Shown here: positions 1-64,000 of the stretch, one piece after another
Layout of the letters: each line of letters starts with the position of its first letter
Position numbering within the stretch: the first letter of the stretch is position 1
Source: a virus
Taxonomy: Duplodnaviria > Caudoviricetes
Strand: one strand, 5' to 3'
IMG/VR virus record: IMGVR_UViG_3300017763_003980
Length of the DNA: 64,000 bases
Made by a program: the position numbers and the translations under genes
The notes under the pieces: generated by a model
The model's input: the letters and a program-made list of their open reading frames with translations, nothing else
Database searches by the model: none
What the model was told of the DNA's origin: nothing

Positions 1-614
1 TCAATATCATATATACAGTCTAAAATAAATTTCCCATTTACTATTCTGCCCGATACACTTACTGTTGGTCCTTCTATATATTCTTGGAATATATAACCTG
101 CATCTAAATCATTATAGTGTATGTCATCTAAAAAATAACGGTATTGACTCCAATTTTCAAGAACCTTTATACCGATGCCGCCTGTACCGTTTGCAGGTTT
201 TGCTACTACAGGGAATGTTTTACGTAAAGATGTGTGAGTCATTGGTACTGGTATACCAATATTGTAAGCATGTGCAGTATAATTTTCTTTGTTTGATAGT
301 ATATTACATTGTTCTTTTGTGATACCGACTAGGTCGTGTATGTAAGGAAGCAACATGTCGTTATATAAGGGAAATATATAATCTATATTATTTTCATTTA
401 TAATTTTACGTAACTGATTAGCAAGGTCTGATCTATCTTTAGCTTTAATAGCATAGTGTTCTATACCGTCAGGAACACTAGGTATCATTTTATCTAGCAA
501 TGGAAATTGAGAGTTAGTATTTGCTTGCCAAGTACATAGTTTGTAATTTGTTAGTTCTTGTAGGGTATACCTTAAATTATTGCTTTGGTAATTTATAATT
601 ACTTTAGGCTCCAT
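1..614 (-). CDS. ATP-grasp domain ligase, 3' end truncated by the window edge (not in ORF track)
   Basis: Translated by hand from ATG at 614, open to position 1: MEPKVIINYQ...FPVVAKPANGTGGIGIKVL...YIFQEYIEGPTVSVSG. KP-x-x-G-x-G-G and QEYIEG are ATP-grasp motifs. Overlaps the stop of the upstream gene. Confidence 0.82.
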   Translation of the reverse strand, partial: MEPKVIINYQSNNLRYTLQELTNYKLCTWQANTNSQFPLLDKMIPSVPDGIEHYAIKAKDRSDLANQLRKIINENNIDYIFPLYNDMLLPYIHDLVGITKEQCNILSNKENYTAHAYNIGIPVPMTHTSLRKTFPVVAKPANGTGGIGIKVLENWSQYRYFLDDIHYNDLDAGYIFQEYIEGPTVSVSGRIVNGKFILDCIYDI

Positions 615-1224
615 AAGTAATTTTATCCCTCATAATAGTATTGGTATACTTTATTTTCATAGTAATAAATCTTATAGTAGAATCATATGGTAAGGGTTTG
701 TTGCCTAAGCAATAGTCATACAACTTATTACCAGTTAAATGGCCAGCTTTGACAAAAGCAGCATCTGTAACATTATATTTTTCTTCATATATTGAAGCAT
801 ACTTCTTACCATACTTTGAAACATCTAAGCCTTGTACATTATGTGTATTTCTTTCTTTGTTTGCTCTTTCAATGTCTTCACTGCGTACCCAAAAAAATCC
901 CCATTTGCCTCGAGACTCACATTCATTTAATTGGAATTGCATTACTTTCAAAATGTTTCTAAAATTAGCAAAATGGCTTTGGTCTTTTCTTGCCAGTAAT
1001 GTATCACATAACACCCACGGCATATTTGGTAAATCTTCGCCTGCAACAATTGCTTGTATTTCTTTATTTTTTAATACAGCATAAATGTGTCTATTAGGTT
1101 CTATAAATTTTATATTTTGCCAATGAAAATCGTTCTGTAAATTATGTGATTTAATTTGGTCGTTTATAAAATTAAAGAATAAATCTTTATGATCAGGCGT
1201 TAATTTGATACATTCATCAATCAT
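604..1224 (-). CDS. hypothetical protein, possibly GNAT-like fold
   Basis: 206-aa ORF overlapping both neighbours. The pattern HIYAVLKNKEIQAIVAG...WVLCDTLLARK only weakly suggests an acetyltransferase fold. Confidence 0.6.
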   Translation of the reverse strand: MIDECIKLTPDHKDLFFNFINDQIKSHNLQNDFHWQNIKFIEPNRHIYAVLKNKEIQAIVAGEDLPNMPWVLCDTLLARKDQSHFANFRNILKVMQFQLNECESRGKWGFFWVRSEDIERANKERNTHNVQGLDVSKYGKKYASIYEEKYNVTDAAFVKAGHLTGNKLYDYCLGNKPLPYDSTIRFITMKIKYTNTIMRDKITYGA

Positions 1225-1561
1225 AGTTTATAGTCTTTTCAATAGTATTGTACTTATTTGTGTATATTACTGTAGCTCCATCAAATTGAAAAGAAGTAGT
1301 ATAACTAAGGACTACACATGGATCTCCTATTTCGCCTAATCTTGCACCACCGCCGTTTAGTTCAAACACACCTTTGTTTCCTGGAATTACATATGTAGTC
1401 CAACGGTCACCGGTATTCATATTTACAATATCAACTTTTTGATACGGATCAAGATCAACTTTAGACATTAAATCACGACAGATAGTTACACTACCATCGT
1501 AGTCTAACGATTTATCAGTAACATGAATATTTTGAATTTTAGATTGGATATACTCTCTCAT
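1217..1561 (-). CDS. panD: aspartate 1-decarboxylase (pyruvoyl-dependent)
   Basis: 114 aa. SKI (conserved Lys), YDGSVTI (Gly-Ser autocleavage site), GDRWTTY (Arg/Tyr) and LNGGGAR are collinear with PanD. The His near the N-terminus appears replaced by Gln. Confidence 0.88.
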   Translation of the reverse strand: MREYIQSKIQNIHVTDKSLDYDGSVTICRDLMSKVDLDPYQKVDIVNMNTGDRWTTYVIPGNKGVFELNGGGARLGEIGDPCVVLSYTTSFQFDGATVIYTNKYNTIEKTINYD

Positions 1562-1567
1562 AGTACT

Positions 1568-1596
1568 ATTGTACTATAAAAAATTTGTGTTGTCAA
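1568..1596 (-). promoter_or_regulatory. sigma70-like promoter for panD
   Basis: TTGACA-N17-TACAAT, 6 nt before the ATG. Confidence 0.75.
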
Positions 1597-1600
1597 CCTA

Positions 1601-3130
1601 TTAGTTTAAGTCTACCCAAGCTGAGCCAGTATAGCCTTGGAATTTAGTGCCAGTACTATTAAAGATTATCATACCTGCAGCTGGTGTTGTTACAGCCGCT
1701 GACCTTGCAGTATCGTCAGCAACTACTTTAAGCTGGATTGCTCCACTAAATGATGCTACAGAATCTGTTTGTGCAATTTGTAGCACTACAGTTTGATCGC
1801 CATTTGCTGCTGAATTGTATAATTCAATATTTGTTGGTATTCTGTTTGCCTCTGGAGCTGCCGAAGCAAGGAATCTAATACCTCCTGAGGCCCTATAAGC
1901 TGTACCGTTATATCCAGCTGCTGCATATGCTCCGAGTTGATCACCCGATTGTACTGCTGTTGGTGCAGCCTTTGTACCTCTAGATCTTAATGCACCATAT
2001 GTACTTCCGTAGCCTGCATCAGAAGCATGAAATGTTCTTATTGTTGTTGTACCTTGTGTGACAGCGTCATTATAAACACCAAGTGTTCTGTTGTTGCCTG
2101 TGTCTGTAACACCGCCAACTTGTGAACTTCTGCCTAATACTATCGATCCAGCAGTATTTTCAGTAGTGATTGTAAAAACATTACTTTCAGTATTTTGCTC
2201 TAAGAACATTGTATTCTTACTAGTAGCTGAAGTTAGTTTAATATTGCCAGCTAGTACGCCTAATTGTGTACTAACTTGTCCAGTAATCTTATTGTTAATA
2301 CCATCTACAAGTAATGAACTATCTTCACCAAACACACTACCGCTCATAGTACCAAGTAATTGACCATTTACAGTACCGTTAAATACTGCATTAAAACTAT
2401 CTAATATCTTAGACGAGTCATCAGTTGAGCTGAATATATCACCTTGTATATCACCTAACCATTGGCCTGTAGCTTTATCAAATACCTTCCTTAAACCAAG
2501 ATCAAAAATGTCACCTTGGAAATTACCAATAATATCACCGGTAAACAATTTAGTAGTTGGATTATATGCTGTTGTTCCATCACCGGCTTCGATGGTCATA
2601 TTTTTAACAGTGCTAGTACTTGTATCAACTAGCTGGGTGCCATCAAGTTTGTATAAATCTCCGCCATATACATCGCCCATAAGTCTATTATTATCATGAT
2701 CAACTAATAAACTACTATTGTTTCCTACAATACTTAATCTAATCTGTGAGTCTTTTAATTGTTCAACTTTAAAGTTACTTCCATCATGTATCAGGATCTG
2801 ACCCCAACCCGGGCCACCATCTGGATATATTACATCGTCATGATTATTTAAATTGCCTAGTGTTGCACCTGCAGGGTTTACTGCTGTCCAATAGTTGTCG
2901 CTTGAAGACCATGCTAAAACTTGCCCATCACTAATGCTACCCAGTGTAACATCATTTAAATCATTTAGTGATGATGCGCCACCGCCGCTTCCTTGTACTA
3001 CAACACCGCCAGCAGTTGTACCATCACCAACATATAACGACTTTGTATCAGTTGTGTAGATAAGTTCGCCCGCTGCTGGTGTAATAAGCTGACGCTCAGC
3101 GTTGGTACCTCGTCTTAGCCTTAATGCCAT
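1601..3130 (-). CDS. tail fibre / receptor-binding protein
   Basis: N-terminus MALRLRRGT...GELIYTTDTKSLYVGDG is typical of phage fibres; Gly/Thr/Ser-rich repeats; C-terminal FNSTGTKFQGYTGSAWVDL. Confidence 0.75.
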   Translation of the reverse strand: MALRLRRGTNAERQLITPAAGELIYTTDTKSLYVGDGTTAGGVVVQGSGGGASSLNDLNDVTLGSISDGQVLAWSSSDNYWTAVNPAGATLGNLNNHDDVIYPDGGPGWGQILIHDGSNFKVEQLKDSQIRLSIVGNNSSLLVDHDNNRLMGDVYGGDLYKLDGTQLVDTSTSTVKNMTIEAGDGTTAYNPTTKLFTGDIIGNFQGDIFDLGLRKVFDKATGQWLGDIQGDIFSSTDDSSKILDSFNAVFNGTVNGQLLGTMSGSVFGEDSSLLVDGINNKITGQVSTQLGVLAGNIKLTSATSKNTMFLEQNTESNVFTITTENTAGSIVLGRSSQVGGVTDTGNNRTLGVYNDAVTQGTTTIRTFHASDAGYGSTYGALRSRGTKAAPTAVQSGDQLGAYAAAGYNGTAYRASGGIRFLASAAPEANRIPTNIELYNSAANGDQTVVLQIAQTDSVASFSGAIQLKVVADDTARSAAVTTPAAGMIIFNSTGTKFQGYTGSAWVDLN

Positions 3131-3162
3131 GTTTATAACTCCTGAAACTTATTTCTTATTAG

Positions 3163-3170
3163 TATTTATA
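3163..3170 (-). promoter_or_regulatory. T4-type late promoter
   Basis: TATAAATA upstream of the SD (CAGGAG) of the tail fibre gene. Confidence 0.7.
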
Positions 3171-3195
3171 CCTTTTTAAAGATAAACTATATTAA

Positions 3196-3510
3196 CTAAG
3201 ATCTCTTCATAAAGGTTTTTGTATGAGATTTTACATCATTTACAAGTGAGGGAGTATCTAACTTAAATTCTACTGTTTTAATTACATCATTAAATTCATT
3301 AAAAAACAAGTTTAGTGTTTCTTCTAAATCAATTTCAGCAGATTCTTTCTTTTTCTTATCTTCGTCTAAATCTATTTGCCATTCTTTGCCGTCTTTAAAG
3401 ACTACTTGTACTTTGGATATGTATTTGATGGGTACTGCTTTGATTTCGATATGCTCAAAAACTTCAGGCCAGTAGTCGACAACTTCTGTAGGGAGTTTAT
3501 TTTTAGACAC
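3196..3510 (-). CDS. hypothetical protein
   Basis: 104-aa ORF overlapping its upstream neighbour. Confidence 0.7.
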   Translation of the reverse strand: MSKNKLPTEVVDYWPEVFEHIEIKAVPIKYISKVQVVFKDGKEWQIDLDEDKKKKESAEIDLEETLNLFFNEFNDVIKTVEFKLDTPSLVNDVKSHTKTFMKRS

Positions 3511-4117
3511 TCTCTACGGTCTTTTTAGCAGTCTTCTTCTTTGTAGGAACTAGCTCTTCTGCCTGTTCTCTTAGAGCCTTTGCTTCTTTAAAAAGAGCAT
3601 CTGCTTGTGACCTATATTGAGCTGCTAAATCAGCATCACTTAAAACACCATCATTGCTTGCACCTGCTGCAACCTGTTCAGCACTCAAACTTGGATCTGT
3701 AGTTTCTGTAACAACTTCTGGTCTGTTTCCAGCTTCGTCAGCTAATGCTAAATCAGCAACAGTAACACCTTTTTGTTCTGCAATAACTTCGTTAAGTTCA
3801 GCAAGGCTTATTGATGTATTATTGTTAGGAGTCATTTCCACATCAGCTGATGCAACTTTCATCATTTTGCCTGTTGCATGGAATCGTGCTAGCATATTAG
3901 AACCGTCTGGTAGTTGTGTTCTTGCCATTACAGTTGCAAATTCATCTGCTTCTTGTCCTGCTGATCCTTCAACAGTTTTAATAAGTGTGTCATGCTCTTC
4001 TGCCATTAAACTACTAGTGTCAACAATAACACTTTGATCAGGCTCTCCTGGTACTACCCTATAAGCTACAACAACTCCTCTTTGATTTTTGGCCATTCGA
4101 CCTACATGTTTTAACAT
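3503..4117 (-). CDS. hypothetical protein
   Basis: 204-aa ORF, acidic with a basic tail, tightly packed. Confidence 0.75.
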   Translation of the reverse strand: MLKHVGRMAKNQRGVVVAYRVVPGEPDQSVIVDTSSLMAEEHDTLIKTVEGSAGQEADEFATVMARTQLPDGSNMLARFHATGKMMKVASADVEMTPNNNTSISLAELNEVIAEQKGVTVADLALADEAGNRPEVVTETTDPSLSAEQVAAGASNDGVLSDADLAAQYRSQADALFKEAKALREQAEELVPTKKKTAKKTVESV

Positions 4118-4118
4118 A

Positions 4119-4394
4119 TTATGCTCCTTGTGGCTGTTCCTGTTGATTCTGGGAGACAGCTTCTAAAAATGCTTCTAATTTATTATAAGTTTGACCAACT
4201 GTCATCATTTCGTTAGGCTTAAATGCTCCGCGTTGACTAGCAACGTCGATTATGCTTCTTAATGCCTGAAGATCTTGTACAGTTAGATCAGGACCTGCTG
4301 GTGCTTGTTGCTGAGGTGCTTCTACAGGTTCTCCTGATAGTGCTGCCGCAACATCTGCAGAATCAACTGCGTCATTTACTTCATTCTCGCTCAT
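4119..4394 (-). CDS. hypothetical protein
   Basis: 91-aa ORF with a strong SD (AGGAGA). Confidence 0.75.
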   Translation of the reverse strand: MSENEVNDAVDSADVAAALSGEPVEAPQQQAPAGPDLTVQDLQALRSIIDVASQRGAFKPNEMMTVGQTYNKLEAFLEAVSQNQQEQPQGA

Positions 4395-4432
4395 AATTTC
4401 TTTCTCCTATATAATTAATTATGCGTAAATTT

Positions 4433-4714
4433 TTAGGTATACTTTAAATGTGGACAAGCCAACATAAAGTAACTCATTTCTTTGGTTTCTTCGAAGCCAA
4501 TAGTAATTACCTGATTAACTTTGTTGTCGTTATCTAAAGTGACTTTCCTACCAATATAATAACGGTTACGAAGATTAGAGTCAATCCAATTAGATAAACT
4601 TTCTTCTATATTATAAGATGATGGTAGATTTACGTATTCAAAATAAGGAATAGGTGTTTTAACCTTCCTTATTCCAAATACATCATATGGATTTGGTTTT
4701 TTATTTTTTATCAT
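4433..4714 (-). CDS. hypothetical protein
   Basis: 93-aa ORF with ATGA overlap to the vWA gene. Confidence 0.7.
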   Translation of the reverse strand: MIKNKKPNPYDVFGIRKVKTPIPYFEYVNLPSSYNIEESLSNWIDSNLRNRYYIGRKVTLDNDNKVNQVITIGFEETKEMSYFMLACPHLKYT

Positions 4715-6069
4715 GCAGCTTCGTCATAGTGTGCAGTAACACCAAATGGTGCCTGCAAGTTTTTATCTCTATTACTGTGTATAACAAATACTGTATCACA
4801 GTAATCCTCATCGCCCCATGAGTCCCATGCATATCCATCTGTAAACATAAGGAACTTTTTAGGTTGAATGTCATTTTCTTTCATATAAGTCCAGTTAACC
4901 ATAAAGTCAGTGCCGCCTCCACCTTTTACTTCATAGTCTTCTAGACTATCTCCGCCATCTGCACTAAAGTCAGCTTCGTTATAAACTTCTGTATCGAAGC
5001 ACCACAATTTAATATTGTAGTCTCTGTATTCGTCCATAATGCCTTTTACTTCGCTTAAGAAGTCTTTGGCTTGCACATCACCAATTGAACCTGACATATC
5101 AATACAAATACATAGATCAATTGTTTCTTGAAAGTTCATTCCTGGAAGTATAGCACCAGTGTGCCAACCTTTTCTGCCTGGACGACTAAAAGTGTAATCA
5201 TCACGTATAGTAGACTGTATCTGCTGACGTAGTATTTCACGCCAGTTCATTTTAGGCTCTGTAAGTTCTTTAATCATACGTTCAACACCTGCAGGAACAT
5301 TACCAGCACCTGCACTCTGTGCCGCGGAAATCATATTCTCTTTGATTTCGTCACGTATCTTTCTAAGCTCTTCGTCACTGTAAGTTGGACGACCTTTACC
5401 TTTTTGGGTTCCACCGTCACCGTTGGCACTAGCGCCTTGGCCTTGTTCTTCTTCACCCGGATCTTTACCCCAGTCAACGTGTTCGTCAAGTAATTCACCA
5501 AGTTGTTTTAGTTCTTCTTCGTCATATTTCTTGTGAATATCATCATATACTTCTTCAGAAGTCCAATTTTCGTATTTAAAGTCTTGATAGCAATCAATAA
5601 TCTTTGGTTTCTCTCCAATACGATCACGTACTAATATATTGTTTACAATATAGTCAGCCGCGATATTATAAATTAATGCATCGCGATCTTCACGTCTAAT
5701 AAGGTGATCAAAAACGCAATGTAATATTTCGTGTGCAATAACAAATTCAATTTCACGATTTGAAAGTGCATTAAAGAATTGGGTATTAAAGTATAAGTTT
5801 CTGCCATCAACTGCGGCAGTAGGGCACCAGTCATCTGCACATTGTATTCTAAGGCGTGTTGCCATGTTACCAAAAAATGGATGTCTAAGGAGTAAGCCTA
5901 CACGAGCAACAATAATTCTATCTTGGACGTCTTCACGCATTGTGTCCAATTCTGCTTCAGTAAGATCTGGGTTAGGTTGCCAATGTTTTTTACCTGCAAC
6001 ATTATAAATTGGAGCATGTAAATTAACTAAATCGGAATAGTGTGTTTCTATTTGTGCCAGTGCGTTCAT
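4711..6069 (-). CDS. HExxH metallopeptidase-like plus vWA domain protein (DUF2201-type)
   Basis: AHEILH in the N-terminal part; MIDAS elements DMSGS, GGGTDF and FTDG in the C-terminal part. Confidence 0.85.
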   Translation of the reverse strand: MNALAQIETHYSDLVNLHAPIYNVAGKKHWQPNPDLTEAELDTMREDVQDRIIVARVGLLLRHPFFGNMATRLRIQCADDWCPTAAVDGRNLYFNTQFFNALSNREIEFVIAHEILHCVFDHLIRREDRDALIYNIAADYIVNNILVRDRIGEKPKIIDCYQDFKYENWTSEEVYDDIHKKYDEEELKQLGELLDEHVDWGKDPGEEEQGQGASANGDGGTQKGKGRPTYSDEELRKIRDEIKENMISAAQSAGAGNVPAGVERMIKELTEPKMNWREILRQQIQSTIRDDYTFSRPGRKGWHTGAILPGMNFQETIDLCICIDMSGSIGDVQAKDFLSEVKGIMDEYRDYNIKLWCFDTEVYNEADFSADGGDSLEDYEVKGGGGTDFMVNWTYMKENDIQPKKFLMFTDGYAWDSWGDEDYCDTVFVIHSNRDKNLQAPFGVTAHYDEAA

Positions 6070-6104
6070 TGTGCTTATACCCTCTTTTCTAACTTTATAT
6101 ACTT

Positions 6105-6132
6105 ATTATAACATCTATACATAGTTTGTCAA
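6105..6132 (-). promoter_or_regulatory. sigma70-like promoter for the vWA gene
   Basis: TTGACA-N16-TATAAT. Confidence 0.7.
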
Positions 6133-6141
6133 CCGAAAAGA

Positions 6142-6167
6142 ATGGAGGGGGCGTTAACCCCCTCCAT
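6142..6167 (-). terminator. intrinsic terminator after the AAA+ gene
   Basis: Perfect 10-bp stem ATGGAGGGGG/CCCCCTCCAT with a 6-nt loop, followed by TCTTTT on the minus strand. Confidence 0.8.
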
Positions 6168-6174
6168 AATTACA

Positions 6175-7266
6175 TTAAACGCCTTGTGCGGCCTTAATGT
6201 ATTTGCCATAACGCTCGTGGAATTCATCAAAACAATCCACTTCGTCTGGATCAATGGGTAATGCATACTGTGTAAGTGCGAGCTTAATGCCCATAACCAC
6301 TAGTTCAGTATCGAAGTTATCCATTGCAAATCGCAGGAAGTTATTGACTTTAGAGTCGAACTTCTTATCACCTTTATCACAAGCTTCTTTCAGCTCGTAG
6401 CATAATGACACAGTGAGGGAATACATAGCACTGATTTCTTTACTGGTCATTTCAGTGACTTTGCCTGCGAGTATTTCAGTTGGATTGGGCATTTCGCTAG
6501 CTACTTTACGGTGTGCCATAAATTTAACTGCTAGTCCTTCACCAACTGCACCACTAACCAAATCGGTTAATGTGGTTTCGTCAATGTCGTCATCCAATAA
6601 TTCGGATACAAACGACCATGAACGAGGTGTTGCAAACGAACGACTTGGACTTTTTGGATCAAAGTCATACAAGTCTTTCTTTGCAAATGTCAAGTAACCA
6701 ACAACGTCTTGGTGCTGATTATTATTTACTGACCACTGGAACCAATCATCCCAACCAACTACAAGTTCTAAGTGGATAAATCTGTTAGCTAACGGAGCAG
6801 GCATTCTGTAAGTAACGCCCTTGTCAGCTTCTCTATTACCAGCTGCAATAATTAAAACATTGTCTGGAAGCTTGTATTGTCCAATACGTCTGTTAAGAAT
6901 AAGCTGATATGCAGCCGCTTGCACACTAGGCGCAGCTGAATTCATTTCGTCTAAGAAAAGAACAACCCAATCAAATTGTGCCGCAAACTCTTCACTTGGA
7001 AGTTCTGCAGGAGGTGCCCAAACCATTGTACCTGCATTACTATCAAAATACGGAATACCTTTAATATCTGTAGGTTCCCATAGTGATAATCGAATGTCAA
7101 TCAAATGACTGTTACCTAAGTCATTTGTAATTTGTCCAACAATGTCGGATTTACCAATGCCTGGAGGCCCCCATAAGAAGATTGGACGCTTCTTTTTCAA
7201 AGCGACATTAATGCTCTTCTTTGCTTTATTTGGTGTTACGGTTCTAAGTGCTGTTGCAGTTTCCAT
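6175..7266 (-). CDS. MoxR/dynein-related AAA+ ATPase
   Basis: Walker A GPPGIGKS, Walker B FLDE, sensor AAGN, arginine finger NRF; adjacent to the vWA gene. Confidence 0.9.
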   Translation of the reverse strand: METATALRTVTPNKAKKSINVALKKKRPIFLWGPPGIGKSDIVGQITNDLGNSHLIDIRLSLWEPTDIKGIPYFDSNAGTMVWAPPAELPSEEFAAQFDWVVLFLDEMNSAAPSVQAAAYQLILNRRIGQYKLPDNVLIIAAGNREADKGVTYRMPAPLANRFIHLELVVGWDDWFQWSVNNNQHQDVVGYLTFAKKDLYDFDPKSPSRSFATPRSWSFVSELLDDDIDETTLTDLVSGAVGEGLAVKFMAHRKVASEMPNPTEILAGKVTEMTSKEISAMYSLTVSLCYELKEACDKGDKKFDSKVNNFLRFAMDNFDTELVVMGIKLALTQYALPIDPDEVDCFDEFHERYGKYIKAAQGV

Positions 7267-7329
7267 CTTGTGTTTCCCTCTTATCTGTTATCAAGTAAGT
7301 TATCAGTGCTAATTTCTAACTATACATAT

Positions 7330-7357
7330 AGTATAGCACCTTTTAAGGAAATGTCAA
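7330..7357 (-). promoter_or_regulatory. sigma70-like promoter for the AAA+ gene
   Basis: TTGACA-N16-TATACT. Confidence 0.7.
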
Positions 7358-7367
7358 CCAGAAAATG

Positions 7368-8027
7368 CTATTTTTTTGAAAAAAGATTGGAAATATCTTG
7401 GGCAGATAGTGTATTAAAGTCGACTCCTACATTAATACGTAGACTGTTTGGATTGGATTTTTGCACACTATGCCACTCAAAATGATTAAAAATTAACCAT
7501 TTATCTTCTACTAATTGTGCTTGATCTGCTACTTCTAACTTAGTTACATCAGGAATGCGATATTCGTCTACTACTTTAAAGTCTTCTGTGTTCTTCCACC
7601 ATGTAGTAGTCTCTTGGTCGCCTTGTAGTAGCTTAAAAATACTTGCTTTTCGATAGTGTCCTTTGTGTGGATATAACATAGTTCCGCCTGTGCTAACTTG
7701 TAGAATTGGAACCATTTCGTCTCTACCAAGTTCTTTTAAAAATTCAGGTAGACTATCTATCAGTTCATCTGCTAGATCATCTGGTAAACTGTATTGACTA
7801 AATTCTAGTCTAGTAGCATCTGGAAACTTGCGAAGCATTAATAGCTTGCGCCGCATTAGTTCTTTGGCATCGCGTACTCCGACAATAGCTTCCATTTCTT
7901 TTATTGTACTACTGTGGCTTAGTTTCCTCCATGCAGGGTTTCGTAATATAAATTTATCAAGAGGAGTATTTTTTATTTTATTACAGATATTTGTAGAAAA
8001 ATCAGTTTCAATATATTCGTAATACAT
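7368..8027 (-). CDS. putative cupin / 2OG-Fe(II) oxygenase-fold protein
   Basis: YPHKGH...FNHFEWHSV His pattern in a beta-rich C-terminal half. Confidence 0.5.
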   Translation of the reverse strand: MYYEYIETDFSTNICNKIKNTPLDKFILRNPAWRKLSHSSTIKEMEAIVGVRDAKELMRRKLLMLRKFPDATRLEFSQYSLPDDLADELIDSLPEFLKELGRDEMVPILQVSTGGTMLYPHKGHYRKASIFKLLQGDQETTTWWKNTEDFKVVDEYRIPDVTKLEVADQAQLVEDKWLIFNHFEWHSVQKSNPNSLRINVGVDFNTLSAQDISNLFSKK

Positions 8028-8647
8028 TATTCTTGATCCATAAATGAATTAAATCTTATGTTAAAGCTAAGGCTTATTCGTTCGTGATCAGTTTTATTAG
8101 TAGCAGTTTGATGTTCTATCATTCCTGGCCAAAGATATAATGCACCTACTTCTGGCATAATAAGTTTATCTGGATTTATCATTGACATTACATAATTACT
8201 CTGCAACATTACATTAGGATTGCGTAAACTAAGTTCACCATCTTGATTATTTGATTGTACATAATACACGCCAGCTATATCAGCATCACCATGGGAATGA
8301 AGATGGGCATGTTGTCCTTTTTTAGTTTTAGTGAACCAACTTGCAGTAATTCTATAATTAGGATGTTTACTTAAATTGTTTGAAACTTCTGAATTAGGAA
8401 GTGTATTAAGATATTGCTTGATACAAAAGTCTAAATGTCGTAAAAAATTATTACACTCATTTTTAGTAAGAATACATTCATTAAACGGATTTTCACTTAG
8501 TTCATGTGTATTACTAGTCCAGTGTCTATTTTGTGCAAACTTTACACTATCACAAGCCTCAAATAATTCTTTCTGGACTATATCTAATCCAGAGCCTTCT
8601 AGCATTTTTCTATAAATAGGAATACCAAAGAGTTCTATAGTATGCAT
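8027..8647 (-). CDS. 2OG-Fe(II) oxygenase superfamily protein (TIGR02466-like)
   Basis: ASWFT...HLHSHG...AGVYY...LWPGMIEH...RISLSFN. Confidence 0.8.
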   Translation of the reverse strand: MHTIELFGIPIYRKMLEGSGLDIVQKELFEACDSVKFAQNRHWTSNTHELSENPFNECILTKNECNNFLRHLDFCIKQYLNTLPNSEVSNNLSKHPNYRITASWFTKTKKGQHAHLHSHGDADIAGVYYVQSNNQDGELSLRNPNVMLQSNYVMSMINPDKLIMPEVGALYLWPGMIEHQTATNKTDHERISLSFNIRFNSFMDQE

Positions 8648-9153
8648 TATATAGCCTCCAAGCTTGGTAGTTGTCCTGTAATTTGTAATGTATAACGGTC
8701 TTTAAGACCAAGATTAGCTGCAGAATGTTCACAAAAAGCGTCAAATAAAACAAATTCTCCGCGTTTGTAATTTACAATAGCACGATGCTCGATATCAAAA
8801 TAATGTCCAGGCTCCCAATCTTGAAGCACAACTACAGCTCTCCATACTTTGGATTTTTCTACATTAAATATTTTTTGGTAAGTATTAAAATGATCTGTGT
8901 GTCTTGGCATTATATCACCTGTAGACATTTTATAAAATGTAAATCCACAATTTGACAAGCCAATTTTTTCTGCTATTTTGTTAAGCCAGATATAGTTTTC
9001 TTTTACTACATGCATTGCACCAGTAAAACTAGTATGAGTATAACCTTGTCTTTTCCAATCTGTTATATCATATTCGTATGCTGAACGTTTTTCGTATGCT
9101 AAATTTTTATATTCGTTATAGACGGGAAGTTCTACTTGTCCTTGAAACCACAT
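8647..9153 (-). CDS. 2OG-Fe(II) oxygenase-like protein
   Basis: HxD motif (PRHTDH), distal His (EHSAAN) and RYTLQ. Confidence 0.7.
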   Translation of the reverse strand: MWFQGQVELPVYNEYKNLAYEKRSAYEYDITDWKRQGYTHTSFTGAMHVVKENYIWLNKIAEKIGLSNCGFTFYKMSTGDIMPRHTDHFNTYQKIFNVEKSKVWRAVVVLQDWEPGHYFDIEHRAIVNYKRGEFVLFDAFCEHSAANLGLKDRYTLQITGQLPSLEAI

Positions 9154-9542
9154 TATTCACCTTTCTCTGTTGATCTTGACATTGCTTTAGTAAGTCCATA
9201 TTTTCTTAAATCTCCCGAAAAAAGAGTTAGTTCGACTGCTTTCTTTTCATTAGTAACTATAATAGATCGAGGACTAATGTAATATGGACAATCTATAAAT
9301 TTATCTAGGAATATAATTACTTGGGTAGTTAATGGCATATCTTTTGGATAAGGAACATCGTATGTTGCTAAGTCTATTTCATTAACTACTTCAAATCCTA
9401 GATCTGTTAATCGTAAACCGCTTGCTCCTTTGTTTCTAGTGTTCTTCCACCATAGTGGCATGAACTCTTTTATTGTCAATTCGTTTGCACTTTTACCTTG
9501 TTCTTTTAAAAAGATCTTAGTATATGCTTCTTTCCAGTTCAT
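9153..9542 (-). CDS. hypothetical protein
   Basis: 129-aa ORF with overlapping start and stop codons. Confidence 0.7.
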   Translation of the reverse strand: MNWKEAYTKIFLKEQGKSANELTIKEFMPLWWKNTRNKGASGLRLTDLGFEVVNEIDLATYDVPYPKDMPLTTQVIIFLDKFIDCPYYISPRSIIVTNEKKAVELTLFSGDLRKYGLTKAMSRSTEKGE

Positions 9543-9829
9543 TCTTCAATAACTACTTCGCCGTCTGTTAATCTATAAACAGCAAACTCTTCACTTGAAA
9601 ACATATCGTTTAGTTTTTTAGCTAGATTATGTGCATGGCCTGGGTTGGAAAAAGAAACTTTCTTGTATTTCGGACCTGGGTAGTTAGTCAGCATGTTTGC
9701 ACTTTTTAAATTAAAAGGTTTATCTTTATAAAAAACTGCCCAAATAGCTTCAGCTTCTAACACTTGATCTGACTTATAATTATCGTTATTAATATGCTCC
9801 AATATCACTGTGGGTTTTGGTCTGCTCAT
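9539..9829 (-). CDS. hypothetical protein
   Basis: 96-aa ORF with SD GAGGA; late promoter upstream. Confidence 0.75.
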   Translation of the reverse strand: MSRPKPTVILEHINNDNYKSDQVLEAEAIWAVFYKDKPFNLKSANMLTNYPGPKYKKVSFSNPGHAHNLAKKLNDMFSSEEFAVYRLTDGEVVIEE

Positions 9830-9857
9830 ATGCGTATCCTCTTATTAACTACGCATA

Positions 9858-9864
9858 TATTTAT
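9858..9864 (-). promoter_or_regulatory. T4-type late promoter
   Basis: ATAAATA in the intergenic gap. Confidence 0.6.
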
Positions 9865-9876
9865 CTCTTTTAGAAG

Positions 9877-10674
9877 TTAAGTACCTATATATCCTCCAGC
9901 AAAGTCATAGTAAAAATATTGTGTACCTGTTCGAGGAACATTTGTTACCCATTCTCCGTTTATTATTACTCCACTTTCACTACTAGTTTTGCCATGATAT
10001 TCTTCGCCAGTCATATGTATGCTATTATCTACAGTAAAGATAGGAATTTGTGAAGCTCTAGACAATAATCTAAAATGTGCATCGTGCCACCTTTCGAAGT
10101 ATTCATCTTCATCGTTACCTCTATTGCCGTTTGTACTATGTATAAAGAGACCTACGCCGCCCGTTTTTTGTGCTTCATTTATAATACATTTTCCACCTAA
10201 CCAACTGTGTCCCCATAGATCATTACATATTAATCCAACTATTGGTATATTACACTTTTCTGTAGTCAACCAATGAATTCGAATGCCATCCTTTTCTAAG
10301 TCATTAGGTAATGATGCATCGTGTTCGATAATATGACTTTTATTAGTTACACCAATTAATTCACCATTATTATAAAAACGTATTTGGTTCCTTCTAACTC
10401 TTCCAAAATATTCATCTTCTTGCCACATTGTTCCTAAACAAAGACCTACTTTTTTCTCTGCGGAATATTTTTCTATTTCTGTAAGGGCGGCTTGTACATC
10501 CTCAAAGTTATAATATGGCACATACCCACTAAGACTTCCTTCAGGAGTAACTAAGTAATCAACTTTATTTTCAGAAGCCCAATCAATTGCAGTTTTTATG
10601 GTGATAATATTTTTTTGTATATCTGCTCTTACTGGAATTTGTGCTCCGCCGATACGTATTGATCTTACTTCCAT
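9877..10674 (-). CDS. carbon-nitrogen hydrolase (nitrilase superfamily)
   Basis: E-K-C triad: VTPEGSLSGY, NKSH, LICNDLW. Confidence 0.85.
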   Translation of the reverse strand: MEVRSIRIGGAQIPVRADIQKNIITIKTAIDWASENKVDYLVTPEGSLSGYVPYYNFEDVQAALTEIEKYSAEKKVGLCLGTMWQEDEYFGRVRRNQIRFYNNGELIGVTNKSHIIEHDASLPNDLEKDGIRIHWLTTEKCNIPIVGLICNDLWGHSWLGGKCIINEAQKTGGVGLFIHSTNGNRGNDEDEYFERWHDAHFRLLSRASQIPIFTVDNSIHMTGEEYHGKTSSESGVIINGEWVTNVPRTGTQYFYYDFAGGYIGT

Positions 10675-10907
10675 CCAGACCCGCCATCAAGATTTATTTC
10701 TATTTTTTCATCTGATTGGCTACTTTGTGATACTAATTTTTCCAAGTCGCCTTCTAATCTACTCATTACAATTCCTAATGTAAAAGCTAAATTTTTGGCT
10801 GTTGCAATATCTATTTTAATTTCTCTAGATTGACTAGATTCAGCACTCTTTACCTGTTGAATAAAAAGTTGTAAAGGTATTGTGTTTAATGGCTCAACGG
10901 TTTGCAA
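10665..10907 (-). CDS. hypothetical protein
   Basis: 80-aa ORF overlapping both neighbours. Confidence 0.65.
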   Translation of the reverse strand: MQTVEPLNTIPLQLFIQQVKSAESSQSREIKIDIATAKNLAFTLGIVMSRLEGDLEKLVSQSSQSDEKIEINLDGGSGWK

Positions 10908-11361
10908 TTGACAACTCCGATCTCATTTCAACATCTGTTTTAAACGGTCCTTTATATCCATATCTTTCCACAGTAACTAATTTAGGACAAAAACTTTTAA
11001 CCCATCCTTTATCAAACTTAATAATATAATATCCTGCACAATACAAACTATTTGATTTTAAAGACTTTGTAAACAAAGGTAGTTTGCGTTGTACATCATA
11101 CATTGTATTATGTGGTGTAACACTAGTTGGATAACCGTGTACAATTTTTTCTGATGTTGTTATAGTCTTTGGGACATCCTCGTCCCAGTGTATTGTTCCT
11201 AATTTTTTACTAATTTGCTTTGTATTGTCAAAGAAACAAGTTTCGTTATTACACGAATATAGGTATCGTTCGTCATTATAACTTAGTGTTCCAACTTTTT
11301 TACCATCATCTTCTACTATCCAAAATTTATTTTTTAAAACAGTATTTGCTTTTATTGTCAT
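10894..11361 (-). CDS. hypothetical protein
   Basis: Start refined to the ATG at 11361 (MTIKANTVLKNKFW), which forms an ATGA overlap with the RNase H stop. Confidence 0.7.
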   Translation of the reverse strand: MTIKANTVLKNKFWIVEDDGKKVGTLSYNDERYLYSCNNETCFFDNTKQISKKLGTIHWDEDVPKTITTSEKIVHGYPTSVTPHNTMYDVQRKLPLFTKSLKSNSLYCAGYYIIKFDKGWVKSFCPKLVTVERYGYKGPFKTDVEMRSELSIANR

Positions 11362-12344
11362 ACAGGGTACCTCGCTTGTAAAGGGGTTGCATATAGCTGT
11401 GCTTGATCTGCAATACGTTGCATATCCCACTTAGCACAGAACTTCATAAGACGCATACCTACTTGTTGTACTTCTTTAGGGGTCATTGCTTCTTCTATAG
11501 TATCGTTAATAATAGTTCTAATGTTATCAGGCTGTGCAGTGAGATCGCACAATATAACATTACGTTGATAATCTTCTAGCACACGATGCTCTACACCATC
11601 ATGATCAGTCCAACGTTGTAGCATCATGTTATTCCAGTTGTAGCCCTTTGTGTCTTTGTCTGCAAATGCTTCTAGTAGTCCAACTTTATTTTTAGTACCT
11701 TTCTTACGTACACCTGGATATGCACTAAACACGTTGTCGCTAGTGTCACCACGCATACATTTCTCAAATAACATAAATGCAGGCACAGGTGCAGGCTTCG
11801 GCTCTTTAGTTTTCTTATCAATAACATGTTCACCTTTGTCTGTAAAATAGCCTTCATGAGTGATAGTTGTATTACTAACACCATTGTATTGTTTACAGTT
11901 AGGAGCAATTAGTTGTGCAAAGTCACCGTCTGTACTAATGATTACATGTGTGTCTTTAGGATGTGCTTGTACCCAGCCTGCAATAAGATCATCTGCTTCT
12001 AGTTGCGGATGTTGCATAACAGTACAATTAGTTTTGTCTGTAACAAAGTCCTTAAACTCATCAAAGATCTCCCAAAACAATGTATCTTCTTCTGCTTCTT
12101 TTACTGTAAGTGCATCACGTGCTACTTGCCTATTACGTTTGTAAGGTTCGTAAAAGTCCTTACGCCAACTACGACCTTCTAAGCAAAACACAACATGATC
12201 AGCATCAAAGTCTTGCCAAGCCTTCTTAATGCTGTTAAGTGTAATATGTAGTGCCATGCCTACCTTAGTGTCAAGGTCACCACGAACTACATGTCTAGCA
12301 CGAAAGAATGTATTTGCAGTGTCTACTAGTACATATGTACTCAT
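11358..12344 (-). CDS. rnh: T4 RNase H-like 5'-3' exonuclease (FEN/PIN fold)
   Basis: VLVDTAN, FCLEGRSWRK, EADD, STDGDFAQL and GDTSDNV acidic motifs. Confidence 0.88.
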   Translation of the reverse strand: MSTYVLVDTANTFFRARHVVRGDLDTKVGMALHITLNSIKKAWQDFDADHVVFCLEGRSWRKDFYEPYKRNRQVARDALTVKEAEEDTLFWEIFDEFKDFVTDKTNCTVMQHPQLEADDLIAGWVQAHPKDTHVIISTDGDFAQLIAPNCKQYNGVSNTTITHEGYFTDKGEHVIDKKTKEPKPAPVPAFMLFEKCMRGDTSDNVFSAYPGVRKKGTKNKVGLLEAFADKDTKGYNWNNMMLQRWTDHDGVEHRVLEDYQRNVILCDLTAQPDNIRTIINDTIEEAMTPKEVQQVGMRLMKFCAKWDMQRIADQAQLYATPLQARYPV

Positions 12345-12373
12345 AAGTCAATCCTTAAATAATTTATAATACT

Positions 12374-12402
12374 ATTATAGCACCAGATCTGGCTTGCGTC
12401 AA
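12374..12402 (-). promoter_or_regulatory. sigma70-like promoter
   Basis: TTGACG-N17-TATAAT upstream of rnh. Confidence 0.7.
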
Positions 12403-13088
12403 CCACTTTCGTTAGACTGTAAATCATCTTCTATATTGAAAAATTCTTCTGATATTATATTTTCGCCAACACTATAATATGGAGGCATATCGAGATATAA
12501 ATCAAATGCTATACTTACCCTTGGAGTTGTTCCAGTATACTCTGGAACAGCATGTTCGACGTAACTTGGAAATAGAGTCATTCCACCTTTGAAGTTTGAT
12601 ACCTCTTGACCTTGCTCCATATGCTCGTAGTATGTACATGTCTCATAGTCATCCAAATGCATATTACCACTTAAATATGCACTAAACATAGCACTGTGCC
12701 TATGTTTTGTAATACGATCTCCTTTGCGTACTACATTAAACCAACTACCAATACGTAGATTATATGGTCTAGTTCCATCTTGCATAATATAGTTAAAGTA
12801 TTGAAATTTAAGCCATTTTAGTAAATCTCCTATTTCAGGACATTCATCTTTAAATTCAAATGTATTAAATCGACCATGCCTAGTAGTAACATTGTTAGCG
12901 TCTAATCCTGTTCTACCATCATTACGATAAGGTAAGTCATTAATAATCTTTTTTTCTTTAGCTAAAAGGAATTCTCGAATAGTGTCTACTTTGTCGCTTT
13001 CATCCCATTGTGCAAATCCAAGAGGAGCGTTCCAAACTGGAGCATAAGGAGATATTGGATGCTCACTTTTAAGTCTAAGTATTTCCAT
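12399..13088 (-). CDS. 2OG-Fe(II) oxygenase superfamily protein (TIGR02466-like)
   Basis: SWFNV...KHRH...LSGNMH...FPSYVEHAV...RVSIAFD. Confidence 0.78.
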   Translation of the reverse strand: MEILRLKSEHPISPYAPVWNAPLGFAQWDESDKVDTIREFLLAKEKKIINDLPYRNDGRTGLDANNVTTRHGRFNTFEFKDECPEIGDLLKWLKFQYFNYIMQDGTRPYNLRIGSWFNVVRKGDRITKHRHSAMFSAYLSGNMHLDDYETCTYYEHMEQGQEVSNFKGGMTLFPSYVEHAVPEYTGTTPRVSIAFDLYLDMPPYYSVGENIISEEFFNIEDDLQSNESG

Positions 13089-13498
13089 TAGCTAACCTCA
13101 GACTTTCCATCTCCTGTTGAAACTATTTTAATATGTCCCATATCTCTATCTGTAGACTGTCCTTCTTCCTCTAACATTTGTACTACAATACTCTTAAACC
13201 AAGCATCTACTATAGCTTCATTTGTTTCGCCTTGATACCCTGCATCTAGTAGTTCTTCAATAAATTGATTGTTCCAATCTAATTCAAAGAATCCATTTTT
13301 AATATTTTCTGGATTAAGTTGTGTATCAAGAACTGCTACCCAAGCCTTACCTGCTTTAGTAGCTTCTTCTTTTTCACGTTCAAGCACTGCCCTACGTTCT
13401 TCTTCTGAAGTAGATTGCACTTGTACTTCAGGTTCGACTTTCTTTTTACCTAATGTATTGTTTACAAAGTTTGCAAACCAACTTTTATCTTTTTTCAT
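13088..13498 (-). CDS. hypothetical protein
   Basis: 136-aa ORF with SD GGAGAGG. Confidence 0.7.
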   Translation of the reverse strand: MKKDKSWFANFVNNTLGKKKVEPEVQVQSTSEEERRAVLEREKEEATKAGKAWVAVLDTQLNPENIKNGFFELDWNNQFIEELLDAGYQGETNEAIVDAWFKSIVVQMLEEEGQSTDRDMGHIKIVSTGDGKSEVS

Positions 13499-13506
13499 AT
13501 CCTCTC

Positions 13507-13611
13507 CTAAAAACCTTTCTGTCTTAGCCTTTCTATATCTATCGGTGCTTTCATAGCTTTTGATAGTTTTTCTTGTCTTTCGCGTTCGACTTTATCATGT
13601 ACCCCATGCAT
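13507..13611 (-). CDS. possible 34-aa peptide
   Basis: MHGVHDKVERERQEKLSKAMKAPIDIERLRQKGF fills the gap after queE and overlaps its end; weak SD. Confidence 0.35.
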   Translation of the reverse strand: MHGVHDKVERERQEKLSKAMKAPIDIERLRQKGF

Positions 13612-14494
13612 TTCCGAATAAGGATATGTGGAGTCTTGGGGTGAAACGCCATCCTCTTTCCATACACGCCTCCGCAACTTCTTGAACATTAAGGTTGTAC
13701 TCTTCCGAACGTCCGCCCAGCGGCATAAGATATACTGGACAGTCGACCCCGGCGCTACGATACTCTTCGACAGCTCTAGTAACTTCATCAAAGTCATCTT
13801 TAGTAGCAACCACAAACTTAAGATAGATATTGCTACCATCCACATTGCTATACTCACTAGCAACATCAGGCTTAATAGCAGTATCCCAAGGTTCTCCGCT
13901 AACTGATAGTTTTGGGGAACAAGACCAAGTAACTTCAAATCTGTCTTGATTGCTGAGATAGTCGCAGAAATCATCTTTGAGACGTTGCGTAGTATTTGTT
14001 TCAAATGTAACATTTTTTAAATCCTGCATGCGTGGATGTTCGAATAGCTCAATGTAAAGCCGTTGCCACGCTAACAACGGTTCACCGCCTGTCATAATTA
14101 AATGTATATCTTGTCCATTATCCATTGTCCACTTACCTTCAGGAGTAAGTGAAAGAAGATGTTCTACTACTTCATCTACTTCTTTTTGCTTATTAAAATG
14201 CTTAAACTCAGGATAGATACTTGCATAAGTATCACAGCCTGTGTGTATAATAGGCAAATCGTTAAAGTCTACAGTTGTTTTATGTACATCTTTTGCAATT
14301 AATTCTGCAACCTCTGCATTATGCTTTTTACCTGCTTTGTGTTGTTCCCAACGATCTCTTGTTTCATCTGTACCAAAATTCATACAACGAAAGTTACAAC
14401 CGAAGGTACGTAGGAATACACTAGGGACTCCTACAAATCTACCTTCACCTTGTACAGAGTAAAAAGCTTCTGAGTATCTAAGCTTATTTCCCAC
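13595..14494 (-). CDS. queE: 7-carboxy-7-deazaguanine synthase (radical SAM)
   Basis: Start refined to GTG at 14494. EAFYSVQGEG, VFLRTFGCNFRC...GCDT, MTGGEP, TFETN, SCSPK and PRLH motifs. Confidence 0.9.
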   Translation of the reverse strand: MGNKLRYSEAFYSVQGEGRFVGVPSVFLRTFGCNFRCMNFGTDETRDRWEQHKAGKKHNAEVAELIAKDVHKTTVDFNDLPIIHTGCDTYASIYPEFKHFNKQKEVDEVVEHLLSLTPEGKWTMDNGQDIHLIMTGGEPLLAWQRLYIELFEHPRMQDLKNVTFETNTTQRLKDDFCDYLSNQDRFEVTWSCSPKLSVSGEPWDTAIKPDVASEYSNVDGSNIYLKFVVATKDDFDEVTRAVEEYRSAGVDCPVYLMPLGGRSEEYNLNVQEVAEACMERGWRFTPRLHISLFGNAWGT

Positions 14495-15173
14495 ACGCGA
14501 ACTCCTGCTGAAGTTTAACATTATCGATAAACTCTTTTTTAGTTGCAGGATCGTCTTTAAATGCACCACGCAATACAGTTGTTTGTGTTAGACTACTTTT
14601 TGCTCTAATACCTCTGTTCTCACAACAACCATGTGTCGCTTGTACGTATACGCCAACGTGTTCACTACCAGTTTGCTCTTGTATTGCATTTGCAATCATA
14701 ACATTAAGCTCTTCTTGTAGTGTTCCTCGCATAGCACACCATTGTGCAATACGTGTGTACTTGCTAAGACCTAATAGTTTAGGACCTGCAATAATACCAA
14801 TGTATGCCACACCTTTTACTGTTTGGTGATGATGCGAACATAAACTTGTAAGTTCACTACGCACAACCAACATACCTTCATAACCACCTTCAATGTAGTT
14901 AGGAAATGCACTTGGGTTAGGCATTGTATCATAACGACCAGACATAATTTCATTAATGTACATCTTAGCCATACGCCTTGCGGTGTCTTGACTGTTAGGA
15001 TCTGTTTTTGTATCAATTAACAGTGTTTGTAATACATTTTCGAAAGCAGGAACTGCTTCTTCAATTAGTTGTTGCTTGTCGCCTTCTTCAAGTACTTCAC
15101 TAATGTTATCATTAGCCCAGTATCTAATACCAGCTTCTTCTAGCTTTGTTTTAATTTCTTCTACTTTGCTCAC
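14484..15173 (-). CDS. folE: GTP cyclohydrolase I
   Basis: TARRMAKMY, SLCSHH, GLSKYTR, RGTLQE, HGCCENRG. Confidence 0.95.
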   Translation of the reverse strand: MSKVEEIKTKLEEAGIRYWANDNISEVLEEGDKQQLIEEAVPAFENVLQTLLIDTKTDPNSQDTARRMAKMYINEIMSGRYDTMPNPSAFPNYIEGGYEGMLVVRSELTSLCSHHHQTVKGVAYIGIIAGPKLLGLSKYTRIAQWCAMRGTLQEELNVMIANAIQEQTGSEHVGVYVQATHGCCENRGIRAKSSLTQTTVLRGAFKDDPATKKEFIDNVKLQQEFACGK

Positions 15174-15240
15174 GTTTTATATCTCCGATGTTAAGGCAGT
15201 GGATTGCCATTAATAATAAAATACAATGCACAATAATATT

Positions 15241-15269
15241 ATTATACATTGTATTTAGGTTTTTGTCAA
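15241..15269 (-). promoter_or_regulatory. sigma70-like promoter for folE-queE
   Basis: TTGACA-N17-TATAAT. Confidence 0.8.
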
Positions 15270-15274
15270 GTATT

Positions 15275-15484
15275 TTATACAAAATACTTTTCTAGCATAT
15301 CAATACGGTCTTGTGCGGCCGCCATTTGATCAAGCTCTTTCTGTATCGTTTCAATGATATCAGAATGTTCACCAATGCCTACAACCTTTTGCATGTAAAC
15401 TTCGATGTTAGTCTTATGCAACTCTAACTCCGCCTCGGCGTGTTTGATAGCTGCATTCACCATTTGTTGCTTCAAATTATCCAT
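15275..15484 (-). CDS. hypothetical protein
   Basis: Start refined to the ATG at 15484 after SD GGAGAAAGG; helical, contains VGIGEHSD. Confidence 0.7.
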   Translation of the reverse strand: MDNLKQQMVNAAIKHAEAELELHKTNIEVYMQKVVGIGEHSDIIETIQKELDQMAAAQDRIDMLEKYFV

Positions 15485-15503
15485 ACCTTTCTCCAATATT
15501 TGG

Positions 15504-15887
15504 TTAACTTAACTGGTAATTACCTTTTTCTGGAATAACATGTCTAACGCCACCACGTGGGTCTTTAGTGTCACCATCTCTTCTAAAAATCAAATGCACG
15601 TGGGGGTACATGCAAGTTTGCCCTGCACTCTCGCCTACATTCAACCCGACATTGTATCCAGTAATATTGTTTCTATTACTTTGCACATTGTCGTAACCCA
15701 TAGTAACTGCATAATTAAAACACTTGAGGATATTCTCTTGTGTTGCTTCTCTAGGTACGATAAGAGTATGTCCTTCTGTAACCGGATAAGCATCTTTATA
15801 TACTATGAAATCTCGTGTCTCCAATTCGACATCTGTCCACGGAGCTCTGTTGTCTTGTTGTGCTAATGTTAGTGTATCAGCTTTCAT
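15504..15887 (-). CDS. HIT family hydrolase
   Basis: DAYPVTEGHTLIVP, GLNVGESAGQT, PHVHL. Confidence 0.9.
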   Translation of the reverse strand: MKADTLTLAQQDNRAPWTDVELETRDFIVYKDAYPVTEGHTLIVPREATQENILKCFNYAVTMGYDNVQSNRNNITGYNVGLNVGESAGQTCMYPHVHLIFRRDGDTKDPRGGVRHVIPEKGNYQLS

Positions 15888-16444
15888 TCGTATTTACCTA
15901 CGTTTTCCCAAGGGTAAACTAACCAAACATCTTCCTCAGCTTTGTTTACTTCGTGGGCATAAAAATTAGTATGATGGAAGTCGCTAGCTAAGTTTTCTGT
16001 AAGCACTGCAAACTTTACACTGTTGCCCCAAACACTTGCCCAAGCATTATCTTCATGGGGGAAACAACCTGACATCCAGTCATTTCTAATCCAATTAAAA
16101 GTAGCACCAGTGTCATTGATATCGTCTACAATAAGAATCTTTTTTCGTCTATCAGGATCCCATCTGCTTTTATATGTTCCTTGCTCATTATAAGGAACAA
16201 TGCCAAATGCATCTTCGGCCATTGAACAGTTACTTTCTAATATGCTACCGTCACGTAGGCTAACTTTAATTGCTTCACATGGTATACCAGTCATGTTACT
16301 AATAATTGTAGCGGGAACATTGCCACCCCTTGTAATACCTACAATATAATCAGGCTTATAGTTACTTGTATACATTGTAGTTACAATTTCTGTACACATT
16401 GTTTCAACGTCTTTCCAACTATAGAAATGCTTATTGATTACCAT
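15884..16444 (-). CDS. type I phosphoribosyltransferase (xanthine/guanine PRT-like)
   Basis: VGITRGG, PRPP loop ILIVDDINDTGAT, C-terminal WLVYPWE. Confidence 0.88.
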   Translation of the reverse strand: MVINKHFYSWKDVETMCTEIVTTMYTSNYKPDYIVGITRGGNVPATIISNMTGIPCEAIKVSLRDGSILESNCSMAEDAFGIVPYNEQGTYKSRWDPDRRKKILIVDDINDTGATFNWIRNDWMSGCFPHEDNAWASVWGNSVKFAVLTENLASDFHHTNFYAHEVNKAEEDVWLVYPWENVGKYE

Positions 16445-16913
16445 TTAAATACTCCTCACTGTCTACCCAAGTATAACCACCGTCTGAATAAGAAGTGCCA
16501 AACTTAAAAGGCATAAAGCCCCAGCTTTTTGCTTTCTTACCCATATAAAAAAGACTCCAACAAGGTATTTCATTACCATCTTCGTCTTTAGCTAATTCTA
16601 ACCAATGTAGATCATCTGAATCACGATATCTAAAATGCCCTGGTCCTCGCCATACTGACTTACTACCTACAACAGCACCTTCTCGTGATCGAATAGGTAT
16701 ATGCTCATAGTAACCGCCTTTAAGAATTAGTGTTGCATAAGACCATGGATGATCATGTAACACTTCTTCGTCACTCTTTAAAACTTTGTGTAGAGTAAAG
16801 TTAAAAGGAAACCATGTACGATCTTTTAAAAATAGATAGTATCTTATAAGATAAGGAATTTTACCTGCTCTATCGTAAATTACTCTTTTTCTGTTTTTGA
16901 AAAAACTAATCAT
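16431..16913 (-). CDS. cupin-fold protein
   Basis: LHKV...LHDHPWSYATLILKGGY-E...HWL, WSLF. Confidence 0.7.
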   Translation of the reverse strand: MISFFKNRKRVIYDRAGKIPYLIRYYLFLKDRTWFPFNFTLHKVLKSDEEVLHDHPWSYATLILKGGYYEHIPIRSREGAVVGSKSVWRGPGHFRYRDSDDLHWLELAKDEDGNEIPCWSLFYMGKKAKSWGFMPFKFGTSYSDGGYTWVDSEEYLNGNQ

Positions 16914-17301
16914 TTACTTTTTTCTTCCCCATCCAATCTTGATGAACCATTTTGTAAGTAACTTTAAAATTATCAAATGCTTTGCTCAATCCTGGATACT
17001 CTGCACACATGTCTTGTATTTTATTTAAAGTAGGTAATTGGTCTACAAAATCTACTGGATCGTGTGTAGTTAAAGTAATATCATCACTACCAAATGTAAT
17101 ATCACCACCAGTACTGATTGTAAATGTTGATGCAGGATTACTACCAATTGTAAGTGTATCAGTTGTCCAAGAGCTCATTGTAGCAGAACTGTCGATATAA
17201 CTAGTATCAATAGTATCACTTACACCAGTAAGTTTTATAGTATAATCATTATCATTTGTAAAAATATCTAACTGCTCTTTCCAATCATCGTTATTACTCA
17301 C
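16906..17301 (-). CDS. hypothetical Thr/Asp-rich protein
   Basis: Start refined to GTG at 17301 after SD GAGGAG. Confidence 0.65.
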   Translation of the reverse strand: MSNNDDWKEQLDIFTNDNDYTIKLTGVSDTIDTSYIDSSATMSSWTTDTLTIGSNPASTFTISTGGDITFGSDDITLTTHDPVDFVDQLPTLNKIQDMCAEYPGLSKAFDNFKVTYKMVHQDWMGKKKVND

Positions 17302-18352
17302 CTTTAATCTCCTCGTAAAGATCCTTGCCACTAAAAAAGTTTTTCTTAAGTTTGTTAGTTTGCTTTTGTAAAGCTGGAAGATAGTCGTCATAATTTTCCA
17401 TGTACTCAATTATTTTATCTATTACGTCTTGCTTATGTAACAAATAAGTTTGAAAATCTTTAGTCCATTCACTTGGATACTTAAATGTATCTGTAGCCAT
17501 TTCTGAATAGCTAAGTCTGTCTGGTACCATAGGAATTGCATCAACTACTGCGCCTTCATACCAACTAATACCTAGTGTTTCCTGTAAGTTTGCACTAAAC
17601 ACCATCTTAGCTTCACCAAGTAAATTATGATATTCATTCTTTGTTAGTTGTTGCTCTTGGCATACAATAAAATCATATTGTGGAAGTGACTGTCGAAGAT
17701 CATTAAAGATATCAACTTGCTTTTCAGGAGCAATTCTATGTGGAAATAATATTACATCACGTTTTTCCATATGTCGATATTGCTCTAAAGAAGTACAAAG
17801 ATACTCCATAGGCCATCCAACACGTACACTTTTTCTTTCAAAGTCTAATTCAGCTGATGCAAAGGCATCTTCGAACATATCAATGTGGAATTCGGTTGCA
17901 AAAAAATTATGATCATAACACTCATACATACTTGCTTCTGCAAGCCTAACCCAAGGTTTATCACCTATGAGTCTACCTAAAAAGTCTTGTGGATCATAAC
18001 TACCTGCATGCCACATGCCACCAATATAAATGTCAACACCTAGTAGCTCTGCCATATAACGAAGCTGTATAACAGTAGGGTTCCAAGCGTCGGTATACAA
18101 AAAATAGTCGCCATCACTAATCTTTCCTTTGCAGAAAAGCTCACCGATTTGTTCGAGTTGCTTGCTTTTATATACATTTGTTCCTCCGAAATTAAGGAAA
18201 GCTCCAGGCGTAGTTGCCTGAGGCGTTTCCCCTCCACTTATAACTAAAACTTCTTCATTTGTAGCTCGCTTTAATTGCTTTGGAAGATGCTCCTTCCATT
18301 GTGCAGTGTAACGAGTATCAACTGCTTCGATATCTACAATATGAATTGTCAT
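17294..18352 (-). CDS. GT-B glycosyltransferase (GT4-like)
   Basis: FPHRIAPEKQ and the E-x7-E motif ETLGISWYE; N-terminal WHAGSYD. Confidence 0.78.
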   Translation of the reverse strand: MTIHIVDIEAVDTRYTAQWKEHLPKQLKRATNEEVLVISGGETPQATTPGAFLNFGGTNVYKSKQLEQIGELFCKGKISDGDYFLYTDAWNPTVIQLRYMAELLGVDIYIGGMWHAGSYDPQDFLGRLIGDKPWVRLAEASMYECYDHNFFATEFHIDMFEDAFASAELDFERKSVRVGWPMEYLCTSLEQYRHMEKRDVILFPHRIAPEKQVDIFNDLRQSLPQYDFIVCQEQQLTKNEYHNLLGEAKMVFSANLQETLGISWYEGAVVDAIPMVPDRLSYSEMATDTFKYPSEWTKDFQTYLLHKQDVIDKIIEYMENYDDYLPALQKQTNKLKKNFFSGKDLYEEIKGE

Positions 18353-18355
18353 TAG

Positions 18356-18547
18356 TTACTTCCTTTTATTAAAGCCGGCCTTCTTAGCACGAAGCCACCC
18401 ACGATACCTTTCGTAAGCTTGCCAGTTTGGATCGCTCTTTTTGTAAAGAGCTTTTTCATCAAACTTCTTTCCCTCAAAGCGGCAATAGTCGCGATAAGCG
18501 TCGAGGTCGTTGAAGATCTTTGCCACAACCGGGTTTTTAATAGACAT
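18356..18547 (-). CDS. hypothetical basic protein
   Basis: Start refined to the ATG at 18547 (MSIKNPVVAKIF), 63 aa. Confidence 0.6.
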   Translation of the reverse strand: MSIKNPVVAKIFNDLDAYRDYCRFEGKKFDEKALYKKSDPNWQAYERYRGWLRAKKAGFNKRK

Positions 18548-18569
18548 AGTATAATTCTTCCTTTTGTCA

Positions 18570-19103
18570 TTAACTATTTGGATAAAAAATTGAACAGCCG
18601 TTTTCGTTATCTTCACTTACTTCAATTTCGACAAAACGGCCGGGATGTCGATTTGAAATTTCTTTATATAGTTCATCTGCAATCATTTCGCAGGATTTAT
18701 GATCTAGAACAAGCACTTGACCTTCAGCGGAATCACTGTATAGTCTTTCAAGCCATCGCTTGAACTGAATGAATTCAATGTCTCTATCATCGTGAAACAC
18801 CTCAATACGCACCCTGAAGTGGAAAATGTGACGATGAGGATGACCAAGAAAACTAACATCATCCCACCCACCTGTTGCAAGTTTGGGATCATCTAATGCT
18901 GCCGGATAACAATGAATACCTTCCTTTGAGAATGTAACCCATATACTTCGTTGTGCATTATTTAGTGCATTTTCTTTTTGCATTTTAGCATCTTCCTCTC
19001 TCATTCGTCTACCCATGTAATCATGATAGCTTTCACGATTGACTGCATCATACGATGGGTAACCTTTTTCAAAAACTGGTGATGTGTGTTCATCTTCTAC
19101 CAT
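18570..19103 (-). CDS. QueD-like T-fold protein (candidate DpdL)
   Basis: LGHPHRHIF (LxxxHRHxF) in place of the QueD CxxxHGH; DRDIEFI; SCEMIA. Confidence 0.7.
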   Translation of the reverse strand: MVEDEHTSPVFEKGYPSYDAVNRESYHDYMGRRMREEDAKMQKENALNNAQRSIWVTFSKEGIHCYPAALDDPKLATGGWDDVSFLGHPHRHIFHFRVRIEVFHDDRDIEFIQFKRWLERLYSDSAEGQVLVLDHKSCEMIADELYKEISNRHPGRFVEIEVSEDNENGCSIFYPNS

Positions 19104-19109
19104 ATTATT

Positions 19110-19138
19110 AGTATACTTTCATTTAATAGGTTTGTCAA
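19110..19138 (-). promoter_or_regulatory. sigma70-like promoter for the QueD-like gene
   Basis: TTGACA-N17-TATACT, 6 nt before the ATG. Confidence 0.7.
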
Positions 19139-19634
19139 GGCCATATTTGGACCAATTAGTAAATTTATTTGCATCCATCAAGTCATGAAGTCTGTGACTC
19201 CAAACACCTGGATTAGTTGCGGCAAATCCTTTGTCATCAATTTTAATCATAGTGTTGTAGTTCCATAGTTTTACATATGGAATCGGAACACGGATTTGCG
19301 GAATAAAATTGTCGTACTCTGTGAGACCGTCTTCCAAAATCTCTTCTGCACAAGTAATCGGAATATCTAAACTACACCAATAATCTTGTTTTAAGAAGTG
19401 TGTAATCATTTCTCCCCAACCAGGTCCGACCTTATTTGCTTGCACACTATGATTAGCACCAAAGAAAATATGTTTTACTTGATTATATGCCAATAGTTGT
19501 TCTTCGATATCTTTAACAGGTTGTACTCCTGTTACAAACAATGTATACATACCATATGCAGGAGTATGCTCTACTTCTGTACCAGTAAAGTATGTTACGT
19601 TATCAAACTCGCCTGCGTCATAATTTCTTTTCAT
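19119..19634 (-). CDS. conserved-looking hypothetical protein in the deazaguanine cluster
   Basis: 171 aa; GTEVEHTPAYG, HIFFGANHS, KIDD...NPGVW; alternating beta/alpha pattern. Confidence 0.7.
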   Translation of the reverse strand: MKRNYDAGEFDNVTYFTGTEVEHTPAYGMYTLFVTGVQPVKDIEEQLLAYNQVKHIFFGANHSVQANKVGPGWGEMITHFLKQDYWCSLDIPITCAEEILEDGLTEYDNFIPQIRVPIPYVKLWNYNTMIKIDDKGFAATNPGVWSHRLHDLMDANKFTNWSKYGLDKPIK

Positions 19635-19843
19635 GATATAGGTCCTAGGTCAACAAGTTTCTTTTCAATTCGATGTATTTCGTCTTTAAACCATAATTTT
19701 TTTGTTTTGAGTACTACAAGTTCTTGATCTGGCATTAATTTTTTATATCCTTCGATAATTTCTTTGTCCAGTGTTCTATGCTTTTTATAAAGTTCTTGTA
19801 GGTATATTGCATATTTTTCATGCTTCGCTGTGAAGTTGCTCAT
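19631..19843 (-). CDS. small coiled-coil protein (DUF465-like)
   Basis: KHRTLDKEI...LKTKKLWFKDEI. Confidence 0.6.
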   Translation of the reverse strand: MSNFTAKHEKYAIYLQELYKKHRTLDKEIIEGYKKLMPDQELVVLKTKKLWFKDEIHRIEKKLVDLGPIS

Positions 19844-21377
19844 CCTCTAGTACCTCTAACTTTTCTTCATTAAGTTCCTGCTCTTGTTCTTCTTCAACAT
19901 TATCGTCTGTGTCAAACAATGAATTAAAGTAGGTTTGTGCATTAACAGTCTTTTTACCAATAGCACCTCTAGTACCTGGTATTGACATCCAGAATTTTGA
20001 AAATTCTTCAATTACTGCATTCGCTTCGTCTCGACTGTCAGTTGCGAATATTGCTTCCACAACATCTCTAAAAAATAACCTGTCGAAACGTTCTTCAACA
20101 AGCATGTTCGGAATGATTCCATTGTCGTATTGTCTATTTGCTTCTTGTACTGCATTAATATGACTCCATACATTATGACCCATTTGGATCGCATATGAAA
20201 AACTATCCCAAGATGTTTTTCCTTCTTTACCTATTTTATTTAGATCTCCTGGACCATATATGCATATATCTTTGGCTTGTAGTTCAGCAGTAATAGGAGA
20301 ATCTTTAAAGCTAGTGTGCTTACCTTCTCTTACAAATGCACTGCCAAATGGTGTAGTATCTTGTGATAATCCTTTATCATCAATACTAGGAACCATTCGA
20401 TATACCCATTTCAATCTATCTTGTGTTTCGAGTTCACAATAAATCTGTCCATTAGCAGTTGCTAAGAAAGGACTTGCACAATCAAATGTAATCATAAAGT
20501 TTGGATTATGATATTTACGAACTGCTCTTTGTATATCAGTTAGTAGTGTAGCCCACTCTAGTTTTGATGTACCTAAGAAGTGCATTACATCATGTATGCC
20601 TGTTTCCAGTAGTCCGTCGAATCTCAATGCAACTAGACGTTTAAGAACCAAATGTACATCACACATGTTCTGACCACCCATTGACCACCCATTAAAATGT
20701 GTGTCTGGATATACTTTAGGATCGCAGTAGTCTTTCATTTGATTGTACCAATCATCTGCGTCTGCGTGATTTTCGCCTTGTAATACATTTAAAAATTTAC
20801 AAGCACCTGTTCTGTGCTTCATAAAATAATCATTGTTAATACGTGTTGCGGCTACTGCTTCTGCATATGTTGAAATACCTGTTGCTTTTGCACCTTCTGG
20901 AGAACGTGCTACCCAAGCTGGAATATCAAGTATCATTCCATAGTCCATGTAAGCATCCATCCATTTAAGAACACCGTCACGTTTCTTTTGTGCTTTAGGA
21001 CAGTTGGGATCTTTCCAGTCTCCTTCCCAAACGCCTTTACCAATTTGGAAACCGCCACTATCACCTAATAACCAAGTATTTGCTCTGTCTCTGTTTCGTA
21101 CCATATCTTCTTTAGGTACAAACTTAGTTGTGTCTAAGTCGGCATGCCCTGCAGAATACAAACACCATTTGTATTGGAACATACCTTCTTGTTTATTAAG
21201 ATAGTTTAAGCTTTCAACTCCATTTGGAAAGTTGCTAGGTACTCTAGCCGGATCAACATACGGACCTTTCACAGGATCAGGATGTCGCTGTTTACCAACA
21301 TACGTTGCAAAGAACCCGCTAAGTGCTGGTAAAAAAGTTGCGTAATCCTGTTGTGCTTTTGTCAAGTCTGTAATCAT
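19818..21377 (-). CDS. TGT-fold guanine transglycosylase, DpdA-like DNA modification enzyme
   Basis: GDSGGFQ, MILDIP, NVLQG, GWSMGG, HFLGTS and TFDCASP TGT motifs; clustered with folE and queE. Confidence 0.8.
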   Translation of the reverse strand: MITDLTKAQQDYATFLPALSGFFATYVGKQRHPDPVKGPYVDPARVPSNFPNGVESLNYLNKQEGMFQYKWCLYSAGHADLDTTKFVPKEDMVRNRDRANTWLLGDSGGFQIGKGVWEGDWKDPNCPKAQKKRDGVLKWMDAYMDYGMILDIPAWVARSPEGAKATGISTYAEAVAATRINNDYFMKHRTGACKFLNVLQGENHADADDWYNQMKDYCDPKVYPDTHFNGWSMGGQNMCDVHLVLKRLVALRFDGLLETGIHDVMHFLGTSKLEWATLLTDIQRAVRKYHNPNFMITFDCASPFLATANGQIYCELETQDRLKWVYRMVPSIDDKGLSQDTTPFGSAFVREGKHTSFKDSPITAELQAKDICIYGPGDLNKIGKEGKTSWDSFSYAIQMGHNVWSHINAVQEANRQYDNGIIPNMLVEERFDRLFFRDVVEAIFATDSRDEANAVIEEFSKFWMSIPGTRGAIGKKTVNAQTYFNSLFDTDDNVEEEQEQELNEEKLEVLEDEQLHSEA

Positions 21378-21580
21378 TATTTTCCCATATTCATTGGCGA
21401 ATATTGTTCGCCATTATATTGAGACCCAGTTTTATTTGGTCCAGTCTCAACACCGTTATTACATGCAAATACTACAACGCAAAGAAAAATTGCACTCCAC
21501 ATCAAGCCTTTCTTAGACCAAGCCATAAAGCCGTCCATAGCTTGTTCTGCTTGTTTTTGTGCTTGTTCTGCTGGAGTCAT
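21377..21580 (-). CDS. small membrane protein or lipoprotein
   Basis: Hydrophobic stretch LMWSAIFLCVVVFAC. Confidence 0.6.
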   Translation of the reverse strand: MTPAEQAQKQAEQAMDGFMAWSKKGLMWSAIFLCVVVFACNNGVETGPNKTGSQYNGEQYSPMNMGK

Positions 21581-22312
21581 TTATTTGCTCTGTGCTGGAA
21601 GTATGTAATCATATTTTGCCAAACCACTATCTACACTAATTTGCATAGCACCTTGATCACTAATACTCATAGTAATATCACCATCTAAATTTAAGATAGC
21701 TTGCACTTGTGCAACAGGCCAACTCCATGTATGAGATAATGTACCTTCGACACCAGCTTCAAAAACAAATGTACCTGCGTGTGTACTTGCATCACCAAAG
21801 CTAAACACTAAGTCATTGTCTTTAGTTGAAACATTAAATGTAGGCTCTTCTGAGTGTGCCGCACTTTGCAATTTCATTCTACCAATTGCTGCCATACTAG
21901 GTTGAAATGTTACATTCCAAGACGCACCTTTAAATTTTACACTTTTAAGTTTTTCTTCAATGATCTGTTTATTCATAAATCGATAATCATTTTCAAAGTC
22001 ACCACTTGCGTTTTCAAAGTGTATATGTGTAGGAATAACTTCACCGTTCCTATCAGCAGTTACTACATCAATTTTAGCATCTTTTTGATACTCAGGATTT
22101 TTTAAATGTAATGCTAGTTTATCTAGGTTAGGCATTCCAAATGTGCCGTTAAATTCTGACACAGCTGAGTGCGTAGTAGAATTTAAAATCACAGAACGAT
22201 CTTCTGCCATACTTTCGAAAGTTGTTGCTTCGCTTTCACTGTTTACCTTTACTAAGCTTAAAAAGCCTAGTGCGTGGGTTTTAGCAACAACGTCTTGTAA
22301 AATGTCTTTCAT
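21581..22312 (-). CDS. DNA polymerase sliding clamp (gp45/PCNA-like)
   Basis: 243 aa with a repeated beta/alpha pattern, located between replication genes; assigned from size, pattern and context. Confidence 0.65.
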   Translation of the reverse strand: MKDILQDVVAKTHALGFLSLVKVNSESEATTFESMAEDRSVILNSTTHSAVSEFNGTFGMPNLDKLALHLKNPEYQKDAKIDVVTADRNGEVIPTHIHFENASGDFENDYRFMNKQIIEEKLKSVKFKGASWNVTFQPSMAAIGRMKLQSAAHSEEPTFNVSTKDNDLVFSFGDASTHAGTFVFEAGVEGTLSHTWSWPVAQVQAILNLDGDITMSISDQGAMQISVDSGLAKYDYILPAQSK

Positions 22313-23073
22313 GCGGGTTCTCCATTAGTTATATTAAGTATAATGCCTTTATCAGCGTTTGTCAAGTAGTTTTCTATACTATATTTAGGTTTAAAGCCTA
22401 AGCTTTTCATTTTTTCTGTATTAGCACATGTAAATGTCCTTTCGTTCGGGGTATTTAGACGAATAGGAGCATCAGGTGCTAAGTCACGGACTTTAATCGG
22501 GTTACCTGATCCGATGTCTAATACTCCTTTGACATGGGGTTTATTAATTAGTATTTGTATAGCATCGCAAACATCATTAATATGTATGAAGTCTCGATGA
22601 TGGTTAGTTACGTATTCTAATTTATTGTTAAAAAGTTTATCAAGAAACATTCCTTTTCTTGGAGTGTCACTCCATACAGTATGAAATCTCATACCTAATG
22701 TATTTGGATAGCGTTCTGCTAATTCTTCTAGCACATATTTACTTGCCGCATAAGGATTTAAGTCTGGTTCGTATGCACTCGAACTGCTCGCATACAATAT
22801 ACGTGTTTCAGGATAACGCTCAAACAATCGCCTACTTGCTTCTATATTATTCTGCCAATATGCCGCAGGATCATTAATGCTTTCACGAACACCAGAACGT
22901 CCTGCTAAGTGTATAATTAAATCAAAATCTACGTTAGGTAAATCACAAGTAAGCAAGTCTTGTCCGTCTAATAAATCGATACCTACTACGTCATTGTGTA
23001 ATAGTCTTTTGTGCAATCTACTACCAATAAATCCTCTATGACCTGTTAGTAGTATTTTTTGTACGGCTATCAT
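22309..23073 (-). CDS. NAD-dependent epimerase/dehydratase (extended SDR)
   Basis: Start refined to the ATG at 23073. TGHRGFIGS, IHLAG, ASSSSAY, YAASK, RDFIHINDV. Confidence 0.9.
   Translation of the reverse strand: MIAVQKILLTGHRGFIGSRLHKRLLHNDVVGIDLLDGQDLLTCDLPNVDFDLIIHLAGRSGVRESINDPAAYWQNNIEASRRLFERYPETRILYASSSSAYEPDLNPYAASKYVLEELAERYPNTLGMRFHTVWSDTPRKGMFLDKLFNNKLEYVTNHHRDFIHINDVCDAIQILINKPHVKGVLDIGSGNPIKVRDLAPDAPIRLNTPNERTFTCANTEKMKSLGFKPKYSIENYLTNADKGIILNITNGEPA
22337..22365 (-). promoter_or_regulatory. sigma70-like promoter for the clamp gene
   Basis: TTGACA-N17-TATACT within the 3' end of the epimerase gene. Confidence 0.65.
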
Positions 23074-23789
23074 GATGCTATTCCAGACTCTTGAAAAAAT
23101 TGTAGATACTCTCTTGTTTGCTGCCAACTACTTACTGCTCTAGTGTGGTTCACAACTTGTGCTAAAGGATAATCGTTTCCGTCCTTATCCATTCTATCTC
23201 CGAAGAAATATTTAGTATCTTCGGCATCAAAGTCTTTTATAATTTGTGCTTTATCAGTGCCGATAGGTGATATATCGATACCTGTTTCTCCGCCTACTGT
23301 TGCCTTGATCTTAGGAAACAATGCATTGAATTGTCTTGCAATTATTTCACGTTCAGAAGTTAAAGAGTCATAAACTACATATTTTTCTCTTTGTTCTTTT
23401 GTTGCATTGCGACCAACAACACTAAAATTTACCATACCAGGACGATGTTCAAAATGCAATCCTGTTCGTAAGTTGAAATCACTTTCTGTGAGCTCAATAC
23501 TAAGCCACTCGTGTGCATCTTCTGGTAATATCCAATCGTTAGATCTAACATTTACATCTTTTTCCCAAACATCATTACCATTGCAATTATATACACGTTT
23601 ACAGCTATTATAAATTGTTTCGCCGATTTGTTCGAGCGTTTTAGGCCGATCACTGCCTGTAACAAGATAAACATCATTTGATTGGCAAAACGATTTAAAC
23701 CAAACTGCAAATCGTTCATCGATTACTTGCCTGCTCGGAGTTAATGTTCCGTCAACATCAAAAATAAATTTATTTTTTACTTTTTTCAC
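23070..23789 (-). CDS. phosphomannomutase, HAD-IIB (eukaryote PMM-type)
   Basis: Start refined to GTG at 23789. FDVDGTLT, VTGSD, EHRPGMVNFSVVGR, GGETGID, FFGD...GNDYP. Confidence 0.88.
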   Translation of the reverse strand: MKKVKNKFIFDVDGTLTPSRQVIDERFAVWFKSFCQSNDVYLVTGSDRPKTLEQIGETIYNSCKRVYNCNGNDVWEKDVNVRSNDWILPEDAHEWLSIELTESDFNLRTGLHFEHRPGMVNFSVVGRNATKEQREKYVVYDSLTSEREIIARQFNALFPKIKATVGGETGIDISPIGTDKAQIIKDFDAEDTKYFFGDRMDKDGNDYPLAQVVNHTRAVSSWQQTREYLQFFQESGIAS

Positions 23790-23949
23790 CCTTCTTTTTC
23801 CTTTTTGCATACATACCACTAGTATATTCTACTTCTTCAGATCTAGCACCATATGGATAAACTGTAATTTCGTTGCCTTTAGCTAACCATTCTTTGACTA
23901 ATTTTCTGTCTGCTTCAATAGCCAATCTCTTTTCTTCTGCGTCAGTCAT
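23770..23949 (-). CDS. hypothetical 59-aa protein (not in ORF track)
   Basis: MTDAEEKRLAIEADRKLVKEWLAKGNEITVYPYG...; ATGA overlap with the upstream stop. Confidence 0.6.
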   Translation of the reverse strand: MTDAEEKRLAIEADRKLVKEWLAKGNEITVYPYGARSEEVEYTSGMYAKRKKKGEKSKK

Positions 23950-24362
23950 TTCTTCTCCGTGTCAGCTACTCGTGAACGTAAATCACTTGTGCTGAATCGG
24001 TGATCTCGTTTATTAAAATGCAAATCTATATCTCTACTACGACATATATCCTTGCCAGTAAAATCCTTATCGCGATATTCTTCTCCTAATATTCTAATGT
24101 TTATAGGATACATCTGCAAAATATCTTCTAAATCTTCTTCTGTGCCATAAGGGATAATTTCATCTACATAACCAACTGCTTTTAATTGTGTATAACGTTC
24201 TACAATAGTTTGTATTGGTGAGTTCTTTTCTTTTCTATCTACGCTAGGATCAACTTGTAACCCCACTAACAAATAGTCGCATTGCTCTTTCGCTTCACGT
24301 AGCATAATTACATGTCCTGCATGTAATAGATCAAATGTACTGCAAGTAAATCCTACTTTCAT
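23946..24362 (-). CDS. cytidylyltransferase (TagD/RfaE-like)
   Basis: FDLLHAGH (HxGH), LLVGL, RDHRFSTS. Confidence 0.88.
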   Translation of the reverse strand: MKVGFTCSTFDLLHAGHVIMLREAKEQCDYLLVGLQVDPSVDRKEKNSPIQTIVERYTQLKAVGYVDEIIPYGTEEDLEDILQMYPINIRILGEEYRDKDFTGKDICRSRDIDLHFNKRDHRFSTSDLRSRVADTEKK

Positions 24363-24691
24363 TAGTGTTTCCTTTGCCCGTCAAAGACGCAAATAAAATA
24401 CATGTCTGCATCACGTGGATTTATTACTTTATGGAATACACCATCATTGATAGGTACTACATCGCCTGCTTCTACTTCGATAAATTCATTATCCAATTGC
24501 ATTTGTCCTGCCCCTTCGATAAACAAATATACTTCTTCTTGTCCATCATGTTTATGTCCACTTGTTTCTTTATGTCCGTGTAATCTGGTACTGCTTAGGA
24601 CTAGTGTATTACCAAAAGGATTGTCTTTAACAACATACCTATCATCTTGTTTTGCAATATAACCGCCTATGTCATCCAGATTTACTTTCAT
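24362..24691 (-). CDS. cupin protein (mannose-6-phosphate isomerase-like)
   Basis: GHKHDGQEEVYLFIEG...GVFHKVIN. Confidence 0.8.
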   Translation of the reverse strand: MKVNLDDIGGYIAKQDDRYVVKDNPFGNTLVLSSTRLHGHKETSGHKHDGQEEVYLFIEGAGQMQLDNEFIEVEAGDVVPINDGVFHKVINPRDADMYFICVFDGQRKH

Positions 24692-24792
24692 TGTCTCTCC
24701 TTTAGTTCTTTTAGTACATCCATTATTTGTTCTACTAAGTCTGCATCATCAGGCTTATCAGAATCAATTTCAATCTCTACTTTAATTTTCAT
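24688..24792 (-). CDS. hypothetical 34-aa protein (not in ORF track)
   Basis: MKIKVEIEIDSDKPDDADLVEQIMDVLKELKERQ; SD GGAGA; ATGA overlap with the cupin gene. Confidence 0.6.
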   Translation of the reverse strand: MKIKVEIEIDSDKPDDADLVEQIMDVLKELKERQ

Positions 24793-27462
24793 TTATTCTC
24801 CAAAATCAAATAAACTGTTAAACGTATTGTTACGCTTTGTATCTTCTAACGGATAGTTTAGCACACCAATTAAGTTGTCTAGCTTATTATCAATAATAGT
24901 TTCTGCCATTGCTGCATCGTCAAATGGCAGTTCTTTGAACCAATCAGGTATATGAAGCTCATCTGTTGGATAAGCAACACTTGTATACCCTAGTGGGTTC
25001 TGTTTTAATTTACAAACAATAACTTTCATACCGTCAACAATTTCTTGCGAATACTTGTCGCCATTCATGCGTTTAAGTGTATTCCAGTTAATGCTTGCTC
25101 GTACATGACCAGGCATATTTGCCTTGCCTTGTTTTTCTTCTAGTCGCTGATAGTGACCAATTTTATTAGCACGTTTCGGCGAACCCTTTTCCCAACCAGG
25201 ACGTTCACTAAACTCTTTACGGAATACAGTAATACGTTCTAGTACATCTTCTACTGGCTTGTCTGTTAGTACCATTAGTAATAGTTCACTTAAAAACTCT
25301 TGCATAAACACAGGTGTATCTGATCTACGCAAGTCTAAGCCCATAGCTTTTACTTTTCCAGCTTTGCCATCAACGTCAGTTCTAAACCCTTCGTTGTCAA
25401 TTACTAGTGCTGCATAACGTTTCTTAGTAATATATAATCCGCTTTCTGCAACAATTTCTCTACCAGCTGCAATAACTTCTGCACGACTTGCTGGACAGTG
25501 AAATGCTTGGGCCATAAATTTTGTAAACGTACTATCTACAGCCTCGCTTACTTGATCATAAAGCTTAATAGCATTTTCTTTTGACCATGGAATTTTACCT
25601 GAATCAATATCAGCTTTAAGTGTTGGGTATGCACTAAAATATACAGAGTCAGTGTCACCATAAATTACTGCTTCACCTGTGTGATCATACTTACCTGCAA
25701 TGACGTTGTTAGCTTCTGCACTCATATGCTTAACAATAGTTCGACCACTTAGTGTGGTTGATTGACCAATTCTTTTATCAAAAAATCTACAGCCTGGATT
25801 TAAAATAGCACCATACAAACTATTCAAGTTAATCTTCTTAACAAGTTGACGTTTGTCCCAGTATTCAATTTCAATAGAATTGCCTGCGTCTTTTGCTTTT
25901 TTAAGTTGTGCTTGTAGATCTTTACGTTCACTATACCAACGCTTTAGAAGTCCAGGAATAACACCTTCGTATTCTGTTGTAAAAATTGTGCCATTTGAAC
26001 TAAGCATCCAAGGTTTATTACTATCAAAGATTACTTTGTATATTTCAGCACCACTCATTACCTTTGATTCGCCGTTCTCAAAGTCAACTGTAAGTGCAAC
26101 ATCTTTGCGTTGCTCCATAACAGCTTCGTATTCTTCTGTACTAAAACGCCCTTCCCAACTACCTGCAAATGACTTTTTCTTTAGACCCATATCTTCTGTT
26201 ACACGAGCATCTGAAATATCAGGACGTATTTGTCCAACAATAGTTGCCGGATCCATATTCAATGCACGAATTACACTAGGATATAGACTGTTCAAGTCCA
26301 TACTTGCAATCCATTTGTGCAGTCCTTTTTTCGGAAATGCCACATACGCACCTGCGGCTTGTGTGTTTTCATCATCACGTTTTGCACGATTAGGAACTTG
26401 CATGCCTCGATGATGTGCTTCGTTGACAATGGCTTGTTCTGTAACTGCTACGGCCCCCATAGTGGTTTGTAGCAAAACAGTGTTTGCATGAGCAAGTTCG
26501 TTACTAAGATCAATAAATCTTAGTTTTTTGTCCAGCTTGTCCAGTAGTGCGGTATCTTGTATGTTGTATTCGATGAACTTTCTAAAGTCATTGTTGTACA
26601 ATGCGTCCAAAGTACCTTCATAAGGGACCTTGTTCTCGCCAACTTCGATTTCGCCAATGGCATCAAGTCTATATGTGTGTCTTTCTTCATATGTATATTT
26701 ACGATATAAATTCAAACTATCTAAATGCACTCTGCCTATTAGGTCAAAGGTTTGTGCTATTTTACCATACTTTTCATATTCACGCTTCTTAGGAAGTTGT
26801 CCCCACAAGCAAAATCTACGTGTGTCATCTTTGCTTAGTACACGAGCAGTTCTGTTTACAGTATAAGGAATATCATAACCTTCGCTGTTCCAACCTGATA
26901 AGATATCACTATCTTCAATCAGTGTCAAGAAAGTGTCAATCATGTCACCTTCTTTTTCAAACAACATTACATTGTCGATACCTTCAAGTTCTTTTTTAGC
27001 TTCGTCCATAGTAAGTGTCTTAGGAGGAACAGCCAAGCATACCATTGTTTCTAACCATTGCAAGTATACTGAGATACTTGTAATAGGCATAAAGGGATCA
27101 CTTGGATCAGCAAAGCCTCTCTCTGGATCAAAGTCAGTCTCAATATCAAAGAATGCAATGTTTAGTTTAGGTGCATCTTGATTAAGATAGTTTTCACTTA
27201 AACATTGAAATATAGGATTAATGTCGCTTTCGAATAGTTGCTTGTCTCTATTAATAGCAACTTCTTTGCGGAAGTCTTTTGTGTTTTTGCAAACAATACG
27301 ACTTAGTGGGTCACCGTATATACTTTTATACTTGCCACGTTGGTCTTTGTAATAAAAAGTATACTTTACCGGATACTCTGTAAAATGTCTTTTGCCTTCT
27401 CGACGTTCAACAGCTCTAATAATATCAGAATCTCTATCGAACATTGCGTCCACGTAACTCAA
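24793..27462 (-). CDS. family B DNA polymerase (gp43-like)
   Basis: ExoI DIETD, ExoII WNSEGYD, ExoIII YNIQD; polymerase motifs DLNSLYPS, KINLNSLYG, YGDTDS; TTG start after SD GAGGAGG. Confidence 0.96.
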   Translation of the reverse strand: MSYVDAMFDRDSDIIRAVERREGKRHFTEYPVKYTFYYKDQRGKYKSIYGDPLSRIVCKNTKDFRKEVAINRDKQLFESDINPIFQCLSENYLNQDAPKLNIAFFDIETDFDPERGFADPSDPFMPITSISVYLQWLETMVCLAVPPKTLTMDEAKKELEGIDNVMLFEKEGDMIDTFLTLIEDSDILSGWNSEGYDIPYTVNRTARVLSKDDTRRFCLWGQLPKKREYEKYGKIAQTFDLIGRVHLDSLNLYRKYTYEERHTYRLDAIGEIEVGENKVPYEGTLDALYNNDFRKFIEYNIQDTALLDKLDKKLRFIDLSNELAHANTVLLQTTMGAVAVTEQAIVNEAHHRGMQVPNRAKRDDENTQAAGAYVAFPKKGLHKWIASMDLNSLYPSVIRALNMDPATIVGQIRPDISDARVTEDMGLKKKSFAGSWEGRFSTEEYEAVMEQRKDVALTVDFENGESKVMSGAEIYKVIFDSNKPWMLSSNGTIFTTEYEGVIPGLLKRWYSERKDLQAQLKKAKDAGNSIEIEYWDKRQLVKKINLNSLYGAILNPGCRFFDKRIGQSTTLSGRTIVKHMSAEANNVIAGKYDHTGEAVIYGDTDSVYFSAYPTLKADIDSGKIPWSKENAIKLYDQVSEAVDSTFTKFMAQAFHCPASRAEVIAAGREIVAESGLYITKKRYAALVIDNEGFRTDVDGKAGKVKAMGLDLRRSDTPVFMQEFLSELLLMVLTDKPVEDVLERITVFRKEFSERPGWEKGSPKRANKIGHYQRLEEKQGKANMPGHVRASINWNTLKRMNGDKYSQEIVDGMKVIVCKLKQNPLGYTSVAYPTDELHIPDWFKELPFDDAAMAETIIDNKLDNLIGVLNYPLEDTKRNNTFNSLFDFGE

Positions 27463-27538
27463 ATCTTTGCCTCCTCGTTGCTTGCGGCCAACGCTAACCT
27501 TACTTGCTCTTTAGTGAGCGAATCTATACTAATATATA

Positions 27539-27820
27539 TCACTGTAACACAAACAATTGTATTAAAGCGATTGTATTCATTACAACAAACCAGCTACATA
27601 ATATAATTGTAAATGCCGCTTTGCGTATAACAGTACTAATCAAACCTAGCAAACTACCTATGAGATACATAGGAATAAAAATTTCAGTTGCAGGATCGAG
27701 TACTGTAAATGTTAGTACTGCACTAGCACCTACTAGGAAAATAGTTTCAACTAATTCACAGTAGAATGCAAATGGACTTAGTCGATAACTTTCTTTGAAG
27801 TAGCCAACGATACCATTCAC
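27539..27820 (-). CDS. small multi-pass membrane protein
   Basis: Three to four hydrophobic segments. Confidence 0.7.
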   Translation of the reverse strand: MNGIVGYFKESYRLSPFAFYCELVETIFLVGASAVLTFTVLDPATEIFIPMYLIGSLLGLISTVIRKAAFTIILCSWFVVMNTIALIQLFVLQ

Positions 27821-28077
27821 TTATCTTTACCCACTGTTACAACAAGTGTTTCAAGATCATCAAACGCATCGGCATGTTGTGCCCAATCGCCTTTTTGTGC
27901 AATCTTAATTGCTTTGTTAATAAGAGTAGGTTTCATGTCCAATTCTTCTGCTACTGCTTTAACAGTTTCCTTTAGACCTGTGCTTAAATCTTCAATTTCT
28001 TGTAATACTGTTACGCCTTCGTTGACAAGACGTTCTAACTTAGCTTTTTCTTCAGCGCCATAGGTGCGATCACTCAT
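27817..28077 (-). CDS. T4 DsbA/GapR-like dsDNA-binding protein
   Basis: 86-aa helical pattern LERLVNE...IEDL...LKETVKAVAEELD...LINKAIK. Confidence 0.6.
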   Translation of the reverse strand: MSDRTYGAEEKAKLERLVNEGVTVLQEIEDLSTGLKETVKAVAEELDMKPTLINKAIKIAQKGDWAQHADAFDDLETLVVTVGKDK

Positions 28078-28112
28078 ACAATTTCTCCATTAGGTGTTAG
28101 TGTAATTGTATT

Positions 28113-28141
28113 ATTATACTACAGTTTTAAGGGGTTGTCAA
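28113..28141 (-). promoter_or_regulatory. sigma70-like promoter
   Basis: TTGACA-N17-TATAAT. Confidence 0.8.
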
Positions 28142-28966
28142 CTACTTTTTTGAGTTTAATGCTGCCCAGAGTTGGGACTTTATGGATTCATTAGTATCTT
28201 TATGTTTTTGTTTACGGGGAATGGTTTTTGTTTTATCTTTATGACCGCCTGCGGCACCACTTTTTCGTAGGTCATTCATATACTGAGCATTTGGATCTCT
28301 TGCTTTGATAGGTTTTTGTTTGTTCTTTTTATTTGCTGTTAATTTGTCAACAGCGCCACCAACTGCTTTGGCTGCTAATCCTCTAGCTGCCATACCTGCT
28401 ATTGCTGGTAATATTTCATCTAGCTCTTGTGATATTGCTTCAATTAAAGAATCTTGATCAAAATTTAACGATTCTTTTTGACCTTGTTGCGCCTTGTATT
28501 CATCTTTATAATCTTTAGATGTCTTAGGCTTTGGCTTGGCTGTAGGTACTTTTGGCTCTTTAGCTTTATCGTATTCGTCTTTAGCAGCCTTAAACGCTGG
28601 ACTTAGTTTATGAGGATCTTTATAGCCTGCTTTTGCTCCAGTTTTAAAAGAGCTGGCACCGGACTTGACTGCAGCTTTTGCCGCTTTAGCACCAGTTTTA
28701 ATAGTTTTCTTAAAATTATCGAACTTTTCGCCTTCATTAAGTTGAACGCCTGCTAGTTTAGCAAAATCACTTATACTATAATCTTTATCTACTGGCATAG
28801 TGCCTTCTGGAATATCAGAAACACTTTCTTCTAAATGATTTACTGTTAAATCTTCAGATCCAACGGATGCTTTTCCTGAAGCCATTTCAGTAAGCTTGCG
28901 TATATCTTCTGCAGGATCTGCAGGATCAATTTCAAATAGTTTTTGCTGGAGAGCATGATAGTCCAT
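28142..28966 (-). CDS. putative internal head protein (Lys/Ala-rich, modular)
   Basis: LAGVQLNE motif; basic segments separated by xxE sites. Confidence 0.55.
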   Translation of the reverse strand: MDYHALQQKLFEIDPADPAEDIRKLTEMASGKASVGSEDLTVNHLEESVSDIPEGTMPVDKDYSISDFAKLAGVQLNEGEKFDNFKKTIKTGAKAAKAAVKSGASSFKTGAKAGYKDPHKLSPAFKAAKDEYDKAKEPKVPTAKPKPKTSKDYKDEYKAQQGQKESLNFDQDSLIEAISQELDEILPAIAGMAARGLAAKAVGGAVDKLTANKKNKQKPIKARDPNAQYMNDLRKSGAAGGHKDKTKTIPRKQKHKDTNESIKSQLWAALNSKK

Positions 28967-29682
28967 TATCTCTTGCCTGAAGCTTTCGCGGCATGTACTG
29001 CTTTACGGTGTGCAGCTGATTTGAACTTTTTCTTACCTTCTAATTTTAAATGTAGTTCTTCTTTGTAAGATTCTTTCTTTTTTGATAACCGGTTCATAGC
29101 TTTTTTTGCTCTAGCCGCCTTGTCCATATGACCATGATAGAAATCTGACTTCATATCCCCAACCTCTTCAGGTGATTTTCCGCTTGTGTCTATTCCTGAC
29201 TTATCGAAATTTGCAAGGTCTGATTTTTTATATTGTTTCTTGAGCTTTCGCTTCATCATCACTTTACCGGCACCTTTAAATGGACCTTCGTTAGTTGATT
29301 CATTAGTTGCATTGCAATTACAATGCTTGCATGTCGGAGGACATCCACAGTCTTCTGCTTTAACATCTGCGCCACAGCATTTGTCTGAACAGTGTGTGTC
29401 TTTTTTTGCTTCGCCTACTACAACAGCTTCGTCTGCTAGTCCACTTTCCTCATAGTCCATATGATGATAAACACTACCGAGCATGTCTGCTGCTTTGGTA
29501 ATTTTGGATTGTACCCAACCTTCTAAGCCTTCTGCTTCACTTACACCTTTGAGCATGTCATGTAGCTTAATTGCATATTTGGCAGACTTATAAAGGTCAG
29601 CACGAGCCATTTGTACTTCGTGATCACGTTCGGCAATATCTGCTAATTCGCCTAATCCTTCAGTAATCTCTTTTTCTCTCAT
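28966..29682 (-). CDS. putative internal head protein (modular, with a Cys-rich segment)
   Basis: N-terminus MREKEITE; CSDKCC...CGCPPTCKHCNC; Lys-rich C-terminus. Confidence 0.55.
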   Translation of the reverse strand: MREKEITEGLGELADIAERDHEVQMARADLYKSAKYAIKLHDMLKGVSEAEGLEGWVQSKITKAADMLGSVYHHMDYEESGLADEAVVVGEAKKDTHCSDKCCGADVKAEDCGCPPTCKHCNCNATNESTNEGPFKGAGKVMMKRKLKKQYKKSDLANFDKSGIDTSGKSPEEVGDMKSDFYHGHMDKAARAKKAMNRLSKKKESYKEELHLKLEGKKKFKSAAHRKAVHAAKASGKR

Positions 29683-29707
29683 CTTACAGTTCCCGTTATT
29701 CTATATG

Positions 29708-29714
29708 TATTTAT
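29708..29714 (-). promoter_or_regulatory. T4-type late promoter
   Basis: ATAAATA. Confidence 0.6.
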
Positions 29715-29920
29715 CGTTTAATAGCTTTGCCGCCCATAACGTTGGCCTTCATATCTAGTGCGTTTTTAGCAGTTCCGTCTGCTTTAGTAGCTTGGGGAGC
29801 CTTAGGTGCACCGTACTTACCTTTTTTAGTTTTAACAGTTGGATTTGCTACTACTGCCATACTACTTGCGTTAGTGCCGCCTGCTGTTGCTTCTTCGTCT
29901 AATATTTCGTACATTTTCAT
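29711..29920 (-). CDS. putative small internal head protein
   Basis: MKMYEILDEEATAGG then Lys/Ala-rich; ATAAATA at 29926-29932, 5 nt before the ATG. Confidence 0.6.
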   Translation of the reverse strand: MKMYEILDEEATAGGTNASSMAVVANPTVKTKKGKYGAPKAPQATKADGTAKNALDMKANVMGGKAIKR

Positions 29921-29937
29921 AATAATATTTATCCTTA

Positions 29938-30228
29938 TTATTTTCTTTTGCCACGAAATCTACGTACATGACCTGTGTAGAATATCATAGTATACCAAGG
30001 ATTGTGCCTATACATTTTACGAGTATATTCCCAAGCTACATTATCTTGGTCTACCCATACTACATGATAACCTCTCCATCTACGTGAAGGATACCATTCA
30101 ATACTACCGCCGTCTTTAATTAATTTTTCTAGTGTCCAAAAGTAACAGTTGTTCTTGCTAGTAAATAGTCTCATAGGCCAAAACCAAAAAAAGACTGCCA
30201 TAAGCAGTCCTGTGTTTAGTAACTTCAT
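29938..30228 (-). CDS. hypothetical protein
   Basis: 96 aa, aromatic-rich, hydrophobic N-terminus. Confidence 0.6.
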   Translation of the reverse strand: MKLLNTGLLMAVFFWFWPMRLFTSKNNCYFWTLEKLIKDGGSIEWYPSRRWRGYHVVWVDQDNVAWEYTRKMYRHNPWYTMIFYTGHVRRFRGKRK

Positions 30229-30956
30229 GATAAAAATTTATTCTCTTTAAGATACTGATATATCTTAAAATGTCCTTCTCTATTTGGATGGTGTCCATCT
30301 GGCCACATTATAGACTCTTTAGTATATAGTTCCCATAAATTATTTTGTGCATATATTCTTTTTACAGCTTTTTTGTTTGTGTTGTGTTTACTGATAGTAC
30401 TAAGATGATGTACAAACATTACATCGTGTTGCTTACTATTAGGTACAAGTAATTCTAATATACTAGGTATTGCTATTTTAAGTTGTGTGTCTTTTAGTAA
30501 ATCACTTGTTACTTTAGATAATCCTCCTATTAAATATACCTGACCAAGTATTTTATTGTTTATACGAGATATATCAGCAATAAATTCACGTAAATTATTG
30601 TTATGCATCTCAACATAATCTTGGTACGAGTAAGCTTTATCCCATATTTTGCCTCTCTCAATATTACGAAGAGTATCGGTTACTATAATAAAGGTTGCAT
30701 CATATGGTTTATATGGTTTAGAATCATCTTCAACTTCTTTATCTAGTAAGTGTTTCTTTCCTTGCATTCTTATTTGATAATGTATAGTTTTGAGACTAGC
30801 CCCAGGTACAGAAACATTTTTTACCTCATGATTATCTTGTGTTAGATATTCTTCTAAACCTTTATGGGCAACAGCATCATGTCTTCCTTCTAATAGACGA
30901 TTATATTCTTTCCATTCGCCGCAGCCCCAACTATCCCCTGCTAACAATATTCTCAT
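30225..30956 (-). CDS. SGNH/GDSL hydrolase-like protein
   Basis: N-terminal AGDSW, NVSVPGAS, C-terminal DGHHP (DxxHP). Confidence 0.7.
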   Translation of the reverse strand: MRILLAGDSWGCGEWKEYNRLLEGRHDAVAHKGLEEYLTQDNHEVKNVSVPGASLKTIHYQIRMQGKKHLLDKEVEDDSKPYKPYDATFIIVTDTLRNIERGKIWDKAYSYQDYVEMHNNNLREFIADISRINNKILGQVYLIGGLSKVTSDLLKDTQLKIAIPSILELLVPNSKQHDVMFVHHLSTISKHNTNKKAVKRIYAQNNLWELYTKESIMWPDGHHPNREGHFKIYQYLKENKFLS

Positions 30957-30967
30957 ACTAGTAATTA

Positions 30968-32941
30968 TTATTTTTTAGAACGACCGCTCTTCATGTTGGC
31001 ACACCAGTGATACATTTTACGCTTTTCACCACTTGCGCCTTTGGCACGTTTGCGTAGATCAGTTACTGAGCCTTTACAACTAGCACCAGACTTTTTAACT
31101 CTACCTGGACGACTTTTGCCTTTTTTCTTACCGTCAGCAAAGTTTTCAGTCATGCCTAGTTCTGCTCTTTTAATCCAATCACGTTCGTATTCTACTGGAA
31201 TAAAGTCTTCGAGTTCTTCGTCTTTATATTCTGAACCCATCCAATCAAATACCATAGCAGGATCAAACTGCATTTTTTCACTTGCTTTGTAGTATGCTAC
31301 GTAAGGATCTAAGCCGTTTTTAATTAACTTCATAGCAAGTAATCTAATGTCTAGATATTCATCTTCAATGTCTGTAAATGCACGACTTGTCTTGCCTGTA
31401 GTATTAGTTTGTTGATACTTGTCAATTGCTTTACTAGTATCCTTGCTCATATTGCCTAATGCAACCGCTGTGTCTTTAGACATGCCAACAGGACTGTTTT
31501 CTTTTAGCTCTGGATGATATTTCCAGTGAACATTTTTTGCATCTTTACTAACTGACTTACCGTCAACTTGAACTTCAATAGGATATTTCTTTTTAGGATC
31601 ATTATACCAATAGTACGAATCATAACTGCCATCAGCATTACTACGTATAACAAGTCCTCTTGTATATTCGTCATCGTCTGCTTGCAAAACTATATTTTTA
31701 CCATTTGGTAATTTTAAATCTGCATCAAATTTAACTTTTTTTATATCACCACTATGTGCATCTTCGTCTACGTGTGCATCATCACCCTTACTACCGGCGT
31801 CTTGTGTTTTGTAGCCTGCTTTTTTAAGGCCTTTCTTAAGGTGTTTCTTTTCTTTTTCGCCACCGAAAGGAACAACCATTACATCAGGTTCATCTCTGTT
31901 GTCGCTCTTTTTTGCGTTAGATAGATTAGAAATTGTTTTGCCTACACGTAGAAAATCGTATGCTGTGTCAGCTTTTGTAAGAAAAGTATTTTTTGGGTTT
32001 TTAAAATGATGTGCTTCAAAAACTTCTAGTATTTGTTCTAGTGTATAAGGTAACCTAGCAACATCTGCTTCTTTAATACCCAGCATTTGTAGTGCAGTAT
32101 ATCTATGATGTCCGTTAACAATTCTATTTTTGCTATCAACTATAATTGGATTGTACTCGCCTGCAACAATATTGTCTACTTGCTTTTTAAAGTTTTCTAC
32201 TATACGTTCCTCTTGTACTGGTATAAGTTTTTTTACGTTTACTGTTTCAAGAGTATGTTTGATATTTTCAAGTTGCTTGTTTTTAATTTGTGGTAGTTCA
32301 TTGCGATTGTAATTTGCTTTAAGTTTTTTTGTTTTCTTTTTAGGTTTTTTATCTAATGATAGCTTTTTTACATTCATGTATTCGCCACCAACAGGTACAT
32401 CCTTTGTTGCATTTTGTTTTGTTACAATGCCAACACCGTATTCTTCAATACTGTCTTTTACTTTATTTTTTACATTTTTAGCTTTACCACGTCTGTCCGG
32501 ATTAGGATCATTCTTTCTTTTTCTTTTCACAGCGTTACTTATAGCTTTTTTACCACCACTTGATCTAAGACTTGCTGCCTTAGACTTGCTTAAACATTTT
32601 GGTTTGCCTTCACCTGGTTTAGAATCTCCGCATTTTCCAATGCGTTCGCCTTTTGAATTGTAACGATCCCACCCGCCGCCGCCAGCGCCGCCTTTTTTAC
32701 CTTTGCCAAACCATGCACGTAGATCTTCTTTTACTAGGATTCCATCGTTGTCCACTGTATGACCATCAGGAATTGGTTTGCATTTTTGATCTGTATTACA
32801 AAAGTATTCGCCTTCTTTGCATTGTGCTTCTGCTTCATTCTTTACACAATTAGGCACACGTTTGCCAAACATGGTTTTCATGCCCTTTTTCTTGTAGCCC
32901 TTCCAGCAACGTGTTCCTTCTTTAAAATCGTCGAACTTCAT
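30968..32941 (-). CDS. modular Lys-rich putative internal head polyprotein with a ParB/Srx-like domain
   Basis: 657 aa; short basic or Cys-paired modules separated by xxE; PIIVDSKNRIVNGHHRYTAL is ParB-like. Confidence 0.6.
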   Translation of the reverse strand: MKFDDFKEGTRCWKGYKKKGMKTMFGKRVPNCVKNEAEAQCKEGEYFCNTDQKCKPIPDGHTVDNDGILVKEDLRAWFGKGKKGGAGGGGWDRYNSKGERIGKCGDSKPGEGKPKCLSKSKAASLRSSGGKKAISNAVKRKRKNDPNPDRRGKAKNVKNKVKDSIEEYGVGIVTKQNATKDVPVGGEYMNVKKLSLDKKPKKKTKKLKANYNRNELPQIKNKQLENIKHTLETVNVKKLIPVQEERIVENFKKQVDNIVAGEYNPIIVDSKNRIVNGHHRYTALQMLGIKEADVARLPYTLEQILEVFEAHHFKNPKNTFLTKADTAYDFLRVGKTISNLSNAKKSDNRDEPDVMVVPFGGEKEKKHLKKGLKKAGYKTQDAGSKGDDAHVDEDAHSGDIKKVKFDADLKLPNGKNIVLQADDDEYTRGLVIRSNADGSYDSYYWYNDPKKKYPIEVQVDGKSVSKDAKNVHWKYHPELKENSPVGMSKDTAVALGNMSKDTSKAIDKYQQTNTTGKTSRAFTDIEDEYLDIRLLAMKLIKNGLDPYVAYYKASEKMQFDPAMVFDWMGSEYKDEELEDFIPVEYERDWIKRAELGMTENFADGKKKGKSRPGRVKKSGASCKGSVTDLRKRAKGASGEKRKMYHWCANMKSGRSKK

Positions 32942-33132
32942 TTTTTTGACTTATTGCCCCAATTCTTTGCGCCTACTTTTCGACAGCGTACTAATGCTCC
33001 ACTTGCATATGCACTTGGCCAAACTTTGTAGCGACTTTTAACTTTGTTATAGCAAGCATCTTTTTCACCTGCAGCTTCGTCAAATTCTGCTTCTGTCATA
33101 AGTTGTTGTTCTGTTACTTCATTTACTTTCAT
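32938..33132 (-). CDS. putative small internal head protein
   Basis: MKVNEVTE...DEA then CYNKVKSRYKVWPSAYASGALVRCRK. Confidence 0.65.
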   Translation of the reverse strand: MKVNEVTEQQLMTEAEFDEAAGEKDACYNKVKSRYKVWPSAYASGALVRCRKVGAKNWGNKSKK

Positions 33133-33133
33133 T

Positions 33134-33379
33134 TCACCACACCTTCTTAATATGATATTCTATTGGTTTCAAAAATTTTAATTCGTTTCTATTATTATCT
33201 AAATCTTTAAAAATAATGTGCTTTGGTGTTACCTTTACAAGTTTCTTTGCTTTGTATTTAACCTGTTTAGTAGATTCAGTTCTAGTTCCGTCAGCATGAA
33301 CCAATGTATCATTAGATACTGTTAAAATTAGTTCGTATTCTTCTTTAGTAACTCTTTGCCACCAAGTTTTTAAGCTCAT
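33134..33379 (-). CDS. hypothetical protein
   Basis: 81-aa ORF, coupled to its neighbours. Confidence 0.6.
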   Translation of the reverse strand: MSLKTWWQRVTKEEYELILTVSNDTLVHADGTRTESTKQVKYKAKKLVKVTPKHIIFKDLDNNRNELKFLKPIEYHIKKVW

Positions 33380-33585
33380 TACTTCCTTCCTCTAAAAGTT
33401 GCTCCTGTCATATAAGGTTTACTAAACCAAAGCTCAAACCATTCCTTATCTCCAGGCTTTATATTGTTTTTCTTTTCCTTCTTCTTTAGCTCGTTAGCAG
33501 TTTTGCTCATGTTTTCTAGTGTATATTCTGTATAGCCTTTGTATTCATTTACACCTGCTAGCTCTTTAAGTCGTTCGATATTCAT
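33379..33585 (-). CDS. putative small internal head protein
   Basis: MNIERLKELAGVNE; NIKPGDKEWFELWF. Confidence 0.6.
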   Translation of the reverse strand: MNIERLKELAGVNEYKGYTEYTLENMSKTANELKKKEKKNNIKPGDKEWFELWFSKPYMTGATFRGRK

Positions 33586-34598
33586 TTTTTCTTCTTTAAA
33601 CGTTTTCTAAGTTTATCACTTATATCTGCTGGATGATCTGGATTGTCTTTGTCTAATGAGTAATATCCTGGTCCCCTAAGTCCCTTTAATACACGCCCAA
33701 TACCTTCTTGAATATCTTCATCGCTAATAGTGTAGTATCTATTATTACGTGTTTTAATTTTCTTACCACTTAGTTGTTTTAGTATGTAGCTTAACTTTTC
33801 TACATCATCCTCTTCACGAGCAAAACGTTCTATTTCTTGTTGTAAGTGATTAACTAACGCACTTTTGTCTAAAACAAGATCGCCTTCGTTAACATTATCT
33901 TCTTTAGCAAGTTTTGTTGCTGTTGCATACATTACTGCATCCGCATCTTTGCCATAACGCTTTTTGAATCCGCCTTTAGCTTTCTTCATTCCTTTGACAA
34001 TACGTTCTTTTTCTTTTTCTTCGCCTTTACTAAGTTCACGCTCGGTAAGTCCCATACCCTTACGTACTGCGTCATATAATGCATTAGCTAATGACTGATC
34101 GACTACACCCTGTTTAAATGTATCAAAGTCATCTGACATCGCAGACGCCCGCATTTTGCTAGCACTCATACCTTCAGCACCATCTGCGTCAGGATCACGT
34201 TCGCCTGCACTAACAACACTAATATTATTAAAGTTATAGTCCTTGCCGTTGTATTTGGTAATAAGATTTTTAAAGTCTTCAACTCTATCACTACCTGCTA
34301 CATATGTAATACTTGTGTAGCCCATTGATTCTAGCTTTTGTAGTGCTTTTATAATTGTGTTTACTTCACTATCTCCAACAGTTACATTAGGAAAAAACTT
34401 TGTTGCAAATTTTAATTTAGTTTGAAAATCTAAAGGATCTGTTTTAGGTTTTTGTGTGTGGGTTATAAAAAGGAAAGGATCGCCAGGCTGAGATGCTACA
34501 ACGTCAACAAGTTTTTTATGTCCAATAGTAGGAGGATTCATTCTTCCGAATGCTAGTGATGCAGCTTTTTCAGCTTCGTATAATTCCCTGAGTAGCAT
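33582..34598 (-). CDS. cytidyltransferase-like nucleotidyltransferase with C-terminal basic modules
   Basis: FGRMNPPTIGH (HxGH-type), VAGSDR, VSAGERDPD, MSASKMR. Confidence 0.8.
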   Translation of the reverse strand: MLLRELYEAEKAASLAFGRMNPPTIGHKKLVDVVASQPGDPFLFITHTQKPKTDPLDFQTKLKFATKFFPNVTVGDSEVNTIIKALQKLESMGYTSITYVAGSDRVEDFKNLITKYNGKDYNFNNISVVSAGERDPDADGAEGMSASKMRASAMSDDFDTFKQGVVDQSLANALYDAVRKGMGLTERELSKGEEKEKERIVKGMKKAKGGFKKRYGKDADAVMYATATKLAKEDNVNEGDLVLDKSALVNHLQQEIERFAREEDDVEKLSYILKQLSGKKIKTRNNRYYTISDEDIQEGIGRVLKGLRGPGYYSLDKDNPDHPADISDKLRKRLKKKK

Positions 34599-34928
34599 TT
34601 AGTATGCTCCGCATTCAATCATTTTCATTTCTTCGCCATATACCTTGTTAATGCACTCATCTCGGTCTTCTAGCTTAAAAATTTTTTCTCTTTTACCTAG
34701 TTTAAATTTATTGCAATATAACTCCATAGCTTCGTCAACTATAGGTCCTAATAACTTTTGTGGTGCAATACTTTGTTGCCTACCATAAGCATCTTTCATT
34801 TGCATAATGCAAGGAAACATTTTCTTTCTATAAAACATAGGATCATTACGCATAAAGATAGAAAGATCGTCTACCACATCAAATGGCATACGAGCTTCTT
34901 CTGGTTTTGTAAACTCGTCTATACGCAT
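34599..34928 (-). CDS. hypothetical protein
   Basis: 109 aa, N-terminus MRIDEF. Confidence 0.65.
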   Translation of the reverse strand: MRIDEFTKPEEARMPFDVVDDLSIFMRNDPMFYRKKMFPCIMQMKDAYGRQQSIAPQKLLGPIVDEAMELYCNKFKLGKREKIFKLEDRDECINKVYGEEMKMIECGAY

Positions 34929-34929
34929 T

Positions 34930-35523
34930 TTACCACTTCCTACATGACCAGTAACGTGCCTTAGTGCGTGGACCTGGATTGTCGCAGTTATGTCTTGCTC
35001 TAAAACTTCTACGTGCTTTAGGATTATTTTTTCTAATACGCATGGACTTGCCTTTTACACTTGATCCACCATGGCCAAAGTTAACTTTTTTAACATTACC
35101 AGTCTTTGGATCCTTAACGTAAACTTTAAACTTTTTTACGTCACCGGCCATTGGCTTTCCCAATTTTACTTTACGTCCTTGATACTCTGCTTCGTCCATT
35201 GGATCGTCATCTTCGTTATACCAAAGCATACCATATTCTTCATAAAACTCGTCATCGTCATCATAAGTTTCTTCGTCAATTGGGTCTGTCATATCTGTAC
35301 TAATTTCGATATCAAAGTCTTCGAAGCCTGATTCAAACATATAGTTTGCTAAACGATTAGCATACTCTGTTGCTTCATCTTCGTCAAGTAATCTGTCTAA
35401 AGGTATTTCAATTACTGTTGCACCTTGCTCTGATTCATACACCTCGTTATTAGGAAGTATAGACTCGTCTAGCTTAGTTATACTCTCGTCTTTTTCCATT
35501 ACTATTCTTACAAAGTGTTCCAT
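34930..35523 (-). CDS. two-module protein: acidic N-terminal domain and basic C-terminal module
   Basis: Acidic region, then DEAE|YQGRKVKLGKP...RARHNC...YWSC. Confidence 0.65.
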   Translation of the reverse strand: MEHFVRIVMEKDESITKLDESILPNNEVYESEQGATVIEIPLDRLLDEDEATEYANRLANYMFESGFEDFDIEISTDMTDPIDEETYDDDDEFYEEYGMLWYNEDDDPMDEAEYQGRKVKLGKPMAGDVKKFKVYVKDPKTGNVKKVNFGHGGSSVKGKSMRIRKNNPKARRSFRARHNCDNPGPRTKARYWSCRKW

Positions 35524-35532
35524 ATTATTTCC

Positions 35533-35874
35533 TCAATGATTCATTACTATTGAATTTACAGTTCCGTCAGTATATGTTATTTGGGCTTTTAGCCATACAT
35601 AATTTCCGGTAAAATTACTAATAGTACTTCCTGTACTATTTGATAGTGTTATACTGTCAACTTGAAACCAATCACCGTCTACAGGTGTAGTAGTTAATGT
35701 AGCTTCTATTTTCATTGTTCCAGTAAATCCAGTATAATTATATTGGACAGTATGCAAGCCGTCGCTACGACCGTAATATCCGTCTCCTTTGAAATGAGAG
35801 CTTTCTACTGCTACAGAAGTACTATCTCCTGGGTGGGTGTTTGCTGATAAAATTATTTCACTATTACTGCTCAT
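35533..35874 (-). CDS. hypothetical, probably virion, beta-rich protein
   Basis: Start refined to the ATG at 35874, 5 nt after the late promoter ATAAATA (35880-35886). Confidence 0.65.
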   Translation of the reverse strand: MSSNSEIILSANTHPGDSTSVAVESSHFKGDGYYGRSDGLHTVQYNYTGFTGTMKIEATLTTTPVDGDWFQVDSITLSNSTGSTISNFTGNYVWLKAQITYTDGTVNSIVMNH

Positions 35875-35878
35875 ATAA

Positions 35879-36580
35879 CTATTTATCAATAGTTGGAGGC
35901 ATATGTAATAATTTGTATACACCGCGTATAGCATGTCCTATTAACATATGTACAATTGATAGCACCTTTTCATCACGTACATGTAAGTAAAACCCTCCCA
36001 TATGTAGATTATCGTCAATACATTGCAATGCTTTATCACCTATCCTAGACTTATCTCTATTTGCACGTAACCAATTAGCAAAGTCAGGTGATATCTTTTC
36101 ATCTTTAAGCATTATTCGAAATGGAAACTCTGGAGGGCGATCAACTATAATCGTATCATGTTCTAATAAATGTTTTCCTCTAGAATTTGGTTTCCATATA
36201 TTTTCTAAAGTATATTGAATACGATTAGTAATGTTATCCAATAAATTATCATCGTTAGTATAGATAGATAAACTAGTTCCGGTTTCGACTCTAACTTTAA
36301 AATTTCCGTTTTGATTCTTTAATATTAAGTATAAGTTCTTAGCATCTAAGTAATGATTCATAGGTACTTCACGTTCTGTTCTAAAGAATGTTTGTACTAA
36401 TGGCTGACCATTACGATAGTTACTAGCAAATTCGTCTAGCTTATCTCTTGTATAAGAAAGATTTTTACTTTTTTGAAGTTCGGCTCTAAAAATATGATTA
36501 AGTTCATTATTTAAGGATATTTTATAAAGATACTTTTTATAAAAAAGTTTTTTTGTTTCATGCAGATTCGGTGATTTCAT
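35879..36580 (-). CDS. hypothetical protein
   Basis: 233-aa ORF overlapping the clpA end. Confidence 0.7.
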   Translation of the reverse strand: MKSPNLHETKKLFYKKYLYKISLNNELNHIFRAELQKSKNLSYTRDKLDEFASNYRNGQPLVQTFFRTEREVPMNHYLDAKNLYLILKNQNGNFKVRVETGTSLSIYTNDDNLLDNITNRIQYTLENIWKPNSRGKHLLEHDTIIVDRPPEFPFRIMLKDEKISPDFANWLRANRDKSRIGDKALQCIDDNLHMGGFYLHVRDEKVLSIVHMLIGHAIRGVYKLLHMPPTIDK

Positions 36581-38804
36581 CTTCTACACAATCCAACTGT
36601 ATCTCTTTATCACGATAATCGATAATGAGTGAACCGCCATTTTTCAGTTTACCAAATAACATTTCTCTTGCTAGTTTACGTTTGATATCTTTATCGATTA
36701 CTCTTTGTAAAGGTCTTGCACCCATTTTAGGATCAAATCCTTTATCTACTAAGTAATCTAATGTATCGTCTGTAATAGTTAGTGCAATATCTTTATCTTT
36801 AACCATGTCCTTTAGCTCAACAAGGAATTTGCCAACAATTTTCATCATTATCTCTTTGCTTAGTTTAGCAAAAGTAATTGTACCATCAAGTCTATTTCTA
36901 AATTCTGGTGCAAAGAACTGTTTAAGATCAGTGTCTTCATACTGTTGTTCTAGTTCTCTTGTAAAGCCAATTGAATTTTGTTCAGCTTTATGTGAACCTA
37001 AGTTAGTTGTTAAGATAAGTGTACAATTACGTGCATCAGCTACTTTACCATTGGATCCGGTTACTTTACCATTATCCATTAGTTGCAATAAAATTTGAGA
37101 AACATCCGGGTGTGCTTTTTCAATTTCGTCAAGTAGCAGTACACAGTTAGGTGATTCCTGTAATTTAGTAATTAGGATGCCGTTATTCTCTTCATAACCT
37201 ACATATCCTGGAGGCGACCCAATAAGTTTTGCTACACTATGTCGCTCCTGGTACTCACTCATATCAAAACGTATAAGTTTAACACCAAGATTTTTTGCAA
37301 GTTGTTTTGCAGTTTCAGTTTTACCTGTGCCTGTCGGTCCCATGAATACAAACGATCCAATAGGCTTATCGTCTGCTTTCAGACCTGCTTGATTTACAAG
37401 AACTTTGTCTACAATTTGTTCAATAGCTTCGTCTTGACCATAAACAACCCCTTTAAGATTCTTCTCTAAGTTTGCAAGGCTGTCTGTTTCTTTTTCGGCA
37501 ATACGCTCTGTTGGCATATCAACTATTTTAGCAAGTTCAAATTCAATATTAGTAGCTTCAACAATTTTTTCTTTGTTTTTACTATCAGTTACTTTGAATC
37601 TTGAACACGCAATGTCAATTAGATCTATTGCTTTATCAGGAAGTTTTTTATCGCTTTGATATTTTACACTTAGTTTTATGGCTGTATCAATTGCATCTTC
37701 TGTAATAGTAGTGCCATGAAACTCTTCATAATATTTTTTAATGCCTAGTAAGATTTCTTTAGTAGTTTGATTAGACGGCTCACCTATAGTTACTCTTTGA
37801 AATCTTCTCATTAATGCACGATCAGATTCAAAATATTTTCTGTATTCTTCCCATGTAGTTGAAGCAACTACTTTTAAGTCTCCCTTAGTAAGAGCAGGCT
37901 TTAGCATGTTTGCTAAATCATTTGAATTTCCACCGCCTGCAGCGCCAGCACCATTCATCATATGTGCTTCATCAACAAACATAATAGTTTTACCTTGTTT
38001 TGTTAATGCTGATAGTACTAGTTTGAATCGCTCTTCAAAATCACCTCTATACTTTGATCCTGCAAGCATAGCTCCAATGTCAAGGTTATATACTTTGTAC
38101 TCTTTTAAAAAGCTAGGAACATTATCGTTTTCGATATTATATGCAAGTCCTTCAGCAATAGCAGTTTTACCAACACCAGGATCACCTACCATTAGCACAT
38201 TATTTTTTTGTCTACGTCCTAATGCTAATGCTAAACTTTCTAATTCAGTTGAGCGACCTATAATAGGGTCAATTTTTTGTTTTTTTACTTCTTCGTTTAA
38301 ATTAGTAGTAAATGCACGTAGAGCACGTTTTGCTTCGCTAGAAACTTCGTCCTCCTCTAACAATCCTTCTTCTATTTCATTATGTAAAAATTCTCCAAAC
38401 TTGGATTTATCAATGCCGCCTTTTTCTAGATAAAATACTGAAATAGATTTTCTTTCATTAAGCATACTCAATACTACGTCAGTTAATTCAATAGTATTCC
38501 TGCCTGCAAATAAAACTTGTGTAAATGCTCTATTAAGAACTCTTTCTACAGTATGCGTTTTTTTAGGTTTAACTTTATCATTATCAGTAATAATTTCAGT
38601 CAAATTATTTTTAAGATAGTGTTCAAGATTAGATTTGATATATTCTATGTCTGCTCCAAACATGCCTACTATATTACAGAACTTTTCTTCACAAAAAATA
38701 GCATAAAGCAGATGCTCTAAAGTAACATACTCATGCATAAGCTTTTTAGCATCATTAATTGCTTTATCAAATACTAACTGTAACTCTTTACTTGGTTCGA
38801 CCAT
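36558..38804 (-). CDS. clpA: ClpA-type Hsp100 AAA+ chaperone
   Basis: Clp N-domain (VTLEHLL), NBD1 GDPGVGKT/FVDEAH, NBD2 GPTGTGKT/LLDEIEKAH, IGF loop, GARP; no ClpB middle domain apparent. Confidence 0.9.
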   Translation of the reverse strand: MVEPSKELQLVFDKAINDAKKLMHEYVTLEHLLYAIFCEEKFCNIVGMFGADIEYIKSNLEHYLKNNLTEIITDNDKVKPKKTHTVERVLNRAFTQVLFAGRNTIELTDVVLSMLNERKSISVFYLEKGGIDKSKFGEFLHNEIEEGLLEEDEVSSEAKRALRAFTTNLNEEVKKQKIDPIIGRSTELESLALALGRRQKNNVLMVGDPGVGKTAIAEGLAYNIENDNVPSFLKEYKVYNLDIGAMLAGSKYRGDFEERFKLVLSALTKQGKTIMFVDEAHMMNGAGAAGGGNSNDLANMLKPALTKGDLKVVASTTWEEYRKYFESDRALMRRFQRVTIGEPSNQTTKEILLGIKKYYEEFHGTTITEDAIDTAIKLSVKYQSDKKLPDKAIDLIDIACSRFKVTDSKNKEKIVEATNIEFELAKIVDMPTERIAEKETDSLANLEKNLKGVVYGQDEAIEQIVDKVLVNQAGLKADDKPIGSFVFMGPTGTGKTETAKQLAKNLGVKLIRFDMSEYQERHSVAKLIGSPPGYVGYEENNGILITKLQESPNCVLLLDEIEKAHPDVSQILLQLMDNGKVTGSNGKVADARNCTLILTTNLGSHKAEQNSIGFTRELEQQYEDTDLKQFFAPEFRNRLDGTITFAKLSKEIMMKIVGKFLVELKDMVKDKDIALTITDDTLDYLVDKGFDPKMGARPLQRVIDKDIKRKLAREMLFGKLKNGGSLIIDYRDKEIQLDCVEDEITESA

Positions 38805-38805
38805 A

Positions 38806-39660
38806 CTATTTTATCTCATCTCTTAATTGTTGTATTTTATTTAACAGACTTTCGTCATTAATTTCAGGTGTTTTAACGTCAATAATAACGTGTATATTTC
38901 CCCTGCGTCTTGTATTAATATCGGGTATACCATACTCTGGAATACTGAATCTTTGTCCTGGGTTTGTGCCTTTTGGTATAGTTAATTTAACGTTTCTATT
39001 GTCTAATGTGTTTACTATTATAACACATCCTAGCAATAAGTCAAACAAATTTATGGTTTTTCTTGTAATTAAATCATTATTTCTTCGTTCCCAACCAGAT
39101 ACAGGCTTTACTTGTACAACAACATGTAAATTTCCTCTTCTTAGTTCTCTGTGCCTATCATCACCTAATCCTTCATATTGGATAGTATCACCATCTCTTG
39201 CACCAGGAGGAACATCTATGTTTATAGTTTCAATTCTGCCAGAACCTAGTTGTATTTGAGCGACTAAGCTTTTGCCTAATACTACATCTCGCAAATCTAT
39301 TTGTGCTGCGATACGCATATCTTGATTTCTAGGTTGCTGCCTTTGTCCGAATGGACTATTGCCTGAAAACATATCAGCAAACGGTGTACCAGCAAATGGG
39401 TTGCCACCTGCAAAGTCGTTTGAATTAAAATTAAAACCCTGTGGACCAGCTTGCTGAGGATCAGCAGTTCCGTATTGATCGTACATTTGACGCTTTGATG
39501 GATCTTTTAATGTACTATATGCTTCGTTAATTTTTTTGAACGTATCTTCGTTACCACCCCGATCAGGGTGATGTTGCATGCTAGCTTTTTTGTATGCTTT
39601 TTTAAGCTCTGCGTCAGATGCTTGTTTGCTTACGCCAAGTATATTATAAAAGTCGCTCAT
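38806..39660 (-). CDS. dnaJ: DnaJ-class co-chaperone (type II, no zinc finger)
   Basis: J domain with HPD, G/F-rich linker, C-terminal domain; no CxxCxGxG repeats. Confidence 0.9.
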   Translation of the reverse strand: MSDFYNILGVSKQASDAELKKAYKKASMQHHPDRGGNEDTFKKINEAYSTLKDPSKRQMYDQYGTADPQQAGPQGFNFNSNDFAGGNPFAGTPFADMFSGNSPFGQRQQPRNQDMRIAAQIDLRDVVLGKSLVAQIQLGSGRIETINIDVPPGARDGDTIQYEGLGDDRHRELRRGNLHVVVQVKPVSGWERRNNDLITRKTINLFDLLLGCVIIVNTLDNRNVKLTIPKGTNPGQRFSIPEYGIPDINTRRRGNIHVIIDVKTPEINDESLLNKIQQLRDEIK

Positions 39661-39665
39661 ACTAC

Positions 39666-39672
39666 TACTTAT
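39666..39672 (-). promoter_or_regulatory. late-promoter variant
   Basis: ATAAGTA, 5 nt before the dnaJ ATG. Confidence 0.5.
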
Positions 39673-39697
39673 TTGTAGTAGTATTTGCGTTAGCTAG

Positions 39698-40066
39698 TCA
39701 CGATTCTTTTTTAGGACCGCCTGCGTTTGAGTTTACATATAAACCAAACCACGCTGCGCCAGCACCTACAACAACACTTACAAGTGCTGCTTGTTCTGCT
39801 ACTGGTGCTTGTAAAGCCATGAACCAAGTTACTACTCTCCAAAGCAAGTATATGTACATTGATATAAATGCTCTTGGAAAAATTCTCCAACGACTAAAAT
39901 ATTCAGGAGCAATCCATAACCAACCTTCTTTAGAAACTGGTCTAGTTTTCCACCATCCATCTGAGTCAGCCGGTGCAGGAGCATCTGCTTCTAATGCTGC
40001 AATTTTATCACGCATTGCATCATATTCTGCTCTATCAACATTTACTGTGTTCTTTCCCTCTGCCAT
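39698..40066 (-). CDS. holin-like two-TM membrane protein
   Basis: Two TM segments after WRIFPR; lies in the lysis cluster. Confidence 0.5.
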   Translation of the reverse strand: MAEGKNTVNVDRAEYDAMRDKIAALEADAPAPADSDGWWKTRPVSKEGWLWIAPEYFSRWRIFPRAFISMYIYLLWRVVTWFMALQAPVAEQAALVSVVVGAGAAWFGLYVNSNAGGPKKES

Positions 40067-40485
40067 TATTTCTTTCCTCCGTTTTTAATTTTGTGAATTT
40101 CTTGTGCATTTTCTTCTATCTTAGACTCGTTATGCACAGGCTTTGTATCAAATATAACTTTTTCAAGTTTTAAAAATGGAATACGCTCATTAGGAACATA
40201 TCTCCATACATAATCTCCGTCAAACTCACCAGAAGTTTTAGTTACACCGAATACTGTTTGGGTAATTCCAATCTTTACAATTAATGCACGTTCACCATCA
40301 AGTATAACTTTATCACCTTCTTGAAATTGCTTGTTCATACTGAAAGATAAACCTTTAGCAATCTTACTTGCGAAGTCTCTGAACCACAAGGTAATTACTA
40401 CCATTACAAGTACACTTATAAATGGCATTATTAGTAAAGTTATATCATTTGCTAGTGTTGCTACATCCATTATTTCATTTTCCAT
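40066..40485 (-). CDS. membrane protein with an MscS-like beta domain
   Basis: TM helix followed by FQEGDKVILDGERALIVKIGITQT. Confidence 0.55.
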   Translation of the reverse strand: MENEIMDVATLANDITLLIMPFISVLVMVVITLWFRDFASKIAKGLSFSMNKQFQEGDKVILDGERALIVKIGITQTVFGVTKTSGEFDGDYVWRYVPNERIPFLKLEKVIFDTKPVHNESKIEENAQEIHKIKNGGKK

Positions 40486-40759
40486 TACCCTTACCTTTCT
40501 GTAACCTTCTGATCTCTAACTCAAGATAGTTAATTCTTTCTTCGAGCTCATCAGTCCTCTTCGCTACATTTGGATATTTTGATCTCCATGCAATATCCTC
40601 TTTATTGAGAATATCTATGCCATAGCGATCAGTTGCCCAATTCGCTATTGCTTCGTATTTTTTATAGCACCAAATGCCTGCTTTTGTATCTTTGAACCAC
40701 CTGGTAGTAGCTGCTCCAAGCAGACTGCCTGCGATACTCGATACCAGCCATAACCACAT
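40475..40759 (-). CDS. membrane-anchored hypothetical protein
   Basis: Hydrophobic N-terminus, C-terminal coiled coil; late promoter TATAAATA at 40784-40791. Confidence 0.65.
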   Translation of the reverse strand: MWLWLVSSIAGSLLGAATTRWFKDTKAGIWCYKKYEAIANWATDRYGIDILNKEDIAWRSKYPNVAKRTDELEERINYLELEIRRLQKGKGNGK

Positions 40760-40805
40760 TTAGTACTCCTGTTTAGTTATATGTATTTATAACTATTTGG
40801 AGTAA

Positions 40806-41282
40806 TTATTTGAAGGGATTTAATTTATCTAACACAGATTCTTTTTTACTATTAGCATCTTGTTGCGAATCAATTTCATCTTGTGTAGATTCAATTTGTT
40901 GATTAGCACTATCTAATGCATCACTTGATGCTTCATAATATTGTCTATATGCAGCAATAATAGTCTGTTGCTGTTGCACCATTGCTCTAATTGCACTAAA
41001 GTTTGTACTTAAATTTTCATATCCTTGTCCGGATAATCCAAAGATAGCAAGTGGCTGTCCTGAAGTTTTTAATTCTGCAATAACTTCTTCAAGATTTTCT
41101 TCTGTTACAATAATCCACTTTACTTCTTTCATAGTAACTTGGTCAATTGGTGGTACAATCAAGGTAGGTTTTTCAATAGGCTTTGTACTTACTGTTATGC
41201 TCGGCGGTAAACTAGCACAACTACTCAGCAGTAGTAGGGCCAGGCCACAACCAAGGACATTCTTTGTTGAACGATGTAGCAC
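40806..41282 (-). CDS. o-spanin-like lipoprotein
   Basis: Lipobox LLLLSSC; GTG start with SD AAGGAGG inside the i-spanin gene. Confidence 0.7.
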   Translation of the reverse strand: MLHRSTKNVLGCGLALLLLSSCASLPPSITVSTKPIEKPTLIVPPIDQVTMKEVKWIIVTEENLEEVIAELKTSGQPLAIFGLSGQGYENLSTNFSAIRAMVQQQQTIIAAYRQYYEASSDALDSANQQIESTQDEIDSQQDANSKKESVLDKLNPFK

Positions 41283-41685
41283 TTTTTGCCTCCTTTTCTT
41301 TATCGTTTAATTCTGCACCGCTTAATATTTCAAAACATCTATTAGCATTAACAGTTCCTCTGTTAATTAACCTTTTAATACTCTTAGGTCTTTCTGCAGC
41401 TAATACATTTATATCATGTTCTGCTAGCTTAGTTGATAGTACATTATTTTGAGCTCTTGTAGCTTGAAACTCTGCATTAACTTCTTCTAAGTTTTTTTGT
41501 AGAGCTATATAGTTTTCTTTTTGTACTCGTAATGCTTCTTCATTTTGTTGTGCAGCTTGTTCGAACTTTAAGGCATTCAATCGATGAATTTCTGAAGTTT
41601 TTTGTAAGTTAGTTACATATGTGTAGGCTCCCCCTGCTCCTGCGAGCAGCATCAGGATGAGCACTATTTTAATTGATCCGAACAT
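41221..41685 (-). CDS. i-spanin-like protein
   Basis: N-terminal TM, long coiled coil, two C-terminal Cys; directly after the endolysin. Confidence 0.7.
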   Translation of the reverse strand: MFGSIKIVLILMLLAGAGGAYTYVTNLQKTSEIHRLNALKFEQAAQQNEEALRVQKENYIALQKNLEEVNAEFQATRAQNNVLSTKLAEHDINVLAAERPKSIKRLINRGTVNANRCFEILSGAELNDKEKEAKSATSFNKECPWLWPGPTTAE

Positions 41686-41703
41686 AAAGTTAGTTATCCA
41701 AAG

Positions 41704-42216
41704 TTAGACCATTTTGATAGCTAATTCGGTTGTCTCCGTTACTCTACGTGTCCAACCTCTACCAAAGGTTTCAAAAGTTTTTAATCTTTCGTAGTATCCT
41801 TGACGTGCTTCTTGAAAGTTTTTAACAGCACCTTCAGCACCTACTTCGTCAACGTAATTCCATACTGCTTTTAACGTATTTGGTCCAATACCACCGTCTA
41901 CTGTAGTACCAATCATTTTCTGTAGGTACTTGGCTGACCGGCCTGTTCCAGCATTAACGCCAAAATCAAACACACATAAGTCTAAGCCTTTAGGTAGATC
42001 GTCGCATTTCATTCTATCCCAATAGTTTTTTCTATAGATAGGAGCAACGTCTTCGACTAATAAGTCTTTCATATTTTTATTTCCGCCCCATTCGTCGTAA
42101 ACTCTTTTTGTAACACCCAAGTTAGTTTCTCCACCCGGATCTTTAGGATGGTTTACATATCCACCTTCATGATGTAGTATAGTTTCTAAACATTTATCGT
42201 AATTTTCTTTAGCCAC
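41704..42216 (-). CDS. endolysin, glycoside hydrolase family 108
   Basis: HEGGYVNHPKDPGGETNLGVT; C-terminal FGRGWTRR peptidoglycan-binding motif. Confidence 0.92.
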   Translation of the reverse strand: MAKENYDKCLETILHHEGGYVNHPKDPGGETNLGVTKRVYDEWGGNKNMKDLLVEDVAPIYRKNYWDRMKCDDLPKGLDLCVFDFGVNAGTGRSAKYLQKMIGTTVDGGIGPNTLKAVWNYVDEVGAEGAVKNFQEARQGYYERLKTFETFGRGWTRRVTETTELAIKMV

Positions 42217-42230
42217 ACTGTGTCCTTTCT

Positions 42231-42389
42231 TTACTCATTGCAGTCACAGTCATCGCACGTAGCAACAACATCAGTTATATTACCTTCTGTATCTCGTAGA
42301 AAGTAAGTTATTTCGTATCCTTCGTGACACGGTTGGCCACAATTTCTACATCTCTTTAGTTCTTCATCGGTATATTGTTGTACCGCCAT
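42231..42389 (-). CDS. 52-aa Cys-rich protein (not in ORF track)
   Basis: MAVQQYTDEELKRCRNCGQPCHEGYEITYFLRDTEGNITDVVATCDDCDCNE; SD AAGGAGG. Confidence 0.65.
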   Translation of the reverse strand: MAVQQYTDEELKRCRNCGQPCHEGYEITYFLRDTEGNITDVVATCDDCDCNE

Positions 42390-42398
42390 AATGCCTCC

Positions 42399-43127
42399 TT
42401 ACACAACTACACGTTCTAATACTAATGTACTACCACTATTATCAAAAGTTAGTTTATTTCCATATTTGGTAATATTGTAATCACCTATATATTTGCTTAA
42501 AAAGATAATTTCAGCAAAATCATCTGCATTAAAAGATTCTTTAATATTTTTTATTGTTTGTACAGTAGGACCAAAATCTACAAATTTAAATTGTATAGGA
42601 TCTGCGTATTTTTTCTTAATTGTAATTTTATTACCTGTCATTGCAATAGATTCTACAAAGCTTTTATTGAAAAAATCTTTATAATTGTTAAGAATGTCTT
42701 CATTCATACCTTTTTGGTCAACGCCGTATAAGTCTGGATCTAAAGGCATAACTTCTTCTAGTGCTTCCTGTGTTAACCCTTGACTGCGAAATTCTTTGTG
42801 ATATCTAAATCTTAAATCTTTTACACCAGATAGATTTTCAACACCATTTGCTAGTTCCATTATATTTTCGCCAGCCTGATTATCTCTTTCTATTTCAACA
42901 AATACTTTATATGTACCATCCACTTGTTCGCCGCTAGTTTTATCTGCATCTAAAACAAAAGAATAACCTCTTTCAAAAAACCCTGCTAAGTCATCTGCTG
43001 ATTCTTTAGTAACAGTACTAAAGGTAACTGTAATAATATCAGCATCGTCTCCCATTTTTGACTTATCAGAGTCGATCTCTATTACTTCACTTACTAAATC
43101 TTGTAAATCATTTTGTTGTAGTGTCAT
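42399..43127 (-). CDS. hypothetical protein
   Basis: 242-aa acidic ORF. Confidence 0.75.
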   Translation of the reverse strand: MTLQQNDLQDLVSEVIEIDSDKSKMGDDADIITVTFSTVTKESADDLAGFFERGYSFVLDADKTSGEQVDGTYKVFVEIERDNQAGENIMELANGVENLSGVKDLRFRYHKEFRSQGLTQEALEEVMPLDPDLYGVDQKGMNEDILNNYKDFFNKSFVESIAMTGNKITIKKKYADPIQFKFVDFGPTVQTIKNIKESFNADDFAEIIFLSKYIGDYNITKYGNKLTFDNSGSTLVLERVVV

Positions 43128-43648
43128 TATGTACTCTCAACTTCATCCATAGTTTCTGCTGCTACTTCCTCTGCTGGCTGAGCCACTGGTGGCGGGCTTG
43201 CGGGAATGTTTAACGGATCCATAATCGATTCGTCTCTATATCCTGTATAGATATCTGCAATTAATTTTTTAGGCATTTTAATCGTTACAATCCAGATAGG
43301 TTTTCGATCAAGTTTACCTTTCTTTGTTCCCGGGCGAATATCGTCAGGTTCTTCAATTTTTCTTGGTACAATTAAATGTGACTTTGAATAAGATACCTTG
43401 CAATCATAATCTAATAAACGCTTTCCACCTTGAGGATCTGGCATTTCGTCTTGTGGCCACATAAAACAACATGTAACCCAGTGCCTATCTATTTTAGGTC
43501 CTTCGCACAGTTCGCCTTCTTTCCAATTTTTATACACATAGATATCTAATTCATCTAATACTCTTTCAAAGTCTTTAAGAACTTGAAAAGAAGTATTTGA
43601 ATCGTATATAGACTCAATGTTTTTTATAATATCTAAAACGTCTTGCAT
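43127..43648 (-). CDS. hypothetical protein
   Basis: Start refined to the ATG at 43648; late promoter ATAAATA at 43675-43681. Confidence 0.75.
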   Translation of the reverse strand: MQDVLDIIKNIESIYDSNTSFQVLKDFERVLDELDIYVYKNWKEGELCEGPKIDRHWVTCCFMWPQDEMPDPQGGKRLLDYDCKVSYSKSHLIVPRKIEEPDDIRPGTKKGKLDRKPIWIVTIKMPKKLIADIYTGYRDESIMDPLNIPASPPPVAQPAEEVAAETMDEVEST

Positions 43649-43727
43649 ATGAATTTCCAATTATTTGCTATAGTTATTTATCGACTTTTTAGAGTTAACT
43701 TGTCTTTTTTCGGCGGATGGAAGAAAG

Positions 43728-43734
43728 CTAAATA
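43728..43734 (+). promoter_or_regulatory. late-promoter variant for phoH
   Basis: CTAAATA in the divergent intergenic region. Confidence 0.45.
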
Positions 43735-43804
43735 TTAATGTAGGGACGATAAGCCTTACGGTTTATTAGACTTACTTCTTTAATATCCCAAAGGAGGACA
43801 CTTT

Positions 43805-44536
43805 ATGGGTGCTAAACGAGCTTCTCGTAAGAGAAATCAAAATAACAACTTTTCAAATGTTGTACAACTAAACACATCATACACAAAACAAAAACAAAAA
43901 CACGTTACAATACTCCCCCGAAATAGAAATCAAGAAACTTATGTTCTAAAACTGTTAGATGACACCAAGGATATAGTCTTCGGAATCGGACCAGCTGGTA
44001 CAGGTAAAACACTACTAGCAGTTCAGGTCGCAGTTAAACAATTTCTCGAAGGGAAAATTGATAAAATCATTGTTACTAGACCAGCTGTGTCTGTAGACGA
44101 AGATTTAGGATTCTTACCAGGTACGCTAGAACAAAAGATGGCGCCTTGGACTAGACCTATTTTCGATGTATTGCGTGAATATTTCCAAGCAAAGGAAATT
44201 GAAGGTATGATAGAAGAAGGAATTATTGAAATTGCACCGCTTGCATATATGCGTGGGCGTACTTTCAAAAGAAGCTTTATTCTAGCAGATGAAATGCAAA
44301 ACGCAACCCCTAATCAAATGAAAATGTTGCTTACTAGACTAGGTGAAGAAAGTCAAATGGCTGTTACTGGAGATTTAGCACAAGCTGATCGGAAAGCAGA
44401 TAATGGATTAATTGATTTTACTAACTTACTAGCTAAAAGTAATTCAACACATTTGGACATAGTCCACTTCGCTCAAGGAGACATTGAGCGCCATAACGCT
44501 GTTAAGGAGGTGTTACAAGTTTACGGAGATGAATAA
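43805..44536 (+). CDS. phoH: PhoH-like ATPase
   Basis: GPAGTGKT, VTRPAV, LGFLPG, YMRGRTF, DEMQN, TGDLAQAD; SD AAGGAGG. Confidence 0.95.
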   Translation: MGAKRASRKRNQNNNFSNVVQLNTSYTKQKQKHVTILPRNRNQETYVLKLLDDTKDIVFGIGPAGTGKTLLAVQVAVKQFLEGKIDKIIVTRPAVSVDEDLGFLPGTLEQKMAPWTRPIFDVLREYFQAKEIEGMIEEGIIEIAPLAYMRGRTFKRSFILADEMQNATPNQMKMLLTRLGEESQMAVTGDLAQADRKADNGLIDFTNLLAKSNSTHLDIVHFAQGDIERHNAVKEVLQVYGDE

Positions 44537-44539
44537 AAT

Positions 44540-44563
44540 AATTGGGGGATTCGTCCCCCAATT
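44540..44563. terminator. bidirectional terminator between convergent genes
   Basis: Perfect stem AATTGGGGGA-TTCG-TCCCCCAATT with a UUCG loop. Confidence 0.85.
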
Positions 44564-45026
44564 ATATTACTACGTAGATTAATCCGCCGACAATACTAAG
44601 CCCAATACTTACTAAAATTCCTATTAGTATTACGTCAGCTAAAAACTTTTTGCGTTCAGCTAAAGCTCTTGCAGCCTGTAAACGTCTTTGTCTTTCTTTT
44701 TGTCTTGTCCTCATCATAGATTTATACACATCACCTTGACCTGAATACACAAACAATTCTCGTAATTGTTTTTCCATGTCTTTTGTTTTATGCTCAGCTA
44801 ATGCTACTTCTAGTGCATACGACTCGACAGATTGTTTGGAAAACATTTTACTGCCAATAGTAGGATTTTCAGATTCTGTTTTAGCTGTATCTATTTTATC
44901 TTTAGCATCAAAAAAGGTAGAGAACTGACTTGCTAAGTCTTGAGCTTCTCTACCAGCTTTTAACCCTTTGGATATTACATTAACGGCTTTGGAAGCTGCC
45001 GCTATCGCCAAAGATATTTCAACCAT
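44562..45026 (-). CDS. hypothetical protein with a C-terminal TM anchor
   Basis: 154 aa, coiled coil then VILIGILVSIGLSIVGGLIYVVI; TAATG overlap with the pqqA-like stop. Confidence 0.7.
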   Translation of the reverse strand: MVEISLAIAAASKAVNVISKGLKAGREAQDLASQFSTFFDAKDKIDTAKTESENPTIGSKMFSKQSVESYALEVALAEHKTKDMEKQLRELFVYSGQGDVYKSMMRTRQKERQRRLQAARALAERKKFLADVILIGILVSIGLSIVGGLIYVVI

Positions 45027-45097
45027 TACCTCGTTGAAAAATACATAGTGATTTCAAATCCAAGTCTTATATTTTCGTAAGTTGGTTTAGTCCACAT
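45026..45097 (-). CDS. pqqA: PqqA-like PQQ precursor peptide, 23 aa (not in ORF track)
   Basis: MWTKPTYENIRLGFEITMYFSTR. Matches the PqqA pattern W-x-K-P...R-x-G-x-E-x-T-x-Y with the E-x3-Y core. SD AGAGGAGA 5 nt upstream. Confidence 0.88.
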   Translation of the reverse strand: MWTKPTYENIRLGFEITMYFSTR

Positions 45098-45109
45098 AAT
45101 TCTTCTCCT

Positions 45110-46348
45110 CTATAAGTTTTTCCACGTAAATGCTCCAAAGAACATTTCATCTTCTGACATTTGCCCCCAAGGTACACTTCTGCTTGGATCAGGATTCATA
45201 GGATTATCTTCTGAATTATCAAATGCTCCTTCTACATGCAACACAGTACCTGCAGGGATAAATTTAGGTTCACGCCAAGTATATGAAAGTTGCCAAGCAT
45301 AGTCATATTTGGGAATATCTATTAGTTCTTCCCATGTTCCATCTGGATAATATGCTGTTGCTTTCATGCTTTTACCACGAAAATGCATATGCGGTAAAAA
45401 TGTATGTAAGTTTACATTGTTTTGTACAGTTATTTCAGCTTTTTGTACAAAGTTAGGATCATAAGGAGGTATATTTGTCCAAGTGTTAGGGAATATACAA
45501 GCACAATCACCTGCCATTCTTTCTTGAGGTACTACTCCCTCATCATGAAAGTATAAACCAATCCTTGCTTTGTCTGTTCTAGCAGTTCCGTCTGGTGTAT
45601 AGTGTAACTGTAGATTTACAATTGATCCTGCACGTAGTAACCCACCAGTATTTTCGTCATAGTATTCTGGATCGCCGCCAGGAACATATGCACTAATAGT
45701 TGCATAGTTCATATCTCCTTGGCCTTCGCCTTGTGCGCCTAAAAGATTCATATTTCGTTCGCCAGGTAAACTTACTGTATTAAGCATATGATGCATTACT
45801 GTAGGCTCGCTTGGTAAAAACTGTGATCCACGTAGCCAACGATCCTCTGTTAGTCCTAGGTCTGCTTGTGTGTATCTATAAGGTATTGCATTAGGTCCAA
45901 GTGTTCCTATTGCTGGTATTTCTTGTGCTGGTACCTCAATAATCATATCAGGTTCACCATGTACCCATTCTGAAGTTGAGTATACTGTTTCTGTTAGAGG
46001 ATCTCTATCACCTTCTACAGGAGTACCTGCATCAATCCATTGTACAATAGTCTCTATTTCTGTATGACTTAGTGTCCTGTGGTTTATAATACGGTCTGCA
46101 TACACAGGATTTATTTGTCCTGGTGGCATATGTTTAGTTTCAATAGCTTCTTTAATTGCAGGAGCAAATGCTTGTAGCATTTTATAGTTAGTCATTGCCC
46201 ACGGTGCTATACCGTTTTCTCTATGACATGCTTGACACTGCTCTACAAATATAGGTGCTACGTTTTCAGCATAGTCTATATCTACATCTTCATGTGCATA
46301 TGCAACAGATGTTAATAAACTACCTACTAGCAATATTAATTTTTTCAT
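45110..46348 (-). CDS. secreted cytochrome c / copper type II (PHM/DbM-like) monooxygenase
   Basis: Signal peptide (VAYA), CQACH heme motif, CuH ligands MHHM and LHY, CuM ligands PHMH and DEM. Confidence 0.78.
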   Translation of the reverse strand: MKKLILLVGSLLTSVAYAHEDVDIDYAENVAPIFVEQCQACHRENGIAPWAMTNYKMLQAFAPAIKEAIETKHMPPGQINPVYADRIINHRTLSHTEIETIVQWIDAGTPVEGDRDPLTETVYSTSEWVHGEPDMIIEVPAQEIPAIGTLGPNAIPYRYTQADLGLTEDRWLRGSQFLPSEPTVMHHMLNTVSLPGERNMNLLGAQGEGQGDMNYATISAYVPGGDPEYYDENTGGLLRAGSIVNLQLHYTPDGTARTDKARIGLYFHDEGVVPQERMAGDCACIFPNTWTNIPPYDPNFVQKAEITVQNNVNLHTFLPHMHFRGKSMKATAYYPDGTWEELIDIPKYDYAWQLSYTWREPKFIPAGTVLHVEGAFDNSEDNPMNPDPSRSVPWGQMSEDEMFFGAFTWKNL

Positions 46349-47603
46349 TCCTTTCTTCCTTTAGTTTCTCATATCCTTCTTCGTCTAGATGTGTAATAGC
46401 AAGCCAAGCATGTGTCATTTCATCACCTGTTCTTGATCCTCCCATTACCCACATATCAGGGTCTGGATTGTTTGGATTGTTTGCAGTATTATCGTACCAC
46501 TGCTTTAATATAATAACTGCTCCTGCAGGTATTAATGGTGCTACGTCTGGTTCGTACAAATGGCTGTGATGCCATGTTGCACTCCAATTACTTACTTGGC
46601 TAATCTGTTCTGTACGTCCTGTGTTAGGATAGAATATTTCCAAACTTGCTGCGTTCATACGCAAGTGTCCGTGCGGTTGAAAACTATCTAATCTTACAGG
46701 ATGATCAAAACTGTGAAACCCTTGGGTCATATGAAAACCATGCGGGGGGATAACTATATCTGCCTGATCTCCTAAGCGATATAAACTTAAATCTTGTTTG
46801 TATTTCAGTTCTTGGCTTTCCTCTTCGCTGTATAACCAAAGACCAATTTCCACTACGTTGTCTCGAATAACTGATCCTGGTGCCATTGCTCCAAGTCCAC
46901 CTGGGAACATATGTATGTCCCAACGTACTTGCGAGTTCGCCGGTAGTGTACGACATACTCCTTCTGGAACAATCTCTCCCCACTTTCCCATAGCATACTC
47001 CGTGAGCATGCCTTCACGACCTCCGTCGATCACAACATTAGAGTTTGCATGATGTACAACTGATTTTGCATCACCTCTAGGCTTTACTTGGACTGCTTTT
47101 ATACATCTATCTTCAGTTAGCCCTGTTGGTACTAGGTGCTTATGCCACAGATCGTTACCACTTGCTGGAATATCTATTGGAACGCTAGGAATAATTAGAT
47201 TAGGTTGACCAAGGTCACCAGCAAAATTCCATTCGTCAGGGTCAGCAAGATTTGGAGGTTGGACGACTATATCGTTATCTCCATATTGGGAGCCTGAGTC
47301 AACCCAAGCTACTACAGTATCTATTTCTTTTTGTGACAGTCGCCAATCACCTTGTAGGTCTTGTATGCCTATACCGTGATCGTATGCATACGGTGGCATT
47401 TCTCTATTAGCTACTTTCATTTGTATTAAAGGTGCCCACGGACGAACTGCTTCATAGCCTACAAAACTCATAGGACCAATGCCGCCTGGACGATGACATA
47501 CTACACAATTGTCGTTTATTATTTGTGCAACACTATCAGTATAAGTCTGAGCAGATAATGTCATTGGGAATAGCACAGCGAACGCTGCGATTAATTTTCT
47601 CAT
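46320..47603 (-). CDS. secreted cytochrome c / copper type II monooxygenase (paralogue)
   Basis: Signal peptide (TLSA), CVVCH heme motif, VHHA, IHM, PHGH, DEM. Confidence 0.78.
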   Translation of the reverse strand: MRKLIAAFAVLFPMTLSAQTYTDSVAQIINDNCVVCHRPGGIGPMSFVGYEAVRPWAPLIQMKVANREMPPYAYDHGIGIQDLQGDWRLSQKEIDTVVAWVDSGSQYGDNDIVVQPPNLADPDEWNFAGDLGQPNLIIPSVPIDIPASGNDLWHKHLVPTGLTEDRCIKAVQVKPRGDAKSVVHHANSNVVIDGGREGMLTEYAMGKWGEIVPEGVCRTLPANSQVRWDIHMFPGGLGAMAPGSVIRDNVVEIGLWLYSEEESQELKYKQDLSLYRLGDQADIVIPPHGFHMTQGFHSFDHPVRLDSFQPHGHLRMNAASLEIFYPNTGRTEQISQVSNWSATWHHSHLYEPDVAPLIPAGAVIILKQWYDNTANNPNNPDPDMWVMGGSRTGDEMTHAWLAITHLDEEGYEKLKEERNEKINIASR

Positions 47604-47625
47604 AGTAATTCTCCTGGAACTTACT

Positions 47626-47655
47626 AATATTTAAGCACATCTTTTTAAAAATGCA
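47626..47655 (-). promoter_or_regulatory. promoter for the monooxygenase-pqqA operon
   Basis: TTGCAT-N17-TAAATA, which also reads as a late-like TTAAATA; SD CAGGAG downstream; coordinates approximate. Confidence 0.45.
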
Positions 47656-47689
47656 ACCTAAATACTAGCTTTGTTACAAAAGATTACAT

Positions 47690-48442
47690 TTAGTCTAGGT
47701 CGGAAGGAACATCAGTGTCGCGGGCGTCAACTATATAGTTGTTTTTTTCATCTGCCATAAAGAAGCGCCAGCCTTTGAATGTAAGTACTGCTGTTTTTAT
47801 TAATGAATGATATCTTCGACTTGTTGTTTTACTGATATCACCTGTTCTTGCTACTACAGTTTCTCTGGGATATGGTATAACTTGAACCAAAGGAGTGCCT
47901 TGTTTGATAACAAAGTCTTTATTTGTTTTTAGCATTATGTTTATTGGAGTTTGACCTGGTCCTTTATCATGATTGATAGAACCAGGAACAGCTTCAAAGT
48001 AAGGATTTTCGTGAAAAAGCATTGGCAAGTATGTTGTACTCCATCCTTTTTTAGTATACATAATCCACGGATTATCTAATTTGACCGGAGTTTGTAAACT
48101 AAATCTTGTATTTAAAAAATCTCCCATTTGCTCTTTACTGTGATATGCGTGATTGCAATCTGGATCAGAGTATGTAACATGGGGATGGTCGTTTATTATT
48201 TTAACATCAATGTCACACCAAGCAGGTATTACAAATCCTTGTCCTATATAATGTTGCAACCCCGGACAAATTTTGACACTGTAAACATTTTGTTTTTGAA
48301 ATTCTCCCTTATGTAAAACTGTAGGAAGATTTTTAAATTTTTCTGGTATAAATTCTGCCGCGGGTCTAATTGGGCTATACTTCCGTGTTGCCCAATTTTC
48401 ACATTCAAATAATATAGTTGGTTCTGGTTTCTTTTTAAACAT
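47690..48442 (-). CDS. hypothetical protein (DUF6065/dUTPase-like beta fold possible)
   Basis: PWIMYTKKGWS and GTPLVQVIP motifs. Confidence 0.6.
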   Translation of the reverse strand: MFKKKPEPTILFECENWATRKYSPIRPAAEFIPEKFKNLPTVLHKGEFQKQNVYSVKICPGLQHYIGQGFVIPAWCDIDVKIINDHPHVTYSDPDCNHAYHSKEQMGDFLNTRFSLQTPVKLDNPWIMYTKKGWSTTYLPMLFHENPYFEAVPGSINHDKGPGQTPINIMLKTNKDFVIKQGTPLVQVIPYPRETVVARTGDISKTTSRRYHSLIKTAVLTFKGWRFFMADEKNNYIVDARDTDVPSDLD

Positions 48443-49119
48443 CAAAGTTCCTCAATTAGTGGAAATATCTCAGCAATAATCTTAGCACACTCTTTTGCAA
48501 TATCCATATGTTCTTTTTGTGTACCATTTGCACTACGAAGATCGATATAATGTACCCAACTGCGTAATGTGCCATTCATATATAATGTAGTTTTTGTTAA
48601 ACCTTCAGGCAATACTTTACGTGCTACTTCTTTGGCAATACCTGCTTTTATAGCCCAATCATATGCTCTTCCTGCTGTATAACAAACATCTTGTTGTAGT
48701 TCTTCCCAGCGATTAATAAGCTCAGGCATTCCCTCTTCACCGAGATCAATGTCAATCGAGTTTTGTCTATTCTTAGTGTCTTGCAAACGTGCTTCGCTAG
48801 TAACAAATACTTCTCCTTGTTCTTTGGGATCTGCATAACGCTGACTAAACTCTTGGAATGCAAAGCTACGATGTCTAACTATTTGATGTGCAATATCTCT
48901 AGTAGTTTCAATCTCTAAAACAGCATTTACCATTTCTAATGGTGACCAATGTTGATGTTTGATCAGGTACTTAATAAGCTTTTCACTAGTTTCACTGTTA
49001 ATTTGTGCTGAAGGATTACTTACCCTAGCACAAAATGCAATTAAATCTTGAACATTTTCAAGTCCTTCGTCTAAAAATTCCTTGCTGGGTGCATTATAAC
49101 TTACTAATCTAACGGCCAA
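48442..49119 (-). CDS. thyX: flavin-dependent thymidylate synthase
   Basis: HWSPLEM, RHRSFAFQEFSQRY, RSWVHYIDLR, TQKEH. Confidence 0.95.
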   Translation of the reverse strand: MAVRLVSYNAPSKEFLDEGLENVQDLIAFCARVSNPSAQINSETSEKLIKYLIKHQHWSPLEMVNAVLEIETTRDIAHQIVRHRSFAFQEFSQRYADPKEQGEVFVTSEARLQDTKNRQNSIDIDLGEEGMPELINRWEELQQDVCYTAGRAYDWAIKAGIAKEVARKVLPEGLTKTTLYMNGTLRSWVHYIDLRSANGTQKEHMDIAKECAKIIAEIFPLIEEL

Positions 49120-49166
49120 AGTGCTTCTCCTTTATATGTACTATATAATTTATCAGTTTTTTATTG

Positions 49167-49511
49167 TTAATCGCCTTCTCCTGGCTCCTCTGAAAAATGT
49201 TCTTCAAATTTGTTTTCTACTCCATCCCAATCAGCTGCATCAGCTGGTGCTTCTTTCTTTTCTGTAATGACGGGCCATATTAAACTGTACTTAGAGTTAA
49301 TTTCTAACAAATCAATTGAATGATTACTAGCTTCTGCATCTGGAATAATAGCATCTACTGGACATTCTGGCACACAAACTCCACAATCAATACATTCATC
49401 TGGATTAATAACAAGCATATTCTCACCCTCGTAAAAACAATCCACAGGACATACTTCTACGCAATCCATATGCTTGCACTTAATGCAATTTTCATTTACA
49501 AGGTAAGTCAT
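49167..49511 (-). CDS. fdxA: 7Fe ferredoxin (FdxA-type)
   Basis: [43 protein letters not shown]. Confidence 0.92.
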
Positions 49512-49514
49512 TAA

Positions 49515-50096
49515 TTAGTATCCCTTTACGACTTGTTCAAGCCATGTTGTTAGTATGTACTTATCCTCCTTTCCAATAGGGGGATTTCCTCTGTGAGAAT
49601 GAGTCCAATCTGCCGGCCACATAAGCACTCTACCTTGCTTAGGACTAATACGTTTGTTTTGGTATAAAAATTCTGTTTCGCCTGCTTCGTCGATGTCATT
49701 TAAGTATAATTGTACAACAACTTTTCTTGGAGACCTTTCTCCAATAGACTCGTAATGCCAGTTATGAAAGCCGCCACCTGGTTTTATTTTTTTCATTTTT
49801 AAACCAGCACCTTGCATGTCCATATTAATTAATGTGCTAAATTCTTTTAAATAAATTGGAAATAATTGCTTCCATATGATTTCAAAAAAATGATCTACAA
49901 AAGAAGGATGCACATCGTGAAGTGTCTTTGGATCATCTAAAAATATTTCTTCCATATCATTGTCGTGTTTTAGTCCTCGTGTAGGAGAAATAAATCTATT
50001 GCCTTTGAGATTAAAATATTTAATTAAATCATTACAATAATTTTCATTAAATGCATTATCAAATATTCCAATAAAGCCTTCTTTTTTAAAATCCAT
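49515..50096 (-). CDS. 2OG-Fe(II) oxygenase
   Basis: GFHNWHYE, QLYLND, GETEF, WTHSHRG. Confidence 0.82.
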   Translation of the reverse strand: MDFKKEGFIGIFDNAFNENYCNDLIKYFNLKGNRFISPTRGLKHDNDMEEIFLDDPKTLHDVHPSFVDHFFEIIWKQLFPIYLKEFSTLINMDMQGAGLKMKKIKPGGGFHNWHYESIGERSPRKVVVQLYLNDIDEAGETEFLYQNKRISPKQGRVLMWPADWTHSHRGNPPIGKEDKYILTTWLEQVVKGY

Positions 50097-51010
50097 TATA
50101 GCCTTGCCAATCTAATTAGCGTTGCTGCTAGGTTAATCTCCGGATCAGCTACTAACGTATGATCAACTAAGCCCTGTTTAATAGTTAGAACTGCTGTGTC
50201 TTGCTTTTCTTCGTCACCAAATAATTCAATATTATCATATAACCAGCGGTAAATCTCTTCCATTTCTTCTGGACGGACTGCGCCACACAATAGCTTACGT
50301 GCTTCTTGTATTTTACCAGCTTTGAACAATTCAACCATATCAAGCTTCCAATCTGCTTCGCCTGTGTCGCCTTCATTGGGTTTTAGTAAACTGTTGTCTT
50401 GCACATTCATTTGTACTGTATTAATACACTTACGTAAATCAGGATATGTTGCTTTTACATAGGTATCGAGCGTATCCAGATCAGGAGTAACACCTTCGGT
50501 AATAAGGATTTCAGCAACTCTAGCTGTGAATTCAGTTTGGTCAATTTTAGCAATGTGGAAACCTTGGCACCTACTATGCAAAGCGGGTATAACACGATTT
50601 GGATAGTTACAAGTAAGAATGAAACGAGCAGTAGTATGATACTCTTCCATAACACCACGCAATGCCGCTTGAGCGTTGGGAGATAAGTAATCAGCTTCAT
50701 CTAATAATACAACCTTAAAGTCCCCAAATGGGATCATTTGTACAAAGTTTACAATTTTATCACGTACATCATCTACAGAATTTGTACGTGATGCGTTTAT
50801 TTCTAATATATCTAAATCATTTATTTCAAGTTCGTTAAACAATAGTTTTGCAAGTGTAGTTTTACCAATACCTGCATTACCGCTAAACAACAAATGCGGA
50901 ATAGTCTTTTCTTTAATCCAAGTTTTTACTTGTGATCGTTGTGCTTCATCACGAAACACATAACCATCAACTGTTTTCGGTCTATATTTTTCTACCCATA
51001 AATCTTTCAA
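50096..51010 (-). CDS. clamp loader subunit (RFC/gp44-like)
   Basis: WVEKYRP, GNAGIGKT, EINAS, LDEAD, SRC. Confidence 0.93.
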   Translation of the reverse strand: MKDLWVEKYRPKTVDGYVFRDEAQRSQVKTWIKEKTIPHLLFSGNAGIGKTTLAKLLFNELEINDLDILEINASRTNSVDDVRDKIVNFVQMIPFGDFKVVLLDEADYLSPNAQAALRGVMEEYHTTARFILTCNYPNRVIPALHSRCQGFHIAKIDQTEFTARVAEILITEGVTPDLDTLDTYVKATYPDLRKCINTVQMNVQDNSLLKPNEGDTGEADWKLDMVELFKAGKIQEARKLLCGAVRPEEMEEIYRWLYDNIELFGDEEKQDTAVLTIKQGLVDHTLVADPEINLAATLIRLARL

Positions 51011-51543
51011 CGTTGCACTCCTAGTTCTTTGTATGCTACTTGTACTGATTTAGCCTGAAAGTATGCATCTGCTAGTGCATTGTGGAGATCACTTTGCATT
51101 GCTTTACGCGGATCTACTTTACAACAACTAAACAGTGTGCGACTATCTTTGACTTGCCAAAATTGCCATGGAATAGGACGACTCCAATTTCTATATAGGT
51201 CTTCTAAAATTGTAATATCAAATCCATAGCCATGACCCCAAATAGTGTCAACACCAACTAACCATTTTGTTAGCTGATCTAACATTGTATCTACATCCAT
51301 GCGTCCTGCTTCGGAGAATGCTTCTTCCATTGCTTTAGGATCTTGTTTACTCCACCATTCAATCGTGCTATCACTAGCAGTCCTGCCAGCACTATCTTGC
51401 TGATCAATATCAGGTTTAATGTATAGTTCAGAATGAGGTTCGTCACTAGTAAGTGCATTAAATTTTACAGCACCTAAACTAAGTATTTGGCAACTTGGTT
51501 TAGTATCTAGTGTTTCTAGATCAATCATTGCATGTATAGCCAT
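51007..51543 (-). CDS. DEDDh 3'-5' exonuclease
   Basis: MIDLETL, HGYGFD, HNALADA. Confidence 0.85.
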   Translation of the reverse strand: MAIHAMIDLETLDTKPSCQILSLGAVKFNALTSDEPHSELYIKPDIDQQDSAGRTASDSTIEWWSKQDPKAMEEAFSEAGRMDVDTMLDQLTKWLVGVDTIWGHGYGFDITILEDLYRNWSRPIPWQFWQVKDSRTLFSCCKVDPRKAMQSDLHNALADAYFQAKSVQVAYKELGVQR

Positions 51544-51707
51544 TATTTAATTTTCCTATTTTCTTGCCCAATACCAGATAATATAAGAAGTATGTATAAG
51601 ATAGGCCACCACCATCCTGTTAAATAATCAGTTAAATGAAGTGTCATTAATACAACGCCTGTTAGGCCAGTTGTACCTAAGCCACTAAGTTGTGTAGGTA
51701 ATTTCAT
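51543..51707 (-). CDS. 54-aa membrane protein (not in ORF track)
   Basis: MKLPTQLSGLGTTGLTGVVLMTLHLTDYLTGWWWPILYILLILSGIGQENRKIK; SD GAGGAG; TAATG overlap. Confidence 0.65.
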   Translation of the reverse strand: MKLPTQLSGLGTTGLTGVVLMTLHLTDYLTGWWWPILYILLILSGIGQENRKIK

Positions 51708-51730
51708 ACAAACTCCTCATTAATATTATT

Positions 51731-51759
51731 ATTATAACTTATAATGCGGAGTTTGTCAA
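51731..51759 (-). promoter_or_regulatory. sigma70-like promoter
   Basis: TTGACA-N17-TATAAT. Confidence 0.8.
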
Positions 51760-51768
51760 GCGGTTTTA

Positions 51769-52179
51769 TTACAAATCGCCTTCTTTTCTATTTTCAGAAT
51801 AATATGCATCGAAGTCACCACCTGGATATCGTGCTTTTAGCTTGTCAATATTCATTTGGATTACTTCGTTTGGATCAATATTAAGAGCCATACAGCCTTG
51901 CATCCAGTACCACATAACATCACCTAGCTCACGTTGCATGTGCCAAATGTTATCTTCGTCAAGTGGTTTACCTTGAAATACAATTTTTTTGATAACTTCG
52001 GTAAATTCTCCAGCTTCTGCACTAAGTCCTAAACATGCTGTTAATAGCCTTGGCATATTGACAGTACGCTCATTTTGTAGCTCAGTCCACCGAGTGGAAA
52101 AGTCGTTATTATTTTTACTTTCGTTGCTAGTTACTGCATCAACGAATTCTTGATACTTGTTAAGATCAATATTTTTCAA
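51769..52179 (-). CDS. mazG: MazG-like nucleotide pyrophosphohydrolase
   Basis: GLSAEAGEFTEVIKK, RELGDVMWY, NIDKLKARYP. Confidence 0.88.
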   Translation of the reverse strand: MKNIDLNKYQEFVDAVTSNESKNNNDFSTRWTELQNERTVNMPRLLTACLGLSAEAGEFTEVIKKIVFQGKPLDEDNIWHMQRELGDVMWYWMQGCMALNIDPNEVIQMNIDKLKARYPGGDFDAYYSENRKEGDL

Positions 52180-52194
52180 AGGAGCCTCTTTCTA

Positions 52195-52602
52195 TTAAGC
52201 TGTTACGAATGCTGATGGATCAATAGTTGCATGCTGACCATCTGTAAATTCCTGTCCGATTTGTAAATCGTTTGGTTTCTCTTTACTATAAGCTAAGATA
52301 CTTTCTAGCTCAACTTTACGCATTTCAATTTCACCATCGGCTTCTGTTTCGAGTTTTAATCCTCTAGTCCATCTACCATGTGATATTAAAATCCAATCTC
52401 CTACTTCATAAGGGTCTTTATTATGTGGACCTTTAGAATAAACTTTACCCCAGCGAGGATAAATTCCTCTTGTGTCGCCGTCATCGCTACTAATTATAAG
52501 TCCTGCGGCAGTAGTTTGCTCGCCAAAATGCATCTCAGTTACTAATACATCTTCGCCTTTAGCTCGTGGTGTACCTTTAATTGCATTATAGTTTTGCGCC
52601 AT
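52195..52602 (-). CDS. groES: GroES-like co-chaperonin
   Basis: EQTTAAGLII mobile loop, GKVYSKG, EVGDWIL, ESILA. Confidence 0.75.
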   Translation of the reverse strand: MAQNYNAIKGTPRAKGEDVLVTEMHFGEQTTAAGLIISSDDGDTRGIYPRWGKVYSKGPHNKDPYEVGDWILISHGRWTRGLKLETEADGEIEMRKVELESILAYSKEKPNDLQIGQEFTDGQHATIDPSAFVTA

Positions 52603-52604
52603 TA

Positions 52605-53033
52605 TTAGCTTCCTTTTTGTACAAAGTTACCGTCTGCATCTTCAACCCATTCGTCTTCAGCCGCTGCTTCTTCCATCATTTCGGCTTCTTCAGTTGTAAG
52701 ATCAGCTACTTCAATTGCAGGTTCGTCTTTTACTTTTACTTTACGCTTAGTTTTTTTAACAGCTGCTTCTGTTTCAGCTACATCTTGTTCTACAACTGTA
52801 TTTTCAGGAGCCGGAGCATGAGCTGCTGTGCCTGCTTGTGCATAATGATCAGCTACAATTTCTTCTCTTTTACGAAGAATTTTTCCACCTGGTCCTAACT
52901 CGTCGCCTCGAGCGTTTACTCGAGCGTTACCCATAGCTGGGGTTAATTCATTACGTTTACGAAGTAAGTCCATATCTACAACTTTACCACGTAAACTTCG
53001 GATTTGTTTTTTTCCACCTGTTACTTTTGACAT
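52605..53033 (-). CDS. hypothetical protein
   Basis: Basic N-terminus, acidic C-terminus; ATAAGTA at 53061-53067. Confidence 0.7.
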   Translation of the reverse strand: MSKVTGGKKQIRSLRGKVVDMDLLRKRNELTPAMGNARVNARGDELGPGGKILRKREEIVADHYAQAGTAAHAPAPENTVVEQDVAETEAAVKKTKRKVKVKDEPAIEVADLTTEEAEMMEEAAAEDEWVEDADGNFVQKGS

Positions 53034-53063
53034 ATTAATTGCCTCCTAATGTTATATACATAC

Positions 53064-53585
53064 TTATCTCATGAACTCATTGAAGTCCAGGCCATACTGG
53101 ATTGAGTCTACTTTATGTACGCCTATTAAATATAAAATATAGCTTGCTACACTAGATCCACGTCCTACACCCCACACAATGTCATTCTCACGCATAAAGT
53201 CTACAAGATATACCATGTAACATAAAAGATCTAGCATACCACGTTTGCTATATTCTTTAAATTCTAGTTCAACTCTATCTAAAGAGATGTTGTCTGGACA
53301 TCTTTGTTCTAAGTATCTGTAAACATCCATATTTTTATATTCATCTGGCATAAACCATTCACTTTGTAATACGCCGTCAAAGTCTTTTTTCTCTACTTCT
53401 AATGGAATATACTTAGTTAGCTTTGACAACCCTTGTTCTTCTGCAGCTTTATTAAATAAATTAACATCGTCACTTTCATCACACAAAACAACATGGCATT
53501 TATCCACATTACCTGTGTAAATCATATCGATAAGATCCTTGTTAGAGAATCTTGGAATACCTAGTTCGTCTGTTTTCATAAGCAT
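53064..53585 (-). CDS. stand-alone fragment of DNA polymerase III alpha (DnaE palm N-part)
   Basis: RVELE...LVDFMRENDIVWGVGRGSSVASYILYLIGVHKVD...LDFNEF; ends before the PDIDxD aspartates. Confidence 0.8.
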   Translation of the reverse strand: MLMKTDELGIPRFSNKDLIDMIYTGNVDKCHVVLCDESDDVNLFNKAAEEQGLSKLTKYIPLEVEKKDFDGVLQSEWFMPDEYKNMDVYRYLEQRCPDNISLDRVELEFKEYSKRGMLDLLCYMVYLVDFMRENDIVWGVGRGSSVASYILYLIGVHKVDSIQYGLDFNEFMR

Positions 53586-53592
53586 ATAGTAT

Positions 53593-53621
53593 ATTTTAAC
53601 TGATATTAATCAAATTGTCAA
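53593..53621 (-). promoter_or_regulatory. sigma70-like promoter for the DnaE fragment
   Basis: TTGACA-N17-TAAAAT, 7 nt before the ATG. Confidence 0.7.
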
Positions 53622-53835
53622 GAGAATTTTCGTCGTTATCTTGATTTTGTTGGCGTTTTAATTCTTTTATTCTTCTATCTTGTAGTTCGAGTTTGTATAT
53701 GTCAAGTACATTTGCGATCTGTACTTGAACTTGAGGATTTCTAGTGAGAAAATATTTACGTTGTAAATCAGCTATTTTATCTTCTAACTCTTGTAGCGTA
53801 AAATGATCTAAGCTATCTATTAGAGGATTTATCAT
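53596..53835 (-). CDS. hypothetical coiled-coil protein
   Basis: 79-aa ORF. Confidence 0.65.
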   Translation of the reverse strand: MINPLIDSLDHFTLQELEDKIADLQRKYFLTRNPQVQVQIANVLDIYKLELQDRRIKELKRQQNQDNDENSLDNLINIS

Positions 53836-53838
53836 TTT

Positions 53839-54423
53839 TTAAGTATATTGGCCCAAGTATTGTGCAAACACTGTAACACCGGTATTGTATGTCCAAAATT
53901 TCACAACAACTGGATTTTCAGAACTATCTATAGTCAATGTAGGCGTACCTGCTTGCCTAGGATAGTTTGTATCATACTTAATTGGACCAGCTGTATTAGT
54001 AAAGAAACAAGTTTTTGCAGTATCATTGCCTAAGAAGTGAGCAGTCATTTCAGCATACCCTTGCGTATCGGGCCAATCTGCAAGAGCAAAAGAAATGCTT
54101 GCTGTACCTACTGGTAAATTTACATTCATAGTTTGATAATGTCCATTTAAAAAACTAATGTTTTGTCCTGTAAGGACTGTTCCTACATTATGGTATTGAT
54201 GTGTTGTCAATTGCATATTTGCAGCACTAATATTTGTACCATTAAAATTGTTAGATGCATTTAGTTTTGCAGTGGTACTCTGTAATGTTGATATTTCTGA
54301 ACCTGCTGTAGATAATCCTGTTTTGATTATTGAAAAATTATCACGAAATCCTTGTGTGTCGTTATCAACGCCTGCAACAGGATATGTTGCATCAATTGTA
54401 TCACTTATAATATTACTGGCCAT
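53839..54423 (-). CDS. putative virion structural protein
   Basis: YPVAGVDNDTQGFRDNF then coiled coil; late promoter ATAAATA at 54443-54449. Confidence 0.65.
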   Translation of the reverse strand: MASNIISDTIDATYPVAGVDNDTQGFRDNFSIIKTGLSTAGSEISTLQSTTAKLNASNNFNGTNISAANMQLTTHQYHNVGTVLTGQNISFLNGHYQTMNVNLPVGTASISFALADWPDTQGYAEMTAHFLGNDTAKTCFFTNTAGPIKYDTNYPRQAGTPTLTIDSSENPVVVKFWTYNTGVTVFAQYLGQYT

Positions 54424-54454
54424 TTTATTTCCTCTACTGTATTATTTATCGCTA

Positions 54455-57400
54455 CTAGACATTATATTGATAATTTGCGAACAAAATATAAGTCTCATTT
54501 TCAGTGTCTTGCGTATTCTTTACTATATATCTGTCAATGTCAAAACTAATAGATTTGGGGTCAAAGCCACTTGCTGTAATATTTCTCATAATATCATCTG
54601 CTTGCCCTGGTTTACAATAACAAATTGGTATTGCTGTAACATAATCTAATTCTTGAAGTCCTTGTTGAGGTGTTCGCATCCATAAAGGCAAATAATCTCT
54701 ATCGCTAGCACCAATGACACTAATATTATCACGCATATTATCTATATTTGATATATATCTCTTATTATCTAGTCCTTGACTAATTTTGACTGCGTCACTA
54801 TCAATAGTAATAGGATTAGTTTTTGGTCTTAATCTTAATGGTTCTGAATCTGTAAGCTCTAATGTAACTATAGTTGTACCACCATCTTTAAGTGTAACTT
54901 CAAAATCATTATTATCTGTACTAACAAATTGATTTTCACTACTATCGCTACTATCTCTAGTTTGTACTATTAATGTATCTTCTAATTCTTCAAATATAAA
55001 TTTAGTAACGCTCCGTGTGTATACTGGTACTGCGTTATAACCTGATCTAAATCTTCCTTCATCGTCTTTAGGACTATATGCTATACTGTCTACTGTAATT
55101 TCATTCTTTGTAATAATCTCAAAGTTTGATTTAGTTTTTCCTTTTTTAGCATTGGCAGGATCAATAACTTCTATATAAATTACTTCGTAAATATCTTTTG
55201 CTGTTGAACCTATTCCTGTTGTAGCCTTAGCTGTTTTAAAATCTCCTAGTATATAATTCTTTCTTTTATGATTTTTAGCAGATGCTGCAACAAAATTTTC
55301 TATGTTCTTTGCTTCAATACCGGCATATACCAGCATTTCTAATTGTGTTTTAGTACCATATGTAGGATCTTCTGCACGATACATTTTATCAGGTTCAAAA
55401 ATTGTTATGTCTGATATAAAGTTCGCATATGATGTTCTCTGGTCGTCTTTTAACAACGGACGCATATAGATATCAGTATATTTCTTTGTATCAGGATCTG
55501 CTACAGTTAGTGTAAACTCATTTTCTATTTCAGTATATTGGAATCTATCCTTTGCAGCAACTGTAAATTTATAAGTTCTATCAAAAGTTGTGTCTCCTGG
55601 CAAAACACCGTCCCATGATACGTTTTTGTTTTCAAAAATTGTCAACCCTGGACCAGACGGAGTTTGGAATTGTCTTGCTTTACCTATCAATTCTCCATCA
55701 AGTTCCAATGAAAGCCCAAACGGCAATTTGCCTGCCTTAACATAATATACCATTTTAGAATCAGGAACGGTTGTTTCAGCTTCAATATTTAAATTAGTAA
55801 TTTTATTAGCTTGTATAGTTCCTAAGTTTGAATTTGTTATCCATTTAATAGAGCTATCTATTTCTCCTATCATCCTGATAGTAAATGTTTTCTTAGTGCT
55901 TGGAATATCTTTTGAATTTGCAACAATAATATTTTCAGAAAATCCGTTTCCTTTAAACAAACCTATACCATAGTTGTTACCTTGGGTAAGTTGCGTTGTA
56001 AGATTAACATCGAATCCTAATCTATCTTCGTTATCTCTTAGCAAGTTTACCTTTAATTGTGTACTATCATCTGTTGCAAAATGTGATTTAATATTGCTTA
56101 AAATTCTACTTGTAGCTGTGCTTGGTATATGAATTCTCCAACGTGTAGCTTCATCATTCATAACTTGTACGTGTGCAGGGCCTTTATACGTATTTTCTAA
56201 CACTTGTTTAGTTGCTAATACTCTATCTGCAAGAGTCATACCAGCTACAGTTTCTGCAATTTCAGTCCATTTACTTGCTTCAAATGTAATTTGTGCTATG
56301 TTATTTACAGTGGTTCCTGATGCTTGTATAGTATGGGCTGTTACGCATTTGTAAATTTTTCCATCTCCACCGGTTGATGCAGTGTTTATAACCATATCTC
56401 CTATAAAGAAGTTCTCACCAATTTCGATGTTACGTGGAATGCCTACTGGGTATATTTCATCATTAGCTGGGGATTGTTGCACAATTTCATATTCAATATA
56501 AGGAACTATGCTTGTAATTTTATATGCTTCTGTTTCGGAAAATTTTAATATTCTATTAGCATATGAATCTTTTTGGGATTCGTTTAGCCTATTTACATAT
56601 GCAAACGACTGTCCTACTATAGCGGTCCTACTAGGTATCAAGTTTATACTAGGTGCAATTGTTTGATCAACAAAGATAATATCGTAATCTGGATTGTTAT
56701 CATCAACGTTTGTAACTCTTACTAACTGGTTACCTAATAAAATATCTCTACCATTTAATTCAAATAAATCATTTACACCATCAAGTGCTCCAGTAAGATC
56801 AATTTTATTAATTTTAAAACTACTTTTGCCCATTAATGTGTCTTCAAAATAATTGGCTACAATGTCAACGCTTTCTAAGTCTGTTGTCATTCTTGTTGCT
56901 TTAACAGTAAACTTATAATCTTTGGTAATTTCCTGTTGACCTGGAACAGCTCCGACTAGCTCTCCTAGTCTTGAATCAAGTTTAAGTCCGGGAGGCAATA
57001 TACTTTTTGTATTGTCATCATTTACGTCTTCAAGTGTAAAAAGCATTACTCCTTCTAAGGTAGGATTATCTACTACGTCTAAATATATAGTTTGATAATT
57101 TCCTGCTCTTCTTATCCCAAGATTACCAGGAGTAATCCAATTAGGTTGTCTAACATTTGTGTTATCTGCTTTGAATACTCCACTGCTTGCAGTTAATTGT
57201 GTATTATCAGCTTTTAGATAATCGTCACCTACTACATAAATTTGGAATTCTCTTTTTACAAACGATTCACCGTCAGTAACTGTAACTCTAAAAGGATAAT
57301 ATCTATTTAATTTTCTTGGATTTGACGTAGGTTCATTATAATCATATGTGTTTGTATCATAGAAGAAGCTAGAAAATCCATTTGAGCTTACAGTGCCGTA

Positions 57401-59869
57401 ATCTAATGGTAACGTCCCATACCCATAATCATCCTGATCATATCCTCCGCCTTCAAATCGTTTATCTAAAGATAAAAGAGGATCAGTAATACCTGTTAGA
57501 AGTCCGCTTTCCGACATAGTTATTCCAGGAGGCAAAGATCCATCGCCGTCTGCAATAAAGAAACTTAACTCATCTCCTGCTGGTAAATCTGTATCAGTTG
57601 CAGACAATTGAAAGTTTATTCTTGCACTATCTAATATATAATATGTATTGTTAGGACCTACTGCTAGATCACCCTCTGGTGTATTCCATACAGGATCATC
57701 AGGACCTGTTACTGCAAATTCAATAGTTCTATCTTCCCATAGTCCATTAAACATTGCTCTTATTGTTGCAGAAAATACTTTGTCATATGCTACTTCATAA
57801 ACTGTGCCTACTACACTTGTACCTTCTATTCTAGTACCATTTGGTAAACTACCGCTTATTACTTCTAAACTAGGAGTCACGCCGTTAGCTAATGGCATTT
57901 TAATATCAACAACACTACGTTCGATTAAGTTTGAAATTTTTGTACCTGTAGGCACATTCCATAATGCACTTTGAATTAATGCAGCATCTAATGTTACTTG
58001 ATCTACATCTTGTATAAGTAATCTACGCTGTTTTGTTTCACTACCAAAGATATAAGGATAAGCAGGTTTGGATGAAGATATTCCTACATCAACTGTTGCT
58101 TCCTCAAAGGTTAAAAAGTAAGCATATGTGCCTTCTGGAAAATCTGGAGTTACGGTATATCTACCATTGTATCTATCAAGAGTTCCATGACCATCTTTGA
58201 ACTCAAAATCTTGTATAAATGAACCTGCATCAAGTGTAATAGTACCTAAGTTCGGAATTTCAACAGTTTTGTCATATCTACAATCTCTAGGACGATGGTT
58301 ATCATTAGGAAATACTTTGTAACTCGATGTCATTTGTATTACAGGAGTATTAATATCTGTACCAAGAGTATATCCGTAAGGGCCATAAATTGGATAACCA
58401 TCAAAACAATATCCTACAATCTTACTATGCCCATCAGCATGTCTAAACCTATCACTATTAAAGTTTGTTAGATTATAATATGAATTAGTACCGTATAACT
58501 TAGCCGTGTCCCATGCATTATATAAAAACGAACCGTTGCGATAATGGTAACTGCCATCTCTTTCAGGATGCCCGCCGGCTTGGTCTGTACCGTATACTTG
58601 TCCTAAGTGTGATACGTTGTAATTGAATCCAATAGGAGGAAATTCATTAGTATTTGGTAAAGAATGATCTCCTGCACTTGGACCAGTTGCTAGTACGCCG
58701 TTTGCAAAAATTCCCATGCCTCCTAATTCTGTAGGTTGTGGGCTTGCAGTATTTTCGCCTGCTCTATTTTTAAATTTAAAGTTATATGTTTGATCTTTTA
58801 TAACAAATGAATTAACTCCAAATCCCCTGTTTACTGTATTAGTAAATTCCTGTCCTGCTAGTGCAGGAAAAGGATCACCATCACTAGTAGCTGTTACCAA
58901 TTGCCCATCAAATGTAAACTTTGTAGCACTAGGATAAGTTCCGCTTGTATCTAAAATATCTAGTTTATTAGGATGCCATTTTGTTGTAGGAATTATACTA
59001 GGTTGATCAGGTTGATTAGCATGAATAAATGTAAAGTTATTATTTACAAGAGTTTTAACTGAGTCAGTTACAGTATGCCCCTCAGGATACTTATAGTGTA
59101 AGACATCACCATGTGGAGTATCATATGTATACTTAAATGTTCCTCCAATATCAGACGCTCCTACATTATCTGCTATCTGTGTTGGTAAAATATAACCTTG
59201 ACCTTTTGCTATAGCAAACGCATTTGCTTGTGCTGATAAGAATGTATAACCGAAACTATGAAATCCACCATTATATGGAATAGTAGAATCGTTTACTCCG
59301 TGAAACGTTATAACCTTTCTTGGTCTAAATGGTATTTTAATAGTAGGGTAGTTGCTGTTATTAATTCCTGTGCTGCTTTCTATAGACGGAATATAAAAAT
59401 TATCATCTCTATATGCAAAAGATCCCATTTGGCTTGCAATAGCAACAATTTGATCTACACCTTGTTCGTCTAATTGAACATAAGCTCGTTGAGCTAAAGC
59501 TGCGCCGTTACTAAATCCTAATATTCTTATTTTTTGCCCGTCAACATTATTATAAGATTTAAGTTTAGTACATAAATCTTGTAACATAGATACATCAGGC
59601 GCTTTGCTTGCTTCTGTGGCTATATTCCAACTATTTTGATAACCTGTTGGAGCTATTAAAATATGATCCGGAAGTATTGAATTCCATTCATTAAGAATGC
59701 TTTCACCATTACTGCCTAATCCGTGTAGTAAGATAGCTACAGGAATTCTTTTATTATCCAAAGAATTTATATTTGGTACTCTAACTGCTATTGGATACGT
59801 AAATCCGTTAGGTTGCTGGAACCATGATTTTGTTATGGTAATATTAGTACTGGTTAGTAGTTTGGCCAT
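54455..59869 (-). CDS. large baseplate wedge-type protein with N-terminal alpha/beta-hydrolase, YHYH and Ig-like repeats
   Basis: GFSNG elbow, HGVND, EGH; GSYHY and GYCFDGYPIYGP; repeated SLPxG...GxLxG Ig-like units; late promoter ATAAATA at 59888-59894. Confidence 0.7.
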   Translation of the reverse strand: MAKLLTSTNITITKSWFQQPNGFTYPIAVRVPNINSLDNKRIPVAILLHGLGSNGESILNEWNSILPDHILIAPTGYQNSWNIATEASKAPDVSMLQDLCTKLKSYNNVDGQKIRILGFSNGAALAQRAYVQLDEQGVDQIVAIASQMGSFAYRDDNFYIPSIESSTGINNSNYPTIKIPFRPRKVITFHGVNDSTIPYNGGFHSFGYTFLSAQANAFAIAKGQGYILPTQIADNVGASDIGGTFKYTYDTPHGDVLHYKYPEGHTVTDSVKTLVNNNFTFIHANQPDQPSIIPTTKWHPNKLDILDTSGTYPSATKFTFDGQLVTATSDGDPFPALAGQEFTNTVNRGFGVNSFVIKDQTYNFKFKNRAGENTASPQPTELGGMGIFANGVLATGPSAGDHSLPNTNEFPPIGFNYNVSHLGQVYGTDQAGGHPERDGSYHYRNGSFLYNAWDTAKLYGTNSYYNLTNFNSDRFRHADGHSKIVGYCFDGYPIYGPYGYTLGTDINTPVIQMTSSYKVFPNDNHRPRDCRYDKTVEIPNLGTITLDAGSFIQDFEFKDGHGTLDRYNGRYTVTPDFPEGTYAYFLTFEEATVDVGISSSKPAYPYIFGSETKQRRLLIQDVDQVTLDAALIQSALWNVPTGTKISNLIERSVVDIKMPLANGVTPSLEVISGSLPNGTRIEGTSVVGTVYEVAYDKVFSATIRAMFNGLWEDRTIEFAVTGPDDPVWNTPEGDLAVGPNNTYYILDSARINFQLSATDTDLPAGDELSFFIADGDGSLPPGITMSESGLLTGITDPLLSLDKRFEGGGYDQDDYGYGTLPLDYGTVSSNGFSSFFYDTNTYDYNEPTSNPRKLNRYYPFRVTVTDGESFVKREFQIYVVGDDYLKADNTQLTASSGVFKADNTNVRQPNWITPGNLGIRRAGNYQTIYLDVVDNPTLEGVMLFTLEDVNDDNTKSILPPGLKLDSRLGELVGAVPGQQEITKDYKFTVKATRMTTDLESVDIVANYFEDTLMGKSSFKINKIDLTGALDGVNDLFELNGRDILLGNQLVRVTNVDDNNPDYDIIFVDQTIAPSINLIPSRTAIVGQSFAYVNRLNESQKDSYANRILKFSETEAYKITSIVPYIEYEIVQQSPANDEIYPVGIPRNIEIGENFFIGDMVINTASTGGDGKIYKCVTAHTIQASGTTVNNIAQITFEASKWTEIAETVAGMTLADRVLATKQVLENTYKGPAHVQVMNDEATRWRIHIPSTATSRILSNIKSHFATDDSTQLKVNLLRDNEDRLGFDVNLTTQLTQGNNYGIGLFKGNGFSENIIVANSKDIPSTKKTFTIRMIGEIDSSIKWITNSNLGTIQANKITNLNIEAETTVPDSKMVYYVKAGKLPFGLSLELDGELIGKARQFQTPSGPGLTIFENKNVSWDGVLPGDTTFDRTYKFTVAAKDRFQYTEIENEFTLTVADPDTKKYTDIYMRPLLKDDQRTSYANFISDITIFEPDKMYRAEDPTYGTKTQLEMLVYAGIEAKNIENFVAASAKNHKRKNYILGDFKTAKATTGIGSTAKDIYEVIYIEVIDPANAKKGKTKSNFEIITKNEITVDSIAYSPKDDEGRFRSGYNAVPVYTRSVTKFIFEELEDTLIVQTRDSSDSSENQFVSTDNNDFEVTLKDGGTTIVTLELTDSEPLRLRPKTNPITIDSDAVKISQGLDNKRYISNIDNMRDNISVIGASDRDYLPLWMRTPQQGLQELDYVTAIPICYCKPGQADDIMRNITASGFDPKSISFDIDRYIVKNTQDTENETYILFANYQYNV

Positions 59870-59904
59870 ATTTAATTCCTTACGAAGTATTTATCGGAAT
59901 TATT

Positions 59905-60702
59905 TTATACAGCAATAGCGCCAAAGTCTACAATCGTGTTTGTTGGTGAAGTTATAGTACCCATATCTTGATCAGTTTCATTTACTATAAAATCAATCAT
60001 GTTATTAACTGTTGCGTTAATACCACCAAAGTCCATATTTTCAAAATGATTAACAAGTACAGCTGGGTCTTTACCATTTATTAATCCAGTTACATTACCT
60101 GTTAAATTACCTGTAAATCCTGTTGATGTAATAGCACCAGCATTTGCAATATTAAATCCGCCTGCGTCTAAGTTACCGCCTAGTACAGGAGTTGTATCAT
60201 CTGATAATTCAGATGGATCTGATTTGTTTGCAAGCTCTACCCAAACACCGCCGTGACTATAATATGCTCCGCCGGCACTATGAACATGCACAAACATTCC
60301 GTGATACGTACTTGCACTAGGCAAGTCTGCTAACGTAGCATACACATTATTATATTTTATCCTAGCATCAGCAAAGTCATATTCTTTTGTAACGTAATTA
60401 TCGCCTGTTACGGCAGTCTGTGTAAGGTCATAAACTTTATCGTTAGCAATAGTAATGTTGTCGTCTGTGGCAGTAAGTGTAAGGCCTGCGCCTCCTATTA
60501 TTTTCTTAAACTTTAAATCGTAATTAACTTTTTCTTTAAACAATCCTTCGCCAGTAGCACCAAGATTACTTACCGTAGTTTGCTCATCATCACGTAGATC
60601 TAATTCATTAAAGTTAGCATTTACTTTTACAAATGCTTCTCGCAAATCATCACCAGTTCCGTCATTTGCTGTATTACCTAAATTTACTAGTTGTATTGCC
60701 AT
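59905..60702 (-). CDS. baseplate/tail-fibre connector-like protein (gp9/gp10-type N-terminus)
   Basis: NLGNTANDGTGDDLREAFVKVNANFNEL; late promoter ATAAATA at 60722-60728. Confidence 0.75.
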   Translation of the reverse strand: MAIQLVNLGNTANDGTGDDLREAFVKVNANFNELDLRDDEQTTVSNLGATGEGLFKEKVNYDLKFKKIIGGAGLTLTATDDNITIANDKVYDLTQTAVTGDNYVTKEYDFADARIKYNNVYATLADLPSASTYHGMFVHVHSAGGAYYSHGGVWVELANKSDPSELSDDTTPVLGGNLDAGGFNIANAGAITSTGFTGNLTGNVTGLINGKDPAVLVNHFENMDFGGINATVNNMIDFIVNETDQDMGTITSPTNTIVDFGAIAV

Positions 60703-60724
60703 CGATTTTTCCTTGTTATACTAT

Positions 60725-63190
60725 TTATGTTGATATGCCTGCTGGAACACTAGTAGTAAAAGTATTTGGATTAGCAAAAGGAGTATATATAATCCTATTT
60801 GTATTTGCGTTCGGAGCATATCCTGATGCAGCACTTGCTGTATGTATAGCAGTTAGTATAGTTTGAGAAGGTTTAACAAGAACCTTCTTGCCATAATCGT
60901 TATATAATGCATATCCTAAAGAGTTATTAGTTTGTATTCCTGCTTGTGTCCTGCTATTGTCGTTCCATTCAGGACTTAGAGATCCGCCATCTACAAAAAC
61001 ACTAAAGTATTCCCACATTCCTAATGTTAGCAAATAATAATATTCACGCATTATCAAAGCTCTAACATCAGCATCAGTTCCTGGCCATGTTCCATAACCG
61101 CTTGGATCAAATACATTATTAGTAATAGCTTGAGCACAGGCATCATACAAGGCACTGGTTTGATTGTTTTGTGCAAATTGTGTAGGATATGCAGATGGCA
61201 ATCCATATACAGTAAGTGTGTGTAGTGCATGTTCCATAATTTCTATAATTTGATTGTTTGCACTATATGATCCACCGGTATCATCATATTCCCAAATAAA
61301 ATCTACATTCTGAAACGTGTTCCTAATAATATCTAATCCAGGATAGTAATCATTTGAATCGTCTGCTAGTATACTAGGACTGTAACTTCCTCCTGAAGTA
61401 TGACCAATAAATTGTCCTACATTATATTGCTTCATTCCTGCTATAGCTGCAGCTTGTGCAGTAGCATCAATATCTGCTCCTGTAGGATCTAACATTAATT
61501 CATAGTGTCTTGCAACTTTTTGTATAAATGAATCTGATACTGCTGTTGCTCCGCCTTTTGCTCCCCAAGCTAAAAGTCTTACTCCACGCACATCTAAATG
61601 TTTTGATAAAGGAGACATTTCTGTACTTGTTATAACTGCTTTAGATTGATAATCTGTCGTACCGGCACAGTTGATACTATCGTAGTCATCCCAATTATCC
61701 TTTGTACCTTGATACATCATATTCTTTGTTGCGTTATTGTGTGTCCATTCTTTTAGTCCTGCTGGAGTCATTCCTGGACTAGATTCTAGTACTGTTGCAA
61801 GCATTCCACACACATTAGGAGATGCCATGCTAGTACCAGATACCTTCATTAACCATTGACTACCGTTTAATGGACTAGCAACCCTAGTATATCCATCTTC
61901 TGACACCATATCATTTGTACCACTGCTATCGTCTGAACTTGCTCCTATAATATTATTTCCCGGAGCATAGATGTCTACGCCAGGCCCACAGTTACTAAAT
62001 TCACTTTTATGTTCTTTACCGCCTTGGTATGTAATATCTAAAGAACCAACCATAAATGCTTCTGTATCGTATGGACTACCTCCTCTATGATAATAGTAAG
62101 TTACTCCGTTTATAACTACACGGTTATCCCAGTCTTGATCACCTTCACTTGCAGTGTAGTAATAACTATTTCCGGAAGCAATACACACATGAATGCCTGC
62201 GTCTATAAGTTCCTGAATATCAGTATCAACTGATGAAATTCTTAAAGGTATTTTTCTGTTTGTGCCACTACTAAAAATCTTTTCTATTATTCCAGCATTA
62301 TCTCTAAGATTTGCATCAGATGCAAATCCACTATCACCATAGTTCCAAGTGCCTCCTCTATAGGTTCCACTTGATGGTGTATTTGATAGGTTAGAATTAT
62401 ATCCCCAACTCATGTTTACAATAGTAGGACGTTTTAATCCTGTTGCAGGGTCTACAGGTTTATTATTGTGCCAACCTTTTATTACATCAAAACAGTTAGA
62501 TACAGAAATACCTGTACTACTATCGCCTGTACCTTCTAGTCCTGAAACTTTTATTGAGTAAATGTGTGCATCTTTTGCCCAGCCCATTGTACGGCCTGCT
62601 ACTGTACTTGTAACATGTGTGCCGTGCCCATCATAGTCTCGATAATGATTTGCATTTTGAGAGCCTGCTACGCCACTAGCTGAATACCAATCAATTGGTT
62701 TTATCCTGCTCACACCGTTAGCATCAGTAAACTCAACATGTCCTGTATCAATTCCTGAATCTTGTATTACTACATCTACACCTTTTCCTGTTAGATTGTA
62801 GTTAAATGGTCTAGTCGAACTTGTCACTCCGCTACCCCAAACATCTTCTTTTGTAGTTGCTCGTAGCATACCCCAATTTAAATCACTGCCTGTTACAGCT
62901 GAAGTTTTACGCCAAGTACCGGTTTGTACTGCTTGAGTACCAATTTGTACATCGTCTCGATTTTCTGGTGGTTCTTGTATATCTAGCACACGTTCGTCTT
63001 TAAGAAGCTCAGTAACTTCTGCTTCTTCTAAAATATAGTGTGTGTTGCGTTGTGATAATGGTCTAGCGTTAGCTACTTCAACCATTCTATTTGTTATTAA
63101 ACCACGCCCAATGCCTGCTTGCATTTCATCGTCAAATTCAGCATAGTCTACACCACGCTTGAGACTAATAATATATTCTTTTTCAGCCAT
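60725..63190 (-). CDS. subtilisin-like S8 serine protease with an extra C-terminal domain
   Basis: VVIQDSG (Asp), GHGTHV (His), ASGN (oxyanion Asn), SGTSMASP (Ser). Confidence 0.9.
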   Translation of the reverse strand: MAEKEYIISLKRGVDYAEFDDEMQAGIGRGLITNRMVEVANARPLSQRNTHYILEEAEVTELLKDERVLDIQEPPENRDDVQIGTQAVQTGTWRKTSAVTGSDLNWGMLRATTKEDVWGSGVTSSTRPFNYNLTGKGVDVVIQDSGIDTGHVEFTDANGVSRIKPIDWYSASGVAGSQNANHYRDYDGHGTHVTSTVAGRTMGWAKDAHIYSIKVSGLEGTGDSSTGISVSNCFDVIKGWHNNKPVDPATGLKRPTIVNMSWGYNSNLSNTPSSGTYRGGTWNYGDSGFASDANLRDNAGIIEKIFSSGTNRKIPLRISSVDTDIQELIDAGIHVCIASGNSYYYTASEGDQDWDNRVVINGVTYYYHRGGSPYDTEAFMVGSLDITYQGGKEHKSEFSNCGPGVDIYAPGNNIIGASSDDSSGTNDMVSEDGYTRVASPLNGSQWLMKVSGTSMASPNVCGMLATVLESSPGMTPAGLKEWTHNNATKNMMYQGTKDNWDDYDSINCAGTTDYQSKAVITSTEMSPLSKHLDVRGVRLLAWGAKGGATAVSDSFIQKVARHYELMLDPTGADIDATAQAAAIAGMKQYNVGQFIGHTSGGSYSPSILADDSNDYYPGLDIIRNTFQNVDFIWEYDDTGGSYSANNQIIEIMEHALHTLTVYGLPSAYPTQFAQNNQTSALYDACAQAITNNVFDPSGYGTWPGTDADVRALIMREYYYLLTLGMWEYFSVFVDGGSLSPEWNDNSRTQAGIQTNNSLGYALYNDYGKKVLVKPSQTILTAIHTASAASGYAPNANTNRIIYTPFANPNTFTTSVPAGIST

Positions 63191-63202
63191 GTGCTACTAA
63201 TC

Positions 63203-64000
63203 CTAAGTTACAATATTAATAGTGTTGCCCATTCCACTGTGTGCAGTACATTGGTAATAGATAGTGCTCGGTGCCGTCATTGGTACTGTCCAAGTTATAG
63301 TTCCATTTGTTTGTGTATTGTTAGTTACCCCTGTATTGTAAGCTGAACCACCGTTGCTTTGCCTTAGCTGGAATGGATGACCTCCTGCATTAACAACAAA
63401 TTTGTATGTTTCACCTCTACGCACATAAAGTACTGGATCATTTTCTGCACCTAGTGGAAAGTATCTTGTGTCTTGTGCAAATACGTAGTCGCTTGAACCA
63501 TTAGATGTAATATTAAATGTTGAAGTAGGGTCAGGAGCGGATGTAATGTATCCAGCACCGTTAGTCAACTGATTGTTGTTTGTTGGAACATCATCACTAA
63601 GTGTTATAGTTTTCCATGCACTAGCTATTCTTAACTGTAATTTTGTTAGTGTTGAGTTATAAATTACATCACCAGTTGATGCTGTAAGAGCATCACGCTC
63701 TGCTGTAGTAAAACTTTTTATCCTAAGTTGGCTACTTCCAATAATTACTGCACCTTGTGCATTAAGTTCTATATTAGTAGCTGATGTAATCTTTGGACTA
63801 CCAACTGCTGTGCTAACAAATTTATTTGCTCTAACCGTATTATTAACTACAAGATCGTTTTCTACAGTTAAATCACTTTGTATTACCATTGCAGGAGTTA
63901 CTGTAATGCTACTACTATCGTTAGTATCCATTACGCTACCAGTAAGAGTAAATGCTCCTAGTGAGCCGCCTCCACCGCTTTGTGCTACCCATGCATAGTC
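63203..64000 (-). CDS. tail/virion protein with a C-terminal cupredoxin-like domain, 5' end outside the window
   Basis: Frame is open from 63931 to the window edge (DYAWVAQSGGGG...); C-terminal GHPF...YYQCTAHSGMG Cys/His/Met motif. Confidence 0.7.
   Translation of the reverse strand, partial: DYAWVAQSGGGGSLGAFTLTGSVMDTNDSSSITVTPAMVIQSDLTVENDLVVNNTVRANKFVSTAVGSPKITSATNIELNAQGAVIIGSSQLRIKSFTTAERDALTASTGDVIYNSTLTKLQLRIASAWKTITLSDDVPTNNNQLTNGAGYITSAPDPTSTFNITSNGSSDYVFAQDTRYFPLGAENDPVLYVRRGETYKFVVNAGGHPFQLRQSNGGSAYNTGVTNNTQTNGTITWTVPMTAPSTIYYQCTAHSGMGNTINIVT

What the first reader, a model, noticed from the sequence alone, without database searches (positions are those of the whole stretch)
44562..47655. 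Candidate phage periplasmic redox operon: two monooxygenases, pqqA-like peptide and a membrane anchor
Seen: one promoter candidate (about 47626-47655) precedes monooxygenase 1, monooxygenase 2 (29-nt overlap), pqqA (12-nt gap) and a TM-anchored protein (TAATG coupling), ending at the UUCG terminator (44540-44563). The unit looks co-transcribed. Established: PQQ dehydrogenases are periplasmic and pass electrons to c-type cytochromes. Inference A: more PQQ feeds electrons to the heme domains of the phage oxygenases, forming a small phage-installed redox chain. Inference B: PHM-type enzymes act on peptides, so this could be a new RiPP-like pathway that modifies the PqqA-like peptide. Either would be an unusual viral system.
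Basis: inference. Interest (0 to 1): 0.85.

Follow-up and report, generated by a model that had tools for sequence, protein, structure and literature searches.

The report
Phage copper monooxygenase and pqqA island
An uncultured giant marine phage carries, as one probable transcription unit, two exported heme-plus-copper oxygenases of a kind not reported from phages, plus the already known viral gene for the PQQ cofactor precursor; the four genes look like loosely assembled cargo, not one fixed pathway.

Summary
The four minus-strand genes, their junctions and the terminator are exactly as described. The proposed promoter is too weak for a consensus scan, but it lies in an upstream element conserved in 13 contigs.

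- **MO1 and MO2:** paralogs (28% identical). Each has a signal peptide, a c-type heme domain (CxxCH plus distal Met) and a PHM/DBH-fold two-copper monooxygenase with all six ligands. Relatives are in at least 243 IMG/VR contigs and in none of 50,697 GenBank phage records.
- **pqqA:** a canonical orphan PQQ precursor gene. This kind was published for viruses in 2020, and this scan has noted it many times on other DNA.
- **TM154:** a tail-anchored protein of unknown function. It also occurs without the oxygenases and on the opposite strand.

The unit is modular. After dereplication, pqqA follows MO2 in about 4 of 38 MO1 clusters, and its presence varies among near-identical MO1 genes. Only 1 of 120 pqqA-bearing viral contigs has MO2 beside it. 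Nine loci carry a small c4-like cytochrome c between MO1 and MO2, which supports electron delivery through c-type cytochromes.

Verdict: this is a co-transcribed cargo island. A functional PQQ-to-oxygenase link remains possible (about 0.3). The RiPP idea is unlikely.

The parts
47609..47679 (-). Conserved promoter-like element plus ribosome-binding site upstream of MO1. Blocks: TTGTAAC (47673-47679), GGTTGC (47653-47658, -35-like TTGCAT), TGTGCTTAAATA (47628-47639, extended -10-like) and CAGGAGAA (47609-47616, SD).
   Evidence: The blocks are invariant in 13 upstream regions from different viral contigs, while the spacers vary in sequence. The sigma-70 consensus scan does not call it. The motifs are not repeated elsewhere in the window above chance.
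46320..47603 (-). MO1: 427 aa with a Sec signal peptide, a class I heme c domain (C33, C36, H37, distal M69-P-P) and a PHM/DBH-type two-copper monooxygenase (H184, H185, H231; H311, H313, M396).
   Evidence: ORF. Weak cytochrome c Pfam hits. Ligand columns are at least 97% conserved in 92 homologues. At least 243 IMG/VR contigs hold relatives at 75-90% identity, and 4157 proteins match at E<=1e-5. No match in GenBank phages.
45110..46348 (-). MO2: 412 aa paralog of MO1 (28% identical) with the same architecture: C38, C41, H42, M74; H186, H187, H249; H320, H322, M402.
   Evidence: AF2 model has pLDDT 89 and pTM 0.85. Foldseek matches PHM structures at E about 1e-12 and DBH 4zel. Swiss-Prot models of PAM, DBH, MOXD1 and TBH match residues 134-411. 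A profile of the family hits PHM chains at E 2e-5. 11,184 cluster representatives match at E<=1e-3. No match in GenBank phages.
45026..45097 (-). pqqA: 23-aa orphan PQQ precursor peptide, MWTKPTYENIRLGFEITMYFSTR, with the E-x3-Y core.
   Evidence: PF08042 E 3.6e-10 and TIGR02107 E 6.5e-13, both above the curated cut-offs. 16 of 23 residues are identical to a gammaproteobacterial PqqA. The same gene lies in at least 120 viral contigs and in cultured OM43 phages.
44562..45026 (-). TM154: 154-aa protein with a helical N-terminal body, a basic stretch and one C-terminal transmembrane helix (tail-anchored; body predicted cytoplasmic). Function unknown. It is a neighbouring phage gene with no shown tie to the oxygenases.
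   Evidence: phrog_32327, unknown function, E 2.3e-5. Homologues directly follow MO1 in L030, L075, L079 and L080, but lie on the opposite strand in L029, L033, L037 and L091. Relatives at 26-30% identity occur in Roseobacter phages, which showed no MO1 or MO2 match. The topology is inferred from the positive-inside rule.
44538..44565 (-). Intrinsic terminator hairpin shared with the convergent phoH gene. The TM154 stop codon lies in its stem.
   Evidence: -20.3 kcal/mol, z = -4.9.

Best explanation
This is a cargo (auxiliary metabolic gene) island of an uncultured marine giant phage related to T4-type jumbo phages; related contigs reach about 340 kb. It sits in a hypervariable slot between phoH and thyX. 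It is probably transcribed as one unit, from a conserved promoter-like element upstream of MO1 to the hairpin after TM154.

**The oxygenases.** MO1 and MO2 are exported to the host periplasm. There the host cytochrome c maturation system attaches heme to the CxxCH motif, and each enzyme binds two coppers in a PHM/DBH-type catalytic core. In place of ascorbate, the built-in heme c domain most likely takes electrons from the periplasmic c-type cytochrome pool and passes them to the CuH site. O2 would then be activated at CuM to hydroxylate a periplasmic substrate that is still unknown.

**pqqA.** It is an independent and separable cargo gene. Its peptide would be consumed in the cytoplasm by the host's PqqB-E enzymes to make more PQQ for host periplasmic quinoprotein dehydrogenases.

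**TM154.** It is a phage membrane protein of unknown function and is not specific to this unit.

**Shown:** gene structure, protein folds, ligand sets, the identity of pqqA, the modular distribution, and the presence of these sequences in RNA libraries.

**Inferred:** export, heme and copper loading, the electron path, the substrate class, the use of host Pqq enzymes, and transcription as a single RNA.
For: - **Anatomy:**
- **Phage identity:** the polymerase is 41-50% identical to those of jumbo phages (Phosso, Atu_ph07, Vibrio 2.275.O). A related contig of 339,794 bp is rated 91% complete.
- **MO fold and ligands:**
- **Cellular homologues:** they add an N-terminal redoxin domain that the phage forms lack.
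- **Modularity:** among 65 informative MO1 loci, 27 have MO1 only, 27 have MO1+MO2 and 11 have MO1+MO2+pqqA. After 95% dereplication the counts are 15, 19 and 2, plus 2 mixed clusters. The window's nearest MO2 (L002, 89%) lacks pqqA through a clean indel.
- **Optional island:** in 31 of 62 loci with the same phoH backbone, thyX directly abuts phoH, so the whole island is optional.
- **pqqA alone:** 119 of 120 pqqA-bearing viral contigs have no MO2 beside it. A 356-kb, 96%-complete phage with pqqA has no MO.
- **Rest of the PQQ system missing:** related jumbo phages have no PqqE hit, no PqqC hit and no PQQ-repeat dehydrogenase.
- **Dosage matters in cells:** many Gammaproteobacteria carry several pqqA copies, up to 8, which suggests that precursor supply is limiting.
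- **Prior report:** viral pqqA was published in PMC7678222.
- **Electron supply:** a small c4/c552-like cytochrome c lies between MO1 and MO2 in 9 loci.
Against: - **pqqA recurs at the cassette:** it sits at the 3' end of the MO cassette in several arrangements. These are MO2-12/14 nt-pqqA, MO2-142 nt-pqqA, and MO1-two lipoproteins-pqqA without MO2 in L255. This could reflect a functional tie instead of shared descent.
- **No biochemistry:** no substrate, heme or copper content, or electron donor has been measured for any member of this protein family.
- **Transcription not shown directly:** there are no raw RNA reads, and no RNA contig covers pqqA.
- **Host unknown:** so it is not known whether the host has pqqB-E.
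Confidence: 0.55

Rival explanations
1. Integrated redox chain. Extra PqqA raises host PQQ. More holo-quinoprotein dehydrogenase then reduces periplasmic c-type cytochromes, or PQQH2 itself acts as an ascorbate-like reductant. Those electrons drive MO1 and MO2, so pqqA is an electron-supply accessory of the oxygenases.
For: The cassette's optional accessories both bear on periplasmic electron supply: a small c4-like cytochrome c in 9 loci and pqqA in 11 loci. pqqA stays next to MO genes in at least three different arrangements, including one without MO2. The pqqA-linked MO2 genes are scattered on the MO2 tree. Five of six sampled Gammaproteobacteria with a long-form MO homologue also have pqqA.
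Against: pqqA is lost or gained among MO1 genes that are at least 95% identical, and it is absent from most MO cassettes. Most viral pqqA copies have no MO nearby, and one near-complete pqqA phage has none. The five bacterial co-occurrences share the same gene neighbours (Acyl_transf_3, AprA_N), so they are probably one lineage. Their two genes also lie on different contigs.
Confidence: 0.3
2. RiPP-like pathway. The PHM-type oxygenases hydroxylate or cross-link the PqqA-like peptide to make a new product.
For: PHM acts on peptides. A precursor-sized peptide gene lies 12 nt after MO2 in the window.
Against: The peptide scores as an equivalog-level PqqA and is 16/23 identical to a cellular PqqA. 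It has no signal peptide, whereas both oxygenases have one and need periplasmic heme c attachment. Most MO cassettes have no peptide gene in that position. Most pqqA copies have no oxygenase nearby.
Confidence: 0.03
3. MO1 and MO2 are not substrate hydroxylases. They act as periplasmic electron sinks or detoxifiers, for example by reducing O2 or peroxide or by handling copper, to condition the infected cell's envelope redox state.
For: Most cellular homologues carry an N-terminal AhpC/TSA-redoxin domain and are auto-named peroxiredoxin or alkyl hydroperoxide reductase.
Against: The phage forms have lost that redoxin domain but keep the full PHM ligand set, including the CuM methionine typical of substrate-hydroxylating enzymes. 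Known PHM-family members couple O2 reduction tightly to substrate hydroxylation (established knowledge; PMC9064607 abstract).
Confidence: 0.1

Closest known systems
Virus-encoded orphan pqqA (Lake Baikal methylotroph phages, Coutinho et al. 2020, PMC7678222; also present in cultured OM43 phages Melnitz, Venkman, MEP401/402)
   Same: A 23-24 codon stand-alone pqqA with an intact E-x3-Y core and no other pqq genes in the phage.
   Different: The peptide is of a gammaproteobacterial type (RLGFEITMYF), not the Methylophilaceae type (RFGFEVTMYVMNK). Here it lies inside an oxygenase cassette of a jumbo phage.
Peptidylglycine alpha-hydroxylating monooxygenase / dopamine beta-hydroxylase family (copper type II ascorbate-dependent monooxygenases; PDB 1PHM, 3MLL, 4ZEL)
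   Same: The same two-domain beta-sandwich fold and the same ligand pattern, HH...H and HxH...M, with similar spacing.
   Different: Only 13-19% sequence identity. The proteins are viral or bacterial and periplasmic. A c-type heme domain is fused N-terminally and presumably replaces ascorbate as electron source. There is no DOMON or lyase domain. The substrate is unknown.
Uncharacterised bacterial redoxin - cytochrome c - PHM-like fusion proteins (about 560-690 aa; auto-named peroxiredoxin, thioredoxin domain protein or ascorbate-dependent monooxygenase)
   Same: 35-53% identical over the heme and copper domains, TM 0.8 to predicted models, and the same invariant ligands.
   Different: The phage proteins lack the N-terminal AhpC/TSA-redoxin domain. 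They occur as a tandem of two divergent paralogs, sometimes with a separate small cytochrome c.
Quinoprotein dehydrogenase to cytochrome c chains (methanol dehydrogenase-cytochrome cL; ethanol dehydrogenase-cytochrome c550). Named from established knowledge.
   Same: Periplasmic location and c-type cytochromes as electron carriers, which is the basis of inference A.
   Different: No PQQ-repeat dehydrogenase was found in four related phage contigs, one of them 91% complete; the window itself was not scanned for one. Any such chain would rely wholly on host enzymes.
Hypervariable cargo (AMG) islands of T4-like marine phages. Named from established knowledge.
   Same: An optional gene block at a fixed backbone junction (phoH|thyX), with content differing among close relatives.
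   Different: The cargo here (heme-copper oxygenases) has no match in GenBank phage records.

Membership tests
PqqA (PF08042 / TIGR02107) | Profile score above the curated cut-off | tested here: met
   40 bits against 21.1; 48.2 bits against 20, equivalog model.
PqqA (PF08042 / TIGR02107) | Conserved Glu-x3-Tyr pair that becomes PQQ | tested here: met
   E16-I-T-M-Y20 in the translation. The same core is in the cellular copies.
PqqA (PF08042 / TIGR02107) | Processed to PQQ by PqqB-E | not testable with these tools
   No PqqE or PqqC in related phage genomes (the PqqC search had no positive control). The host is unknown.
PHM/DBH copper type II monooxygenases (PF01082 + PF03712) | Two-domain beta-sandwich catalytic core | tested here: met
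   The AF2 model (pLDDT 89) matches PHM and DBH structures at E 1e-10 to 1e-12, probability 1.0.
PHM/DBH copper type II monooxygenases (PF01082 + PF03712) | CuH ligands (three His) and CuM ligands (two His plus Met) | tested here: met
   MO2 has H186, H187, H249 and H320, H322, M402. MO1 has H184, H185, H231 and H311, H313, M396. These columns are 97-100% conserved in 92 sequences. Assignment to the PHM sites rests on pattern, spacing and fold; no residue-level structural alignment was available.
PHM/DBH copper type II monooxygenases (PF01082 + PF03712) | Pfam gathering score | tested here: not met
   MO2 scores 16 bits against a cut-off of 23, and MO1 has no hit. Several cellular homologues pass. 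These are therefore distant relatives, filed as PHM-like rather than as Pfam-defined members.
PHM/DBH copper type II monooxygenases (PF01082 + PF03712) | Copper content, O2-dependent hydroxylation and ascorbate dependence | not testable with these tools
   Needs purified protein.
Class I c-type cytochrome domain | CxxCH heme attachment motif, distal Met, and an export signal | tested here: met
   CVVCH and CQACH, with M-P-P 32 residues after the motif His, near-invariant in the family. The N-termini MRKLIAAFAVLFPMTLSA and MKKLILLVGSLLTSVAYA look like Sec signals by inspection. Pfam scores are below the cut-offs.
RiPP biosynthetic gene cluster | Precursor peptide and tailoring enzyme conserved together and acting in the same compartment | tested here: not met
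   Linkage is seen in a minority of loci only. The peptide has no signal sequence, while the enzymes are exported (sequence inspection, inference).
Single operon | One promoter, no internal terminator, one terminator, and a transcript spanning all genes | tested here: inconclusive
   A conserved promoter-like element, tight junctions and a single strong terminator fit an operon. Only the MO1/MO2 junction is bridged by an RNA-library contig.

The most novel reading that the evidence does not exclude
Marine phages install a self-contained periplasmic hydroxylation system built on a previously uncharacterised enzyme class: PHM-type copper monooxygenases that use a fused heme c in place of ascorbate. 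Optional accessories tune its electron supply. These are a small c4-like cytochrome c, or pqqA to raise PQQ, with PQQ dehydrogenases or PQQH2 as the ultimate reductant.
Probability: 0.25. Interest if true: 0.8.

Novelty: new variant of a known kind. Interest (0 to 1): 0.58.

Why it matters
PHM/DBH-type copper monooxygenases are known almost only from animals, where ascorbate supplies the electrons. Here a very large bacterial and viral family (11,184 cluster representatives) keeps the full copper ligand set and is fused to a c-type heme. No member has been studied. Marine phages carry stripped-down versions, often two per genome.

This gives a compact, expressible starting point (about 410 aa, no redoxin domain) for finding out what these enzymes hydroxylate and why a phage needs that in the host periplasm.

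It also shows that viral pqqA is not restricted to methylotroph phages, and it defines a concrete, testable question: does PQQ feed these oxygenases? If the genes are only neighbours in a cargo island, the pqqA part is ordinary and the oxygenases remain the interesting part.

Tried and rejected
- **GenBank phage searches.** blastn of the whole unit and tblastn of MO1 and MO2 against 50,697 records gave no match, so no cultured reference exists.
- **Species-representative genomes.** The scan with MO2 gave one locus, L201, from a Pseudomonadales MAG. I rejected it as a host clue. GC drops from 0.62 to 0.40 at the MO genes and MO1 is truncated there, which points to a chimeric contig or a recent transfer. 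A PQQ-type GSDH gene on that contig is therefore not used.
- **PqqC family search.** It found nothing, and no control genome rang either, so it is uninformative.
- **Genome-level co-occurrence in 400 Gammaproteobacteria.** Five of six MO-bearing genomes have pqqA. I do not count this as independent evidence, because the five share the same neighbouring genes and the two genes lie on different contigs.
- **RNA-library contigs.** There is no cover over pqqA or upstream of 47603. Holes in contig cover prove nothing, so they are not used. Two of the four libraries are oligo-dT, so DNA or internal priming cannot be excluded.
- **tblastn of ORFs flanking cellular pqqA against the window.** It found only pqqA itself and an unrelated ORF in the sugar-nucleotide region. 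This is a weak test for PqqB and PqqC.
- **TM154 as a periplasmic anchor.** Rejected on predicted topology and distribution.
- **Complex prediction.** Not run. PqqA is shorter than the tool's 30-residue minimum, and I make no binding claim for MO1-MO2.
- **Literature searches.** Searches for the Pfam names or accessions, or for ascorbate-dependent monooxygenase together with phage, returned nothing relevant.


Full report
**1. The observation**

All four minus-strand ORFs exist at the stated coordinates:
- MO1: 46320-47603, 427 aa
- MO2: 45110-46348, 412 aa
- pqqA: 45026-45097, 23 aa
- TM154: 44562-45026, 154 aa

MO1 and MO2 overlap by 29 nt. MO2 and pqqA are 12 nt apart, with a strong GAGGAGAA ribosome-binding site. 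The pqqA stop overlaps the TM154 start as TAATG.

The only minus-strand terminator-like site in the unit is the 12-bp hairpin at 44538-44565 with a T-run. It folds at -20.3 kcal/mol, z = -4.9. It is shared with the convergent phoH gene (43805-44536).

The consensus scan does not call the proposed promoter. However, 13 upstream regions from different viral contigs align with invariant blocks separated by spacers of constant length and variable sequence. The blocks are TTGTAAC, GGTTGC, TG-n-TTAAATA and CAGGAGAA. This is how a conserved promoter with an extended -10 would look, and it travels with MO1. In other contigs MO1 is preceded by TATAAATA, a T4-late-like motif.

**2. What the window is**

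The window is a phage. Its family B DNA polymerase is 41-50% identical to those of jumbo phages Phosso, Atu_ph07 and Vibrio 2.275.O. A virion-protein PHROG, phoH and thyX flank the unit. Related IMG/VR contigs reach 339,794 bp at 91% estimated completeness. DNA runs holding the stretch are seawater, marine and viral metagenomes.

**3. The two large proteins**

- **Sequence searches.** Pfam gives only weak cytochrome c and Cu2_monoox_C hits. NCBIfam and PHROGs give nothing.
- **Family size.** An exhaustive search finds 11,184 cluster representatives at E<=1e-3. Most are 560-690 aa and add an N-terminal AhpC/TSA-redoxin domain.
- **Conserved residues.** In a 92-sequence alignment the near-invariant residues are exactly CxxCH, a distal Met-Pro-Pro, HH...H and HxH...M. 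Both MO1 and MO2 have all of them.
- **Fold.** The AF2 model of MO2 (pLDDT 89, pTM 0.85) matches PHM and DBH structures at E 1e-10 to 1e-12 over residues 134-411. A profile of the family hits PHM chains at E 2e-5.
- **Annotation of relatives.** AlphaFold DB relatives are unnamed or automatically named. I found no paper on them.
- **Export.** Both N-termini look like Sec signal peptides by inspection.

I therefore read MO1 and MO2 as exported heme c / two-copper monooxygenase fusions. They are PHM-like in mechanism but not Pfam-level members.

**4. pqqA**

pqqA passes the equivalog cut-off and is 16/23 identical to a cellular gammaproteobacterial PqqA.

They represent many contexts, including small phages where pqqA lies next to capsid genes. 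Cultured OM43 phages hold it too. Viral pqqA was published in 2020 (PMC7678222).

Related jumbo contigs that carry pqqA have no PqqE hit, no PqqC hit and no PQQ-repeat protein. In 400 sampled Gammaproteobacteria, 63 have pqqA, often in several copies. That fits the view that precursor dosage matters.

**5. Linkage**

| Sample | Result |
|---|---|
| 80 MO1-seeded loci, 65 informative | 27 MO1 only; 27 MO1+MO2; 11 MO1+MO2+pqqA |
| Same loci dereplicated at 95% nt, 38 informative clusters | 15 MO1 only; 19 MO1+MO2; 2 with pqqA; 2 mixed |
| 120 pqqA-seeded contigs | 1 has MO2 beside pqqA |
| 356-kb, 96%-complete pqqA phage | no MO |
| 230-kb MO1 contig | no pqqA |

The two mixed clusters show that nearly identical MO1 genes occur with and without pqqA or MO2. 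The window's closest MO2 (L002, 89%) lacks pqqA through a clean indel.

Among 62 loci with the same phoH backbone, thyX directly abuts phoH in 31. Only one of the 62 has MO1; a further backbone locus with a shorter flank, L255, has it as well. The whole block is therefore optional cargo at a hot spot.

Against pure coincidence, pqqA recurs at the 3' end of the cassette in several layouts. One of them is L255, where MO1 (93% identical) is followed by two small lipoproteins and then pqqA, without MO2 or TM154.

**6. Accessory genes**

Nine loci carry a 100-123 aa secreted monoheme cytochrome c between MO1 and MO2. It passes the PF00034 cut-off and is most like cytochromes c4, c552 and c554. This is the best evidence that the oxygenases draw electrons from soluble c-type cytochromes.

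Other loci have an IscA-like gene downstream, which has no obvious connection to the oxygenases.

TM154 homologues follow MO1 directly in four loci and lie on the opposite strand in four others. They also occur in Roseobacter phages, which showed no MO1 or MO2 match. The basic stretch before the C-terminal helix predicts a cytoplasmic body. It is therefore not a periplasmic anchor.

**7. Expression**

RNA libraries of three studies contain 99-100% identical contigs within MO1, MO2 and TM154. One contig (46232-46412) bridges the MO1/MO2 junction. Contigs cannot show strand, ends or a single transcript, and DNA carry-over is possible. This is weak support.

**8. Verdict**

The anatomy is confirmed. 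The best reading is a co-transcribed but modular cargo island with three parts:
- two exported heme-copper monooxygenases of unknown substrate, fed by c-type cytochromes;
- an orphan pqqA that supplies precursor to host PQQ synthesis;
- an unrelated membrane protein.

A functional PQQ-to-oxygenase link (inference A) is possible, at about 0.3. The RiPP idea (inference B) is unlikely, at about 0.03.

The oxygenases are the novel element. They are widespread in uncultured marine viral contigs, absent from GenBank phage records, and unstudied in any organism as far as the searched library shows. Earlier notes of this scan had already recorded viral pqqA many times and a similar oxygenase tandem in one other genome.

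Noticed in passing
L010:2138-2476, L024:1224-1529, L023:4348-4719, L058:4853-5176 (also L025, L051-L053, L062): A small (100-123 aa) secreted monoheme cytochrome c, most like c4/c552/c554, sits between MO1 and MO2 in 9 of 80 related viral loci. The window has no copy in its 64 kb.
   Followed up: yes
window 47609-47679 and alignment A2: A three-block conserved upstream element (TTGTAAC, GGTTGC, TG-n-TTAAATA) travels with MO1 across contigs. In many contigs, upstream TGCAAC and downstream GTTGCA form an inverted pair that could be an operator. Other contigs use TATAAATA instead.
   Followed up: partly
L255:7754-8278: In the closest MO1 relative (93%), the slot between MO1 and phoH holds two small lipobox proteins (57 and 73 aa), pqqA and a 27-aa hydrophobic peptide in place of MO2 and TM154.
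   Followed up: partly
L001:4158-4535 and equivalents in L002, L004, L007, L009, L023, L025, L068: An IscA/HesB-type Fe-S assembly gene (PF01521) lies about 350-440 nt downstream of MO2 in one group of phages.
   Followed up: partly
L254-L333 (phoH backbone loci): The phoH|thyX junction of this phage group is a hypervariable cargo slot. thyX abuts phoH in half of the loci, and 26 others hold unrelated cargo within 7 kb.
   Followed up: partly
L201 (Pseudomonadales MAG contig, 6996 nt): The contig joins a GC 0.62 bacterial part (DUF1552 and a cytochrome c-GSDH-like gene) to a GC 0.40 part with a truncated MO1 and a full MO2 (76% identical). It is probably chimeric or a recent transfer. The same MAG (G005) gave 64 matches to the PQQ_2 repeat family, spread over roughly 30 reading frames.
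   Followed up: partly
genomes G381, G231 and others: Several Gammaproteobacteria genomes carry 4-8 dispersed pqqA copies.
   Followed up: no
L246-L250: In five gammaproteobacterial genomes, the long-form redoxin-heme-copper oxygenase gene is flanked by an Acyl_transf_3 membrane acyltransferase and an AprA_N-domain gene. This is a possible hint to the cellular substrate.
   Followed up: partly
window 47690-48445: The 251-aa gene upstream of MO1 (phrog_7084, unknown function) is itself optional in the backbone. It is present in only a few phoH-linked loci.
   Followed up: no

Follow-up and report, generated by a model that had tools for sequence, protein, structure and literature searches.

The 64,000-nucleotide stretch of phage DNA analyzed here (hereafter the window) carries, at positions 45026-45097 of the minus strand, a genuine phage-borne and stand-alone pqqA, the gene for the precursor peptide of pyrroloquinoline quinone (PQQ); its product is PqqA by all of the sequence tests that we applied. 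Judging from its sequence and its surroundings, this pqqA is most likely an auxiliary metabolic gene (AMG) of the phage. We consider it probable that the gene would serve in infection to resupply the consumed PQQ precursor to the PqqB-E enzymes of the host. The features of the locus to which we refer below are the following (PHM, peptidylglycine alpha-hydroxylating monooxygenase; DBH, dopamine beta-hydroxylase; SD, Shine-Dalgarno sequence).

44538-44565, both strands: bidirectional terminator-like hairpin, a 12-bp stem followed by a T run
44562-45026, minus strand: ORF for a 154-aa protein with a C-terminal membrane anchor, coupled to pqqA via TAATG
45026-45097, minus strand: pqqA, a 23-codon ORF for the PQQ precursor peptide MWTKPTYENIRLGFEITMYFSTR, with HMM matches
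45104-45111, minus strand: SD of pqqA, AGAGGAGA, read from the sequence
45110-46348, minus strand: secreted haem-c (CQACH) and PHM/DBH-like dicopper monooxygenase of 412 aa, directly upstream of pqqA
46320-47603, minus strand: paralogue of the 412-aa monooxygenase, 427 aa (CVVCH), with the invariant ligands kept

The original prediction placed a complete hidden gene in the 83-nt gap between the listed ORFs of the 412-aa and 154-aa proteins, and its description of the SD, the 23-codon frame and the overlapping stop and start codons was correct in every part. The gene is 72 nt long. The AGGAG core of its SD lies at 45109-45105, 7 nt 5' of the ATG (45097-45095), and the SD overlaps the stop codon TAG (45112-45110) of the upstream 412-aa gene. 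The stop codon of pqqA is the TAA at 45028-45026, the final A of which also opens the ATG start codon of the 154-aa gene, giving TAATG. The gene is a short ribosomal ORF with an SD, a start and a stop of its own, as in a class of which the norm is ~20-40 aa. A degenerate codon pattern for PqqA matched the window only once, while 0.00 matches were expected from 100 shuffles.

Both of the HMMs for PqqA recovered the peptide above their curated cut-offs, in agreement with the identity originally proposed. The score was 40 bits against Pfam PF08042 (cut-off 21.1, E 3.6e-10) and 48.2 bits against NCBIfam TIGR02107 (cut-off 20, E 6.5e-13), and the whole model length was covered in each case. The peptide has the WTKP leader motif, and the E-x3-Y core claimed for it is present in the translation, with Glu15 and Tyr19 in place (E15-I-T-M-Y19). 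The Glu and Tyr of the E-x3-Y core in PqqA become the skeleton of PQQ, and we take Glu15 and Tyr19 of the phage peptide to be equivalent to the corresponding positions in Klebsiella pneumoniae PqqA. It had also been anticipated that standard gene callers would miss a gene of this size. Indeed, the pqqA ORF was skipped and the gap left empty in all six public metagenome contigs containing this phage, and the copies in cultured phages (see below) are unannotated as well.

The window is clearly phage DNA. The best matches of its family-B T4-type DNA polymerase are those in Phosso and Atu_ph07, both jumbo phages (45-50% identity), and in the group of phages of ~350 kb. The window further encodes a 1804-aa baseplate-type structural protein and a gp9/10-like protein, together with a clamp loader, ThyX, MazG, a 3'-5' exonuclease, PhoH, a GH108 lysin, DnaJ and a Clp-type ATPase. 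In the region 36558-39660 (minus strand), the gene of the Clp-type AAA+ protein (748 aa; Clp_N, ClpB_D2-small) adjoins that of a full-length DnaJ (284 aa). Phage genes flank pqqA on both sides, and the G+C content of the phage DNA is 36%. Many marine metagenomes contain the same phage sequence, the contigs of which reach 280 kb (ENA ERZ23499362 scaffold_3), and it also occurs in seawater runs of many studies; the exact 72-nt pqqA had no match in IMG/VR.

On the minus strand, the gene order is 427 aa, 412 aa (with a 29-nt overlap), a 12-nt gap, pqqA, TAATG and 154 aa. The hairpin at 44538-44565 ends this four-gene unit and the convergent phoH alike, and no further minus-strand terminator-like site was detected within 44565-47603. 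From this arrangement, pqqA appears to be co-transcribed with the two monooxygenase genes and the gene of the membrane-anchored protein. Within 44000-47700, contigs from four metatranscriptome runs matched phoH, the 154-aa gene and the two monooxygenase genes in part, with 100% identity; no RNA-library contig among the matches listed covered 45026-45097, and such libraries can contain DNA. The 154-aa protein matched no Pfam or NCBIfam family. Its homologues are encoded near pqqA in the viral loci L007 and L145 (49%) and adjoining pqqA in another, L103 (~30%).

It had been noted that no pqqB-E genes lie in the window, and our tblastn searches with bacterial PqqB, PqqC, PqqD and PqqE agreed with this observation. 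At E<=0.01, none of the four was detected in the window, in its public copies (L122-127) or in a related phage (L145-147), and none was detected in 1.03 Mb comprising 120 other viral loci. The queries were PqqB, PqqD, PqqE and PqqC of five bacterial operons, the identities of which were confirmed on L143 by NCBIfam models above cut-off. A search of the rest of the genome for pqqBCDE had been proposed in addition, and the 10 kb beyond the window start contained no PqqB-E matches; the orphan status of the phage pqqA thus holds for ~74 kb of the ~280-kb genome. A 489-aa radical SAM enzyme encoded beyond the window start is of the B12-binding methyltransferase type, unlike PqqE, and the weak radical SAM match inside the window (13595-14569) gave no PqqE match by tblastn. 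The 26 longest pqqA-bearing viral records, including complete Melnitz and five records estimated to be >=96% complete, contained no PqqE above cut-off and no PqqC, and in only two of them did the PqqE model match a radical SAM protein, and weakly so. Being encoded together with pqqB, C, D and E is typical of the PqqA family, albeit not obligatory, and the phage pqqA does not share this trait. The same phage also possesses a tailoring-like cluster outward of window positions 1-1561 (L156:9664-20621). This cluster comprises a PanD-like aspartate decarboxylase, an ATP-grasp ligase, a PhyH dioxygenase, a B12-type radical SAM protein, a fatty-acid desaturase and a second radical SAM protein, none of which was PqqE-like.

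Lone intact pqqA genes are common in viruses, and the degenerate pattern scan detected them in at least 120 IMG/VR contigs. Among the 120 matches listed, codon 24 was an in-frame stop in every one, 109 had an ATG directly 5' of the Trp codon, and 119 had an SD-like 4-mer at the corresponding place. These three features were not imposed by the search pattern; E-x3-Y was also found in all of the 120 copies listed, but the pattern required it. Pairwise pN/pS of the viral pqqA was 0.22 over all codons and 0.43 at the ten pattern-free codons, values that are only indicative and understate the amino-acid change because the search pattern fixes several residues.

A tblastn search of GenBank phages with the phage PqqA matched 12 records, among them the cultured OM43/LD28 phages Melnitz, Venkman, MEP301, MEP401, MEP402 and P19250A. 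In each of these, pqqA is either unannotated or lies beneath an opposite-strand 'hypothetical protein'. The latter is the case in Melnitz (L001, MZ577097.1), in which the unannotated pqqA occupies 5001-5066 of the plus strand and the opposite-strand MelnitzEXVC044M_152 'hypothetical protein' is annotated at the same place; nothing is annotated at pqqA in the remaining cultured Methylophilales phages matched. Closer to the window, its pqqA and that of L145 differ in two amino acids and three synonymous codons, one of the latter being the TCA/AGT switch through which Ser21 is kept. The conservation in related phages suggested as a check was found: the frame and the E/Y pair are kept, a serine has switched codon families, and pN/pS stays below 1 in the pattern-ascertained set. 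As a host-derived metabolic gene that is flanked by phage genes and conserved across independent phages, pqqA shares these traits with AMGs.

We compared 122 viral copies of PqqA, namely the 120 IMG/VR matches, the window and L145. The form ...EMRFGFEVTMYV... was found in 108 of them and is also that of OM43 phages, and the form in the window is ...YENIRLGFEITMYF.... A scan for the pattern of the window subtype, in one genome per each of 185,579 species, yielded 17 matches, 16 of which were in Pseudomonadales, Pseudohongiella or other gammaproteobacterial/Pseudomonadota MAGs. The seventeenth, L133 (WTHG01000117.1, filed as a Verrucomicrobiales MAG), is on a 5-kb contig of 38% G+C with small ORFs after pqqA and no pqqB; judging from these characteristics, it is probably a phage fragment binned in a bacterial MAG. 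The closest bacterial PqqA, of a gammaproteobacterial MAG, is identical to the phage PqqA at 22 of the 23 residues, the single difference being at a non-core residue, and the Pseudohongiella copies are identical at 21. At the nucleotide level, the phage pqqA shares 82-85% identity with the Pseudohongiella-like copies.

The pqq operon of the Pseudohongiella-like genomes has the order pqqA-B-D-E-C. Each of the five candidate host genomes searched possesses one pqqA, and PqqE was found above cut-off beside it. The PQQ alcohol dehydrogenase family had 17-40 matches per candidate genome (n=5), in contrast to none above cut-off in 14 control genomes. In these five genomes of 2-4 Mb (G001-G005, behind L128, L136, L143, L138 and L131), the PQQ dehydrogenase family and the haem-c/PHM-like family, the latter with 12-21 matches per genome, are both strikingly expanded. 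Altogether, the marine Pseudohongiella-like Pseudomonadales are the probable donor lineage of the phage pqqA, and similarity of the genes further leads us to infer that they are likely the host lineage. The deduction in the original prediction that the host makes PQQ is supported because the lineage with a near-identical PqqA has both pqqB-E and PQQ dehydrogenases: the closest bacterial PqqAs head pqqA-B-D-E-C operons in genomes rich in the latter.

The 412-aa and 427-aa proteins encoded upstream of pqqA are paralogues sharing 28% identity, each with a signal peptide and one CxxCH motif. The 412-aa protein has weak Pfam matches to cytochrome c and Cu2_monoox_C. Ten of its residues (C38, C41, H42, M74, H186, H187, H249, H320, H322 and M402) do not vary among 19 homologues from phages and bacteria and, as read from the alignment, are a haem-c site plus the copper ligand set HH...H...HxH...M. 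The AlphaFold model of this protein (mean pLDDT 72) matches PHM and DBH over ~300 columns with E ~1e-10. No tblastn match to the 412-aa protein was found among GenBank phages, and the haem-c/PHM-like family counts 1752 relatives in the database. Those bacterial homologues that are closest bear an extra N-terminal AhpC/TSA redoxin domain, which is missing from the phage versions. The 427-aa gene shares 72% nucleotide identity over 1169 nt with a gene of the candidate host genome G005.

The three-gene cassette of the two monooxygenase genes and pqqA recurs, as 431 aa, 414 aa and pqqA, in a different phage of ~115-125 kb (L145-147, L007); the regions compared were L145:6592-9357 and L007:1-1626 against window 45026-47603. 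Between the two phages the cassette is ~82% identical in protein and 78-79% in nucleotide sequence, while their PhoH proteins are only 29% identical, which suggests that the cassette moves between phages. As pqqA does not adjoin the monooxygenase genes in the candidate donor genomes, the nearest one in G004 being 23 kb away, the linkage was probably assembled in phages and not captured whole.

For the role of the phage pqqA, we propose a supply of substrate to the host pathway. Each PQQ that is made costs one PqqA. Host PqqD would bind the phage peptide and host PqqE would cross-link its Glu15 and Tyr19, after which the cross-linked peptide would be trimmed and matured into PQQ by a host peptidase, PqqB and PqqC. 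Since PqqA is consumed with every PQQ and the candidate host genomes possess a single pqqA next to many apo-enzymes to be filled, the phage copy would keep substrate flowing, so that host PqqD, E, B and C would stay fed after host transcription falls. The PQQ added in this way would sustain periplasmic quinoprotein dehydrogenases and the energy supply for phage production. Carriage of the precursor alone by phages hints that the supply of PqqA may be what limits PQQ synthesis during infection.

The neighbours of pqqA invite another reading, in which PQQ-loaded host dehydrogenases would pass electrons to the two phage PHM-like copper monooxygenases via their fused cytochrome c domains, and these enzymes would then oxidise some periplasmic or envelope substrate. 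We consider this reading unlikely, albeit several observations are in line with it. The four genes form a tight unit (29-nt overlap, 12-nt gap, TAATG and a single terminator), the three-gene cassette is ~82% identical in phages of which the PhoH proteins are only 29% identical, and the monooxygenases combine a PHM fold with invariant Cu and haem ligands. Both gene types, moreover, come from one bacterial lineage (12-21 monooxygenase and 17-40 PQQ dehydrogenase matches per genome), in which some members of the monooxygenase family lie 0.4-2 kb from PQQ dehydrogenase genes. On the closed chromosome of G004, however, only 2 of ~19 family members have a PQQ dehydrogenase gene within 5 kb and ~1 is expected; this count is near chance, and we thus rejected the adjacency in hosts as evidence. 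About 118 of the 120 other viral pqqA loci listed have no such neighbours, and co-location in the window may merely reflect joint capture from one host. We are likewise doubtful of the wider proposal that pqqA, the two monooxygenases and the membrane-anchored protein would be one mobile phage module rewiring periplasmic oxidation, with hydroxylation of an envelope or dissolved-organic substrate. In such a module, electrons arriving via the fused cytochrome c would replace, at the copper sites, the ascorbate of animal PHM/DBH.

Three other roles for the peptide seem less plausible still. The peptide might tie up host PqqD/PqqE or another PqqA-binding protein as a decoy or regulator, lowering or retiming PQQ synthesis, as a PqqD-binding leader peptide could in principle compete with host PqqA. 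We regard this role as improbable because every substrate feature is retained: Glu15, Tyr19 and the remaining core are kept, although the reactive residues are expected to be lost in a decoy, and the residue differing from the bacterial PqqA is a single non-core one. E-x3-Y is also present in all of the 120 viral copies listed, though required by the pattern, and stopping PQQ would reduce host energy during infection. It is just as improbable, in our view, that pqqA is a passenger, taken up along with the host-derived monooxygenase genes beside it and of no benefit to the phage. The cassette is indeed host-derived and so tiny a gene is cheap to carry, but both here and in a relative of 78% nucleotide identity with a serine codon-family switch, the frame is whole and the start, SD and stop are kept. 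Furthermore, lone pqqA without pqqB-E occurs in at least 120 unrelated viral contexts, and in the candidate donors pqqA is not found beside the monooxygenase genes (at 23 kb in G004). Finally, the phage encodes several radical SAM enzymes as well as the tailoring-like cluster just beyond the window start, for which the peptide might be the precursor of another modified product. This role is highly improbable: the radical SAM and tailoring genes are at least 45 kb off, belong to the B12 methyltransferase or QueE type and do not resemble PqqE/PqqD, and the PqqE model matched a radical SAM protein, weakly, in only 2 of the 26 long pqqA-bearing records.

Phage pqqA itself is of an already known kind, as it was reported in 2020 and is widespread in viral contigs. 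Viral PqqA was described in population VP_266 of Lake Baikal phages, predicted to infect Methylophilaceae, and was put forward there as an AMG (Coutinho et al., 2020; Microbiome 8:163, PMC7678222). In a sediment study of 2026, viral pqqA, pqqD and pqqE were listed among phosphorus-cycling genes (PMC13188868), and in the paper on Melnitz, PQQ appears solely as an additive to the medium (PMC9004378). The novelty of the window lies in a PqqA subtype and donor lineage that are not of methylotrophs, together with a three-gene cassette with haem-c copper monooxygenases. Our results add a second bacterial lineage to the range of phage pqqA, which was previously reported for phages of methanol-oxidising Methylophilaceae. 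They also support the general rule that phages bring the sacrificial PQQ precursor alone and never the enzymes. Standard gene callers do not see a metabolic gene of 72 nt, and surveys of auxiliary genes in viruses therefore lack it. That pqqA is linked to PHM-like monooxygenases gives a testable lead on the electron source of these unusual phage enzymes.

Among the known systems most similar to the window is VP_266 of Lake Baikal, in which a phage gene for the precursor peptide was likewise read as an AMG boosting PQQ-dependent oxidation (PMC7678222). The Lake Baikal phages are of freshwater and of methylotroph hosts, and carry a viral methanol dehydrogenase alongside (PMC7678222). In contrast, the window is marine, has a PqqA subtype that is not of Methylophilaceae, lacks a quinoprotein gene within its bounds and shows the linkage to PHM-like monooxygenases. 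The OM43/LD28 phages resemble the window in possessing a lone 23-codon pqqA overlooked by annotation, and complete Melnitz has neither PqqE nor PqqC. Nevertheless, their peptide is of the Methylophilaceae type (57-63% identical over the aligned residues), and the phages belong to other lineages and have other genes next to pqqA. Bacterial PqqA (PF08042, TIGR02107; the Pseudohongiella/Pseudomonadales subtype being ...YEN[IV]RLGFEITMYF...) is, like the phage peptide, of 23 aa with the WTKP leader and the Glu15-x3-Tyr19 core. The bacterial copies head pqqA-B-D-E-C operons, whereas the phage copy follows two monooxygenase genes and has no pqq partner. Cyanophage psbA, which encodes the D1 protein, is the model of a phage gene resupplying a host component that is consumed fast. 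Its product is a structural subunit of the photosystem, the expression of which in infection has been shown, whereas pqqA is known here from sequence and encodes a sacrificial substrate. Under the supply reading that we favor, the two would be alike in that the phage brings the used-up component alone and the host supplies the remaining machinery.
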